NCBI GenBank assembly: GCA_002269645.1
Contig: NIVC01002989.1
Coordinates: 62,001 to 126,000 of the forward strand
Source: Macrostomum lignano
Lineage: Eukaryota
Length of the DNA: 64,000 nucleotides
Reading direction: 5' to 3'
A program made the position numbers and the translations under genes. Below, in pieces: positions 1 through 64,000 of this stretch. Position 1 is the first letter of the stretch; each line of letters begins with the position of its first letter. The notes below the pieces were generated by a model. It was given only the letters and a program-made list of their open reading frames with translations, was not told the origin of the DNA and searched no databases.

Positions 1-3000
1 TGCAGCGGCTGGCGAGCGTGGCCGACGAGCACGCCTTGGTAAGAGAGGCGCTATTGCAATAATGCGCAATCTGAGATGAGTTCAGTATTGATTGGAGGTT
101 TGGCAGTGTGTCCTGAGAGTTGGCAGTGTGTCCTGAGGCTTGGCAGTGTGTCCTGAGGCTTGGCAGTGTGTCCTGAGAGTTGGCAGTGTGTCCTGAGGGT
201 TGGCAGTGTGTCCTGAGAGTTGGCAGTGTGTCCTGAGGCTTGGCAGTGTGTCCTGAGGCTTGGCAGTGTGTCCTGAGGGTTGGCAGTGTGTCCAGAGGGT
301 TGGCAGTGTGTCCTGAGAGTTGGCAGTGTGTCCTGAGGCTTGGCAGTGTGTCCTGAGGCTTGGCAGTGTGTCCTGAGGGTTGGCAGTGTGTCCACAGGGT
401 TGGCAGTGTGTCCTGAGAGTTGGCAGTGTGTCCTGAGGGTTGGCAGTGTGTCCTGAGGCTTGGCAGTGTGTCCTGAGAGTTGGCAGTGTGTCCTGAGGGT
501 TGGCAGTGTGTCCTGAGGCTTGGCAGTGTGTCCTGAGAGTTGGCAGTGTGTCCTGAGGCTTGGCAGTGTGTCCTGAGGCTTGGCAGTGTGTCCTGAGGCT
601 TGGCAGTGTGTCCTGAGGTTCGCACGCTACTGAGAAATCTTGCACCTACTATTAGCAGCATAAATGCAGTTGATTGTCAATCTCCATTCAACCTCTGCAC
701 CTTCCAGTGCCCGCCGCCTCCGCCTGCCTTTGCTGATTCGTCGAGCACCTCGTCGAAGCCGGACAAAGCGGAGAAGCTGCTCATGCAGCAGCAGCAGCAG
801 CAGCAGCAGTTCTCTCAGCCGGCGACATCAATGAAACTGGAGGCTTCAACGGCCGATTCCGACGACGACTGCGTGCTGATGGAGACGGACTTCATGCTGG
901 ATCAGTCCGGCCTCGGAGGCAGCAGGCTGGGCGGCGGTCGCTCCCAGCAGGTGCTGATGGGCGCCGGCTTGTCTGGCCTGGCTGGCGACGACTCCGCACT
1001 CATGGGCGGCAGCGGCGGCGCCGGCAGCGGCGGTGTCGGCGAGCTGTCCAACGAGTGGAAAAGCGTGCTCAGGCGGGCCTATCGAGTGCTCAAAGACGAG
1101 ACTGGCAGCAACGTATTCGACTTTGCCCTGCCCTATTCGGCCAAGGCCAATGTGCAGGCGGCCAATCGGGTGATTGACAAGGCGCTAATGCTTGGCCGCG
1201 AGCGGCCGGCCAATCTGCAAGCCTGGCGCAGTGAGAATTTTCTAGCATTTTATTGAAATAAAACTACTTAGTATCAGTAGTACAATTTGCGTATTTAGTT
1301 AAAAACTAGAAATGATATTATAAAAGGGCGTTGCAGGGCCATCGCAAAGATGTGTGTTTGTGCATATTTAATGAGCTAAATATTAATTAGGCTAGCAAGG
1401 CGGGATTCGAACAATATTATTTGGCTTCGTTTCTCAACGTCTGGACAGAAAATTGTCCCCTCATTTTCTAGTATGTTAATAATTAACTAATTAACTCAAA
1501 CTAACTGCTTTTACCTTAAAAAAGTTAATGCTAATCAGAGCTTTAATGTTGATCCAATTTCGCCTGGAAAGTCTATCGTCAATAATTTAGGATAATTAAA
1601 GGAAACTTACACATTATCATAATATGAATAATCATGTTGCAACTGATGGCAGACAGCGCACTGAAGAACTACCTGAGAGTGTACTACAAGTCTACTCTAA
1701 AGCCTACTTATAAAAGATTCGAAGACGCCGCCAGGATGGCCGGTATAATGACGCTCTCCGTGGTAAGGATGAGGGAACCATAGGCAACATATCTTTCAAA
1801 TTCACCTTGGAACTCAATAGGAATCATTGGAGAGCTATGATATTTTTATATTGTACAAGTTTAAACGACTCACATGAGCTTTTGGAGATGAAGCGCCGTA
1901 CTAGCTTGTCCGAAGATTTTGATTGGTTTGCCGAATTTCGATGCGGTAAGCAAAGTCCGGATGATGAGGGGCGCAGCTTCCTGTTCGGGCCTTGGTTTAG
2001 GATGACACCTGAGTCACTGCGGCCCCGATAGAAGCTGAGATGGGCATCTGATCGGGATCCATCCGGCTGATCTTGTACTCAATGCTCAACCTGAGCAAGA
2101 TTTCTGCACGCTGGGTGCCCATCAGCTGGTTATTAAGAGATTCAACTCAATTTTACCTTCAATTTGGCTACTAAATCAAATATGCCAATGGTCAAGCCAG
2201 TACAAGCCAAGTGCACTGCAGCTCCTTTGCGCTAGTTAAGCTTTTAAATTGGCAATACTTAACGAACTGAATAATAATCATTCTTGTATTATTTTGATCT
2301 TACAACTCGTATTGTAGCCATGATCGGGCGGTACTTCAAGGCCTACTATTACAGCGTATTAAAGAGAGATCACAATATTAAGTCGGTGAAAAATGGCAAC
2401 ACAAAAATTATTAAACAGTTATTGGTAAATCAATTAAATTTGTTTGCTGCTTTTTATTAGCTGAGTTGAGTCACGAGCGCATCACATGAGCTGCAAAATC
2501 GTAAAAGAGTCGCTGTAGTTTCTAATAACTCGAGTAGACTAAATAGTGCTGCTATAATTGCGTAAAAGGATTCTATTCATAATTCATAAAGTGACGCAAC
2601 TCAGTGATTCCACAGCGACTCTGACACACCTCAGATACGACCCTACGCCCTCAGAGACATTACAGAATCGCCCAGAGTCCTTTCAGAGTCGCAGACAATA
2701 AACCCCTCAAATTGACTCTTGACGTGACGCAAGTGACTCTGGGATGCTTCTTGGCCTGGGTACAGTTTTCATCCGGTCAGCGAAATGAAGCCTTAGAGCC
2801 TTAAAAGCCTAAGGATTTAGCTTTCATAATAATTATCAGCAAATCAATTGTGCCGAAATCAATACTTGCAGCCTCTTGTCATCGTTACCTAAAGCCGCAT
2901 TACTCTAAGAACTTGCGCTATCCCTACCAGCGCCGTTTGAGACCGAATTTTAGCATATCAGCCACTCTTGTGAGTTACAAAACACTTAAGATTATTATAA

Positions 3001-6000
3001 GTCTCTTGAGCATCTGTCGCATATCTTGGCCTTGCAACAACTCCAATTCTTGTGTTATATTTCATTCGTGTATATTAAAACTACAGATTTATGAATTTTT
3101 GTAAAAAAATACTTGAAATTGTAGCCAGTTCCTTCAAATATCTTCGCATTTGGTATACGCAATTTTTGAAGCGCAGCTTCAAAGCCAAGACCGATAAATG
3201 CAAGATCTCCTCTCTTATCAGCCTGCAGACTGTGAGTATTGGTGGTCTGTTCATCAGCCCACGAATCATAAGCAACCACCCCAGATCTCGTCCCCCGCGA
3301 TGTACATCAGCCCAAGAATCATAGTGACCACCCTCAGATCTCGTCCCTCGCAATGTACATCAGCCCACGAATCATAGCGACCACCCTCAGATCTCGTCCC
3401 TCGCAATGTACATCAGCTCACGAATCAAAAGCGAGCACCCTCAGATCTCGTCCCTCGCAATGTACATCAGCCCACGAATCATAGCGACCACCCTCAGATC
3501 TCGTCCCTCGCAATGTACATCAGCTCACGAATCAAAAGCGAGCACCTCCAGATCTCTTCCCCCGCAATGTGTACATCAGTTCACAAACATAAGCAACCAT
3601 CCCTAATCCCCATCCAAAATACACGCTTTTACGCAAATGAATTTTTATTACCATTTTTATTTATTGGCTACAATACATTTTTTGAATTGATGCTTTACGT
3701 GACTAGTTTTTTGTATTGTTCCATTTTTGCGATGGGTCCTTTATATACCTTTCTGATAAGTAGTATAGGTTGATTATTTCTTAAAGCAACTGAACTTTCT
3801 AGTGCCATTTCCAATATTTATACATGTTTCAGCTGTTTCGCAAAAATATTTGCGAAATTGGTACAGTCAAAATCTTAGACGCGACTATAATGCCAAGGCT
3901 AGGCAGTCTAAGCTCAATTCGTTAATCTTCGTGCAGACTGTGAGTCTCTGGGGGTCTTCTAAATTCATGTTTGTCCCTCATTTTAGCCTCAATGTACACT
4001 CTATTCCGGCCAGCCCCCCCCTAGCCTCAATGTACACTTCTTTCCGACCAGCCCCCCTAGCCTCAATGTACACTTCTTTCCGACCAGCCCACCTAGCCTC
4101 AATGTACACTCTATTCCGGCCAGCCCCGCCCCCCCCCCTAGCCTCAATGTACACTTCTTTCCGGCCAGCCCACCTAGCCTCAATGTACACTATTCCGACC
4201 AGCTCCCCTAGCCTCAATGTGCACTATTCCGATCAGCTCCTACTAGCCTCAATGTACACTATTCCGATCAGCTCCTACTAGCCTCAATGTACACTATTCC
4301 GACCAGCTCCCCTAGCCTCAATGTACAGTATTCCGATCAGCTCCCCTAGCCTCAATGTACACTATTCCGACCAGCTCCCCTAGCCTCAATGTACACTATT
4401 CCGACCAGCTCCCCTAGCCTCAATGTACACTATTCCGACCAGCTCCCCCCTAGCCTCAATGTACACTATTCCGACCAGCTCCCCTAGCCTCAATGTACGA
4501 GCTATTCCAGCCAGCCCCCTAGCCTCAATGTACACTCTATTCCAGCCAGCCCCCCCCCTTAGCCTCAGTGTACACTTCTTTCCGGCCAGCCCACCCTAGC
4601 CTCAATGTACACTCTATTCCGGCCAGCCCCCCCCCCTAGCCAACCTAGCCTCAATGTACACTATTCCGACCAGCTCCCCTAGCCTCAATGTACACTATTC
4701 CGACCAGCTCCCCTAGCCTCAATGTACACTATTCCGACCAGCTCTCCTAGCCTCAATGTACACTATTATTCCGACCAGCTCTACTAGCCGCAATGTACAC
4801 TATTATTCCGACCAGCTCTCCTAGCCGCAATGTACACTATTATTCCGACCAGCTCTCCTAGCCTCAATGTACACTATTATTCCGACCAGCTCTCCTAGCC
4901 TCAATGTACACTATTATTCCGACCAGCTCCTACTAGCCTCAAGGTAAATAAGTCACTCCTGGCTTGAATATGCACTCGATGTGCATATATGCTCGATCGT
5001 TTGATACTATTCAATTCAGAAATAGTTAAAAAGGCTCCACTATTAATTGCGATGATTCGGCAACCGGTTTGAAACCTTTCAATTGATATTTCTATTCCTT
5101 CAAATTATCCATACCATGATGCCTGACAATATTTTTACAGCAGTGTCTATGAAATACCTGCGCAGTTGGTACACGCAGCGTTATAGGCGTGATTTTCTTG
5201 CCAAAGCTAGGCAGTCCAAGTTTAATTCGTTATTAAAAGTACAAATTGTGAGTTAGCTTGGGGCGCTTCACCTTCAGGCCTTCATCCTTGCACCTTCAGG
5301 CCTTCATCCTCACAACTTCAGGACTTTTTTCTCATACCTTCAGGCCTTTGTTCTCACACCTTCAGGCCTTTGTTCTCACACCTTCAGGCCTTCATTCTCA
5401 CACCTTCAGGCCTTCGTTCTCACACCTTCAGGCCTTCGTTCTCACACCTTCAGGCCTTCGTTCTCTCACACATTCAAACCTTCATCCTCACACCTTCAGG
5501 CCTTCGTTCTCACACCTTCAGGCCTTCGTTCTCACACCTTCAGGCCTTCGTTCTCACACCTTCAGGCCTTCGTTCTCACACACCAGGCCTTTATTCTCAC
5601 ACACCAGGTCTTCATCCTCACACCTTCAGGCTTTCATTCTCACACAACAGGCCTTTATCCTCACACCTTCAGTTCTTCATTCTTGCCTTCAGTTCTTCAT
5701 TCTCACCTTCAGGCCTTCATTCTCACCTTCAGTTCTTCATTCTCACCTTCAGGCCTTCATTCTCACCTTCAGGCTTTCATTCTCACACAACAGGCCTTTA
5801 TCCTCACACCTTCAGTTCTTCATTCTCACCTTCAGGCCTTCATTCTCACACCTTCAGGCTTTCATTCTCACACACCAGGCCTTCATACTCACACACCTTC
5901 AGGCCTTCATTCTCACACATTCAGGCCAGCCCCCCATTCTCACCCGCCCGCCTGTCCCAACTCCCCCACCCACGCAGAAGCTGAACCGTCGCCAGAAAAG

Positions 6001-6361
6001 CTACGAGGCAATCAAGGACAGCCTGGATGAGCAGTCTCGGCAGCGCTACCAGAGCGTGCTAACCAGAGACTACACCAGCTCGGATGAGGAGACCGGGGCA
6101 GACTTGGACTCAGCTGAGACCGCCCGAGTTCGCTGCTTGGCCTGGGAGAGCGCCGAATTGCGCAGCGTCAAGCAGCATCTTGACGGCGTGTTTGTCGAAC
6201 AGCTGGCCGACGAGAAGCAGCGCGCCGAGCTGCAGCGGCTTCAGCGAAATCTCGCCTGTCAGTCCGAGCGGCCGCCGCCGCCAGACTGCGCGCCGTGGGC
6301 CCGGGACCCGGCCTGGGCGCCTGCGGGAGCCCAGCAGGACTATAGCGGGGACGGGCAGTAG
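1..6361 (+). CDS. Gene 1: multi-exon C14orf93-like nuclear protein, 5'-incomplete. Exons <1-38, 708-1230, one of six cassette exons (1653-5247), 5978-6361
   Basis: Junctions are TTG|gtaaga (38), ccttccag|TGC (708), TGG CGC A|gtgaga (1230) and cacgcag|AAG (5978), with TAG at 6359-6361; phases are compatible (0,1,0). The spliced product reads ...YRVLKDETGSNVFDFALPYSAKANVQAANRVIDKAL...AWR-[cassette]-KLNRRQK...VLTRDYTSSDEE...VRCLAWESAELRSVKQHLD...SERPPPPDCAPWA. This follows the motif order I recall for C14orf93-type proteins (F-x-F...N...V, MSDEE, V-x-x-P/L-x-W/F-x-S-x-x-L, S-x-R-x-P). Family assignment is from memory, not a search. Confidence 0.75.
111..618. repeat. 20-bp intronic minisatellite (TTGGCAGTGTGTCCTGAG-GC/AG/GG)
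   Basis: About 25 near-identical tandem units in the intron 39-707. Confidence 0.95.
1653..1762 (+). CDS. Gene 1 cassette exon A (110 nt, phase 1->0): NSALKNYLRVYYKSTLKPTYKRFEDAARMAGIMTLSV
   Basis: ggcag|AC ... GTG|gtaagg; open in the required frame; Y-L-R-x-Y-Y motif shared with the other cassettes. Polypyrimidine tract is weak. Confidence 0.6.
1807..2130 (+). mobile_element. Degraded mariner (Tc1/mariner) transposase relic between cassette exons A and B
   Basis: MELNRNHWRAMIF...WFAEFRCGKQSPDDEGRS resembles the mariner N-terminal HTH region. At ~2085-2130 the sequence encodes LNLSKISARWVP, matching the mariner WVP(H)EL motif region. Frameshifted; no TIRs identified. Confidence 0.7.
2318..2424 (+). 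CDS. Gene 1 cassette exon B (107 nt, phase 1->0): TMIGRYFKAYYYSVLKRDHNIKSVKNGNTKIIKQLL
   Basis: attgtag|CC ... TTG|gtaaat; same length as D/E/F; Y6, Y10-Y11, R17-D18 and K22 align with exon F. Confidence 0.7.
2872..2969 (+). CDS. Gene 1 cassette exon C (98 nt, phase 1->0): TSCHRYLKPHYSKNLRYPYQRRLRPNFSISATL
   Basis: acttgcag|CC ... CTT|gtgagt; R5-Y6-L7-K8-x-H10-Y11 and S-x-N-L-R align with exon E. Confidence 0.7.
3125..3231 (+). CDS. Gene 1 cassette exon D (107 nt, phase 1->0): TSSFKYLRIWYTQFLKRSFKAKTDKCKISSLISLQT
   Basis: attgtag|CC ... ACT|gtgagt; KYLRxWYTQ core shared with E/F. Confidence 0.8.
3255..3570. repeat. ~44-bp minisatellite after cassette D (CAGATCTCGTCCCTCGCAATGTACATCAG...)
   Basis: About 7 tandem units; boundaries approximate. 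Confidence 0.9.
3833..3939 (+). CDS. Gene 1 cassette exon E (107 nt, phase 1->0): TVSQKYLRNWYSQNLRRDYNAKARQSKLNSLIFVQT
   Basis: gtttcag|CT ... ACT|gtgagt; 25/36 aa identical to exon F by manual count. Confidence 0.8.
3984..4942. repeat. ~37-42-bp minisatellite after cassette E (CTAGCCTCAATGTACACTATTCCGACCAGCTCCC)
   Basis: More than 20 tandem units of variable length. Confidence 0.9.
5141..5247 (+). CDS. Gene 1 cassette exon F (107 nt, phase 1->0): TVSMKYLRSWYTQRYRRDFLAKARQSKFNSLLKVQI
   Basis: atttttacag|CA ... ATT|gtgagt; the last cassette before the constant exon at 5978. Confidence 0.8.
5265..5927. repeat. ~22-bp pyrimidine-rich minisatellite after cassette F (CCTTCAGGCCTTCATTCTCACA)
   Basis: Tandem units fill the intron 5248-5977. 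Confidence 0.9.
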
Positions 6362-7467
6362 CTTTGAACTCTTTAATTAGATTATTGAGCCTGCCGATAT
6401 GTTGCGTAAATAACTTTATAAGTGTGGTCATCGAAATTGTACAATGAGGAGCTTCCTAAACTAAAAGATCGTTGTAGCAATGATGAATTAAATTAATATT
6501 GAATAAAATTATTGCAGCTCCATTACTATAGATGTGAAGAAGTTGAAGATAACTACCGATATGTTGCGTAGATAAATTTACGCAATAATAAGGTTATCGA
6601 AGCTGTACAATGAGGAACAATAATAACACATCGAAAATAATTTATTACGGATTTAAATAAGTTGAAGATATGCCGATATGTTGCGTAAAATATTTTTTTA
6701 ATTTTTGCGAGTAGTCAGTGATGATGATTGCAAAGGGGCACATCTGTATTTTAATTTAAACATTTAATTTGAAAAATAATAAATTGAATGCTTACTTCCT
6801 ACTTTAAGTAGCCTTCGATACAGGCTAGTCTAATAATATTATAATCTCTAGTGTTTTCTATTATTAGTAGCCAGCAATGCTTTTAATTTTTTTATTTGCA
6901 CAATTTTTATGCATTGTCCCACCTCCCCATCAGAATACCGACATCAGCTGTTCCGCACTTTGAACTCGACAATGATCTTCAATCCGGTTCATCTAAACTC
7001 AGCATGTGTTATTTCGTTAATTCAGAACTGGATTTTACTTGTAATCATTCTTATGCTAAACAGTTAACGCAATGCATCCTACTCGTAAATAAACATCTAA
7101 GATATAACCTACCTACTTTACTGACCAAAGTAGCAGGTTAAACATTTAAGCTGTTCATTTTGATCACCTTGTGTACCTCTGCCTAACCTGTATTTGGCAG
7201 ACTTTCTTGGCTTTTGTTTGTAAGTATGACTAATTTGAATGTTCAATTCAATTACTGTTTGCATTTTCATCGTTTATCTTGTCAACAATACTTGCATTGT
7301 CAATTTGACATTTCACAAACAGAATGACAAATACACCCAGTCACATTCGTAACTCTCCGTTTCTGTTGCCAAGCTCAGTGATGGCACTTTTAACTGTTAT
7401 TTCTCTGAGCAGGGTTTCTATTTGTTTGATGTTTTTAATAGATTGTTGTACTAACGTAGGCTAAACT

Positions 7468-7547
7468 GTGTCTGTCTGTGTCTGTCTGTCTGTGTGTCTG
7501 TCTCTGTCTGTCTGTCTGTCTGTCTGTCTGCTGTCTGTCTGTGTGTG

Positions 7548-7602
<55 letters not shown>

Positions 7603-7638
7603 GTGTCTGTGTGTCTGTCTGCTGTCTGTCTGTGTGTG

Positions 7639-7693
<55 letters not shown>

Positions 7694-7765
7694 GTGTCTG
7701 TCTCTGTCTGTCTGTCTGTGTGTGTGTCTGTCTCTGTCTGTCTGTCTGCTGTCTGTCTGTGTGTG

Positions 7766-7802
<37 letters not shown>

Positions 7803-7805
7803 TAG

Positions 7806-7838
<33 letters not shown>

Positions 7839-7871
7839 TAGTGTCTGTCTGTCTGTCTGTCTGTCTGTCTT

Positions 7872-7910
<39 letters not shown>

Positions 7911-7973
7911 TAGTGTCTGTCTGTCTGTCTTAGTGTCTGTCTATCTGTCTGTCTGTCTGTCTGTCTGTCTGTG

Positions 7974-8013
<40 letters not shown>
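7468..8013. repeat. (GTCT)n microsatellite
   Basis: Direct reading; ends at the acceptor gtctttacag (8020). Confidence 0.95.
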
Positions 8014-8014
<1 letters not shown>

Positions 8015-8124
8015 TTACAGCAAATCTAATTCAGCTGTCCATAGCTGTCAACTATGGCCATATATGTCCATCACTTGTCACTGGCCCCGTTCGCCCCACA
8101 GCCGAGCAGTGTCTCACAGCCAGC

Positions 8125-11100
8125 ATGGCCGCAGCAGTTCAATCGCCTTCTTCAATGCTAAACCAGTCGGCCGCGTCGGGCGGCGTGGGCTTCTCAGCCC
8201 TGACCCTGTTCGAGTCCACCCTGCTCAACGCGGGCATGCTGCTGGAGAGCATGCCCCTAGAAGACCTGGTGTCCGCAATGCGTCTGGTACAGAATCTGCA
8301 GCACCAGCTGGTTGACGTCATGCACCCGTCAGCCTGCCAGCTGCGTCATCAGCTCGACGAAGCCAATCGTCAACTAACGTTGCTACACGATCGGGCCACT
8401 TCAGCCGCTGTTGCCATGGAAACGGCGGCCAAACCTCCGCCTAGCAAGCGGCACTGCGCCAGCAACAGCTTCAAAGCCGAGCCGAGCGAATCCAGTCAGG
8501 CCCCAGCCTCCGCCTCCTCCCTGCTGGTTGATGAAGAAAAATTCGCCATAGGTGGTGCCACCGGTAGCGTTGGCGATTTTGTCGACGAGACATTTGACGA
8601 TGGAGCGGACGATTGCGTCATGATTATGGGGGAGGAGAGCGGCGGCAGCAGTAGTCGGCAGTTTCAGCAGCGCACCAGGCAGCGAGGCCAACAGCATCAA
8701 CACGCTGGCCGGTCATCCCTGATTGAATGCGACGATCAGCTGTCCGCTGCAGCTGCTGCGGCCGCTGCCGCCGCAGTCTCCGGCGGTGGCGCCGATGTTC
8801 GGGTGAGGACTGCGAAGTTTTCCTACTTGATTTATTTATTTTCTTTAATTTATGTATTTTTCTTGCAAATTTAGCCAAAAAAATCCATGGAGACGCTGAG
8901 TTATCTTTACTTAAGTAGTATGATAGAAAATTTCGTTTTTAGTAAGATAATAAGAGTTTAGTTTTTTAGTAAGAATCGAGGAGTGAGCTACTTAAAGTAA
9001 CTTGCAATTTAGTTAATCTAAGATATGATTTTTTAAAAATAAATTTTTAGAACCTTCTTAAAGACACTTACAAGAATCTGCGCGGTAGCGGGCCTCATCT
9101 GTTTGATTTCTCCAAACCGTAAGTTCGATAAAAGACTTGCATTATTATTTAGTTTAGTGATTAATTGGCGCTCTAATGACTCCCTAAATGTACTATTAAA
9201 CAGCTGGGAGCACACGGTCAATCAAGCTGTAGCCCAGACGGTTATCGAGCAAGCTCAATTGGCGTCCGGTATTGTTGCTGAGCCCGACACGTGGAAAGGT
9301 CAGATTTTCAAATATTCTATTGTTACGTCATATTTTTTATTTCGTAAATTAAAACAGATTAAAAGTCGTTTCTCCCTACTTAAAGTAGGAAATTTTTAAT
9401 AATTGTTGCGTCAGTTTTTTATCATACAATCAATTATCATATCATATTGCTATTAATATTATTTTACTCCTACTGACAGTAGGAATCTGAATAAAATGCG
9501 TGAGTTTTAATAATTTTATAATAAAAAATTTGCTCCTGCTCGAGTTTGAAGTCTGCTAATAATGTTAAAATAACTGAGCATTTCAATTTACTTTGTAAAT
9601 TGCTAAAGCTATATATGAATTAATTAACTAATTAAATTATCCAATTTTGTGTACTAATTGTCATACACTCGTGCCAATGAGTAGTAGATCTTCACAACTC
9701 GCTAGCGATTTATTTTATATTCATAATAATAAGTGTCTCAAATTGATGCGACTTTGCCAATGCACGACTCGCTGTAGTGATGGCCTCAAATTTGTATTAC
9801 TCTACTAAAAAGCTGCTGGCCTCCTGGGTCAACAACAGTCGAAAATATAAGCGAAGAAATGGGGTACGTGCTACATCGTTTTTATTATAATGCTGCTCAT
9901 TGCTTCAGTGACTTCTATCAACGAGTTCAATATCTTTACAAGTGTTGGATGAGCGCTGCTTTGTGTTTAAGGCCCTCCAGAGGACAGGGAAGGGATTAGT
10001 ATTGACTGCCCACCATAGGACCCTAGTAGCCTACCAATGGACCTTGGAACTGGAAGCCCAGCATATGACCTTGGAACTGGAAGCCCACTATAGGACCTTG
10101 GAACTGGAAGCCCACTATAGGACCTTGGAACTGGAAGCCCACTATAGGACCTTGGAACTGGAAGCCCAGCATATGACCTTGGAACTGGAAGCCCACTATA
10201 GGACCTTGGAACTGGAAGCCCACTATAGGACCTTGGAACTGGAAGCCCACTATAGGACCTTGGAACTGGAAGCCCAGCAGAGGACCTTGGAACTGGAAGC
10301 CCACCATAGGACCTTGGAACTGGAAGCCCAGCATATGACCTTGGAACTGGAAGCCCACTATAGGACCTTGGAACTGGAAGCCCACTATAGGACCTTGGAA
10401 CTGGAAGCCCAGCAGAGGACCTTGGAACTGGAAGCCCACCATAGGACCTTGGAACTGGAAGCCCACCATGGGACCATGGAACTGGAAGCCCACCATAGGA
10501 CCTTGGAACTGGAAGCCCACTATAGGACCTTGGAACTGGAAGCCCACTATAGGACCTTGGAACTGGAAGCCCACCATAGGACCTTGGAACTGGAAGCCCA
10601 CTAGAGGACCTTGGAACTGGAAGCCCACCATAGGACCTTGGAACTGGAAGCCCACTAGAGGACCTTGGAACTGGAAGCCCAGCAGAGGACCTTGGAACTG
10701 GAAGCCCACCATAGGACCTTGGAACTGGAAGCCCACCATAGGACCTTGGAACTGGAAGCCCACTAGAGGACCTTGGAACTGGAAGCCCACTATAGGACCT
10801 TGGAACTGGAAGCCCAGCAGAGGACCTTGGAACTGGAAGCCCAGCAGAGGACCTTGGAACTGGAAGCCCAGCAAAGGACCTTGAAACCGGAAGCCCACCA
10901 TAGGACCTTGGAACTGGAAGCCCACCATAGGACCTTGGAACTGGAAGCCCACCATAGGACTGGGGAAGGTTGAAGGCTTACCAGAGGACCAAGAGAAGGT
11001 GTTGCAGTTGCTTCAGTAAGTCTTTAATCGAAAATTCAATGTAGATTAATACTGAAAACGTATTAGTTCACTGTATCAAAGTGAACCCAGGCAGCCTTCA

Positions 11101-12602
11101 CTCGTTCGGTGGAGCCACATGCCATCAAGGCTGAAATGTCGATTAAACAACTCAGATATAACTATATAATTTGCTATAAACTGTCACTCAGGCGCTTGTC
11201 GCAGCCAGTTTATTAACGAGACTAAATGGATTGGTATTAGACGCAGATCTGCCGCTAGGTGCAACAAGCTCAAACAGGTATCCGTGTGCTGTTGAACTTT
11301 AATTGAGTTTGCCCGATATCTGCCCATTGTTAAATCTATAGCATACTTCAATCTCTGCAATATGCTTCAATAGTTAAGCTATTGTAATTGCTTTTATGCT
11401 AGTTATAATCATCATTTCATTTTTTCGTATGAACTACTCAAGGCGAACTTCGAAAATGCGTTTTTACAACTTTGTTAAATTGGCGCAAGGATTCCAGGAA
11501 ATATCTGCGCAGGAACAGCGTAAGATGCTAGTGCCCGGATACACCTAGATCAGGATATTGATCCCTAAGCTCCCACAGTGAGGATATCGATCCCTAAGCT
11601 CCCACAGTGAGGATATCGATCCCTAAGCTCCCACAGTGAGGATATCGATCCCTAAGCTCCCACAGTGAGGATATCGATCCCTAAGCTCCCACAGTGAGGA
11701 TATCGATCCCTAAGCTCCCACAGTGAGGATATCGATCCCTAAGCTCCCACAGTGAGGATATCGATCCCTAAGCTCCCACAGTGAGGATATCGATCCCTAA
11801 GCTTCCACAGTGAGGATATCGATCCCTAAGCTCCCACAGTGAGGATATCGATCCCTAAGCTCCCACAGTGAGGATATCGATCCCTAAGCTCCCACAGTGA
11901 GGATATCGATCCCTAAGCTCCCACAGTGAGGATATCGATCCCTAAGCTCCCACAGTGAGGGTATCGATCCCTAAGCTCCCACAGTGAGGGTATCGATCCC
12001 TAAGCTCCCAGAATGAGGATATCGATCCCTAAGCTCCCACAGTGAGGATATCGATCCCTAAGCTCCCACAGTGAGGATATCGATCCCTAAGCTCCCACTG
12101 TGAGGATATCGATCCCTAAGCTCCCACAGTGAGGATATCGATCCCTAAGCTGCCAGGCATGTCTAACTGTCTGCAATCCTGTGCAACACATTCTGCCCAG
12201 AAACTGAGCCGCAGGCAAAAAGCGTTCGAGTCGCTGCTGCCGTCCCTGACCCCGGACGATCTTGAGCAGTACCGTCTGGTGCTCACACGGGATCTCACAT
12301 CGTCGGACGAGGAGGACGAGTCTGAGAACTTGCGCGTCCGCCAGCTAGTGTGGGAGTCCGACCGGGTCAGAGAGATCAAATCCGCTCTGGACTCGATGTA
12401 TCTGCGGCGATTCGCCACCGTCAAGCAGCGCGCCCAGCTAGAAAAATGTCGGCGCGACGCGGGCGCCCGCAGCGCCAGACTGGTGCCGCCTGGCGCGCCT
12501 GACTGGGCGATTCGACCAGACTTTCAGCAGCAGCAGCAGCAGCAGCACCAGTCCATGGGCGGCGGCTCCGAGCCAGATGGCAACGGCAGCGGTTTCGAGT
12601 GA
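8125..12602 (+). CDS. Gene 2: tandem paralogue of gene 1 (C14orf93-like). Exons 8125(ATG)-8802, 9051-9118, 9204-9298, one of the cassettes (9299-11519), 12201-12602
   Basis: Junctions are CGG|gtgagg, tttttag|AAC, CC|gtaagt, aaacag|C, TGG AAA G|gtcaga and ctgcccag|AAA, with TGA at 12600-12602; phases are consistent. The product NLLKDTYKNLRGSGPHLFDFSKPWEHTVNQAVAQTVIEQA...WK-[cassette]-KLSRRQK...VLTRDLTSSDEE...VRQLVWESDRVREIKSALD...SARLVPPGAPDWA is clearly homologous to gene 1. The start codon is uncertain; an acceptor at 8020/8021 could add upstream sequence. Confidence 0.75.
9778..9863 (+). CDS. Gene 2 cassette exon (86 nt, phase 1->0): VMASNLYYSTKKLLASWVNNSRKYKRRNG
   Basis: ctcgctgtag|TG ... 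GGG|gtacgt; open in the required frame. Confidence 0.7.
10040..10960. repeat. 27-bp minisatellite (GGACCTTGGAACTGGAAGCCCACTATA and variants)
   Basis: More than 30 units between gene 2 cassettes; source of the LELEAHYRT/GFQFQGP artefact ORFs. Confidence 0.95.
11192..11277 (+). CDS. Gene 2 cassette exon (86 nt, phase 1->0): GACRSQFINETKWIGIRRRSAARCNKLKQ
   Basis: ctgtcactcag|GC ... CAG|gtatcc; same 86-nt length; splicing gives WK-GAC, recalling KGAC in human C14orf93 as I remember it. Confidence 0.7.
11443..11519 (+). CDS. Gene 2 cassette exon (77 nt, phase 1->0): GELRKCVFTTLLNWRKDSRKYLRRNS
   Basis: ctactcaag|GC ... AGC|gtaaga; its W-x-x-x-SRKY-x-RRN end matches the 9778 cassette. The AAG acceptor is weaker. 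Confidence 0.6.
11555..12150. repeat. 29-bp minisatellite (GAGGATATCGATCCCTAAGCTCCCACAGT)
   Basis: About 20 near-identical units in the last intron of gene 2. Confidence 0.95.
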
Positions 12603-12699
12603 AGCTGCCGGTCGCTGAGGCCGCGAAATGTTTTTAATAGATTGAGAGAAAGTCAGCTAATTTCTCTGACGGACGTACAGCTGGTGTCCTCGAACTACT

Positions 12700-13320
12700 T
12701 ACCTGAAGCCACCTCCTGAAGCTAACCTCCCCTGAAGCCACTCTCCTGAAGATACCCCCTCAAAAGATGCTCCTGAAGCTACCCTCCCTGAAGCTACCCT
12801 CCTGAAGCTAACCTCCCCTGAAGCCACTCTCCTGAAGATACCCCCTCAAAAGATGCTCCTGAAGCTACGCTCCCTGAAGCTACCCTCCCTAAAACTACCC
12901 TCCTGAAGCTACTCTTCTGAAGATACCCTCCCTCAAAGTTGCCCCTGAATCTGCCCTTCTGAAGCTAACCTTTCTTAAAGCCACTCTCCTAAAGCTACCC
13001 TCCCTCTGAACATACCCCTGAAGCTATCCCTCTGAAGATACCCCTGAAGCTATCCTCCTTCTGATGATACCCCTGAAGCTATCCTCCTTCTGATGATACC
13101 CCTGAAGCTATCGTCCCTCTGATGATACCCCTGAAGCTATCGTCCCTCTGATGATACCCCTGAAGCTATCCTCCCTCTGAAGATACCCCTGAAGCTACCC
13201 TCCCTCTGATGATACCCCTGAAGCTACCCTCCCTCTGATGATACTCCTGAGGCTACCCCTGAAGCTACCCTCCCTCTGATGATACTTCTGAGGCTACCCC
13301 TGAAGCTACCCTCCCAGCCT
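12700..13320. repeat. Degenerate CTGAAGCTACCCT-core minisatellite
   Basis: Imperfect tandem units downstream of gene 2. Confidence 0.8.
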
Positions 13321-13879
13321 TTGCCCCCACCTCTGTCGCTATTCTTTGTCCAAGTTCTCCAATAATGCAATTTCCGATTGCTTGTCCGTCTGAATGTGCC
13401 CAAGTATTTTAGCTCGCATGTGTTCGATTGTGTATTGATTCGAATTATTGGTCTGTAAATTTCCCTAATAAATACTCCTATACCCTCTGCTTAACTGTTG
13501 TTAGTTGTTGCTCAAGAATGAACTTTGCTAGACTAAAACTATTCTTGTTCTCGTGCGTGACACCGTATTGCATCTCAGCTAGGATTTGTGTGCATTTGCC
13601 CCCGTATTTGGACTGAGACTTTGTTAACTCGGTTATTATATTATTCTATGATCCTTGGTGTTCACTGTTGTAAATCTTAACTATATTTCTTTCTGTTCTG
13701 CTTACAGACAAGCAATGCACCCACTGACACACACAAACCCGTGCACATTGTGTGCAATAATAATATTTTAGCTCGCCCAATTTGCAATTGACCATCTGAT
13801 CATTCTCATCAATTCTCATATAATAGACATTTTTGAGCGAAGTTGTTTTTCTGATGCTTCTTGTCATTTCGAGAGGAGA

Positions 13880-14270
13880 GGATGAGGATGGGGGTGGGAT
13901 ATCGTGAATGGGATATTAGGGATGGAATATTGGGAATGGGATATGGAGGATGGGGTATGAGGGTGGGATATGGGGTATGGAGGATAGGATATGGGGGATG
14001 GGATATGGGAGATGGGATATGGGGGGATGTGATATGGGGGATGGGATATGGAGGATGGGATATGGGGAATATAATATTGGGGATATAATATTAGGGATGG
14101 GATAAAGGGGAATGGGGCATGGGGGTTGGGATATGGGGAAAGGGATATCGCGAATGGAATATCGGGAATGTGGGGAATGGGGGTGGGGTATGGGGGATGA
14201 GATATGGGGTGGGATGTAAGGAATAGGATTTGGGGGATGGGAAAGGATGGGGATGTCCAAGAGAGGATAC
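13880..14270. repeat. Degenerate 7-bp GGGATAT-type G-rich repeat
   Basis: Direct reading. Confidence 0.8.
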
Positions 14271-14744
14271 GAGATTGGTATTCAAATGCACACGACTTAA
14301 CCAATATAATCGAAGAAGTTATTAACCGAATTTGTTCAAGCTATACGAGCATATTTCTGCATATATCGAGTAATTCACAAATATTTGTGTGTAAAAAGAG
14401 TGGATTTAAAAAACTGCAGCATAAACTGAGACCAGTGCCGCTCAGCACTCGTCCTCTGGCTGGCTGGCTTTTCAAAGACTGCCACCAGACAGGCCAGGTT
14501 CTTGACCCGCAACTTGGACCATGTCGAAGTAGACTCCCAAGTTTAGACAGTCACAGAATACGAGCCTACCCTCAATTGTCATTGGTGAAAATTTTTAGCG
14601 AGTAAAAGGGTTTCGGGTTCTTTGTGGTTCCTAGAATTCCATGTTCTCTAGAAGGCTTCCAGGGGCTCTAGACTGGTTCATGGATCTCTGGAAAGGTTCC
14701 ATTCCATATACTTTTAGAATGGTTCTATGTTCTCTGTAAGAGTT

Positions 14745-15070
14745 CCAGGGTCGCTATAAGGGTTCCAGGGTCTCTAGAAGGGTTCCATGGTCTCTAGAAT
14801 GGTTCCAGGGTCTCTAGAATGGTTCCAGGGTCTCTAGAATGGTTCCAGGGTCTCTAGAATGGTTCCAGGGTCTCTAGAATGGTTCCAGGGTCTCTGGAAT
14901 GGTTCCAGGGTCTCTAGAAGGGTTCCAGGGTCTCTAGAAGGGTTCCAGGGTCTCTAGAATGGTTCCAGGGTCTCTGGAAGGGTTCTATGCTCTCTAGAAT
15001 GATTTTAGGGTCTCTAGAATTGTTCCATGTTCTCTAGAAAGGTTCCAGGGTCTCTAGAAGGGTTCTCTAG
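14745..15070. repeat. 20-bp minisatellite (TCTCTAGAATGGTTCCAGGG)
   Basis: About 15 units. Confidence 0.9.
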
Positions 15071-15804
15071 AATGATTTCTGTTTTCTACAGGTGGAACGA
15101 TTCCAGAGTCTTCACCCGCTAATCTTGTACCTTTTGGCTCTAATGGGGTTCTGGTACTCGTACCTCTAGCATTGGGTAAGTTTCAAATTCCATTCGAGGA
15201 GCACAACTGGGCCAATCAACCTATTGGCATCGAAGATCCAAAAATACGCGTCAAAACGGCCAACCATTCAATGGAAGCCGGATCTGTTTTTGGCGTGCAA
15301 AACACCATGCAACCGTAGGTGCTGCCGTCTCGAACTATGCGGTACTCCGGCATGACCATGGAACCGTCTGGGATGCTGGTCCTCTCCATCCAGACCGTTT
15401 TGGCCACTTTGTTCAGCTCCTCTCGCTGATTTTCGTTTGTTCAAGTCCAGGATTCTTCTTAGCAGGCATGTTGAATCCGCTGATTCTGAATTTACATGTA
15501 TTGACAGTGTTGAGAAAATCTTCCTCAATCCAGCTTCGCTGGCTGACGAGGTGCAACCGCTTCTGAAGCTCGTTGGTTTCGTACTTCATCGAGACGAATG
15601 CGTTGTCTCATCCGTCGCGTCGTTGTAGCAGTCATCGTCGTCGTACACGATGTACATGTACTTGTGCGCGCAGTCGGCTCTGCGATCTCCGTCCAGAAGT
15701 CACAGTCGTCATTGAAGTCAGACAGGACACTTTGGTGCGTATTGCGTGGCAGATTCTTCAACACGCTGTCCTGTTGCGACTTCTCTTCATGCGAATCCTC
15801 GTTC

Positions 15805-18800
15805 TCAACTCGAGACTCTCCATCTTCAACGTGAGACTCTCCCGTCTTCAACATGAGACTCTTCGTCCTCAACTCGAGACTCTCTGTCTTCAACATGAGA
15901 CTCTCCGTCCTCAACTCGAGACTCTCCGTCCTCAACTCGAGACTCTACGTCCTCAACTCGAGACTCTCCGTATTCAACATGAGACTCTCCGTCCTCAACT
16001 CGAGACTCTCCGTCCTCAACTCGAGACTCTCCGTATTCAACTCGAGACTCTCCGTCTTCAACATGAGACTCTCCGTCCTCAACTCGAGACTCCGTCTTCA
16101 ACATGAGACTCTCCGTCCTCAACTCGAGACTCTCAGTCCTCAACTCGAGACTCTCCGTCCTCAACTAGAGACTCTCCGTCTTCAACTCGAGACTCTCCGT
16201 CTTCAACATGAGACTCTCCGTATTCAACTCGAGACTCTCCGTCTTCAACATTAGACTCTCCGTCTTCAACATGAGACTCTCCGTCTTCAACACGAGACTC
16301 TCCGTCCTCAACTCGAGACTCCGTCCTCAACTCGAGACTCTCCGTCTTCAACATGAGACTCCGTCTTCAACATGAGACTCTCCGTCTTCAACACGAGACT
16401 CTCCGTCCTCAACTCGAGACTCTCCGTCTTCAACATGAGACTCTCCGTCTTCAACATGAGACTCTCCGTATTCAACTCGAGACTCTCCGTCTTCAACATG
16501 AGACTCTCCGTCTTCAACATGAGACTCTCCGTCTTCAACATGAGACTCTCCGTCTTCAACATGAGACTCTCCGTATTCAACTCGAGACTCTCCGTCTTCA
16601 ACATGAGACTCTCCGTCTTCAACATGAGACTCTCCGTCTTCAACACGAGACTCTCCGTCCTCAACTCGAGACTCCGTCCTCAACTCGAGACTCTCCGTCT
16701 TCAACATGAGACTCCGTCTTCAACATGAGACTCTCCGTCTTCAACACGAGACTCTCCGTCCTCAACTCGAGACTCTCCGTCCTCAACTCGAGACTCTCCG
16801 TATTCAACATGAGACTCTCCCATCTTCAACATGACTCTCCGTCCTCAACGCGAGACTCTCCATCTTCAACGTGAGACTCTCCCATCTTCAACATGACTCT
16901 CCGTCCTCAACGCGAGACTCTCCATCTTCAACGTGAGACTCTCTCGTCTTCAACATGAGACTCTCCGTCCTCAACTCGAGACTCTCCATCTTCAACATAA
17001 GACTCCGTCTTCAACATGAGACTCTCCGTCCTCAACTCGAGACTCTCCGTCTTCAACATGAGACTCTCCGTCCTCAACATGAGACTCCGTCTTCAACATG
17101 AGACTCTCCGTCCTCAACTCGAGACTCTCCGTCCTCAACTCGAGACTCTCCGTCCTCAACTCGAGACTCCGTCTTCAACATGAGACTCTCCGTCCTCAAC
17201 TCGAGACTCTCCGTCCTCAACTCGAGACTCTCCGTCCTCAACTCGAGACTCTCCGTCTTCAACATGAGACTCTCCGTCTTCAACTCGAGACTCTCCGTCT
17301 TCAACTCGAGACTCTCCGTCCTCAACTCGAGACTCTCCGTCCTCAACTCGAGACTCTCCGTCTTCAACATGAGACTCTCCGTCTTCAACACGAGACTCTC
17401 CGTCCTCAACTCGAGACTCCGTCCTCAACTCGAGACTCTCCGTCTTCAACATGAGACTCCGTCTTCAACATGAGACTCTCCGTCTTCAACACGAGACTCT
17501 CCGTCCTCAACTCGAGACTCTCCGTCTTCAACACGAGACTCTCCGTCCTCAACTCGAGACTCTCCGTCCTCAACTCGAGACTCTCCGTATTCAACATGAG
17601 ACTCTCCGTCCTCAACTCGAGACTCTCCGTCCACAACTCGAGACTCTCCGTATTCAACTCGAGACTCTCCGTCTTCAACATGAGACTCTCTGTCTTCAAC
17701 ATGAGACTCTCCGTCCTCAACTCGAGACTCTCCGTCTTCAACATGAGACTCTCTGTCTTCAACATGAGACTCTCCGTCTTCAACATGAGACTCTCCGTAT
17801 TCAACATGAGACTCTCCGTCTTCAACATGAGACTCCGTCTTCAACACGAGACTCTCCGTCTTCAACATGAGACTCCGTCTTCAACATGAGACTCTCCGTC
17901 TTCAACACGAGACTCTCCGTCCTCAACTCGAGACTCTCCGTCCTCAACTCGAGACTCTCCGTCTTCAACATGAGACTCTCTGTCTTCAACATGAGACTCT
18001 CCGTCTTCAACATGAGACTCTCCGTCTTCAACATGAGACTCTCCGTCCTCAACACGAGACTCTCCGTCCTCAACTCGAGACTCTCCGTCTTCAACTCGAG
18101 ACTCTCCGTCTTCAACATGAGACTCTCCGTCTTCAACATGAGACTCTCTGTCTTCAACATGAGACTCCGTCTTCAACACGAGACTCTCCGTCCTCAACTC
18201 GAGACTCTCCGTCCTCAACTCGAGACTCTCCGTATTCAACATGAGACTCTCCGTCCTCAACTCGAGACTCTCCGTCCTCAACTCGAGACTCTCCGTATTC
18301 AACTCGAGACTCTCCGTCTTCAACATTAGACTCTCCGTCTTCAACATGAGACTCCGTCTTCAACACGAGACTCTCCGTCCTCAACTCGAGACTCTCCGTC
18401 CTCAACTCGAGACTCTCCGTATTCAACATGAGACTCTCCGTCCTCAACTCGAGACTCTCCGTCCTCAACTCGAGACTCTCCGTATTCAACTCGAGACTCT
18501 CCGTCTTCAACATGAGACTCTCCGTCCTCAACTCGAGACTCCGTCTTCAACATGAGACTCTCCGTCCTCAACTCGAGACTCTCAGTCCTCAACTCGAGAC
18601 TCTCCGTCCTCAACTAGAGACTCTCCGTCTTCAACTCGAGACTCTCCGTCTTCAACATGAGACTCTCCGTATTCAACTCGAGACTCTCCGTCTTCAACAT
18701 GAGACTCTCCGTCTTCAACATGAGACTCTCCGTCTTCAACACGAGACTCTCCGTCCTCAACTCGAGACTCCGTCCTCAACTCGAGACTCTCCGTCTTCAA

Positions 18801-21800
18801 CATGAGACTCCGTCTTCAACATGAGACTCTCCGTCTTCAACACGAGACTCTCCGTCCTCAACTCGAGACTCTCCGTCTTCAACACGAGACTCTCCGTCCT
18901 CAACTCGAGACTCTCCGTCCTCAACTCGAGACTCTCCGTATTCAACATGAGACTCTCCGTCCTCAACTCGAGACTCTCCGTCCTCAACTCGAGACTCTCC
19001 GTATTCAACTCGAGACTCTCCGTCTTCAACATGAGACTCTCCGTTTTCAACATGAGACTCTCCGTCCTCAACTCGAGACTCTACGTCTTCAACATGAGAC
19101 TCTCTGTCTTCAACATGAGACTCTCCGTCTTCAACATGAGACTCTCCGTATTCAACATGAGACTCTCCGTCTTCAACACGAGACTCTCCGTCCTCAACTC
19201 GAGACTCTCCGTCCTCAACTCGAGACTCTCCGTCTTCAACATGAGACTCTCTGTCTTCAACATGAGACTCTCCGTCTTCAACATGAGACTCTCCGTCTTC
19301 AACATGAGACTCTCCGTCCTCAACACGAGACTCTCCGTCCTCAACTCGAGACTCTCCGTCTTCAACTCGAGACTCTCCGTCTTCAACATGAGACTCTCCG
19401 TCTTCAACATGAGACTCTCTGTCTTCAACATGAGACTCCGTCTTCAACACGAGACTCTCCGTCCTCAACTCGAGACTCTCCGTCCTCAACTCGAGACTCT
19501 CCGTATTCAACATGAGACTCTCCGTCCTCAACTCGAGACTCTCCGTCCTCAACTCGAGACTCTCCGTATTCAACTCGAGACTCTCCGTCTTCAACATTAG
19601 ACTCTCCGTCTTCAACATGAGACTCCGTCTTCAACACGAGACTCTCCGTCCTCAACTCGAGACTCTCCGTCCTCAACTCGAGACTCTCCGTATTCAACAT
19701 GAGACTCTCCGTCCTCAACTCGAGACTCTCCGTCCTCAACTCGAGACTCTCCGTCTTCAACTCGAGACTCTCCGTCTTCAACATGAGACTCTTCGTCCTC
19801 AACTCGAGACTCCGTCTTCAACATGAGACTCTCCGTCCTCAACTCGAGACTCTCAGTCCTCAACTCGAGACTCTCCGTCCTCAACTAGAGACTCTCCGTC
19901 TTCAACTCGAGACTCTCCGTCTTCAACATGAGACTCTCCGTATTCAACTCGAGACTCTCCGTCTTCAACATGAGACTCTCCGTCTTCAACATGAGACTCT
20001 CCGTCTTCAACACGAGACTCTCCGTCCTCAACTCGAGACTCCGTCCTCAACTCGAGACTCTCCGTCTTCAACATGAGACTCCGTCTTCAACATGAGACTC
20101 TCCGTCTTCAACATGAGACTCTCCGTCCTCAACTCGAGACTCTCAGTCCTCAACTCGAGACTCTCCGTCTTCAACATGAGACTCTCCGTATTCAACTCGA
20201 GACTCTCCGTCTTCAACATGAGACTCTCCGTCTTCAACATGAGACTCTCCGTCTTCAACATGAGACTCTCCGTCTTCAACATGAGACTCTCCGTATTCAA
20301 CTCGAGACTCTCCGTCTTCAACATGAGACTCTCCGTCTTCAACATGAGACTCTCCGTCTTCAACACGAGACTCTCCGTCCTCAACTCGAGACTCCGTCCT
20401 CAACTCGAGACTCTCCGTCTTCAACATGAGACTCCGTCTTCAACATGAGACTCTCCGTCTTCAACACGAGACTCTCCGTCCTCAACTCGAGACTCTCCGT
20501 CTTCAACTCGAGACTCTCCGTATTCAACATGAGACTCTCCCATCTTCAACATGACTCTCCGTCCTCAACGCGAGACTCTCCATCTTCAACGTGAGACTCT
20601 CCCATCTTCAACATGACTCTCCGTCCTCAACGCGAGACTCTCCATCTTCAACGTGAGACTCTCTCGTCTTCAACATGAGACTCTCCGTCCTCAACTCGAG
20701 ACTCTCCATCTTCAACATGAGACTCCGTCTTCAACATGAGACTCTCCGTCCTCAACTCGAGACTCTCCGTCTTCAACATGAGACTCTCCGTCCTCAACAT
20801 GAGACTCCGTCTTCAACATGAGACTCTCCGTCCTCAACTCGAGACTCTCCGTCCTCAACTCGAGACTCTCCGTCCTCAACTCGAGACTCCGTCTTCAACA
20901 TGAGACTCTCCGTCCTCAACTCGAGACTCTCCGTCCTCAACTCGAGACTCTCCGTCCTCAACTCGAGACTCTCCGTCTTCAACATGAGACTCTCCGTCCT
21001 CAACTCGAGACTCTCCGTCTTCAACTCGAGACTCTCCGTCCTCAACTCGAGACTCTCCGTCCTCAACTCGAGACTCTCCGTATTCAACATGAGACTCTCC
21101 GTCCTCAACTCGAGACTCTCCGTCCTCAACTCGAGACTCTCCGTCCTCAACTCGAGACTCTCCGTCTTCAACATGAGACTCTCCGTCCTCAACTCGAGAC
21201 TCTCCGTCTTCAACTCGAGACTCTCCGTCCTCAACTCGAGACTCTCCGTCCTCAACTCGAGACTCTCCGTCTTCAACATGAGACTCTCCGTCCTCAACTC
21301 GAGACTCTCCGTCTTCAACTCGAGACTCTCCGTCCTCAACTCGAGACTCTCCGTCCTCAACTCGAGACTCTCCGTATTCAACATGAGACTCTCCGTCCTC
21401 AACTCGAGACTCCGTCTTCAACTCGAGACTCTCCGTATTCAACATGAGACTCTCCGTCCTCAACTCGAGACTCTCCGTCCTCAACTCGAGACTCTCCGTA
21501 TTCAACTCGAGACTCTCCGTCTTCAACATGAGACTCTCCGTTTTCAACATGAGACTCTCCGTCCTCAACTCGAGACTCTCCGTCTTCAACATGAGACTCT
21601 CTGTCTTCAACATGAGACTCTCCGTCTTCAACATGAGACTCTCCGTATTCAACATGAGACTCTCCGTCTTCAACATGAGACTCCGTCTTCAACACGAGAC
21701 TCTCCGTCTTCAACATGAGACTCCGTCTTCAACATGAGACTCTCCGTCTTCAACACGAGACTCTCCGTCCTCAACTCGAGACTCTCCGTCCTCAACTCGA

Positions 21801-22220
21801 GACTCTCCGTCTTCAACATGAGACTCTCTGTCTTCAACATGAGACTCTCCGTCTTCAACATGAGACTCTCCGTCTTCAACATGAGACTCTCCGTCCTCAA
21901 CACGAGACTCTCCGTCCTCAACTCGAGACTCTCCGTCCTCAACTCGAGACTCTCCGTCTTCAACATGAGACTCTCCGTCTTCAACATGAGACTCTCTGTC
22001 TTCAACATGAGACTCCGTCTTCAACACGAGACTCTCCGTCTTCAACATGAGACTCCGTCTTCAACACGAGACTCTCCGTCCTCAACTCGAGACTCTCCGT
22101 CCTCAACTCGAGACTCTCCGTATTCAACATGAGACTCTCCGTCCTCAACTCGAGACTCTCCGTATTCAACTCGAGACTCTCCGTCTTCAACATTAGACTC
22201 TCCGTCTTCAACATGAGACT
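15805..22220. repeat. ~6.4-kb 21-bp minisatellite (GAGACTCTCCGTCYTCAACWY) with 19-bp variants and higher-order duplications
   Basis: Roughly 300 units. A diagnostic variant block recurs at ~16820 and ~20540 (3720-bp period). Confidence 0.95.
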
Positions 22221-22223
22221 TAC

Positions 22224-22407
22224 CGATCTCATCGCGAGACTCTCCGTCCTTTACCTGCGACCCCTCGGACTTCGACTTGGTTATATCAATGAGGACACTG
22301 TCGCCCTCATTTAACTCCAATGCACTGTCGCCGCTCTCGTTGAGCAGAACATCGGGAATCGAGCTTTGTCGCTGATTTTCAATCGAGTCATCGCAGATTG
22401 AGTTGAG
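22224..22407 (-). CDS. Candidate internal exon of an unidentified gene (LNSICDDSIENQRQSSIPDVLLNESGDSALELNEGDSVLIDITKSKSEGSQVKDGESRDEI)
   Basis: gagttcag|CTC acceptor and a consensus G|gtaagt donor; open frame; no family recognised. Confidence 0.35.
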
Positions 22408-23099
22408 CTGAACTCAAACTCCAATAAATACTTCAGACATTCTGATTTGTCACAGGTTCGGTCGTTTGTTTGTAACTCAAAAGTAGCAGAAGTGTTTAAA
22501 CCTTGCACCTGTTATTTTATATACCTGACTCAAATATTTATAATCCTCAAATATATATAATCCTCATTTTCAATCCTCGAGGGGGGGGCAGTGTACTCCT
22601 CACTTTTAATCCAAGCAAAATAAAAAAGATAAATAAACTCATAAGAAGTTACCATTAATAAGATTTAAAATTAAGAATTTTGCTCAGAAAATGGCTTACT
22701 TAGGCCACTTGAATAATTATTTAACATAAATATATTTTAGAGTTTAATTTTTTCAATATTTGATGGCGGATAAATATGACGTACACAAGGCTTATTGGGT
22801 AAAATTCTGAAAAATAAATACATGCATAGAATAAGCAGACACTACAGTTCACTATAATAAATATATTTAATATGAAGACTAAAATTCAAACACGAACGGT
22901 CACCGATATGCGAAAATGGGAAAAACTGAAATGAATTTTTTTAAACTTTCTTTCGAAACTTTATGCAGTCTGCAATTATTAAGTTTTTAATCGTCTTTGA
23001 CTTTAACAAAATGATCCTGGATAGCAAAAGATGACGCAAAAACACACTTCTTTCTAATTAACGGACAGCTAGTTTCTATGGTGGAGCTCCTTTGCTAGG

Positions 23100-23685
23100 T
23101 TAAACTCTGTTGCTGAAGCTTAGATTCTGTTGCTAAGAGGTAAACCTTGTTGCTAAGGTGTAGATCCTGTTGCTAAGGGGTAAACCTTGTTGCTAAGGTG
23201 TAGATCCTGTTGCTAGGGTTGTAGATCCTGTTGCTAAAGTGTAGATCCCGTTACTAAGGTGTAGATCCTGTTGCTAGGGTGTAGATCCTGTTGCTAAGGG
23301 GTAAACCCTGTTGCTAAGGTGTAGATCCTGTTGCTAAGGGGTAAACCCTGTTGCTAAGGTGTAGATCTTTTTGCTAGGGAGTAGATCCTGTTGCTAGGGT
23401 GTAGATCCTGTTGCTAAGGGGTAAACCCTGTTGCTAAGGTGTAGATCCTGTTGCTAAGGGGTAAATCCTGTTGCTAAGTTGTAGATCCTGTTGCTAAGTT
23501 GTAGATCATGTTGCAAAGGGGGTAAATCCTGTTGCTAAGGGGTAAACCCTGTTGCTAAGGTGTAGATCCTGTTGCTAAGGGGGTAAATCCTGTTGCTAAG
23601 GGGTAAACCCTGTTGCTAAGGTGTAGATCCTGTTGCAAAGGGGGTAAACCCTGTTGCTAAGGCGAAAATCTTGTTGCTAAGGGGA
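23100..23685. repeat. ~20-bp minisatellite (TGTTGCTAAGGTGTAGATCC)
   Basis: About 29 imperfect units. Confidence 0.9.
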
Positions 23686-23822
23686 AGCCTCGCGCACTAT
23701 TAAGCCTTCAAAAAGTTGTCAATACGATTTAAAAGTTATTTACGCTCTATTTTACTACCCCTTTAAGCTGGCCCTTGAAACAACAGTAGAAAACGGAGAA
23801 ATCCTGCAAAACTGCCCACAAT

Positions 23823-24551
23823 TCAAGCGTCTTTCTTCACCTCCTGCTCCTGGCCCTCCAGCCTGGCCAGCTTCTTGCGCAGCTGTTCGTTCTCCTCGGC
23901 CAGCTCGTCGAACGCCCGACCAGCGCTGGTGCCCTGCGACGTCATTGCCTCCAGACTGGCCTGGGCCTTGCGCAGCTCCGCCTCGGTGTCCTTCAGCCGG
24001 TCGCGCAGCTTCTTAACTTCATCTTTAGTAGCCTGAGCGTCGGCGTCTCCGCCTCCGGCTCCAGCAGCGGCGGCCGACGTCGAAGAGGTTGAAGACTCCA
24101 TGAGCCGCTTAGCCGTGATGGTGGCGCCGTCCAGCTGTCGCTGAGCAGCCAGAAGGTCGGCCTCGGTCAGAGCCCGCTGCGACACGGACCGCACCATCCA
24201 CTTGAGCACAAGCCAGAGCAGCAGGGCGCCGCCAGCTATGTAGAGATTGCGCTGAGCTCGGAACATTCGCATCAGGCAGAGCGCGTGGCCCTGCGGGTTG
24301 ACTTTCTCTTCCACTTGGTCGGCCTCTAGCGAGTGCTTCCTGGCGCTGCGGAAGCCGTCAAGCACGGCCAGCACTAGCAGGGCCAGGAACATGTTAAAGT
24401 ACACGTTGCCCCAGGCGTCCAGGCGTCTCAGCAGGCGGGAACGGAATATCTTGCGCCAGCGCTGTACGCTGAACACTGGCAGCATTAGGGCTATCGCTGC
24501 GGCTATCTCAGCATAGAGAAAGCCGGCCACAATTGTCCACTGGAGAGTCAT
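23823..24551 (-). CDS. BCAP31: B-cell receptor-associated protein 31/29 homologue (ER membrane protein), single coding exon
   Basis: Starts MTLQWTIVAGFLYAEI...LPVFSVQRWRKIF. Contains MRMFRAQRNLYIAG, three hydrophobic segments, a C-terminal coiled coil and a terminal KKDA (KKxx ER-retrieval) motif. Confidence 0.95.
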   Translation of the reverse strand: MTLQWTIVAGFLYAEIAAAIALMLPVFSVQRWRKIFRSRLLRRLDAWGNVYFNMFLALLVLAVLDGFRSARKHSLEADQVEEKVNPQGHALCLMRMFRAQRNLYIAGGALLLWLVLKWMVRSVSQRALTEADLLAAQRQLDGATITAKRLMESSTSSTSAAAAGAGGGDADAQATKDEVKKLRDRLKDTEAELRKAQASLEAMTSQGTSAGRAFDELAEENEQLRKKLARLEGQEQEVKKDA

Positions 24552-27500
24552 GACTAACTAAGCTGGGATTAGCGGAGCTGCATGCATTAATATAAGATGC
24601 AGTTTGGTACTTATTTTTCTATCAGAAAGTACATGCCTAACACCCGGCCGGGGTGGCGAGAGGCCTGGCCAAGATAACTCGCAAAAATGCCGACCCAAGA
24701 AACACAGATGTAGTACTAATTAGATTTCGAGGCATTTAGCCTTAACAATACAGTTATAGTTACTCCTTCCGGTTACCTAAAATTTCATAAGTAAGTCACA
24801 TTTTGGCAAAAAGTTGCATGGCTGGGTGAAATTTCGACATTGGGCATGTATGTATCAGAAGCATCAATACTACAAATCAAAGCCTCATGGTGAAAATTCT
24901 ACTATTAGTAGTAATACACAATAGGCATCAATGGACAAATTCAGGGTAAGATTTTTGGCAGCAAAATAAGATTTTATTGTTAAGAGTGAAATTTACTTTA
25001 GTAATTGCTTTATTTGTGCCATAAGCAATAACCTTAGTGATATAGATAAGACTTGAGTGCCAATTAATTGTCATAAATATGGTTTCAATGTCAATTTAGC
25101 TATATAAATGGCACTATATACAACATAATACTATACATTGTGTACACTATTGAGATAGGCCTTATTCTTTATTCTTTAACAATGATTTCCTATAAAGTAT
25201 TGTATTTGAAAGTATGCCAATTTGTTTAACCATGTATAAAATCAGAAATATTGTAAATATTAAAAATTAATATCTCAGAGGATAGAAATTAGCCCTGGGA
25301 CACTATTGACTAAATAATAAACAATTGGTAACCATAGTGTTACATTGATTGCAATTTGTCTAAATGATTTATTTTTTATTATAAAAAACTAGCTAAACTC
25401 TAATTATAATAATTTTTTTAAATTCAAACTGCCATATTTAACTTTTTAAATGTTGTATCAATGTTATAACTATTGAAAAATTATATCACAAAACACATGT
25501 GCAACACAAATTGACTTAAAATACACTGGCTATACAACTTAGTTTTAACTGAAAATGCAAGTTTTTGCAATAACTTACCTAAAAACAAACTAAAAAAATC
25601 TTGATTTGTTATAAAATTTTGTCAAAAAGTTGAAATTGTCAAAAAGGCATAATCAGTTTTGAGATCCAGACCTAAGCTACCACAATTAATGATAGCTATA
25701 TTAGCTAGATTGATTAGTACTAGTACTTATAGTTTGGTATATAGGAAATATAAGATTTTTTATATATTCATTTTTGACTTAAATCTAGGCTTTTTATTAT
25801 TGCAAAAAGTGACTACAACTAATATAAGGTATCTAATCTTAAATATTATCACAATACTACAATAGCTAACCAAGCCAATTGAAAATTCATTAGTAGATAT
25901 TTAATCTATCTTAGTAGATAGTTGGAACATATTTAATACATCTAATCATTCATCTAATACATATGAATTTGATCTTGTAATTCCAATAAATATATTGTGA
26001 CTATCACCTTTTTGACTATTATCTTTTTGTCAATCTATTGCCCTTTTAATCAGTTTCAAGTCATTTTTATCTAAAACTTGTTTTTTATTGATATTTATGA
26101 TATAAATCCTTTTACTTAAGTTAACCAATTTTAGTTTTGTAAAATCTATGTTCAATAATATGTAATAGGTCTCAGTTTTATAATGAAATTTCTTAGAAAA
26201 TTGAATTTAAAAATATTATTATTATATTATTATATTATATTACATAAATATTATAAATATTTCTTATACTCAATAGATTTTGTATATTGTTGTTTGTTTT
26301 AAAGAGTAAACTATAGTAGAAGAAATAGCCCTAGCACAACTTTGGTTAGTCTTTAGGGTTAGGCCTATTATAGACACTATCACAACTTTTGATAGCAGCA
26401 ATTGAGATTTAAAGAGAGGGGTTTGAGGCCATAGTGTGGAAGGATTTCTGTATACAACAGAAGGTAAATTTTCATTTTGGCCTGTTGTACGATAGTATGA
26501 CAGGGATTGGAAAATGGTACTAGTGTTGTACGACAGAGTTAGAGTTTAAGGAAGTGCTGTATGACAAAAATAGTGGCACTTACATAGTAATGTAAGGTGT
26601 TGGTAGTAAAAGTTGGTAGTAAAAAGTCAACTTTTTGAATATGTGGGTAGGTGCGGGAAATTCTTGATATTGCATTTTTTTAATATGCAAAGTAAAACAA
26701 CAGATATATTGTACTTTTCTGCTTGCAATGTCAAGTATAGTTTTACGCCAATAAAATTGAATTTAAGAGTTTGTACGAATATAATACTGATAATTTAAAT
26801 TACCCTTTGAGTGGAAAAGTGCAACTATTGAATTTTTACTTCTTTGCTTCAACGCAATACGTTAACAACGATGTTATGAGTTAGTTACGAGACTACGAGT
26901 ATCTGGTACTGGTGTCCGACTGTCCATCAAAGGAAGACTAACTATGTCTATACTTTATATATGAGTCGTATGACATTGACAAGTGTACGACAGACAGACA
27001 TGTAACATGTTTACATGTACAACAGTGTACGACATAGCACCCCCCAAAAATTAGCGATGTACGACATGTACGACAGGCGATCCCTGTGTATGACGGAGAT
27101 TTCTGGCGTATACCCATCTTTCCGCACTATGGGTTTGAGGCTTGAGCCCTTTGACGACAACTTGGTGCCAGCTTTAGGTTTAAGTGATATTAGAGAAGTA
27201 GCCCCCTATATCAACTTAGTGACAGTGGGTGATTGTTAAAGAGAGAAATTAGACCCCTATGTCAACTTGGTAGCATAAGTGGAATTTTAGAGAGAGTAGA
27301 AGTACAACCACTATCATAACTTGGTGGCTTACTTAGTGGTGGAATTGAAGTCAACCCTATGTCAAATCTATCATTTTTAGCTTTTTATCCTTTAGGCCCC
27401 TATCTATGAATAAAAATATCCAAAATGGTAAAACCTTTGCAATATAGCCTAAAAGACAGTTTTGACCTAAAATGCATGGGGTGGGGACCACAGGGACCAC

Positions 27501-29589
27501 ATAAAAAACATTTGTTGCCAATTTTTGCTATAGCCTACGGCTTTAATTCCTTTTTCCTCTTGTAGTAGCTAGACATAATTATTTAGCATATATTGAAAGT
27601 TGTTTCTTGACAAGGGGCAAAATTTAAGCTAATCTGTTGAAAAAGTAAAAAGAAAAACAGTGATAATTTTGTCAAAATTTCAACTATGCATATTGGCAAT
27701 TCACCTTGGCAAGTCGCCCTCACTAAAGACAAAGTTCCTAACAATAATTGTTTCTAGAGTATTTCATTACATTAGGTATTTCTATTAGATTATAGATTAG
27801 ATATATTTAGTATGCGCCATGAGGTATGTAGTTGTACTTATTGAGCTATTTCCATCTATGTCAGTGTTCTCATATTTGTCTGACGTTCTATTCTAATCTG
27901 CATGTGTACCCCTTGGAAAATACGAAGCGAATATTTCTTCTTGAAACCAACCCTATCGCGCAATTCTTCTATGACTAGTTTAATTAATAATTAAAATTAA
28001 GTTGATGTCAGATTATATGACTAATGTCATATATGATGACAAATGATGCTTTTCAAATTAGCGCTGATACGATTTGCATAGAAAAACGAAGCAAGTAGAG
28101 AGACGATAAGAGCACTTATTAGATATTCTTAGAAAGACAAATATTTTAGTGCTATAATTCGGCTTTATTGTAACTGTAAAAAATCACGATTAAACCCTAA
28201 CAGACATATTTTATAGTTATCGTGCTTTGTAACAATCTGGTTAACACGTTAATTTACAATGTTACATTTATTATTCTAGTTATTCCTAGTGGCTGCGCCG
28301 ATGCAGGCGGGGCAGAGGGGCTGCAGCCTCCGGGTCACCATGCACCCTCCTACCTCCCTGGGGGCCGAGGGGTGACCCCCAGGTCATCCCATCCTCCGTG
28401 GGATGACCAACCATAGTTTTTTAGTATGCGTTTTTGTGAGATTTAAGCGTAATGCCGTTGCTCTAATTCTAAAAATTCGCTGGAGGAGGGGATGACCAGC
28501 CAACCACCGCCCCCTCCTAATCGGAGGTGCTGGGCCACCACGAGCATTCCAGAATCCATTGTCTGGACGTCGTCTTTGTGCGAGATTTGCTTTCGCTGAT
28601 TTGCTCTTTTTGCGCAGAGGGACAGCGTTTTGTAATTTGAGAGTCAAATTTTTAACGGATTACAGTAGTAGTTTATACATATGGTAGCTATCTAGCCTTG
28701 TACATCAAGCAGTACATTATCGAGAGTAAATGTATCGACAATACTAGGCATGAAACTATACTAGGAAAATGAAGCGGCAGCTGCTATGAGACTACAAGTG
28801 AGCGCTTAAGGTATGAATTTTTATGAGCCGGTACTGCATCCTGCATGCTCGTATTGCCGCTATAGAATTAGCCCTTTACTACATGTAAGTTGACTCGAAA
28901 CGAGGCTGAAATGCAAGAAATTACATGTATAGCTAGTCCATCCGCAGGAGGATGTCTAACAAAAAACAACCACGTGTATACTATTTGCGATTCATACATA
29001 CTATAGTACATTTAAAATCGCTAAAAACAAAATGGTTATAGTCTACAATAAAGGTCTGAGATTGAAATTATGTATACGTAAGATTGTAATTTTCTTGCTT
29101 GTGCCCATGCATAGCGCATATAGTAAAGTGGAAAAAATATTAATCAAATAACTTTTAAAGATGAACAAACAACAAAAAATCAAATATTTGTTTGAATCAA
29201 AATTAACCGAGTGTATGTATACTCGCATATATAATTTGCTCCGGACTTGATGCAGGAAAAAGTCATTGTTGATATATTTTAGTTGGACGTTGATTTTAGT
29301 TATCGATAATCTTGGGCGGTTGCAATAGCAGGCAGAAACTCTTAAAGTGACACGGCTGCAGACTGAAAACAAATTATGTTGATACTGGAATTTTCCACTG
29401 ACCAGATAAAGCATGCTCTAAACTGAACCTTTGAGGAAATCGGCCTTCAAATCGTAGACTCATGAAATTAAGTGTTGTTTTTCCAAACATGCGACATCTG
29501 ACCAAAAACAAACATTAAGGACGCTTCATCGCTTTCTAGCAATAAACTTAAGATTTCTCATCTTGTGTGTTGTGGACTTACGAAACTAT

Positions 29590-29998
29590 AAAAAACACTG
29601 TTTTAGCACAATCCAACCTAGACACACTGTTTTACCACAGACAAAACCATAGACACACTGTTTTACCATAGACGAAACCGTCAACACACTGATTTACCAT
29701 AGACATACCATAGACAAAACCGTAGACACACTGTTTTACCACAGAAAAAACAATAGACACACTGTTTTACCACAGACAAAACCATAGACACACTGTTTTA
29801 CCACAGACAAAACCATAGACACACTGTTTTACCATAGACAAAACCATAGACACACTGTTTTACCATAGACAAAACCATAGACACACTGTTTTACCACAGA
29901 CAAAACCATAGACACACTGTTTTACCACAGACAAAACCATAGACACACTGTTTTACCACAGACAAAACCATAGACACACTGTTTTACCATAGACAAAA
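29590..29998. repeat. ~31-bp minisatellite (GACACACTGTTTTACCAYAGACAAAACCATA)
   Basis: About 12 units. Confidence 0.9.
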
Positions 29999-30083
29999 CG
30001 CCACAAAGCTCAGTGTTACATATATAGTTTCAGATGAGATCTCCAGTTTCCTTGCTTGGCTCAGCCGCATCACCAGTTGGCTG

Positions 30084-33000
30084 CTAACGCCGAAGTAGAT
30101 GTTCGACCTGCTGCCGTGTGAAGCCGACCAGCGCGTCCAACGCCACCGATGTCCGGTGGGAGAGGCAGCCGCCGCTGCCCATCAGCGCCTCAGATCGTTT
30201 CCTTCGATAATTGCCGTACCGAGCCGGGTTGAAGTTCTCCCTGGCAACCAGTTCGTTGGGAAAGGCGCCGTAGCAACCGTTGGCTCGCTGCCAGGACAGG
30301 ACGGCGCGGCGCCAGCTTGGCTGTCCGAATTCAGCGACGTAGCCAGAGGCGGAGCAAAGGCCGACTGAGGGAGATATTAGTTTGTCTGTTTGTTTGGGAA
30401 TCGGGAATTGGGAAATAGGAATCGGGAATCGGGAATCGGGTATTGGGAATTGGGAATCGGGCATTGGGAATTGGGAATCGGGCATTGGGAATTGGGAATC
30501 GGGAATTGGGAATTGGGAATTGGGAATCGGGAATTGGGAATTGGGAATCGGGAATCGGGAATCGGGAATTGGGAATCGGGAATCGGGAATTGGGAATTGG
30601 GAATTGGGAATCGGGAATCGGGAAATCGAGAATTGGGAATTGGGAATCGGGAATTAGAAATTGGGAATTGGGAATTGGGAATTGGGAATTGGGAATTGGG
30701 AATCGGGAAATCGAGAATTGGGAATTGGGAATCGGGAATTAGAAATTGGGAATTGGGAATTGGGAATTGGGAATTGGGAATTGGGAATCGGGAAATCGAG
30801 AATTGGGAATTGGGAATCGGGAATTAGAAATTGGGAATTGGGAATTGGGAATTGGGAATTGTGAATCTGGGATATCAGTTCGGAATTAAAATTCTTGTTC
30901 AGACGGGATTCCTCTGGCATTATTCTCCGTGAAGGTGTTATGGATTTCTCGCCAGACCGAATTACTCTACTAACAGTAGCAAGAGCGCGCAAGGCTCACT
31001 CTGTTCCATAAAGAGATCGCGATTTATGACGGGAAATCCCGCGGCCTCCTGCTCCGCGGCCGCCACGAGAATTCGGCCGCAGAATTTGTCCAGCAGGCGC
31101 TGCAGGGGGCTGCCATCGCCCGACAGATCGACAGAGGCGGGTCGCGATTGAGCCAACTCAGTCAGGTTGTAGAGGCAGTTGGCCTGGAGGGAGGCGGGCG
31201 AAGGAGGACTCAGCGGTCAACACGCGCTTTGTCACACGAACTTCCATGCATTAACTAACCCTACTCACATTGATTCCGCTCAGCAAATAGAAAACCTGAT
31301 GGGTCAGGTAGTAGTCTCGACGGCCTTCGGATCTGACCATGGCGTCCCAGCAGCGATGCGAGATGGTGCAAGGAGGCTGGCTGAAAATGGTGGGTTAGGA
31401 TTTTTTGGGAATAGTATGAATTTATGTTTCTTTGGGATTGGGCAGATTAGGGGTGCGTAGGGGTGTGCGATATGCTCGGGTTGAGTAGGGTGTTGGATCG
31501 GGTTGAGTAGGGGTGTGAGATCGGGTTGAGTAGGGGTGTGGGATCGGGTTGAGTAGGGGTGTGGGATCGGGTTGAGTAGGGGTGTGGGATCGGGTTGAGT
31601 AGGGGTGTGGGATCGGGTTGAGTAGGGGTGTGGGATCGGGTTGAGTAGGGGTGTGGGATCGGGTTGAGTAGGGGTGTGGGATCGGGTTGAGTAGGGGTGT
31701 GGGATCGGGTTGAGTAGGGGTGTGGGATCGGGTTGAGTAGGGGTGTGGGATCGGGTTGAGTAGGGGTGTGTGATCAGGTTGAGTAGGGGTGTGGGATCGG
31801 GTTGAGTAGGGGTGTGGGATCGGGTTGAGTAGGGGTGTGGGATCGGGTTGAGTAGGGGTGTGGGATCGGGTTGAGTAGGGGTGTGTGATCAGGTTGAGTA
31901 GGGGTGTGGGATCGGGTTGAGTAGGGGTGTTGGATCGGGTTGAGTAGGGGTGTGGGATCGGGTTGAGTAGGGGTGTGGGATCGGGTTGAGTAGGGGTGTG
32001 GGATCGGGTTGAGTAGGGGTGTGGGATCGGGTTGAGTAGGGGTGTGGGATCGGGTTGAGTAGGGGTGTGGGATCAGGTTGAGTAGGGGTGTGGGATCGGG
32101 TTGAGTAGGGGTGTGGGATCGGGTTGAGTAGGGGTGTGGGATCGGGTTGAGTAGGGGTGTGAGATCGGGTTGAGTAGGGGTGTGGGATCGGGTTGAGTAG
32201 GGGTGTGGGATCGGGTTGAGTAGGGGTGTGAGATCGGGTTGAGTAGGGGTGTGGGATCGGGTTGAGTAGGGGTGTGAGATCGGGTTGAGTAGGGGTGTGG
32301 GATCGGGTTGAGTAGGGGTGTTGGATCGGGTTGAGTAGGGGTGTGGGATCGGGTTGAGTAGGGGTGTGGGATCGGGTTGAGTAGGGGTGTGGGATCAGGT
32401 TGAGTAGGGGTGTGGGATCGGGTTGAGTAGGGGTGTGGGATCGGGTTGAGTAGGGGTGTGGGATCGGGTTGAGTAGGGGTGTGGGATCGGGTTGAGTAGG
32501 GGTGGGTGATCGGGTTGAGTAGGGGTGTGGGATCGGGTTGAGTAGGGGTGTGGGATCGGGTTGAGTAGGGGTGTGGGATCGGGTTGAGAAGGGGTTTGGG
32601 ATCGGGTTAAGAAGGGTGTGGAACTCGAGGCGAGGTGATTGCACGTCAATGGCACACAGAAGTCGCACCCATCCCTGCCGTAGAACTCGTGAATGCAGTC
32701 GTCGCTGAACTTCTCATCGAATCCGTCCTCCTCCTGATTGTCTCCGCTTGCAGCTGCGTCTCTCGTCGCGGCGGCCTCCTCCAGCAGCGCGGCGGCGAAG
32801 CGGAGCGACAGCCTCCGGCTGGGGAAGAAAATGTCCCACGAGTGGTCGGCGATCAGCTGACCAGCGTCTGCGATTAAGCAATAAGTTTGCGAACTACTCT
32901 ACTGTCAGTAAAAACACAAGAGTTTTTTTGGACATGCATATTACAATTAATTGTCAACTCACTGGCGTAGTACACTGGAGTATTCTTTTGCACAGCTTTT

Positions 33001-34244
33001 GCCGTTTCCTTGGCAACCAGGCTGGCGCGTTGTTGAATCGATTTCAGTCGGGCCACCAGCCAGAGGGGCAGGCGGGACCAGTAGTTGGATAGGAGGGCAC
33101 CGAACTGACCTGCGCGTGGGGTGTGGCCGCCAGTGCTTTAGCGGAGACAGGGGAGAGACAGGGGAGAGACAGGGGAGAGACAGTGGAGAGACAGGGGAGA
33201 GACAGGGGAGAGACAGGGGAGAGACAGGGGAGAGACAGGGGAGAGACAGGGGAGGCAGACAGGGGAGAGACAGGGGAGGCAGACAGGGGAGACAGACAGG
33301 GGAGAGACAGGGGAGAGACAGCGAGAGAGACAGGGGAGAGACAGGGGAGAGACAGGGGAGAGACAAGGGAGAGACAGGGGAGAGACAGGGGAGAGACAGG
33401 GGAGGCAGACAGGGGAGGCAGACAGGGGAGGCAGACAGGGGAGAGACAGGGGAGGCAGACAGGGGAGAGACAGGGGAGAGACAGGGAAGAGACAGGGGAG
33501 AGACAGGGGAGGCAGACAGGGGAGAGACAGGGGAGAGACAGGGGAGAGACAGGGGAGAGACATTGGAGGCAGACAGGGGAGAGACAGGGGAGAGACAGGG
33601 GAGAGACAGGGGAGAGACAGGGGAGAGACAGGGGAGAGACATTGGAGGCAGACAGGGGAGAGACAGGGGAGGCAGACAGGGGAGACAGACAGGGGAGAGA
33701 CAGGGGAGGCAGACAGGGGAGACAGACAGGGGAGAGACAGGGGAGAGACAGGGGAGAGACAGGGGAGAGACAGGGGAGAGACATTGGAGGCAGACAGGGG
33801 AGAGACAGGGGAGGCAGACAGGGGAGACAGACAGGGGAGAGACAGGGGAGAGACAGGGGAGAGACAGGGGAGAGACAGGGGAGAGACAGGGGAGAGGCAG
33901 GGGAGAGACAGGGAGAGAGACAGGGGAGAGACAGGGGAGAGACAGGAAAGAGACAGGGGAGAGACAGGGGAGAGACAGGGGAGACAGGGGAGAGACAGGG
34001 GAGACAGGGAGAGACAGGGAGAGAAAGGTTACTTCTTACCCTCCACCGTCCGCAGGCCGATGCCGCCATCAAGATTTGCTGTCTCGCTGTGGCCGCCCAT
34101 GAAGGCCACCGCCCTGTCCAAGGCGTCCAGAGTGTCGATTAGGGCGGCTTCGCCAGCCCTGCGGCGGCCGGCCGAGGCGGCGGGGGCTGCCAGCAGGCAG
34201 CAGCAGGCGACTGCGATGGCGAGCCGCTGGAATTTCGAGCTCAT
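30084..34244 (-). CDS. C16orf89: UPF0764 protein C16orf89 homologue (secreted). Exons 34244-34040, 33109-32963, 32867-32669, 31380-31269, 31183-31000, 30364-30084
   Basis: Signal peptide [25 protein letters not shown]. Recognisable motifs: [52 protein letters not shown]...[21 protein letters not shown]. All five introns are GT-AG with matching phases (1,1,2,0,1). Confidence 0.9.
30397..30860. repeat. 7-bp (GGGAATT/GGGAATC)n intronic array
   Basis: Fills C16orf89 intron 5. Confidence 0.95.
31478..32615. repeat. 23-bp minisatellite (GATCGGGTTGAGTAGGGGTGTGG)
   Basis: About 49 units in C16orf89 intron 3. Confidence 0.95.
33143..34023. repeat. 11-bp purine-rich minisatellite (GAGACAGGGGA)
   Basis: Fills C16orf89 intron 1. 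Confidence 0.95.
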
Positions 34245-34473
34245 GTCGCTGGCGCTGCGAGGCGAGAGTTTTAGGTGCCAAGTTTTCATTTTGTTGTTCG
34301 ACTTCAATACCAAAAATCTTGTCACATTTTCGCAAATGTCACAGGTTCAATTCTGTCCCATGGCACCACAGTCTTGCTTCTCAGTGATGTTTTCTAATTG
34401 ACTTGCTGGTTTTGTTCTTGCTTTAAGATTTCTGTCTTTTCTTGCTTATGAGTACTAGCTCGATACCTGCCTG

Positions 34474-34982
<509 letters not shown>

Positions 34983-35277
34983 GTGTCGGCCGACTATTTC
35001 TAGGAAACAGGTTGTTCACCTGGTTCCCCGCACTAGGCTACAATTAACAGTTGCCAGAGCTAAAAGTAGTGATTGTCCGAGGCAGCACACTGCTGATTGC
35101 AGGCCAGAGGCCACCAAAATCACAGGTTTTATCTGCAGGGTGTTGATCAGCAGCAGTTATCTCCGATTTCAGTTTGTTAAGTCAATAGTATAGGAAATTC
35201 AAGAGGGATGACTGTAGCTCAAGGCGGTGATATGAAATACAATATACATGTTACATTGCGTCTGCATGTAGCTTATC

Positions 35278-35577
35278 TCCCGAATCCCGCATCCCGAATC
35301 CCGCATCCCGAATCCCGCATCCCGAATCCCGCATCCCGAATCCCGCATCCCGAATCCCGCATCCCGAATCCCGCATCCCGAATCCCGCATCCCGAATCCC
35401 GCATCCCGAATCCCGCATCCCGAATCCCGCATCCCGAATCCCGCATCCCGAATCCCGCATCCCGAATCCCGCATCCCGAATCCCGCATCCCGAATCCCGC
35501 ATCCCGAATCCCGCATCCCGAATCCCGCATCCCGAATCCCGCATCCCGAATCCCGCATCCCGAATCCCGCATCCCGA

Positions 35578-35614
<37 letters not shown>

Positions 35615-35737
35615 CCCGAATCCCGCATCCCGAATCCCGCATCCCGCATCCCGAATTCCGAATCCCGCATCCCGAATCCCGCATCCCGAATCCCGCATCC
35701 CGAATCCCGCATCCCGAATCCCGCATCCCGAATCCCA

Positions 35738-35768
<31 letters not shown>

Positions 35769-35878
35769 CCCGAATCCCGCATCCCGAATCCCGCATCCCG
35801 AATCCCGCATCCCGAATCCCGCATCCCGAATCCCGCATCCCGAATCCCGCATCCCGAATCCCACATCCCGCATCCCAA
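35278..35878. repeat. 14-bp (CCCGAAT CCCGCAT)n array
   Basis: Direct reading. Confidence 0.95.
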
Positions 35879-36366
35879 ATTCAGATTTCAAATTCAGATA
35901 TCAAATTTATACTCAGAGTTGTGAATTCTTAATCTACGAAGCAATTACAAGTCCAGAACTCCAGATCTCCAATTCATTTTCTAAGAAAGCAGGATGCCAG
36001 ATTCCAGAGCCGTAAGAGTCGTGAGATTTTGGCGCTTCTACAATGAACTCGCAGCCATCCAAAGCAGAAGAAAGCTTTGGGCGGCCGTCGAATTCCCGAA
36101 AGCGAACTGGGGCTCCGGGCGCCCGAGACTGATCCCCTGGCGCTCGCCTTCTCCCTCAAGTTGGATGCCGCCGTCTCGTCTTGTTGCTTGGCGATTTCGG
36201 AACACAACAGGAAATGCTCCAGCTGCCCTCCGGGTGGCTGGCGAATCCCATTAATCTTTCCCAGCCCGTCATCCGGTCCTAATCCCCCCGCAGCAGACTC
36301 GGGTCTGGCGGAGGGCGGAGATTCACTGTTTCCAGCTTCCCGATTTCTTAGAAACAGCCTGAGATT

Positions 36367-36367
36367 C

Positions 36368-36448
<81 letters not shown>

Positions 36449-36451
36449 GGC

Positions 36452-36502
<51 letters not shown>
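36367..36502. repeat. (CAGA)n microsatellite
   Basis: Direct reading. Confidence 0.95.
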
Positions 36503-36503
<1 letters not shown>

Positions 36504-36719
36504 CCGACGGAGAAATAGCTTATATTCAGCCTTGGGGCGGCTGTTTTTTCAATTTTCGCCGTTTCGGTTCAACAGACGGAACGCATCTGGTGGGGCAAAC
36601 AGATCGAGTTTCCATCGATTCGATTTTTCCGCGATTTTACTCGAATAAAATAACAGACTCAAAATATCGAATTTTTATCGTAAAGTTCCAGATCAAGAAC
36701 GGCAAAGCCTAAATCGGAG

Positions 36720-38112
36720 CCAGATCCCAAATCCCAGATCCCAAATCCCAGATCCCAAATCCCAGATCCCAAATCCCAGATCCCAAATCCCAGATCCCAA
36801 ATCCCAGATCCCAAATCCCAGATCCCAAATCCCAGATCCCAAATCCCAGATCCCAAATCCCAGATCCCAAATCCCAGATCCCAAATCCCAGATCCCAAAT
36901 CCCAGATCCCAAATCCCAGATCCCAAATCCCAGATCCCAAATCCCAGATCCCAAATCCCAGATCCCAAATCCCAGATCCCAAATCCCAGATCCCAAATCC
37001 CAGATCCCAAATCCCAGATCCCAAATCCCAGATCCCAAATCCCAGATCCCAAATCCCAGATCCCAAATCCCAGATCCCAAATCCCAGATCCCAAATCCCA
37101 GATCCCAAATCCCAGATCCCAAATCCCAGATCCCAAATCCCAGATCCCAAATCCCAGATCCCAAATCCCAGATCCCAAATCCCAGATCCCAAATCCCAGA
37201 TCCCAAATCCCAGATCCCAAATCCCAGATCCCAAATCCTAGATCCCAAATCCCAAATCCCAAATCCCAGATCCTAAATCCCAGATCCCAAATCCCAGATC
37301 CCAAATCCCAGATCCCAAATCCCAGATCCCAAATCCCAGATCCCAAATCCCAGATCCCAAATCCCAGATCCCAAATCCCAGATCCCAAGTCCCAGATCCC
37401 AAATCCCAGATCCCAAATCCCAGTTCCGAAATCCCAGATCCCAAATCCCAGATCCCAAATCCCAGATCCCAAATCCCAGATCCCAAATCCCAGATCCCAA
37501 ATCCCAGATCCCAAATCCCAGATCCCAAATCCCAGATCCCAAATCCCAGATCCCAAATCCCAGATCCCAAATCCCAGATCCCAAATCCCAGATCCCAAAT
37601 CCCAGATCCCAAATCCCAGATCCCAAATCCCAGATCCCAAATCCCAGATCCCAAATCCCAGATCCTAAATCCCAGATCCCAAATCCCAGATCTCAAATCC
37701 CAGATCCCAAATCCCAGATCCCAAATCCCAGATCCCAAATCCCAGATCCCAAATCCCAGTTCCGAAATCCCAGATCCCAAATCCCAGATTCCAAATCCCA
37801 GATTCCAAATCCCAGATTCCAAATCCCAGATCCCAAATCCCAGATCCCAAATCCCAGATCCCAAATCCCAGATCCCAAATCCCAGATCCCAAATCCCAGA
37901 TCCCAAATCCCAGATCCCAAATCCCAAATCCCAGATCCCAAATCCCAGTTCCGAAATCCCAGAGCCCAAATCCCAGATTCCAAATCCCAGATTCCAAATC
38001 CCAGATCCCAAATCCCAGATCCCAAATCCCAGATCCCAAATCCCAGATCCCAAATCCAAGATCCCAAATCCCAGATCCCAAATCCCAAATCATAGATCCC
38101 AAATCCCAAATC
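36720..38112. repeat. 14-bp (CCCAGAT CCCAAAT)n array
   Basis: About 100 units. Confidence 0.95.
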
Positions 38113-38539
38113 CAAGCTCCTAGCTGTCATAAATACGAATTGAGCTACCAGTGGGAATGCACTTCAATAAATGCATTTGAGCAGCCAAAATTCGCTCAAG
38201 GATGGAGCGGGAGGCGGGCAGGATTCTAACAAGTTTTGAATCCTAAAATGGCTACAGCGTAGCACTCAAGGTGGAATGTTGCACTGCAAAGTACTTTGAA
38301 CTACGAGACAAGCGGTTCGCTACTGGCATTGATGAATAAAAGTGCTTGGAGAAAGTGAAGCGGCAGCTGCAGACTTCTCAGACAATGTGAAATTCTTTAG
38401 CTGACTGACGGACTGAGGGCAGGCTGTCAATGAAGTTTTAAGTTGGCAAATTGCAATAGGGTTTAGCTTCTGGTTTAAACAGCACTTTGGGTTTGAAAGG
38501 CCAAAAATTTGTCCTAAAAAAGCTTAAAAATCCTCTCCG

Positions 38540-39000
38540 CACTTTTTCCGCCCCCAAAATCCGCCCGCCCTTAATATCCGTCCCCTCCCCCAAATTTCGC
38601 CCCAATCCTCCCCCCCGAAATCCGCCCCCTAAATCCGCGACACCAAAATCCGCCTGCAAAATCCCCCAAACTCCACCCTTAATATCCGCCCCTCAAAATC
38701 CGCCCCTAAACTCCGCCCTTAATATCCGCCCCTCAAAATCCGCCCCTAAACTCCGCCCTTAATATCCGCCCCTCAAAATCCGCCTCCAAACTCCGCCCTT
38801 AATATCCGCCCCTCAAAATCCGCCCCCAAACTCCGCCCTTAATATCCGCCCCTCAAAATCCGCCCCCAAACTCCGCCCTTAATATCCGCCCCTCAAAATC
38901 CGCCCCCAAACTCCGCCCTTAATATCCGCCCCTCAAAATCCGCCCTTAAACTCCGCCCCTATTATCCGCTCCCAAATTTCGCCCACAAAATCCACCCCGA
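38540..39000. repeat. 39-bp C-rich minisatellite (AATATCCGCCCCTCAAAATCCGCCCCCAAACTCCGCCCTT-like)
   Basis: Built from ~13-bp CCGCC subunits. Confidence 0.85.
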
Positions 39001-40021
39001 AATCCACTCTCAACTCAACGTCCGGCCTGAAACTTGGGCTTTAAAATGTTCTGGGACTTTAAAATCGGCTGTATAAAATCCGTCTCATAATCCGCCCCCT
39101 AGTGGCAACACCCGAAAAACCCGCTATCAAAATCCGCTCTTCTTTTTCACTTTTCAGTTTGCGCACTACCCGAGAGAAAGAGGGCAAGCAAGGCTGCTGG
39201 GGTCACCCAGCCCTGTTGAATGCAGCCATTTGACACCAGCAGCATGCAACACATGCGGCCGCCCACACCAGCCCTCCAAATATGTGCAATTTATCTGGCA
39301 CTTCGGCTGACCATGCGACAGCGAGCGACTCTCTGCATGCGCGACTGGCAAATCCCCCAAATCCCCAGTGGAGTAGGGAAAAAGCTGTGGAAATTCTCCC
39401 ATTCCGGCTGCTAGGAGCAACCTCAGTCATTCTGGGGCCCGCGGGCGAGAGACAAATTCAGAAAAAGTTCAAGCATCCATCATTGAAGAAACTTACATGC
39501 GGAGCCCGGCGACTCTCGGCGAGAGCTGAGAATATTTCTTAAAAATGTCTAAGGGTGAAGCGCCGAGCTACGAGGCTTCCAGTTGGGCATTTATAACCGA
39601 GCTGGGGTTGCTGGGGCGTGGGTTCTGAAGCGCGGAGGAGGCGTGGGCGGCGGTAACCGGAATTGCGTCATGCGCATCTATTGAGACAGAGAGAGTGAGA
39701 GATGAGGGGATATCCAACGAAAATCCACATCGCATGAAGGTGTGGGGGGGAAGTGGCGGCCGCCACCACTGCTGCTGCAGACTTGCATGGGCCAATAGCG
39801 AGCCTTGGGGTCTCCAGACAGGCGAGACAGATGAAGCAGTTCCGAGGTGCTCTCGGACAGCTGGCTGGGATTCGACAGTCGAGACAGATGAGGCCGGATC
39901 TGGATCTGGAGATGGGAAAAGCTAAGAGTTCTACTGCCCAATCTGGGATCCCACAGGACTCCTATTGGCCGCTGGTGTGGCCTCAATCTTAATCCCCCCT
40001 TCGTATTCTCCCATTCTATGA

Positions 40022-40635
<614 letters not shown>

Positions 40636-41107
40636 TCACTCGCCCTTAAAAAGTTAATTTCTCAACGAAGCGTGAAATAAATTTATTGAATCAGCGGAGC
40701 AGCTCAAAAACTTCAAACCTGCTAGAGATGGCAGATGAAGAGCAAGAGAAGCCAGTACAGTAGCATGCGAACAATAACGTTTCTAATTGAGATGCATTCA
40801 GGCGTTAATTTGCCTCTAGAAGCAGCAAAAAAACTTGAGCAGAGAGCTTCTAATTAAACTTTCAGTCACAGGCGCCCCGGTTCTGATTTGATTCGGTCTG
40901 CATGACTTGAATCAATAAGAAGCCGGTGAGCTCTGCAACACGAACTCACTGGCATGACTACCCGGTCTGGCCTCTGAATAAGTCTGCTGCTTCGGGTGAC
41001 GCTGGAAAAGATTGAAATTTGCATGATAAACAAGCCAGGTATAGAATGAAATATTTTGTCTGTTGACCTGGCGGAGCAATGGCTGACAGAGTTCCTGGGA
41101 TGGGGCT

Positions 41108-41494
41108 CACTCACTGACTCACTTACTCACTCACTCACTCACTCACTCACTCACTCACTCACTCACTCACTCACTCACTCATTCACTCACTCATTCACTC
41201 ACTCACTCACTCACTCACTCACTCACTCACTCACTCACTCACCCACTCACTCATTCACTCACTCATTCACTCACTCACTCACTCACTCACTCACTCACTC
41301 ACTCACTCACTCACTCACTCACTCACTCACTCACTCACTCACTCACTCACTCACTCACTCACTCACTCACTCACTCACTCACTCACTCACTCACTCACTC
41401 ACTCACTCACTCACTCACTCACTCACTCACTCACTCACTCACTGACTAACTCACTCACTCCCTCACTCACTCACTCACTCACTCACTCACTCAC
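41108..41494. repeat. (ACTC)n microsatellite
   Basis: Direct reading. Confidence 0.95.
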
Positions 41495-41954
41495 TAGTTT
41501 AAATTATACTGAGCCACTCTGCAGCAGCACTAACACAATGCAGTTGCACAGTACAAACCAGCAAAAACGGATATTCAGTCAGCCAAATATTTCAAGCCTC
41601 ACAAGCAGACACGATAGAATTCTCATTGTTCTCATTTTAGCACGAGAACAGGTGGCCCCCTGAAGCAGTCGGCTGCTTCCATTGTAATCAAAATTTCATG
41701 CCGCGCGAGAATTCGAAAGTGGGCTCTCAGAATTTATTCAATATTGCTGCCAATCCACGCGTTCCTATTGTGAGCGGAATGCGAGATGAAATCGAAATAC
41801 AATTTTCTGAACAATTTTGCGTCACTTCTCCAGTGTAGCTCGTAGGAACTGTTTGGATTTCTGCTCTCCATCTCGTATGATTTGCTGCTTGGAGGTGATT
41901 TTGATTTTGTTCAGATTATTTATGCTGACTTGTGAGACCCAGAGAATAAATAAA

Positions 41955-42667
41955 ACAGAGGGAGAGAGGAGAGGGAGAGAGGGGGGGAGAGGGAGAGAGG
42001 GAGGGAGGGAGAGAGAGAGTAGGAGAGAAGGAGAGAGAGAAAGAGAGAAAGAGAGAGAGAGAGAGGGAGAGAAAGAGAGAGAGTGAGAGAGAGGGAGAGA
42101 GAGAGAGAGATGGAGGGGAGAGTGAGTGAGAGAGAGGGAGAGAGAGGGGGGAGGGAGAGAGGGAGAGAGGGAGAGAGGGAGAGAGGGAGAGAGAGAGAAA
42201 GAGAGAGAGAGATGGAGGGGAGAGTGAGTGAGAGAGAGAGAGAGAGGGGGGGCAGAGGGAGAGAGAGAGTAGGAGAGAAGGAGAGAGAGAGAAGGAGAGT
42301 GAGAGAGGAGAGGGGGAGAGAGAGGGAGAGAAGGAGAGAGGGAGAGGGGGAGAGGGAGAGTAGGAGAGAAGGAGAGAGAGAGAGGGGGGGGAGAGGGAGA
42401 GAGGAGAGGGGGAGAGAGAGGGAGAGAAGGAGAGAGAAGAGAGGGAGAGAGGGAGAGGGAGAGTATGAGAGAAGGAGAGAGAGAGAGGGGGGAGAGGGAG
42501 AGAGGAGAGGGGGAAGAGGAGTGGGGGAGAGGAAAGGGGGAAAGAGAGAGAGGGAGAGGAGAGGGGAGAGGAAAGGGGGAGAGAAAGAGGGAGAGGTAGA
42601 GAGGAGAGGGGCAGAGAGAAAGAGAGAGGGGGGAGAGAGAGACACAGGGAGAGAGAAAGTAGGAGAG

Positions 42668-42749
<82 letters not shown>

Positions 42750-42990
42750 AGAGAGGGAGAAGGAGAGAGGGAGTAGGAGAGAGAGAGATAAAGAGAGAGA
42801 GGGGGAGAGAGAGAGGGAGAGGGAGAGAGGGAGATGGAGAGAGGGAGAGGGAGAGAGGTAGAAAGAGATAGTGGGAGCGGGATAGTGGGAGAGGGAGTGG
42901 AAGAGAGAAGAGAGAGAGAGGGAGATCGGAGTGGAGGGGGTAGAGGGGGAGAGAAGAGGAAAGAGGAGAGGGAGAGAGATGTTGGAGAGG
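41955..42990. repeat. GA-rich polypurine tract
   Basis: About 1 kb, almost entirely G/A. Confidence 0.95.
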
Positions 42991-44139
42991 TGAAGAAGGA
43001 TCAGGACAAAACTGTTTCAAACCCATCTAAATAATATTGACACAAACGCCAGGAGTGAGGGTGTCATGCTGATTTATGGCCGGGGGAAAATTGCTTTCCA
43101 AAACACGGGAATTCGAATGCATTTTCTGGAGCGGGGGCGGACCGAGCCATCCGATGGAAAATTGAGATCTCCCAGAGAGGGTTACTGGCTCCATCTTTCC
43201 TCAGCTCCAGCTTCTCTTCTATCGATTCCCTGGGCGGGGCAGAGCGGGGCTAAATTGATATTTATTATATAAATCATAACAAACTTGATCCTAGTGGCTA
43301 TTCATCCCTAATAGTGCTGCAATGGATCATTTCATAGAATCTCTTATGGCTCGCTTTTCTCCCTATTAAAGTTCTGCTTTTGGCCTGAGGAATATAAATA
43401 TATATGGGCCTGGCGTTCACGGATTGTTGAGAGAAATGTAATTTGAAGGCCGAAATATTTAAACTTCATGTTTAAGTCTGTGAGTCACAGCCTGCGCTTC
43501 TGGGATAATTCTGCTCATACAATATCTCTCTCTCATCTCTGTGCCTTGGAGGTTGGTCCCCATGGCTGCTAATCAGCATCAAGGCCACAGTCACAGTTTT
43601 CATTATTCTTGCACACAAACTTGTACATGATTTGTCCATCTCTCAATTCTTTGCTGAGCAGCTTGAGTCGGCACAGCCTCCCCTATGATCCATGAGCTTG
43701 ACTCTGGGGCGATGCAAACTGCCTGCAGATTGAGAGTCTTGACCGGCAATGCATGCATAACCATGAGAGCCGGGAGAGACAGAACGGGAACTGCAGGACT
43801 TAATGGGATTGAGTTGCAGCAGCAACGGAATGAGATTAGCATTCGTTAGGGGATCGCAGATGGGGTGGCGGGCGGCCGCTGTGGTGCGATGGCGGGGGCG
43901 GCTGATCGAGCCTTGCCAGATCGATCTTGTCGGGGACAAATGTCCAGTCACTCACTGGTTCTCAGCTGCTTTTCCCTTACGAGCTGATTCTCTGAGAGAT
44001 CCGAGTCAAGTTAAAGACCGCGACTTCAGGGGACGCGGCTGGGTCTTGTAGCTTTTAGTTATCCCCTGGAGAATCTAAAGTGAAACTATCAATAAATTCA
44101 ATAAATTAAAGCGTTAATCAACTTCATTAAAGCTCATAT

Positions 44140-44703
44140 GGGTGAGGCAGACAACAGACACAATCGGTGAGGCAGACCACAGACACAATCGGTGAGGCAG
44201 ACCACAGACACAATCGGTGAGGCAGACCACAGACACAATCGGTGCGGCAAACCACAGACACAATCGGTGAGGCAGACCACAGACACAATCGGTGAGGCAG
44301 ACCACAGACACAATGGCTGAGGCAGACCACAGACACAATCGGTGAGGCAAACCACAGACACAATCGGTGAGGCAGACCACAGACACAATCGGTGAGGCAA
44401 ACCACAGACACAATCGGTGAGGCAGACCACAGACACAATCGGTGAGGCAGACCACAGACACAATCGGTGAGGCAGACCACAGACACAATCGTTGAGGCAG
44501 ACCACAGACACAATCGGTGAGGCAGACCACAGACACAATCGGTGCGGCAGACCACAGACACAATCGGTGAGGCAAACCACAGACACAATCGGTGAGGCAA
44601 ACCACAGACACAATCGGTGAGGCAAACCACAGACACAATCGGTGAGGCAGACAACAGACACAATCGGTGAGGCAGACCACAGACACAATCGGTGAGGCAG
44701 ACC
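44140..44703. repeat. ~25-bp minisatellite (GGTGAGGCAGACCACAGACACAATC); second block at ~45585-45765
   Basis: The same unit occurs in two blocks separated by ~880 bp of non-repeat sequence. Confidence 0.9.
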
Positions 44704-45827
44704 CAGGGAAAACTAAAACACTCGAGACGCGAAACGAGCCAAATCATGGTAAAAAAGGTAGGGGCTCGTTTAAGTCTATGGGCGCCAAGTTTTTCATGCA
44801 TTAAATGCATTACGATCAGCCGCTGAAAAGACCACATTATTAATTTTGCTTTAAAAGGTTCCGTAGGTTGTCGAAAAGTTTTTTTATTCATTTTTAAATA
44901 TGTTTTCTGTTTTATTTAAGTCGTAAAAAACGGGCGTACAGAGCGCAATGACGTACATTTAAGAGCGTGAGATATTTCACGAAGAAAATGTTTAAACTTA
45001 GCATGGTGTATATAGCTTATTTGAGGAGGAACTCATATAAGGACCTGTATAGGAAAAACTGGGGCACATATATTTAAGCATGTGAGATAAGCACAAGAGG
45101 AAAAAGTTTAAAAACCTGTTTTGGTGTATAAGGGAACTAAGGCAACAAGGAGGAACCCAAATGCCATAAATTTTTCAATTTTTTAAATTTTTTTTCAAAA
45201 ACGAAAACTTTAAGGAATTTAGGTTTCTCCTGAAATTCGCTCATTAGCCTTTTGTAGCAATCTGCCTCAAGCTATGCGACCTTGCGTCTGTATGAAGCAC
45301 GCAAAGGGAAAGCCAGAGAAGACAGAAGGCAGATCCTTCGGTCTTTCATGTCTTCAACATGGGGGTGTCGCTTTCTTACCTCCAAAATATCTGGTAGGGT
45401 TGTCTCCAACGCTCTCGTTCTTGTGCATCTCGAGGAAAAGAAAATATCTTTGTTCGGCTCTCTTCTGAGTTATAGTTTGATCTTCAGTTAAAGACGCTGC
45501 ACTTTCTCGGCATTTTTCACATTCGCACAAGAGTTGAGGGCCCTCGCACCTCTTTAGACTTGAGAATTGCAGTTGGAATGGCCATAGACACAATCGGTGA
45601 GACAAACCACAGACACAAAAGGTGAGGCAGACCACAGACACAATCGGTGAGGCAGACCACAGACACAATCGGTGAGGCAGACCACAGACACAATAGGTGA
45701 GGCAGACCACAGACACAATCGGTGAGGCAGACCACAGACACAATGGCTGAGGCAGACCACAGACAAGGGAGGCTTACCACAAACTCAAGAGAGAAAGACA
45801 GAGACAATGGAGGGGGACCTCAGACAC

Positions 45828-47790
45828 AAGGGGAACAGATCATAGACACAAGGGAACAGATCATAGACACAAGGGGAACAGATCATAACAGATCATAGAC
45901 ACAAGGGGAACAGATCATAGACACAGATCATAGACACAAGGGGAACAGATCATAACAGATCATAGACACAAGGGGAACAGATCATAGACACAGATCATAG
46001 ACACAAGGGGAACAGATCATAACAGATCATAGACACAAGGGGAACAGATCATAGACACTTATCATAGACACAAGGGGAACAGATCATAACAGATCATAGA
46101 CACAAGGGGAACAGATCATAGACACTTATCATAGACACAAGGGGAACAGATCATAACAGATCATAGACACAAGGGGAACAGATCATAGACACAAGGGGAA
46201 CAGATCATAACAGATCATAGACACAAGGGGAACAGATCATAGACACAACGGAGATCAATTACAGACACAAGACGGATGGACAGATCACAGACACAAGGCA
46301 GACAGATCAAAGACACAACGGAGATCAATTACAGACACAAGACGGATGGACAGATCACAGACACAAGGCAGACAGATCAAAGACACAACGGAGATCAATT
46401 ACAGACACAAGACGGATGGACAGATCACAGACACAAGGCAGACAGATCAAAGACACAACGGAGATCAATTACAGACACAAGACGGATGGACAGATCACAG
46501 ACACAAGGCAGACAGATCAAAGACACAACGGAGATCAATTACAGACACAAGACGGATGGACAGATCACAGACACAAGGCAGACAGATCAAAGACACAACG
46601 GAGATCAATTACAGACACAAGACGGATGGACAGATCACAGACACAAGGCAGACAGATCAAAGACACAACGAAGATCAATTACAGACACAAGACGGATGGA
46701 CAGATCACAGACACAAGGCAGACAGTTCAAAGACACAACGGATTTCAATTACAGACACAAGACGGATGGACAGATCACAGACACAAGGCAGACAGATCAA
46801 AGACACAACGGAGATCAATTACAGACACAAGACGGATGGACAGATCACAGACACAAGGCAGACAGATCAAAGACACAACGGAGATCAATTACAGACACAA
46901 GACGGATGGACAGATCACAGACACAAGGCAGACAGATCAAAGACACAACGGAGATCAATTACAGACACAAGACGGATGGACAGATCACAGACACAAGGCA
47001 GACAGATCAAAGACACAACGGAGATCAATTACAGACACAAGACGGATGGACAGATCACAGACACAAGGCAGACAGATCAAAGACACAACGGAGATCAATT
47101 ACAGACACAAGACGGATGGACAGATCACAGACACAAGGCAGACAGATCAAAGACACAACGGAGATCAATTACAGACACAAGACGGATGGACAGATCACAG
47201 ACACAAGGCAGACAGATCAAAGACACAACGGAGATCAATTACAGACACAAGACGGATGGACAGATCACAGACACAAGGCAGACAGATCAAAGACACAACG
47301 GAGATCAATTACAGACACAAGACGGATGGACAGATCACAGACACAAGGCAGACAGATCAAAGACACAACGGAGATCAATTACAGACACAAGACGGATGGA
47401 CAGATCACAGACACAAGGCAGACAGATCAAAGACACAACGGAAATCAATTACAGACACAAGACGGATGGACAGATCACAGACACAAGGCAGACAGATCAA
47501 AGACACAACGGAGATCAATTACAGACACAAGACGGATGGACAGATCACAGACACAAGGCAGACAGATCAAAGACACAACGGAGATCAATTACAGACACAA
47601 GACGGATGGACAGATCACAGACACAAGGCAGACAGATCAAAGACACAACGGAGATCAATTACAGACACAAGACGGATGGACAGATCACAGACACAAGGCA
47701 GACAGATCAAAGACACAACGGAGATCAATTACAGACACAAGACGGATGGACAGATCACAGACACAAGGCAGACAGATCAAAGACTAAGGC
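45828..47790. repeat. ~22-bp AGACACAAGGGGAACAGATCAT array grading into a 70-bp higher-order array (~46250-47790)
   Basis: The 70-mer is 26+22+22-bp monomers, each with an AGACACAA core and a GATC motif. Confidence 0.95.
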
Positions 47791-48154
47791 AGACAGATTA
47801 CAGACACAAGACGCGCAGATTACTGACACAAGGAAGGCAGACCTCAGACACAATAGGGAGACAAACTACAGATTGATAAAGTAAGCCAAAGCCAAAAAAC
47901 CAGTAACGCCAGACGCACTCTGACATTGAAACAAGCGTTCAGCTCTACTGACAGTAGCATAAGTTGAAACATATTTCAAGCGTTGGCTAAATGACCGTCT
48001 ATGGTCGGGTGGGGTCGGGGGCAGCGGATGATACGAGCTAATGAAAGAAAGAGTGTCATAATATAAGCGAGCAACGACGCTTGTAAATTACCAAAAAATC
48101 CTCAGACAAACAATTGTTTTAATAACAATAGATACAGCAAGCAATAAACTTGGC

Positions 48155-51100
48155 ATGGACGAGGAGAAACGGAAGGAGCTGGAGAACAAAGCCATCGATC
48201 TGATGCGTAATGTGGCCCAGCGGAAGAACCTGTTCCAGCTCAGAGAGGGCGACGGGAGGCTTGGCTCCATCGATCGTTTGATGCCGGATTTTTACGCCAT
48301 ATTCAGCAGCAATTCCAGGCTGGCCTACATGCAGCAATGGAGCACCTTCGAGACCATCATGATTGTTGGTGAGGCCGGCTGACTGCTTGCGTAATCACAG
48401 GCGTGTTTGGGCACTGGCACAGACAAAATAGTCTGCGTTTTAAACAAATCAATCTGCCATTTTTCAATATCAATCTCTCCTTTTCAATATCAATATGCCA
48501 TTTTTTCGGGGGGCCGTAGCCCAGCGGTAGCGCAGCTGCTCTGGTGTGCCGCGACCCAGGCTCGATTCCAAGTGCAGCCACATTAATTTGGGGCTGAATT
48601 GGAATTTCGGCTTGGCTCGCTTGTGCAATTAACGGCCTTGAGAGCCAACCCCCCAAGGCGCAGTGAAGTGTACATGCCTAACAACTAATAAAGTTAGGGC
48701 CGCTGTACACTCCTGTGTGAGTGTGTGCCTGCGTAACGTATCCGCGCGCTTGTGTGCCTGCTCAGGGGATTCGGCGGAATGGGCAGTAATGCCTCTCGCC
48801 GGTTGTGCGCCAATGACGCTTAAATTGCGCCAGGGTGCACACAACCCCCTGCCTCTAAAAAAAATGCCATTTTTTCTATATAAATCTGCCATCTTCAATA
48901 CCAATCTGCCATTTTTAATATTAATCTGCCATTTTTCAATACCAATCTGCCCTTTTTAACAGCAATCTGCCAGTTTTCAATACCGATCTGCCATTTTTAA
49001 GAAATCAATTTGCCATTTTCAACATCAATATGCTATTTTTCAAAAATCAATCTACCATTGTAACAAAACTTTCCATTATTCAATTTCCTTATTTTTAAAT
49101 CCGCCATTCTCAAAGCCAGCCAAGCCAAAGCACTTCCACCCGCCCGCAGTGCCCATGGCGGTGCTCCTGCTGGCAGCCCTCATCAGCATCAGCAGCAAGC
49201 TCGCCCAGATTGCCCTCGACCTGCTCGTGTCGCTCTCCGTCAGCTGCTCGCACATCTGGCAGCACGGCGTTCACCTGTCGCAGCAGACGGCATCCGCCGA
49301 CAACGACAACAGAGGCGGCAATGGGCGGGAGCTGCCGCGGCCGCTGCGCATGATTCGTTGGCTGGACGACAAAGGCGTCGCCAGCGCCTGGGACGTCATG
49401 CGGCTGCCGCGGCCGGACAACCGGGCTGAGCGGCTGCGCCAGCTGGCCAGCAGTTTGAAGCGGATGCGCGAGGAGCGAAATGCGCTGCGTACGTTGCTAG
49501 GGGGAATTTGGAAGCAGAAACTGGAGGGGGTGCGGAAGAAGAAACTGGAGGGGGTGCGGAAGAAGAAACTGGAGAAACGTGGAAGCCGAAAACTGAGGTC
49601 ACCCTGATCAAACTGAGATCATCCTGATCAAACTGAGGTCACCCTGATCAAACTGAGGTCACCCTGATCAAACTGAGATCACCCTGATCAAACTGAGATC
49701 ACCCTGATCAAACTGAGGTCACCCTGATCAAACTGAGAACCCTCTGATCAAACTGAGATCACCCTGATCAAACTGAGATCACCCTGCTCAAACTGAGATC
49801 ACCCCTGATCAGGCTGAGAACACCCTCATCAAACTGAGGTCACCCTGATCAAACTGAGAACCCTCTGATCAAACTGGGATCACCCTGATCAAACTGAGAA
49901 CCCTCTGATCAAACTGAGAACACCCTCATCAAACTGAGGTCACCCTGATCAAACTGAGATCACCCTGATCAAACTGAGAACCCTCTGATCAAACTGAGAT
50001 CACCCTGATCAAACTGAGAACCCTCTGATCAAACTGAGAACACCCTCATCAAACTGAGATCACCCTGATCAAACTGAGAACCCTCTGATCAAACTAAGAT
50101 CACCCTGATCAAACTGAGATCACCCTGATCAAACTAAGATCACCCTGATCAAACTGAGATCACCCTGATCAAACTAAGATCACCCTGATCAAACTGAGAT
50201 CACCCTGATCAAACTGAGATCACCCTGATAAAACTGAGATCACCCTGATCAAACTGAGATCACCCTGATCAAACTAAGATCACCCTGATCAAACTGAGAT
50301 CACCCTGATCAAACTGAGATCACCCTGATAAAACTGAGATCACCCTGATCAAACTGAGAACGCTCTGATCAAACTGAGAACACCCTCATCAAACTGAGAT
50401 CACCCTGATCAAACTGAGAACCCTCTGATCAAACTAAGATCACCCTGATCAAACTGAGATCACCCTGATCAAACTGAGATCACCCTGATAAAACTGAGAT
50501 CACCCTGATCAAACTGAGATCACCCTGATCAAACTAAGATCACCCTGATCAAACTGAGATCACCCTGATCAAACTGAGATCACCCTGATAAAACTGAGAT
50601 CACCCTGATCAAACTGAGAACCCTCTGATCAAACTGAGAACACCCTCATCAAACTGAGGTCACCCTGATCAAACTGAGATCACCCTGATCAAACTGAGAA
50701 CCCTCTGATCAAACTGAGATCACCCTGATCAAACTGAGAACCCTCTGATCAAACTGAGAACACCCTCATCAAACTGAGATCACCCTGATCAAACTGAGAA
50801 CCCTCTGATCAAACTAAGATCACCCTGATCAAACTGAGATCACCCTGATCAAACTAAGATCACCCTGATCAAACTGAGATCACCCTGATCAAACTAAGAT
50901 CACCCTGATCAAACTGAGATCACCCTGATCAAACTGAGATCACCCTGATAAAACTGAGATCACCCTGATCAAACTGAGATCACCCTGATCAAACTAAGAT
51001 CACCCTGATCAAACTGAGATCACCCTGATCAAACTGAGATCACCCTGATAAAACTGAGATCACCCTGATCAAACTGAGAACGCTCTGATCAAACTGAGAA

Positions 51101-51506
51101 CACCCTCATCAAACTGAGATCACCCTGATCAAACTGAGAACCCTCTGATCAAACTAAGATCACCCTGATCAAACTGAGATCACCCTGATCAAACTGAGAT
51201 CACCCTGATAAAACTGAGATCACCCTGATCAAACTGAGATCACCCTGATCAAACTAAGATCACCCTGATCAAACTGAGATCACCCTGATCAAACTGAGAT
51301 CACCCTGATAAAACTGAGATCACCCTGATCAAACTGAGATCACCTTGATAAAACTGAGATCACCCTGTCAAACTGAGATCACCCTGATCAAACTGAGATC
51401 ACCCTGATCAAACTGAGATCAAAGCAATCATACACTGTAAAAACTTCAAATGCTTGCAGAGAAACGCCGCAGCATACTGAAGGAAGGCCCACTGGATCAT
51501 CGGTAG
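48155..51506 (+). CDS. Orphan ~199-aa single-pass membrane protein. Exons 48155-48368, 49150-49488, 51460-51506
   Basis: GTT G|gtgagg, cgcccgcag|TG, CTG C|gtacgt and tgcttgcag|AG are all phase 1, ending in TAG. The hydrophobic segment FETIMIV|VPMAVLLLAALISIS forms across the first junction, and the C-terminus is helical and basic. No family recognised. Confidence 0.55.
48508..48863 (+). mobile_element. Full-length tRNA-headed SINE with A-tail and 13-bp TSD
   Basis: A-box TAGCCCAGCGG (~48517) and B-box-like GGCTCGATTCC (~48559); A-tail 48857-48863. ATGCCATTTTTTC is duplicated exactly at 48495-48507 and 48864-48876. Confidence 0.8.
49596..51420. repeat. 20-bp minisatellite (AACTGAGATCACCCTGATCA)
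   Basis: About 90 units; fills intron 2 of the orphan gene. Confidence 0.95.
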
Positions 51507-52249
51507 CCGCAGACACCCCGGATTTACAACTGCGCGTAAATCATTAAGATTAACAACCTTGATTTTTAACAGGCAATTTCTTATATTTAAAGACAACGCG
51601 CAAATAATACTATTTTTAAATTAAATGAGAGGAAAAATATGAAAATTAATTGACTCTTCTGTAGTAGTTGAATATATATGTATATTGAAGTATGAATTTA
51701 ATTATTATTTATGCAATATATTTAGAGACAAAACAGCTGATAACACGATCTTGAGTGTGTGCAATACGCATATTTACGCTATAGAGCTGGGGACACTAGA
51801 TGAGTAGTATATAAAGGATATTAAAGAATGGCCATTCTCGTGTTAATAGATGTACAGAACGAAGTTTCAGATTCAATATTTTAAACAATCATACAGGCAG
51901 CATGGAGAGACGACAGGTAAAATAATAATATTAATAAAAATAATAACGATAGGGGTCACTCCGGGTCAAATGTAAAATGAATTAGGCAACTGTGTAAAAA
52001 TAAGAGTCAAAATGGTGATAAAGTAAATAATGCTTGATAATAAACTAATTAAGTAATTACATTAATTAAAAAGGACACCAATTGCAGAGTAATTACGCAT
52101 AATATATACACAAACGTAAACAATAGATAAACATATGCCAGGGCTGTTGCCAAAGTACTTGAAATTTTAGCCACAACTCCATCTAGCCAACTTGCTGAGA
52201 GGAATGCAGTGCAGTGCAGGCACCAATAACAATTGATTTCATCTACCCC

Positions 52250-52524
52250 AGTTGGGCGAAATAAGCAACCGACAGCTCAGCCGCAGCTATTGCGCGGCGC
52301 ATCTGAAGGCTGCGTACGGCTGTTCAGTCCAAGGACTGGGGGGTCGCCACACACCATCAATTATCCCAGCGAATGCTGGCACCCATTTTACAGCTGGGTG
52401 AACTGAAGCAATGCAGAGTTAAGTGCCTTGCTCAAGGACACAAATCGTTCCGAGTGGGATCGGGAATCGAACCCCCAACCTTCAAATCGTGAATCCGATG
52501 CTCTAGCCACTAGGCTACAGACCC
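52250..52524 (-). mobile_element. tRNA-derived CORE-type SINE
   Basis: On the minus strand: A-box TAGCCTAGTGG and B-box GGTTCGATTCC, then TGTGTCCTTGAGCAAGGCACTTAAC...CAGCTGTAAAATGGG, resembling the MIR/CORE consensus (TGTGACCTTGGGCAAGTCACTTAAC...CTGTAAAATGGG). The 3' boundary is approximate; no TSD found. Confidence 0.75.
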
Positions 52525-53376
52525 TCTATGGGATCAAAGAAGATCCAACAGCACTTCAGTCTGGCAACAGTGACGGAGACAACTCAATTCACCACCATTC
52601 AAAGGAGTTGTGATTAAAATCTCAGCTCATCTGGATGTCCAAACTTGTGTGCAACAGACCTCATACTAATATTAATTAAAGCGCTATTTATCACTGTGCA
52701 GCAAGCAAAACAATCATACATCAATTATTAGGCATTCAATGAAACTCCCCAAAAAATGTTATCTTGCTGCCAACGAACTGACCGAGAGGACGCGGACGCC
52801 TAAGAAGATAGAAAAGATATATAACAGGAGAAATATAACAACAATCAGAGGAATATATACAATAGCTAATAGTTAATGAATTGACAAACAAACTAGGTAA
52901 TCGCGTACTTCCCCCTTCAATAGCTTGCTAAGATGCCAAGGTCAATAACAATAAATCAAACTTCATTAACGCCAAGCAGAGCCTCTAGCGGCATCTGAAG
53001 CAAAACAGCCACTCTCCTGTGCACAAGCAACCAGCGATTCTGACATGAATAAAAACAGCAAGTAAAAAAAGATGGCTACAAACAAACACGAGAGACAGAT
53101 ATTAATGACAAAATCTCCCTTTGACAGGGGGGGGGGGAGTTGGAGCAGCAGAAACAAGAGGGAGAGGGAGGAGACAGGTCAATGCAGGGAGCAGCTGCCG
53201 ATCAAAACACTTACAAAAAAAACGGTAAAGTAATGCAATATTACGTCCTTATAACAGTCTCCAGGGCGGGTAAGCGCGCTGAGTGAGTGAATGAGTCAGT
53301 ATAATATGTGCGCTGCTGACATTTCAAGACAATATCATCATGCAAAAACTAGTTAAAGCAGCAGATATAGAATAGC

Positions 53377-56300
53377 TTATACTTCCGCGTCAGCATCCTT
53401 GGGCCAGGTGATGTCGAGATTGTCAGACTCCGGATGCAGAGTGTAGAATCCAACCATGTCGGCGGCGGCAGCGGCGGCGGTCAAGGCGGATTTGCGCGAA
53501 CTGGACGCCACGGCTCCCGTCGCGGCGGGGGGACTGGCGGAGGCGGCAGGCCCTGCAGCGGCACCGGCGGATGTAGCAGCGGTTCCGCCGCGACCGTGAT
53601 GCCGGCAGTAGGTGTGGTCGGCGTAGGGCAGAGCGTAGGGCACGGGAGTGTCGGACCAGAGGCTGGCGGAGGTGGCTGCGGCCGGCTGCCTGGCAGCCCG
53701 GCCCGGCCCGGACGGCCGGACGGCGGCGGCTTTGCGACGTCGGCGACGACCTGCGGCGTTGAGCGCTAAGTCGAGCGTTACGCACTGGCGCATGCGGCAG
53801 CGCTGCCGCTCCAGCAGGCGATTCCTGCCGCCGTATTTCGGCATGTCCAAACAGAAGTCGCAGCGGCCGCAGTCGCTGACCCGAAGGCAGGGCGCGCACC
53901 GGCCGCAGCGTCTGGCAGCTGGGCCGTCGCCAGCGCCGCCAACGCCCAACCCATCGTCAATGTCGTCATCGTCCAAATCCGAGTCGTCGGAGTCGTCGTC
54001 GTCGTCGGAGATGCCGCGCCGATGATCGTCGTCGGTCTCGGTGGACGAAGCGGCCGAGGAGCGGCTGCGGCGCTCGGCGGGCAGCAGAGGTCCTCCGCCT
54101 GCGGCAGCCCGAAATCGTCTTCGTCCTCATCCTCATTGGCATTGGGCACCAGCGCTGGCATCGACGGCTGTTGCTGCTTCCGTGAGTTTTTTGTTGCCTG
54201 CTGTTGTTGTTGCTGCTGCTTGCCGGCACTGGCGGCCCGGCGGCCGCGCTTCTTGGGCTCACCAGCCGGAGCGGCGGCGTTAGAAGCGGCAGCAACTGCA
54301 GCGGCCTGTTTAGAAGTTGAATCGGTGGTCGCCGCCGATTTTCTCTTTCTTCCTCTGGCTGGCGGAGTCGGCGCCGATGCCGCTGCTGCCGCCTCGGATG
54401 CCCGCTTGCGCTTGGCTGCTGGCTGGCCGCTGTGATTAGCGCCGGATTTTGAAGCCTTCGCAGAACTGGCCGCGGCGGTTTTCTTGTCCTCGGAGCCGGC
54501 CTGCTGGGACTGGCCGCGCTTCCGGGAGGCTGAGCCAGTCTGAGCGACGGCAACCGGCGCCCGGCCTTTCTTATACTGAATAGCCAAGCCCGGATGCTTT
54601 TTCAAGCACTTTGAGCAATAGAACTTGTTAATAGCGGCCGCGTCCTTCGAGCTGACCCCGATGCAGTCGCCGTGGTACCACTCCTCGCATTTGTCGCAGG
54701 CGATCATAAATCTGTCAATGTCGGTAGATCGGCACACGCACCAGGCCTGCAGGTCGCTAGAGGCTGAGGAGGCCGACTTCTTTTTTGAAGCGGCTGTACC
54801 GCCGCCGCCGCTCTGTTGCCGCTGCTTGCTGGCAGCGCCGCGTTTCTAAGAAAAGGGAGAAGCGAAGGACATTATGAAGCTGTAGAGTTGAGGAGATATC
54901 TAATGAGACAATTGAGCCACTATTTGCATAGTTTACCTAAAAACTTTATTAGAATTGTCCATTAAAAACAATCAAGAAGTGTTTTGATTGTTACAGAACA
55001 TAACTATTAGACCAAAGAAAAATTATTACTTAAGGAAAAAAGGACAATCAATTAAGGATTTGTTTATCTTTTAACTAAGTTGCATAGCTGGTGTTATTTA
55101 ACAGGTTGTGCACATGTAATGACCTAGTAATAATTCACAACCATAGGTTATTGTGATGCAATGCCAGAACCAGTATTATCCAATAAAAAGCAGGCCTATA
55201 AGAACATTAATAATACAACTGTACTTTTTACTGTACAGAGACTAATAAGATTTTAAAGTTACTTTTTGTGTTTTTATTGCATTTGATAACTGTTATGTGC
55301 CTAAGTAAAAAGACACTCCTACTTTTGAATATTGGTAAATATAATTTATTGATACAAAAGGGTCTAATACAACTAAAATAGCCAAAACCTTTACAACAAA
55401 ACAATAATAGCAAGTCCTAATTCTAGAACAGTGTTCCCACTCAGCAACCTTCATTTTTTTGTGCCAAGCCATTCATTTTTGCGCCATGGATATTTTTTGC
55501 ACCACTATCACTCTTTACCTCTAAGGCTATAATGTAGTATGATGCCCATTGAGACATTAAAAACACTCAAATACCTAATATTCATGCATCTCAATCATAA
55601 ATCATCCAATTTTTGATGAGATAAAACACTACAACTTGGCAAAAAATGGGTCAAAAAATGGCAACAACAGCATGGGCATCAGACTATTAATTTCTCTAAA
55701 TCAAAATTGCAATTATAAAACATATTAGTTTCTAAAAAAGCATCCAAAAATGCGGAAAAGGGTTACAATTTAGGCACAAATTTTCCACATTTTTAGATTT
55801 GCATTGAACTTTATTAATTATGCATTCACGCCATATTGCCTCATTTTCAGGCATGGTACAAATTTGTGCCAAAGTGGGAACACTGCTCTAGAATACATAA
55901 GAAAGGCTATAAAAATAGATTTGTAATTATAATTAAGCATATTAAAGGTTGGTACTTGACTAGGGGTAACAAAAACTAATCTTATTAAAGACTAATAATT
56001 TAGTAGGATTTTTAAAGTTATTTTTAAGTATTTTTTCTATTTTATTTGATTTTAGTGGCTGTGGAGGCAATAAAGCTAACCTAAAAAGTAAAAAAAGATT
56101 TTGCAAAAGTTTTAAGCATATATATTATCAAAGACTGGTTAAAAATTAAAAAATTATATCGACTTTACATTCCAGTATCAGGAATATATGCTTATATACC
56201 ACTGTACACTAAAATAAAATTTCCCTTCCTACGACCTAGCTTCTATATGCAAATGGACTTAAGCAAATTTAGCAAAAATCTTGTCAAATTAGGAAATAGA

Positions 56301-57962
56301 ATAATTCAATCTAATCTATAGCTTATTAATTCTTTTGGTACAATGGCACTTATATGACAATGCATATATATATTAAATTTCCTTTTCAATCAAGTTTGTT
56401 TTATGTATTATTTATCCAGTACTTTTTAAATATGCTTTAGTTTCTTAGATATGTTTGTTTCATTCTTAACGATGCATGATGTCTATTTTAATCAAACATT
56501 TTTCTATCAAATGTCATGTAAGAGTTTAGTAGCTAGAGTCTTAAGGCATCTCTTTGCCATAGAAATCTAAATGTATCAATTGATAGTACTTCTATTCTGA
56601 TTTACATTTTTTGCAACAGAAATACACTCATGCCCACCTTATACTTAAGTTTAAGTCATGTGTTACACTATTAACAAAGGGAATAGGGGTTGGTCTAATA
56701 GAAAGCTTATATTTAAAGCCTTGGTTATAATCAATAAATCTGACTTAAAAGCCTTGTTGCTGAATTTGCTAGATTGTTGCCGAATTTACTTTCAACAAAT
56801 TTGTTGTATTAAAATTGTTAAAATGTTTAATTTGTTGAGTATATCAAATTTCTATTGCCAAATTTGTTTATTACCAAATTTGCATATATCTATAATAAGG
56901 TTATTAGCATCTTAAATTTTTAGGTTTTATTGAAGTTTATATTGCTAAAAATTATTGTAGTTTATTTAATTCTAAGTTCTTCAAGTATTAATTCAATGCA
57001 ATTTATTTAGAAAAATATTACTTCTATACCATTTATTTAAATCTAGGTTATTTTTACATTTTTGATAGTCATCTTAGGTTTAAGGTTTAGCCTTCTAAAC
57101 CTAATAATTTTAAATTTAGAGGTTATGCTTTTCAAAATAATTATGTTTTAGTATCACAATTGATAGTTTTAAAAAGCCACAATGTCATAGACTCATCGCC
57201 ATAGAACATGGATACCACACTTTGGATCATGTAATATACACAAAAAAATTGGACATGTATTGGCCTTGCATGCCAAAAGTAGTTGTGCACCATTGGTGTG
57301 CATCACTCCTAAGAAAATAGTATGCGTGCACACCTAGCATATGGACTTAATAAAATCATGCAAAAGAGCTATTGTGAAGTAGAAAAAAGATGATAACAAA
57401 ATAGCTAAACAAATATTTGCATGTATTGAATTTCCACTGTAAATACTATCTCCAAATAAGCATAAAAAATCTAAATATTTGCCAAAAAGGGTTTATTATG
57501 CAACTTAAAAAAAGTCTTTTATTGTCACAATGTCAAAGTCATTAATTGTTGCAACACTGACATAGTTTTGAGAATGGGCGTGCACTCAATTTTTTTGGCA
57601 TGCATTTGTAGTTATTGAATTTTTGTTTGGGCGTGCACCCAGCATGATCCGGACTATGGCATAGATAGGCCCTATGATTAAAAATAGAAAAATTAAGTTT
57701 GAGCGAAGTGGGAGTCAGAAAATCGCATAGCAATTATATTTGCTACACAGAAATATACAAAATGACAGGAGACAAAATAAAAAGTGCTTACAGGTTTAAC
57801 ATGGTTTGCAATAATTAAATTCTCGGACGGATCCTCTTTCTTAGTGGACTTTTTACTCGCTTTTGTGTTGTCCTGATTCTTTGCTCGAGTTGGTACTGTA
57901 TTGTCCTTGGCATTTTTAGTTGGACTTCTAGATTTATTGTTTCGAGAGCTTGATCGAGTCAT
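53377..57962 (-). CDS. CXXC1: CXXC1/CFP1-like protein (PHD finger + CXXC zinc finger). Exons 57962-57792 and 54845-53377, with an apparent 1-nt frameshift near 54110
   Basis: PHD: WCVCRSTDIDRFMIACDKCEEWYHGDCIG...FYCSKC. CXXC: RRCGRCAPCLRVSDCGRCDFCLDMPKYGG...RQRCRMRQC. This domain order is diagnostic of CXXC1. The two domains lie in different frames of one exon. Exon 1 is less certain (phase-0 gtaagc donor matches the cttttcttag acceptor). Confidence 0.8.
55429..55885. mobile_element. Non-autonomous hAT (Charlie-type) MITE, 457 bp, in CXXC1 intron 1
   Basis: 13-bp TIRs CAGTGTTCCCACT (55429-55441) and AGTGGGAACACTG (55873-55885). 8-bp TSD TTCTAGAA / CTCTAGAA matches the NTCTAGAN preference known for Charlie elements. 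Confidence 0.85.
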
Positions 57963-58637
57963 TTTTACTTGATAATAATAAAAAACTGATAAAACATACC
58001 TAAAAGTAAAAGTATCACTTAAGATTTGTATAATACATCTGTAACAGCATTGTGCAGAAACAGAAACGGTAGAGTAAATTCTAACAATTACAAGTTTTGA
58101 ATAAAAACACCTGCATTGGTTAGAAGACGTTGATATTTTTTAAAGTCGTTATTTACGATTACTTTAACGTTCTTTGCTTGATCAAAATAATATTAGAGCA
58201 AAGCTAAAAATAAGAACAATAAAGGTCTTTAAAAATTCAAAATTCAGATTGCAAAAAGGAGACCTTTTTATAATATCAGAATATATCACCAATATGCTCT
58301 TACAAGCACAGGTACATGCATGCGTTTTCCGGCAGTGAAGCACAGATGCATGCATAAAGTCTAATTTTTGAACGGTCCTGCGTCCCTAAGGATTATGGCA
58401 ACCGTGAACGAGTTAGGTAGTGACTTCAATTTTTTTCGACCAGCTGTTGCCTCTTATTGCATCGATGTAAAGCCGACGTATAACGTTTTTAATTGTCGGA
58501 AAATGAAAAAATACTTGCTTTTAATTGGCCATTCAGCAAAATTAACATTAATATATATTACGCTGAATGCGTCGCCTGACGTCGGATTTCTTTACGGGGT
58601 GCTTCAATTCTGTACCATACAGGCATTCACATATATA

Positions 58638-60143
58638 ACAACAACAACAACAGAGTACGCTGTCAGTTCGCAAAAGCAGCGTCAGATGGCGCGCTTCGAA
58701 GCTTGGGCGCGAACAAAGGCCGCACCGCCGGCAGAGTCCGGGGCGCCGGCGTCAGCCAGCAGACAGTCGACGTAGCGCCGAGTCCTCGCCTGTCCCCGCC
58801 GGTAGGGTGCCTGCAACGTAAGTAGGAGCACCTCCTGCACCGGCTCCGGACAGTAGGCCTCAGCGCGGATGACGTGGCCTGCCAGCTGGAGTCGCCGACG
58901 GCGCAGCAGATCGCTAGGACGGGCCAGGCCGGCGCGATGATAGAGCGCCGTGTTGGTGACTCGCTCGTTGCCGATCTTGAAGGCGGCGCGCAGCAGGCCA
59001 GCGTGCGCCGCGTCGACTTGAGCCTCGAGCGAGTCTGTCAGCGTCCAGGTCTCGGCGTTGTATAACAGGACGGTCTCGATCACCGCCTGGAACAGCGCCG
59101 CCCTGGAACAGCGGCGGTCCGGTAGGGCCTCGGACTGCAGGACTGACCTTATAGAACGAAAGGCAGCCCAGGCAAGTCCTCGGCGACGCCGCAGATCCTC
59201 GCGGACGTCGGGAACCAGACCGCCAAGGTAGACGAACTGCTGGCATCTTGGAAGCTCACTCGCCTGTCCGTTAGCGCCTCGGCAGAAGATTGCAGCCTCG
59301 GTGTCGTCCGGCACGCATAGCACGACGGTTTTCTGCGTGTTGACCACCAGGCCGACGCTCGCCGCAACGGCAACCAGCCTATCCAGCTGTCGTTGGGCGC
59401 CCTTGACGGTCGAGGACAGCAGGGCAAGGTCATCGGCGTAGCCAAGCACGCTGAGCCGTCTCTCCGGTTGGCGTCGACCCACGCGTCGCCGCAGCAGGAA
59501 GCCGTCGTCGTTGGAAGGCAGAGCAGTCCGTAGCACCCAGTCAAGCACCAGAATAAATAGGAACGGCGCTAGCGTATCTCCCCAGAGCACCCCGGAGGAT
59601 GTCTCGAAGAAATCCGATAGGCCGTCCGGTGTTGAGACAGCAGCCGTCGTGCCGTGGTACAGCGCCATGACAGCAGAAATCAGCAGCTCTGGCACGTTGT
59701 ACGCACGGAGCACCTCTGGGAGCGCGTCCCTCACGACCGAGTCAAAGGCCTTCCTGAAATCGACGAAGATCAGGATTAGGGTCAACTGGCGGATGTGCGC
59801 CTCCTCGATGACTCGCCGAAGAGCCAGGATCTGCGTCACTGTGCCGCGATGGGGCCGGAATCCGTTCTGCTCAGGCCGCAGGTAGGGGTCCAGCACAGGC
59901 TGTAACCGCGATAGCAGCATGTGGTTGAACAGCTTCGCGGCGCAGGACTGTAGGCAGATGCCTCGATGCTCCTCGAGCTTGGTGGTGCCCGGCTTCTTTG
60001 GAATGGCGACGATGTGCGCCGTGGTCCATTCGTTTGGCGCCACCTCACCGGAAAGCACGCGGTTCATCACTCTGGCGACCTCAGTGGCCACGCAGTGGAT
60101 CCGCAGCGCCTCGGTGGGTAGTGACGAGCGCCTCGGTGGGTAG
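58638..60143 (-). mobile_element. 5'-truncated RTE-like non-LTR retrotransposon (reverse transcriptase ORF 58682-~60120)
   Basis: RT motifs IVAIPKKPG, RGICL, QNGFR, FVDFRKAFDSV, GVLWGDTLAP, YADDL, plus the RTE-typical YNAETWTL; short 3' UTR and (TTG)n tail at 58638-58652. Confidence 0.9.
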
Positions 60144-60630
60144 CAATATATGTTGCACATCTACACATTTTACATGTACCAAGAAGGACCAATCTGTAGT
60201 AACTGCAGGATCGACGTACGTAAAACTCAAAGATCGTGTAAATTTTTACGAGGTTGATAATCCGGGAAAAAACACTGTGGAGACGACAGGAAAAATCAAT
60301 TTTTTTCATCCCAAAATCTATGATTGAATTTGATCTGAGGCAGTGAATATTAATTACCATTTTAGCGTGCACATGTTGATATAGTTGTGCAGTGTGAGAA
60401 GTTTCATTTTTATATTTTTTCATCGCCCAAGCCAAGTTGAGGATACGATCACAAGTGAAATTTTTGTTTTGTTCCTCAAGAAGCATGCAGCAAAACTTAA
60501 AAATGAAACTTTCAGTCTACACAACAACAACAACATGAAACAACAACAACAACAATAACAACAACAACAACAAAGTCTATTTGTCAGCCAAGTCAAGCGT
60601 CTCGGGATGATGTGACCTACTACTAGTTGC

Positions 60631-60985
60631 TAGCTGGAGTCGCCGACGGCGCAACAGGCCGGTGCGGCGATGGAGTGCCGCATTGGTGATATGCTCGTAG
60701 CCGATCTATAGGCGGCGCGCAGCAGGCCAGCGTACGCCGCATCGACCTTGCTGTTCGAACGCATCCGTCAGCGTTCCAAGGTCTCGTCGTTATACAACAG
60801 GACGGTCTCGATCACCGCCTGGAACAACGCCGCTCTCTGGCGGTCAGGCAGGACCTCGGACTGCAAGCCGTCCGGAACGGAAGGCAGGCCAGGAAATTCT
60901 ACGCGGCGACGACGTCGCAAGTCCTCACGAACATCTGCTGGCCCCAGACCGCCGAGGTAGACGAACTGCTGACAGCGCGAAGCTC
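60631..60985 (-). mobile_element. Second, degraded fragment of the same RTE-like family
   Basis: Diverged copy of ~58880-59245 with deletions; a (CAA)n tract lies nearby at ~60520-60575. Confidence 0.8.
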
Positions 60986-62799
60986 GTCACTACAAAACTA
61001 TATAATATACAACACATTAACATGTCGTGAAATATGTTAAATTAAAGAAATGGTCATATCCTCAATCCTCGATCCTCAATTGCAATCATTGGTTTTGTGA
61101 TTAACATTTTTTCCTATCTTCAGAGTATATTTTTCCAGTAAACCGTCTTAAAACTTTACACGATATTCGAGTTACGTCCTGTTATGCTACAGTGAGTGCT
61201 CCTTGAGTGTTACACGTGCACATGTGTAAAGTCCACCGCGAGACAGAAGCAGCCAGGGTAAGGGGAGCTGCAACTCCCAATATATAGGCTGATAAAAATT
61301 ATGGCGCCCATTCACGACATCTGCAGGTGCTGGTCGCACCCCCGTGTTGACGATCTCGATACTTTATTTAATTTAACGTACACGTACATATGGAAGATGT
61401 GTACAGATGCTATGGCTGCTGTCATGCTCTTCCACTGACTACATCGTCTGTTTTTTTGTTTAAATACTGTACATATTTATTTTTGTTAGACGTGAATGTG
61501 ATATAATTTACATTTCAGTACATGTCAATGAAACAAAAACACACAATATATCTGCAGTTTCACAAAACCGCGGCCGGATTTGCAGGTAAAATTGAGAATA
61601 ATCAATTTTAAAGAAGGATTAAGCTACTTTAGAAATTTCAGGCTCAAATATATCACTCTGTTAAACATCGATTCCATGATTTAATGTACGGTGTGTGCAA
61701 AAATGTCAAGTTCCCTTTTTAATTGTTCTGCATTTTTGTAAATTGAACCAAACAGAGCTGAGAGAAGATTTTGATTGTACTTCAAAAGCAAATCTTTTCT
61801 TGGAATGCAATGTACAGGCGCTCTTATCTAAAGAAATGGCGCTGCATATATTTGATCAAAATTAATTTATACACAAGATTAACAACACGTATACTCTACT
61901 TACAGTAATACGGTATGAAAATCTGCAAAGCTTACACAGTTTTGGCAGTACAAAAATTAACAAAATTTGCGAAAAATATATTTAGTTGTAGATTAATTTG
62001 CTGATTTTATTCATACGGCAATTTTAAATTACGAAAATTCTACTGAATGTAACGTTGATTACTTGAGAAAATATTAAATTAATACTAACCATTTTATTTG
62101 TACCTGCTTGACTAGCTATTATCTGGAGGTTTAATCTCTGGATTAACTCTCAGTGGCTCAGGGAGCCTAAAATATGAGATTGGAGGCAATCCAAAACGAC
62201 ATTAACTGACACAGTTAGCTCGTAGTTACATAGTAAAAAATAGACATGCGTAGCAACATGTAACGCTTCATAAGTATGTAAATTGATTTGAAGGCCGATC
62301 GATTTCTTTGAGAAAAGCTATCGTTTCACAAGTTATGAAACCGCCATCCATAGTTACAGGCCAATAAAATTTAGATAGTTTGGGTCATATACAACGGTTT
62401 AAAACTCGTCCTAAATTATTAAAAATGACTTTGAGAAGTTACGGAAGGTCATTTCAACCAGGTACTGATCTTACTAATGCATTTTGTAGTCAAAAATCGG
62501 CCTTCAAATATTTACCATGAATTAAGAAATGTAGTCGAGTGTTAAAAATTACTAAAAATAGTAGTAGTAGTCTTTAAAGAAATCAACTATCATTCGAACC
62601 TGTGAGTTTGCCAGCTGGACTTGCAACAATGTGAATACCGTGTTCCTGAAGCACCTGCTCCACAATCACGTGATTGTTGGCCGGGTGCTCACAATGCGCT
62701 CTGGCAGGTCGCCTCCTATACCGGCTGATGTGCGGCTGCCAAACTGCAAAGTTGAGAACTTCTTTTTTATAAATTTTATAAAATACACATCGCACTTTG

Positions 62800-63535
62800 T
62801 GACAGGTACTGAGAGACTACATGGCACTCTGTGACAGGCACACTGAGAGGCTGAATCACACTCTGTGACAGGCACACTGAGAGGCTGAATCACACTCTGT
62901 GACAGGCACACTGAGAGACTGAATCACACTCTGTGACAGGCACACTGAGAGCTGAATCACACTCTGTGACAGGCACACTGAGAGGCTGAATCACACTCTG
63001 TGACAGGCACACTGAGAGGCTGAATCACACTCTGTGACAGGCACACTGAGAGGCTGAATCACACTCTGTGACAGGCACACTGAGAGGCTGAATCACACTC
63101 TGTGACAGGCACACTGAGAGCTGACATGGCACTCTGTGACAGGCACACTGAGAGGCTGAATCACACTCTGTGACAGGCACACTGAGAGGCTGAATCACAC
63201 TCTGTGACAGGCACACTGAGAGGCTGAATCACACTCTGTGACAGGCACACTGAGAGGCTGAATCACACTCTGTGACAGGCACACTGAGAGGCTGAATCAC
63301 ACTCTGTGACAGGCACACTGAGAGGCTGAATCACACTCTGTGACAGGCACACTGAGAGGCTGAATCACACTCTGTGACAGGCACACTGAGAGGCTGAATC
63401 ACACTCTGTGACAGGCACACTGAGAGACTGAATCACACTCTGTGACAGGCACACTGAGAGGCTGAATCACACTCTGTGACAGGCACACTGAGAGGCTGAA
63501 TCACACTCTGTGACAGGCACACTGAGAGACTGCAT
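62800..63535. repeat. 34-bp minisatellite (CTCTGTGACAGGCACACTGAGAGGCTGAATCACA)
   Basis: About 21 units. Confidence 0.95.
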
Positions 63536-64000
63536 AACATTCTGAGACAACCTACAGGAACTTCATCAACAAAAACTACATAAAAAGTGTTGTGGGTTGG
63601 TGATATCTGCAGCACTTTCAATACTCTTATTATTCTATGATCTGGATTTATTGAGTTCATTATTTTTACAATCAGCGTCTACTTTGTTTTATTTGCGCGT
63701 ATACAAATTTTTTATTACTAAATTGAATGCTGCGAAATCTATAGGCCATAAAAACACCCACTTATTTGAGCATGATTTACAATTGTCTGATATAATACAT
63801 ATCTTATTATACTATCGGAATACTTTTATAAGAAGGGAGAAGGGTAATACTCTACTCTAGCATTGTAATTTATATATATATATATATGAGCTCAGGCTAA
63901 CCGCTCACAATTCCCACAGTCTCCCATCTTCCCCGTCTAGCTTATAAGTAAACCAGTAACTAAAATATGGCATATTTGAAGCCTTTATAAGTTTGCTCAC

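Follow-up and report, generated by a model that had tools for sequence, protein, structure and literature searches.

In the Drosophila Dscam1 exon 4, 6 and 9 clusters, and in those of 14-3-3zeta and Mhc, alternative exons are governed by RNA pairing between docking and selector sequences, and in tropomyosin (exons 6a and 6b) and SNAP25 (exons 5a and 5b) mutually exclusive exons exchange one helix segment for another, which tunes a binding surface. Outside the arthropods such clusters are mostly pairs, and those with more than two members are uncommon. The general class to which all of these can be compared is that of mutually exclusive exon (MXE) clusters formed by tandem exon duplication (Ivanov & Pervouchine 2018, PMC6071210; Hatje et al. 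2017, PMC5740500). Here we describe an array of three cassette exons, 2a, 2b and 2c, in a gene (gene 2) of the flatworm Macrostomum lignano, contained in a window of 64,000 nucleotides of genomic DNA. Splicing of this sort is commonplace, the family of proteins concerned is an unstudied one, and the array probably arose by tandem duplication of an ancient helix-encoding exon, giving three mutually exclusive cassettes.

Comparison with the described systems reveals several patterns. First, as in MXE clusters generally, the exons of gene 2 lie in tandem between the same two constant exons, have the same phases and similar lengths, and replace one structural element, with the reading frame penalising the inclusion of none or two of them; unlike typical MXE clusters, they belong to an uncharacterised flatworm family, the copies are very divergent, and there are three members in gene 2 and at least eight in a paralogue. 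Secondly, gene 2 resembles Dscam1 and the 14-3-3zeta and Mhc clusters in having more than two alternative exons and isoforms that differ in one module, presumably through a single choice, whereas it departs from Dscam1 in that the array is far smaller, a helix segment rather than half of an Ig domain is exchanged, and there is no evidence of stochastic choice. Control by a docking site and selectors of the Dscam exon 6 type was considered and rejected, as nothing rose above shuffled controls: an inverted-repeat search for such complementarity gave only AT-rich low-complexity pairs, and RNAduplex comparison of all unique intron segments of gene 2 gave values no better than shuffles (|z| < 1.4). 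Thirdly, as in tropomyosin and SNAP25, exons of equal phase swap a stretch of a long alpha-helix and the rest of the protein is constant, although in gene 2 the helix lies in a domain without a solved relative. A further comparison is with members of the same family in other animals, Patiria miniata XP_038047259.1, Lingula anatina XP_013390516.1 and Saccostrea echinata XP_061178516.1. In these the helix is one discrete exon of 36–46 codons with no array, located between a constant exon ending just past the region of the conserved Trp and a last exon beginning at KLxRRQ; relative to Macrostomum, its upstream boundary is shifted a few codons downstream.

Gene 2 is transcribed rightwards (forward strand) and corresponds to NCBI PAA53999.1 (BOX15_Mlig000065g7; P0001), to which its translation is 100% identical. 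Coding exon 1 (8125–8802) starts with the ATG at 8125, matches PAA53999.1 at 100%, and ends at a phase-0 donor, GTGAGG. Exon 2 (9051–9118; NLLKDTYKNLRGSGPHLFDFSKP) is kept in every paralogue, and likewise in the homologues from the sea star, Lingula and the oyster. Constant exon 3 (9204–9298) ends with ...TGG AAA G, i.e. W-K plus one base, at the phase-1 donor GTCAGA; a phase-1 donor placed one codon 3′ of the same Trp is common to 7/7 paralogous loci, and GTCAGA is weak compared to the GTGAGT or GTAAGT of the paralogues. The last exon (12201–12602) follows ...cccag, has a phase-0 acceptor, and encodes KLSRRQKAFE... up to the TGA at 12600–12602; its boundary is conserved in all paralogues as well as in Patiria, Lingula and Saccostrea. 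The three cassettes are all on the same (forward) strand between the constant exons at 9298 and 12201, and each passes from phase 1 to phase 0. Cassette 2a (9778–9863, 86 nt; VMASNLYYSTKKLLASWVNNSRKYKRRNG) has the donor gtacgt, 2b (11192–11277, 86 nt; GACRSQFINETKWIGIRRRSAARCNKLKQ) the weak donor gtatcc, and 2c (11443–11519, 77 nt; GELRKCVFTTLLNWRKDSRKYLRRNS) the donor gtaaga. Cassettes 2a and 2c have a common ending, W-x3-SRKY-x-RRN, and are paralogous, with a similarity score of 48 that was reached in 0/2000 shuffles; the similarity of 2b to either of them is not significant by the same shuffle test. The coordinates, splice phases and peptides that the first-pass annotation gave for gene 2 are all correct, including the phase-1 donor at 9298, the phase-0 acceptor at 12201 at KLSRRQK and the ending shared by two cassettes, which were borne out on re-reading.

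An AG/GT-flanked open frame alone is no evidence of a cassette, since there are 15 such candidates of 59–125 nt in the gene 2 cassette intron, and it is homology, conservation and database isoforms that decide. A tblastn search with 28 family cassettes found no extra hidden or degenerate cassettes in this intron beyond 2b and 2c. Cassette 2a is present in PAA53999.1 and PAA57317.1, the transcript-based NCBI proteins of the two copies of the locus, and by itself has no significant match outside gene 2. Cassette 2c is present in the UniProt gene model A0A1I8IGX9 (P0013), a fused run-on prediction of 1108 aa that also includes the gene 1 cassette at 3833–3939, and it has a borderline match to a cassette of the paralogous locus L004 (score 38, tblastn E 0.006). 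Cassette 2b is in no database protein of a 5.8-billion-sequence collection; it matches the same-position cassettes of paralogous loci L002 and L007, i.e. the single L002 cassette (used in PAA93853.1) and L007 12733–12818, with scores of 57–64 against an antisense control with a 99th percentile of 38 and a maximum of 48, and with tblastn E values of 5e-6 and 2e-5. Residues that are identical among homologous cassettes are mostly encoded by different codons.

The second copy of the locus (L001), a sister copy that is ~97% identical, provides a reference for conservation. Cassettes 2a and 2c have 0/86 and 0/77 differences from it, and 2b differs at 2/86 bases, both synonymous (AGA>AGG); together this is 2 events in 249 nt against 39 in 1311 nt (~3%) of unique intron (Fisher p = 0.029), a p value of about 0.03 that comes from a single pairwise comparison with a small number of substitutions. 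All three are conserved like coding sequence between the two copies, and it is credible that 2a, 2b and 2c form a cluster of mutually exclusive exons. The second cassette array that had been proposed for this adjacent paralogue is accordingly upheld by the database proteins containing 2a and 2c, the homology of 2b to paralogue cassettes, and the conservation in L001. The use of 2a in the transcript-based proteins of both copies, together with the absence of 2b from database proteins, its poor donor, and the origin of our knowledge of 2c in a fused prediction, would also fit a gene in which 2a alone is functional and effectively constitutive, with 2b and 2c as leftover duplicates seldom or never included in productive mRNA. 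We regard this as unlikely: 2b and 2c are nearly unchanged next to flanking intron that has diverged by ~3%, both keep their open frames, correct phase and AG/GT, the protein-level identity of 2b with paralogue cassettes persists despite the different codons, and the sister genes demonstrably have alternative cassettes in use.

In the favored explanation, tandem duplication into mutually exclusive cassettes, an ancestral discrete exon (phase 1 to 0) encoding the central part of a long alpha-helix, directly N-terminal of the conserved KLxRRQ motif, would have been duplicated within gene 2, one of many paralogues, and 2a, 2b and 2c would be spliced as alternatives from the donor at 9298 to the acceptor at 12201. 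Exactly one copy, being 2 mod 3 in length, would restore the frame of the C-terminal domain. The arithmetic of the reading frame is plain: the lengths of 86, 86 and 77 nt are each 2 mod 3, any single cassette gives an open frame up to the TGA at 12600–12602, and a full-length protein of 439–442 aa results from single inclusion only. Inclusion of no, two or three cassettes shifts the frame and truncates the protein, and this frame incompatibility amounts to a penalty on zero or multiple inclusion in gene 2. In vivo the three would be strictly exclusive of one another, with 2b among the alternatives used. The premature stops produced by mis-splicing fall within the last exon or else 44 nt 5′ of the last junction, positions from which the classical exon-junction NMD rule (50 nt) would not remove the transcripts. 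This escape from the usual rule could instead point to an on/off switch as the main splicing output, rather than helix diversity, in which skipping or retention yields proteins without the C-terminal domain. Such forms are represented in the databases, with 2a plus retained intron in P0011, P0012 and P0014 (...RRNGVRATSFLL followed by a stop), skip forms of paralogues in P0035, P0036 and P0033, and a retention form in P0020. However, the NCBI annotation was built on a genome-guided transcriptome (PMC5730564) that contains precursor mRNAs, and the retention forms may be unprocessed RNA. A switch would also leave the conservation of several in-frame alternative cassettes unexplained, and we consider it very unlikely to be the main output.

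Reading past the donor at 9298, the frame is open for 86 nt to 9384, with a stop four codons on, and the first-pass annotation had interpreted this forward-strand stretch (9299–9384, '2rt'; GQIFKYSIVTSYFLFRKLKQIKSRFSLLK, ending in AAA before gtagga) as a fourth variant arising from a choice between donors, with GTCAGA at 9298 skipped and GTAGGA at 9384 used. The in-frame GT after exactly 86 nt, the weakness of GTCAGA relative to the GTGAGT and GTAAGT donors of the paralogues, and the cassette-like composition (29 aa with a net charge of +7) all lend themselves to that interpretation. However, in L001 the stretch differs at 5/86 positions (5.8%), an intron-like divergence that is significantly above that of coding sequence (p = 2.5e-4); there are two 1-nt deletions and one TTA>TAA change, and the donor is GTAGAA and out of frame. 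The peptide matches none of the 28 cassettes significantly and is absent from the proteins of the 5.8-billion-sequence collection, its richness in Lys, Phe and Ile is the expectation from AT-rich sequence, and we estimate that a 29-codon open frame has roughly a 10% chance of occurring in such sequence. A coding role is extremely improbable, and the open frame is lost in L001. We judge 9299–9384 to be ordinary intron that is open by chance in this copy.

Cassette arrays extend well beyond gene 2. In gene 1 there are six forward-strand cassettes within 1653–5247 (1653–1762, 2318–2424, 2872–2969, 3125–3231, 3833–3939 and 5141–5247), in the interval from donor 1230 to acceptor 5978, and for these there are colinear homologues (scores of 40–101) in L002 and L003. 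The first-pass annotation had raised the question of arrays in other family members, and they are found in many paralogues. The number of cassettes is one each in L002 and L003, two in L004, four in L005 and at least eight in L007. Alternative cassettes are seen in transcript-based paralogue proteins, in P0006 and P0027 versus P0028, P0002 versus P0009, and P0004 versus P0022. Because there are arrays in many paralogues, and those of the gene 1 type are colinear between loci, the arrays are older than the recent duplications. This supports one part of the earlier suggestion that either an array predates gene duplication or the same helix was amplified twice independently. As to genes 1 and 2 themselves, their short, divergent cassette peptides have no detectable similarity and form no significant pair, such that a common origin of the two arrays is unsupported, and a common ancestral array is indistinguishable from two separate amplifications. 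Selection for diversity at the cassette position may have contributed to these patterns.

The family to which gene 2 belongs is uncharacterised and is conserved among bilaterians. Pfam gives no match for gene 2 or for any of 46 diverse family members; there is no match to the family domain in a PDB sequence and profile search, and nothing below an E value of about 1 in a Foldseek search with the domain model of pLDDT 91; searches for function by Pfam, PDB profile and Foldseek, the last with both models, found nothing. A MADF/Myb-SANT-like three-helix DNA-binding domain, an assignment suggested by PHLFDF...W...KYL..WY..L+RD, has no Pfam, PDB sequence or Foldseek support for the constant domain. 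The UniProt names of the Macrostomum members (CUT, PDZ, BEN, ARID, MADF-like, FHA and others) contradict one another and were set aside. Literature searches gave no paper naming these gene identifiers, and among the matches listed for Macrostomum lignano with 'mutually exclusive' none is about splicing.

In the AlphaFold domain model (pLDDT 91.3, pTM 0.72) the cassette residues, 57–85, are inside a predicted 49-residue helix at 52–100. The N-terminal half of the cassettes is more hydrophobic and the C-terminal half strongly basic, with a net charge of +6 to +7. The isoforms would be the same except for 26–29 residues inside this helix. The swap may alter a surface exposed for binding, whether to nucleic acid or to an acidic partner, or one serving nuclear import. 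A tentative and rather unlikely extension is that this is an unrecognised diversification system, in which an orphan bilaterian domain, predicted with confidence, has its basic central helix swapped by exon arrays in many Macrostomum paralogues as a determinant of specificity. If so, arrays of three to at least eight cassettes per gene (six in gene 1) would give dozens of isoforms with distinct targets, the swapped helix setting, for example, nucleic-acid or partner recognition.

Such clusters are present at one conserved position throughout an expanded gene family of a regenerating flatworm model. The single exon of sea star, brachiopod and oyster, from which the clusters derive, and the one to at least eight copies in Macrostomum make a clean natural series suited to the study of how tandem exon duplication leads to regulated alternative splicing. 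The cassette is also the only segment of this conserved but unstudied bilaterian domain to be treated by evolution as interchangeable, and offers a handle on the function of that domain. Finally, the annotation is corrected, as public records give a single isoform for each gene, together with several models that are truncated or fused.

The gene 2 cassette intron also contains two minisatellites, one between 2a and 2b (10028–10960; a 27-nt unit repeated 34.6 times), whose copy number is different in L001, and one between 2c and the last exon (11552–12155; a 29-nt unit repeated 20.8 times). We note, by eye only, that CCCAC is common to both on the same strand and that the two look non-complementary.

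The gene-2 model, with exons on the + strand at 8125–8802, 9051–9118, 9204–9298, 9778–9863 (cassette 2a) and 12201–12602, as placed by the first-pass annotation, encodes a protein with 100% identity over its whole length to PAA53999.1 ('hypothetical protein BOX15_Mlig000065g7, partial [Macrostomum lignano]'), which identifies the window as flatworm nuclear DNA. For this assembly, NCBI's annotation was built from a genome-guided transcriptome (PMC5730564), so that use of 2a is transcript-based. The coordinates, phases and peptides proposed for gene 2 were all correct on re-checking; the protein has no match in Pfam. The frame into KLSRRQK, at the start of the last exon, is restored by 2a, 2b (11192–11277), 2c (11443–11519) or read-through of the 9298 donor to 9384 (9299–9384), each alone, and is not restored by cassette skipping. 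There are 15 open AG...GT frame candidates in the 2.9-kb intron, and an open frame alone is weak evidence. The donor at 9298 is G|GTCAGA, with C at +3, in both the window and the sister copy of the locus (L001), and the donors of all other paralogues are GTGAGT, GTGAGA or GTAAGT; this weak common donor could have a bearing on cassette choice or intron retention.

A three-member cluster, 2a/2b/2c, of exons predicted to be mutually exclusive is well supported. With lengths of 86, 86 and 77 nt, only single inclusion gives a protein of 439–442 aa; skipping and double or triple inclusion give truncated proteins, with stops either inside the last exon or 44 nt ahead of the last junction. Under the standard exon-junction rule RNAs with stops so placed would be poor targets of nonsense-mediated decay, which fits the skip forms found in databases. 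No docking/selector pairing was detectable in the gene-2 intron. The 2b-to-2c intron, the sole cassette-to-cassette intron without a minisatellite, is 165 nt, and steric exclusion is therefore unlikely there.

The 90%-identity cluster around PAA53999.1 has five members. Besides PAA53999.1 itself, P0011, P0012 and P0014 contain 2a followed by retained intron (...RRNGVRATSFLL*, window 9864 onward), and the last member, UniProt A0A1I8IGX9, carries 2c within a fused gene-1, gene-2 and downstream model on the sister allele, which also includes the gene-1 cassette 3833–3939. In a 5.8-billion-sequence collection no protein has even three 5-mers in common with the 2b or read-through peptides. Transcript-based proteins of the paralogues differ in their cassettes (P0006/P0027 versus P0028, P0002 versus P0009, and P0004/P0021 versus P0022); P0035, P0036 and P0033 are frame-shifted forms with the cassette skipped, and P0020 is an intron-retention form. 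All of these retention and skip proteins have short frame-shifted tails without the conserved C-terminal domain, and may reflect either RNA left unprocessed in the source transcriptome or real truncated isoforms. Near-identical M. lignano family members bear unrelated UniProt names ('domain-containing protein' with, among others, CUT, PDZ, BEN, ARID, FHA, Rab-GAP TBC or Ribosomal_L28e); the family sequences contain no detectable domain of any of these kinds, and the names look like annotation artefacts of fused or shifted gene models.

When compared with transcript-supported paralogue cassettes, 2b scores 61 (reached by 0/1000 shuffles), 2c 38 (shuffle p about 0.007), 2a 29 (p about 0.10) and the read-through 24 (p about 0.38). 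An all-against-all comparison that covered 11 family introns and took the antisense strand for its control (99th percentile 38, maximum 48) gives 2b 61–64 against L002 and 57 against L007 12733–12818, with 2c at the control threshold and 2a and the read-through below it. A tblastn search with 28 cassettes against the gene-2 intron matches only 2b (E 5e-6, 2e-5) and 2c (E 0.006). Cassettes 2a and 2c are clear paralogues of each other (score 48, reached by 0/2000 shuffles), and in their common W-x3-SRKY-x-RRN motif 8 of 13 residues but only 3 codons are identical. Identical residues are also differently encoded in 2b and its relatives, a pattern that indicates long-term selection on the cassette peptide. 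The 2b-type cassettes (2b; L002 11854–11936; L007 10892–10974, 11739–11821 and 12733–12818) share RR[RKT][ST]A[AK][RK] (e.g. IRRRSAARCNKLK and NRRTAARCNRMK), which by eye recalls the signature N-x2-AA-x2-[CS]-R of bZIP basic regions; neither Pfam nor Foldseek gives a bZIP match for the family.

Differences between the window and L001 were counted as events in unique sequence, and number 5 in 1243 nt of constant coding exons (0.4%), 2 in 249 nt of 2a, 2b and 2c (0.8%; both synonymous AGA>AGG in 2b), 39 in 1311 nt of introns (3.0%) and 5 in the 86 nt of 9299–9384 (5.8%). The cassettes differ from introns (Fisher p = 0.029), whereas 9299–9384 differs from coding sequence (p = 2.5e-4) and not from intron. 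A second array in the adjacent paralogue, as first proposed, is thus borne out by 2a and 2c in database proteins, homology of 2b to paralogue cassettes, and coding-like conservation. The fourth variant that the first-pass annotation derived from alternative donor choice is rejected: besides its intron-like divergence, lack of cassette likeness and absence from database proteins, it is broken in L001, where the frame reads GQIFKYSIVTSYFYFGNKNRFKVVFPT*. Here there are two 1-nt deletions, a T>A change that turns TTA into TAA, a stop even if the deletions are assembly errors, and an out-of-frame donor altered from GTAGGA to GTAGAA. Such a lack of conservation is an outcome that the first-pass annotation had itself named as counting against the variant.

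Seven other M. lignano loci (L001–L007) were compared. L001 is a second copy of genes 1 and 2, about 97% identical, and fits the known redundancy of the assembly (PMC5730564). All paralogues have a phase-1 donor one codon past the same Trp and a phase-0 acceptor ahead of KL[SG]RRQ[KR]. L002 and L003 each have one cassette-like exon, L004 has two, both present in proteins, L005 (the P0004 gene; 11300–14402) four, and L007 (the P0002/P0009 gene; 6399–13495) at least eight (e.g. 7890–7975, 9396–9481, 9846–9940, 10083–10165, 10892–10974, 11739–11821, 11938–12023 and 12733–12818); the L007 and L005 arrays are larger than those in the window. The tandem pair, gene-1 type then gene-2 type, is repeated in L001, L002 and L003, and L006 has two family members in tandem; no further cassette-family members were found elsewhere in the 64-kb window. 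Because L002 and L003 contain colinear counterparts of the gene-1 cassettes (scores 40–101) and the 2b type is common to three gene-2-type genes, the arrays are older than these recent duplications. Gene-1 and gene-2 cassettes have no detectable similarity, and may stem from one ancestral array or from two amplifications.

Among 1.84 billion representative sequences, a profile search gives 396 relatives at E <= 1e-3, including sea stars (Patiria, Acanthaster), the hemichordate Glandiceps, Branchiostoma, Lingula, Owenia and bivalves. Those named are all 'uncharacterized', 'hypothetical' or unnamed, and Pfam finds no credible family among them. A single discrete exon encodes the homologous segment in Patiria, Lingula and Saccostrea (e.g. 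KACKTYFTSLKDKQRRQEQGTYKQHTDDARKRSRKYR in Patiria), directly upstream of a last exon beginning KLxRRQ and with no second copy in these loci; the Patiria phases, read directly at the junctions, are those of Macrostomum. The array therefore arose by amplification of this ancient exon, which has to date been seen in Macrostomum alone. The family is unstudied but conserved, and gene 2 probably adds a member to the known class of mutually exclusive exon clusters.

A full-length protein model has pLDDT 60.9 and pTM 0.32, and a domain-only model from a 25-sequence alignment has pLDDT 91.3 and pTM 0.72. In the latter the cassette (domain residues 57–85) lies wholly within one predicted 49-residue helix (52–100), ordered DTWK, cassette, KLSRRQKAFESLLPS. 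All cassettes have a net charge of +6 to +7, mostly in the C-terminal half, and the swapped helix surface may alter binding or localisation. No match came from a Foldseek comparison with PDB or from profiles run against PDB sequences, and a candidate MADF/Myb-like domain is unsupported by Pfam.

Minisatellites (20–53-nt units, 6–35 copies) occupy most introns and intergenic DNA of the window, at 95–618, 3248–3603, 4135–4946, 5269–5927, 7469–8014, 10028–10960, 11552–12155, 12702–13255 and much of 14–50 kb. Several begin 0–170 nt 3′ of a cassette donor (gene-1 3231, 3939 and 5247; 2a; 2c), and copy numbers differ between the window and L001. Simple and tandem repeats are reported to form 15% of the genome (PMC5730564), so the minisatellites may reflect the genome at large and have no tie to splicing. 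Three motif copies beginning CCGATATGTTGCGTA were seen by eye at about 6393–6460, 6553–6625 and 6668–6690, 3′ of the gene-1 stop codon in the 3′ UTR or intergenic region, the first two followed after about 40–50 nt by ...GTACAATGAGGA. The window has three other coding features, all on the − strand: a Bap31-family exon (23826–24557, E 2e-32), a PHD finger exon (53781–54845, E 4e-10) and a reverse-transcriptase ORF (58685–60160; RVT_1, E 2e-27) that is likely a retroelement.
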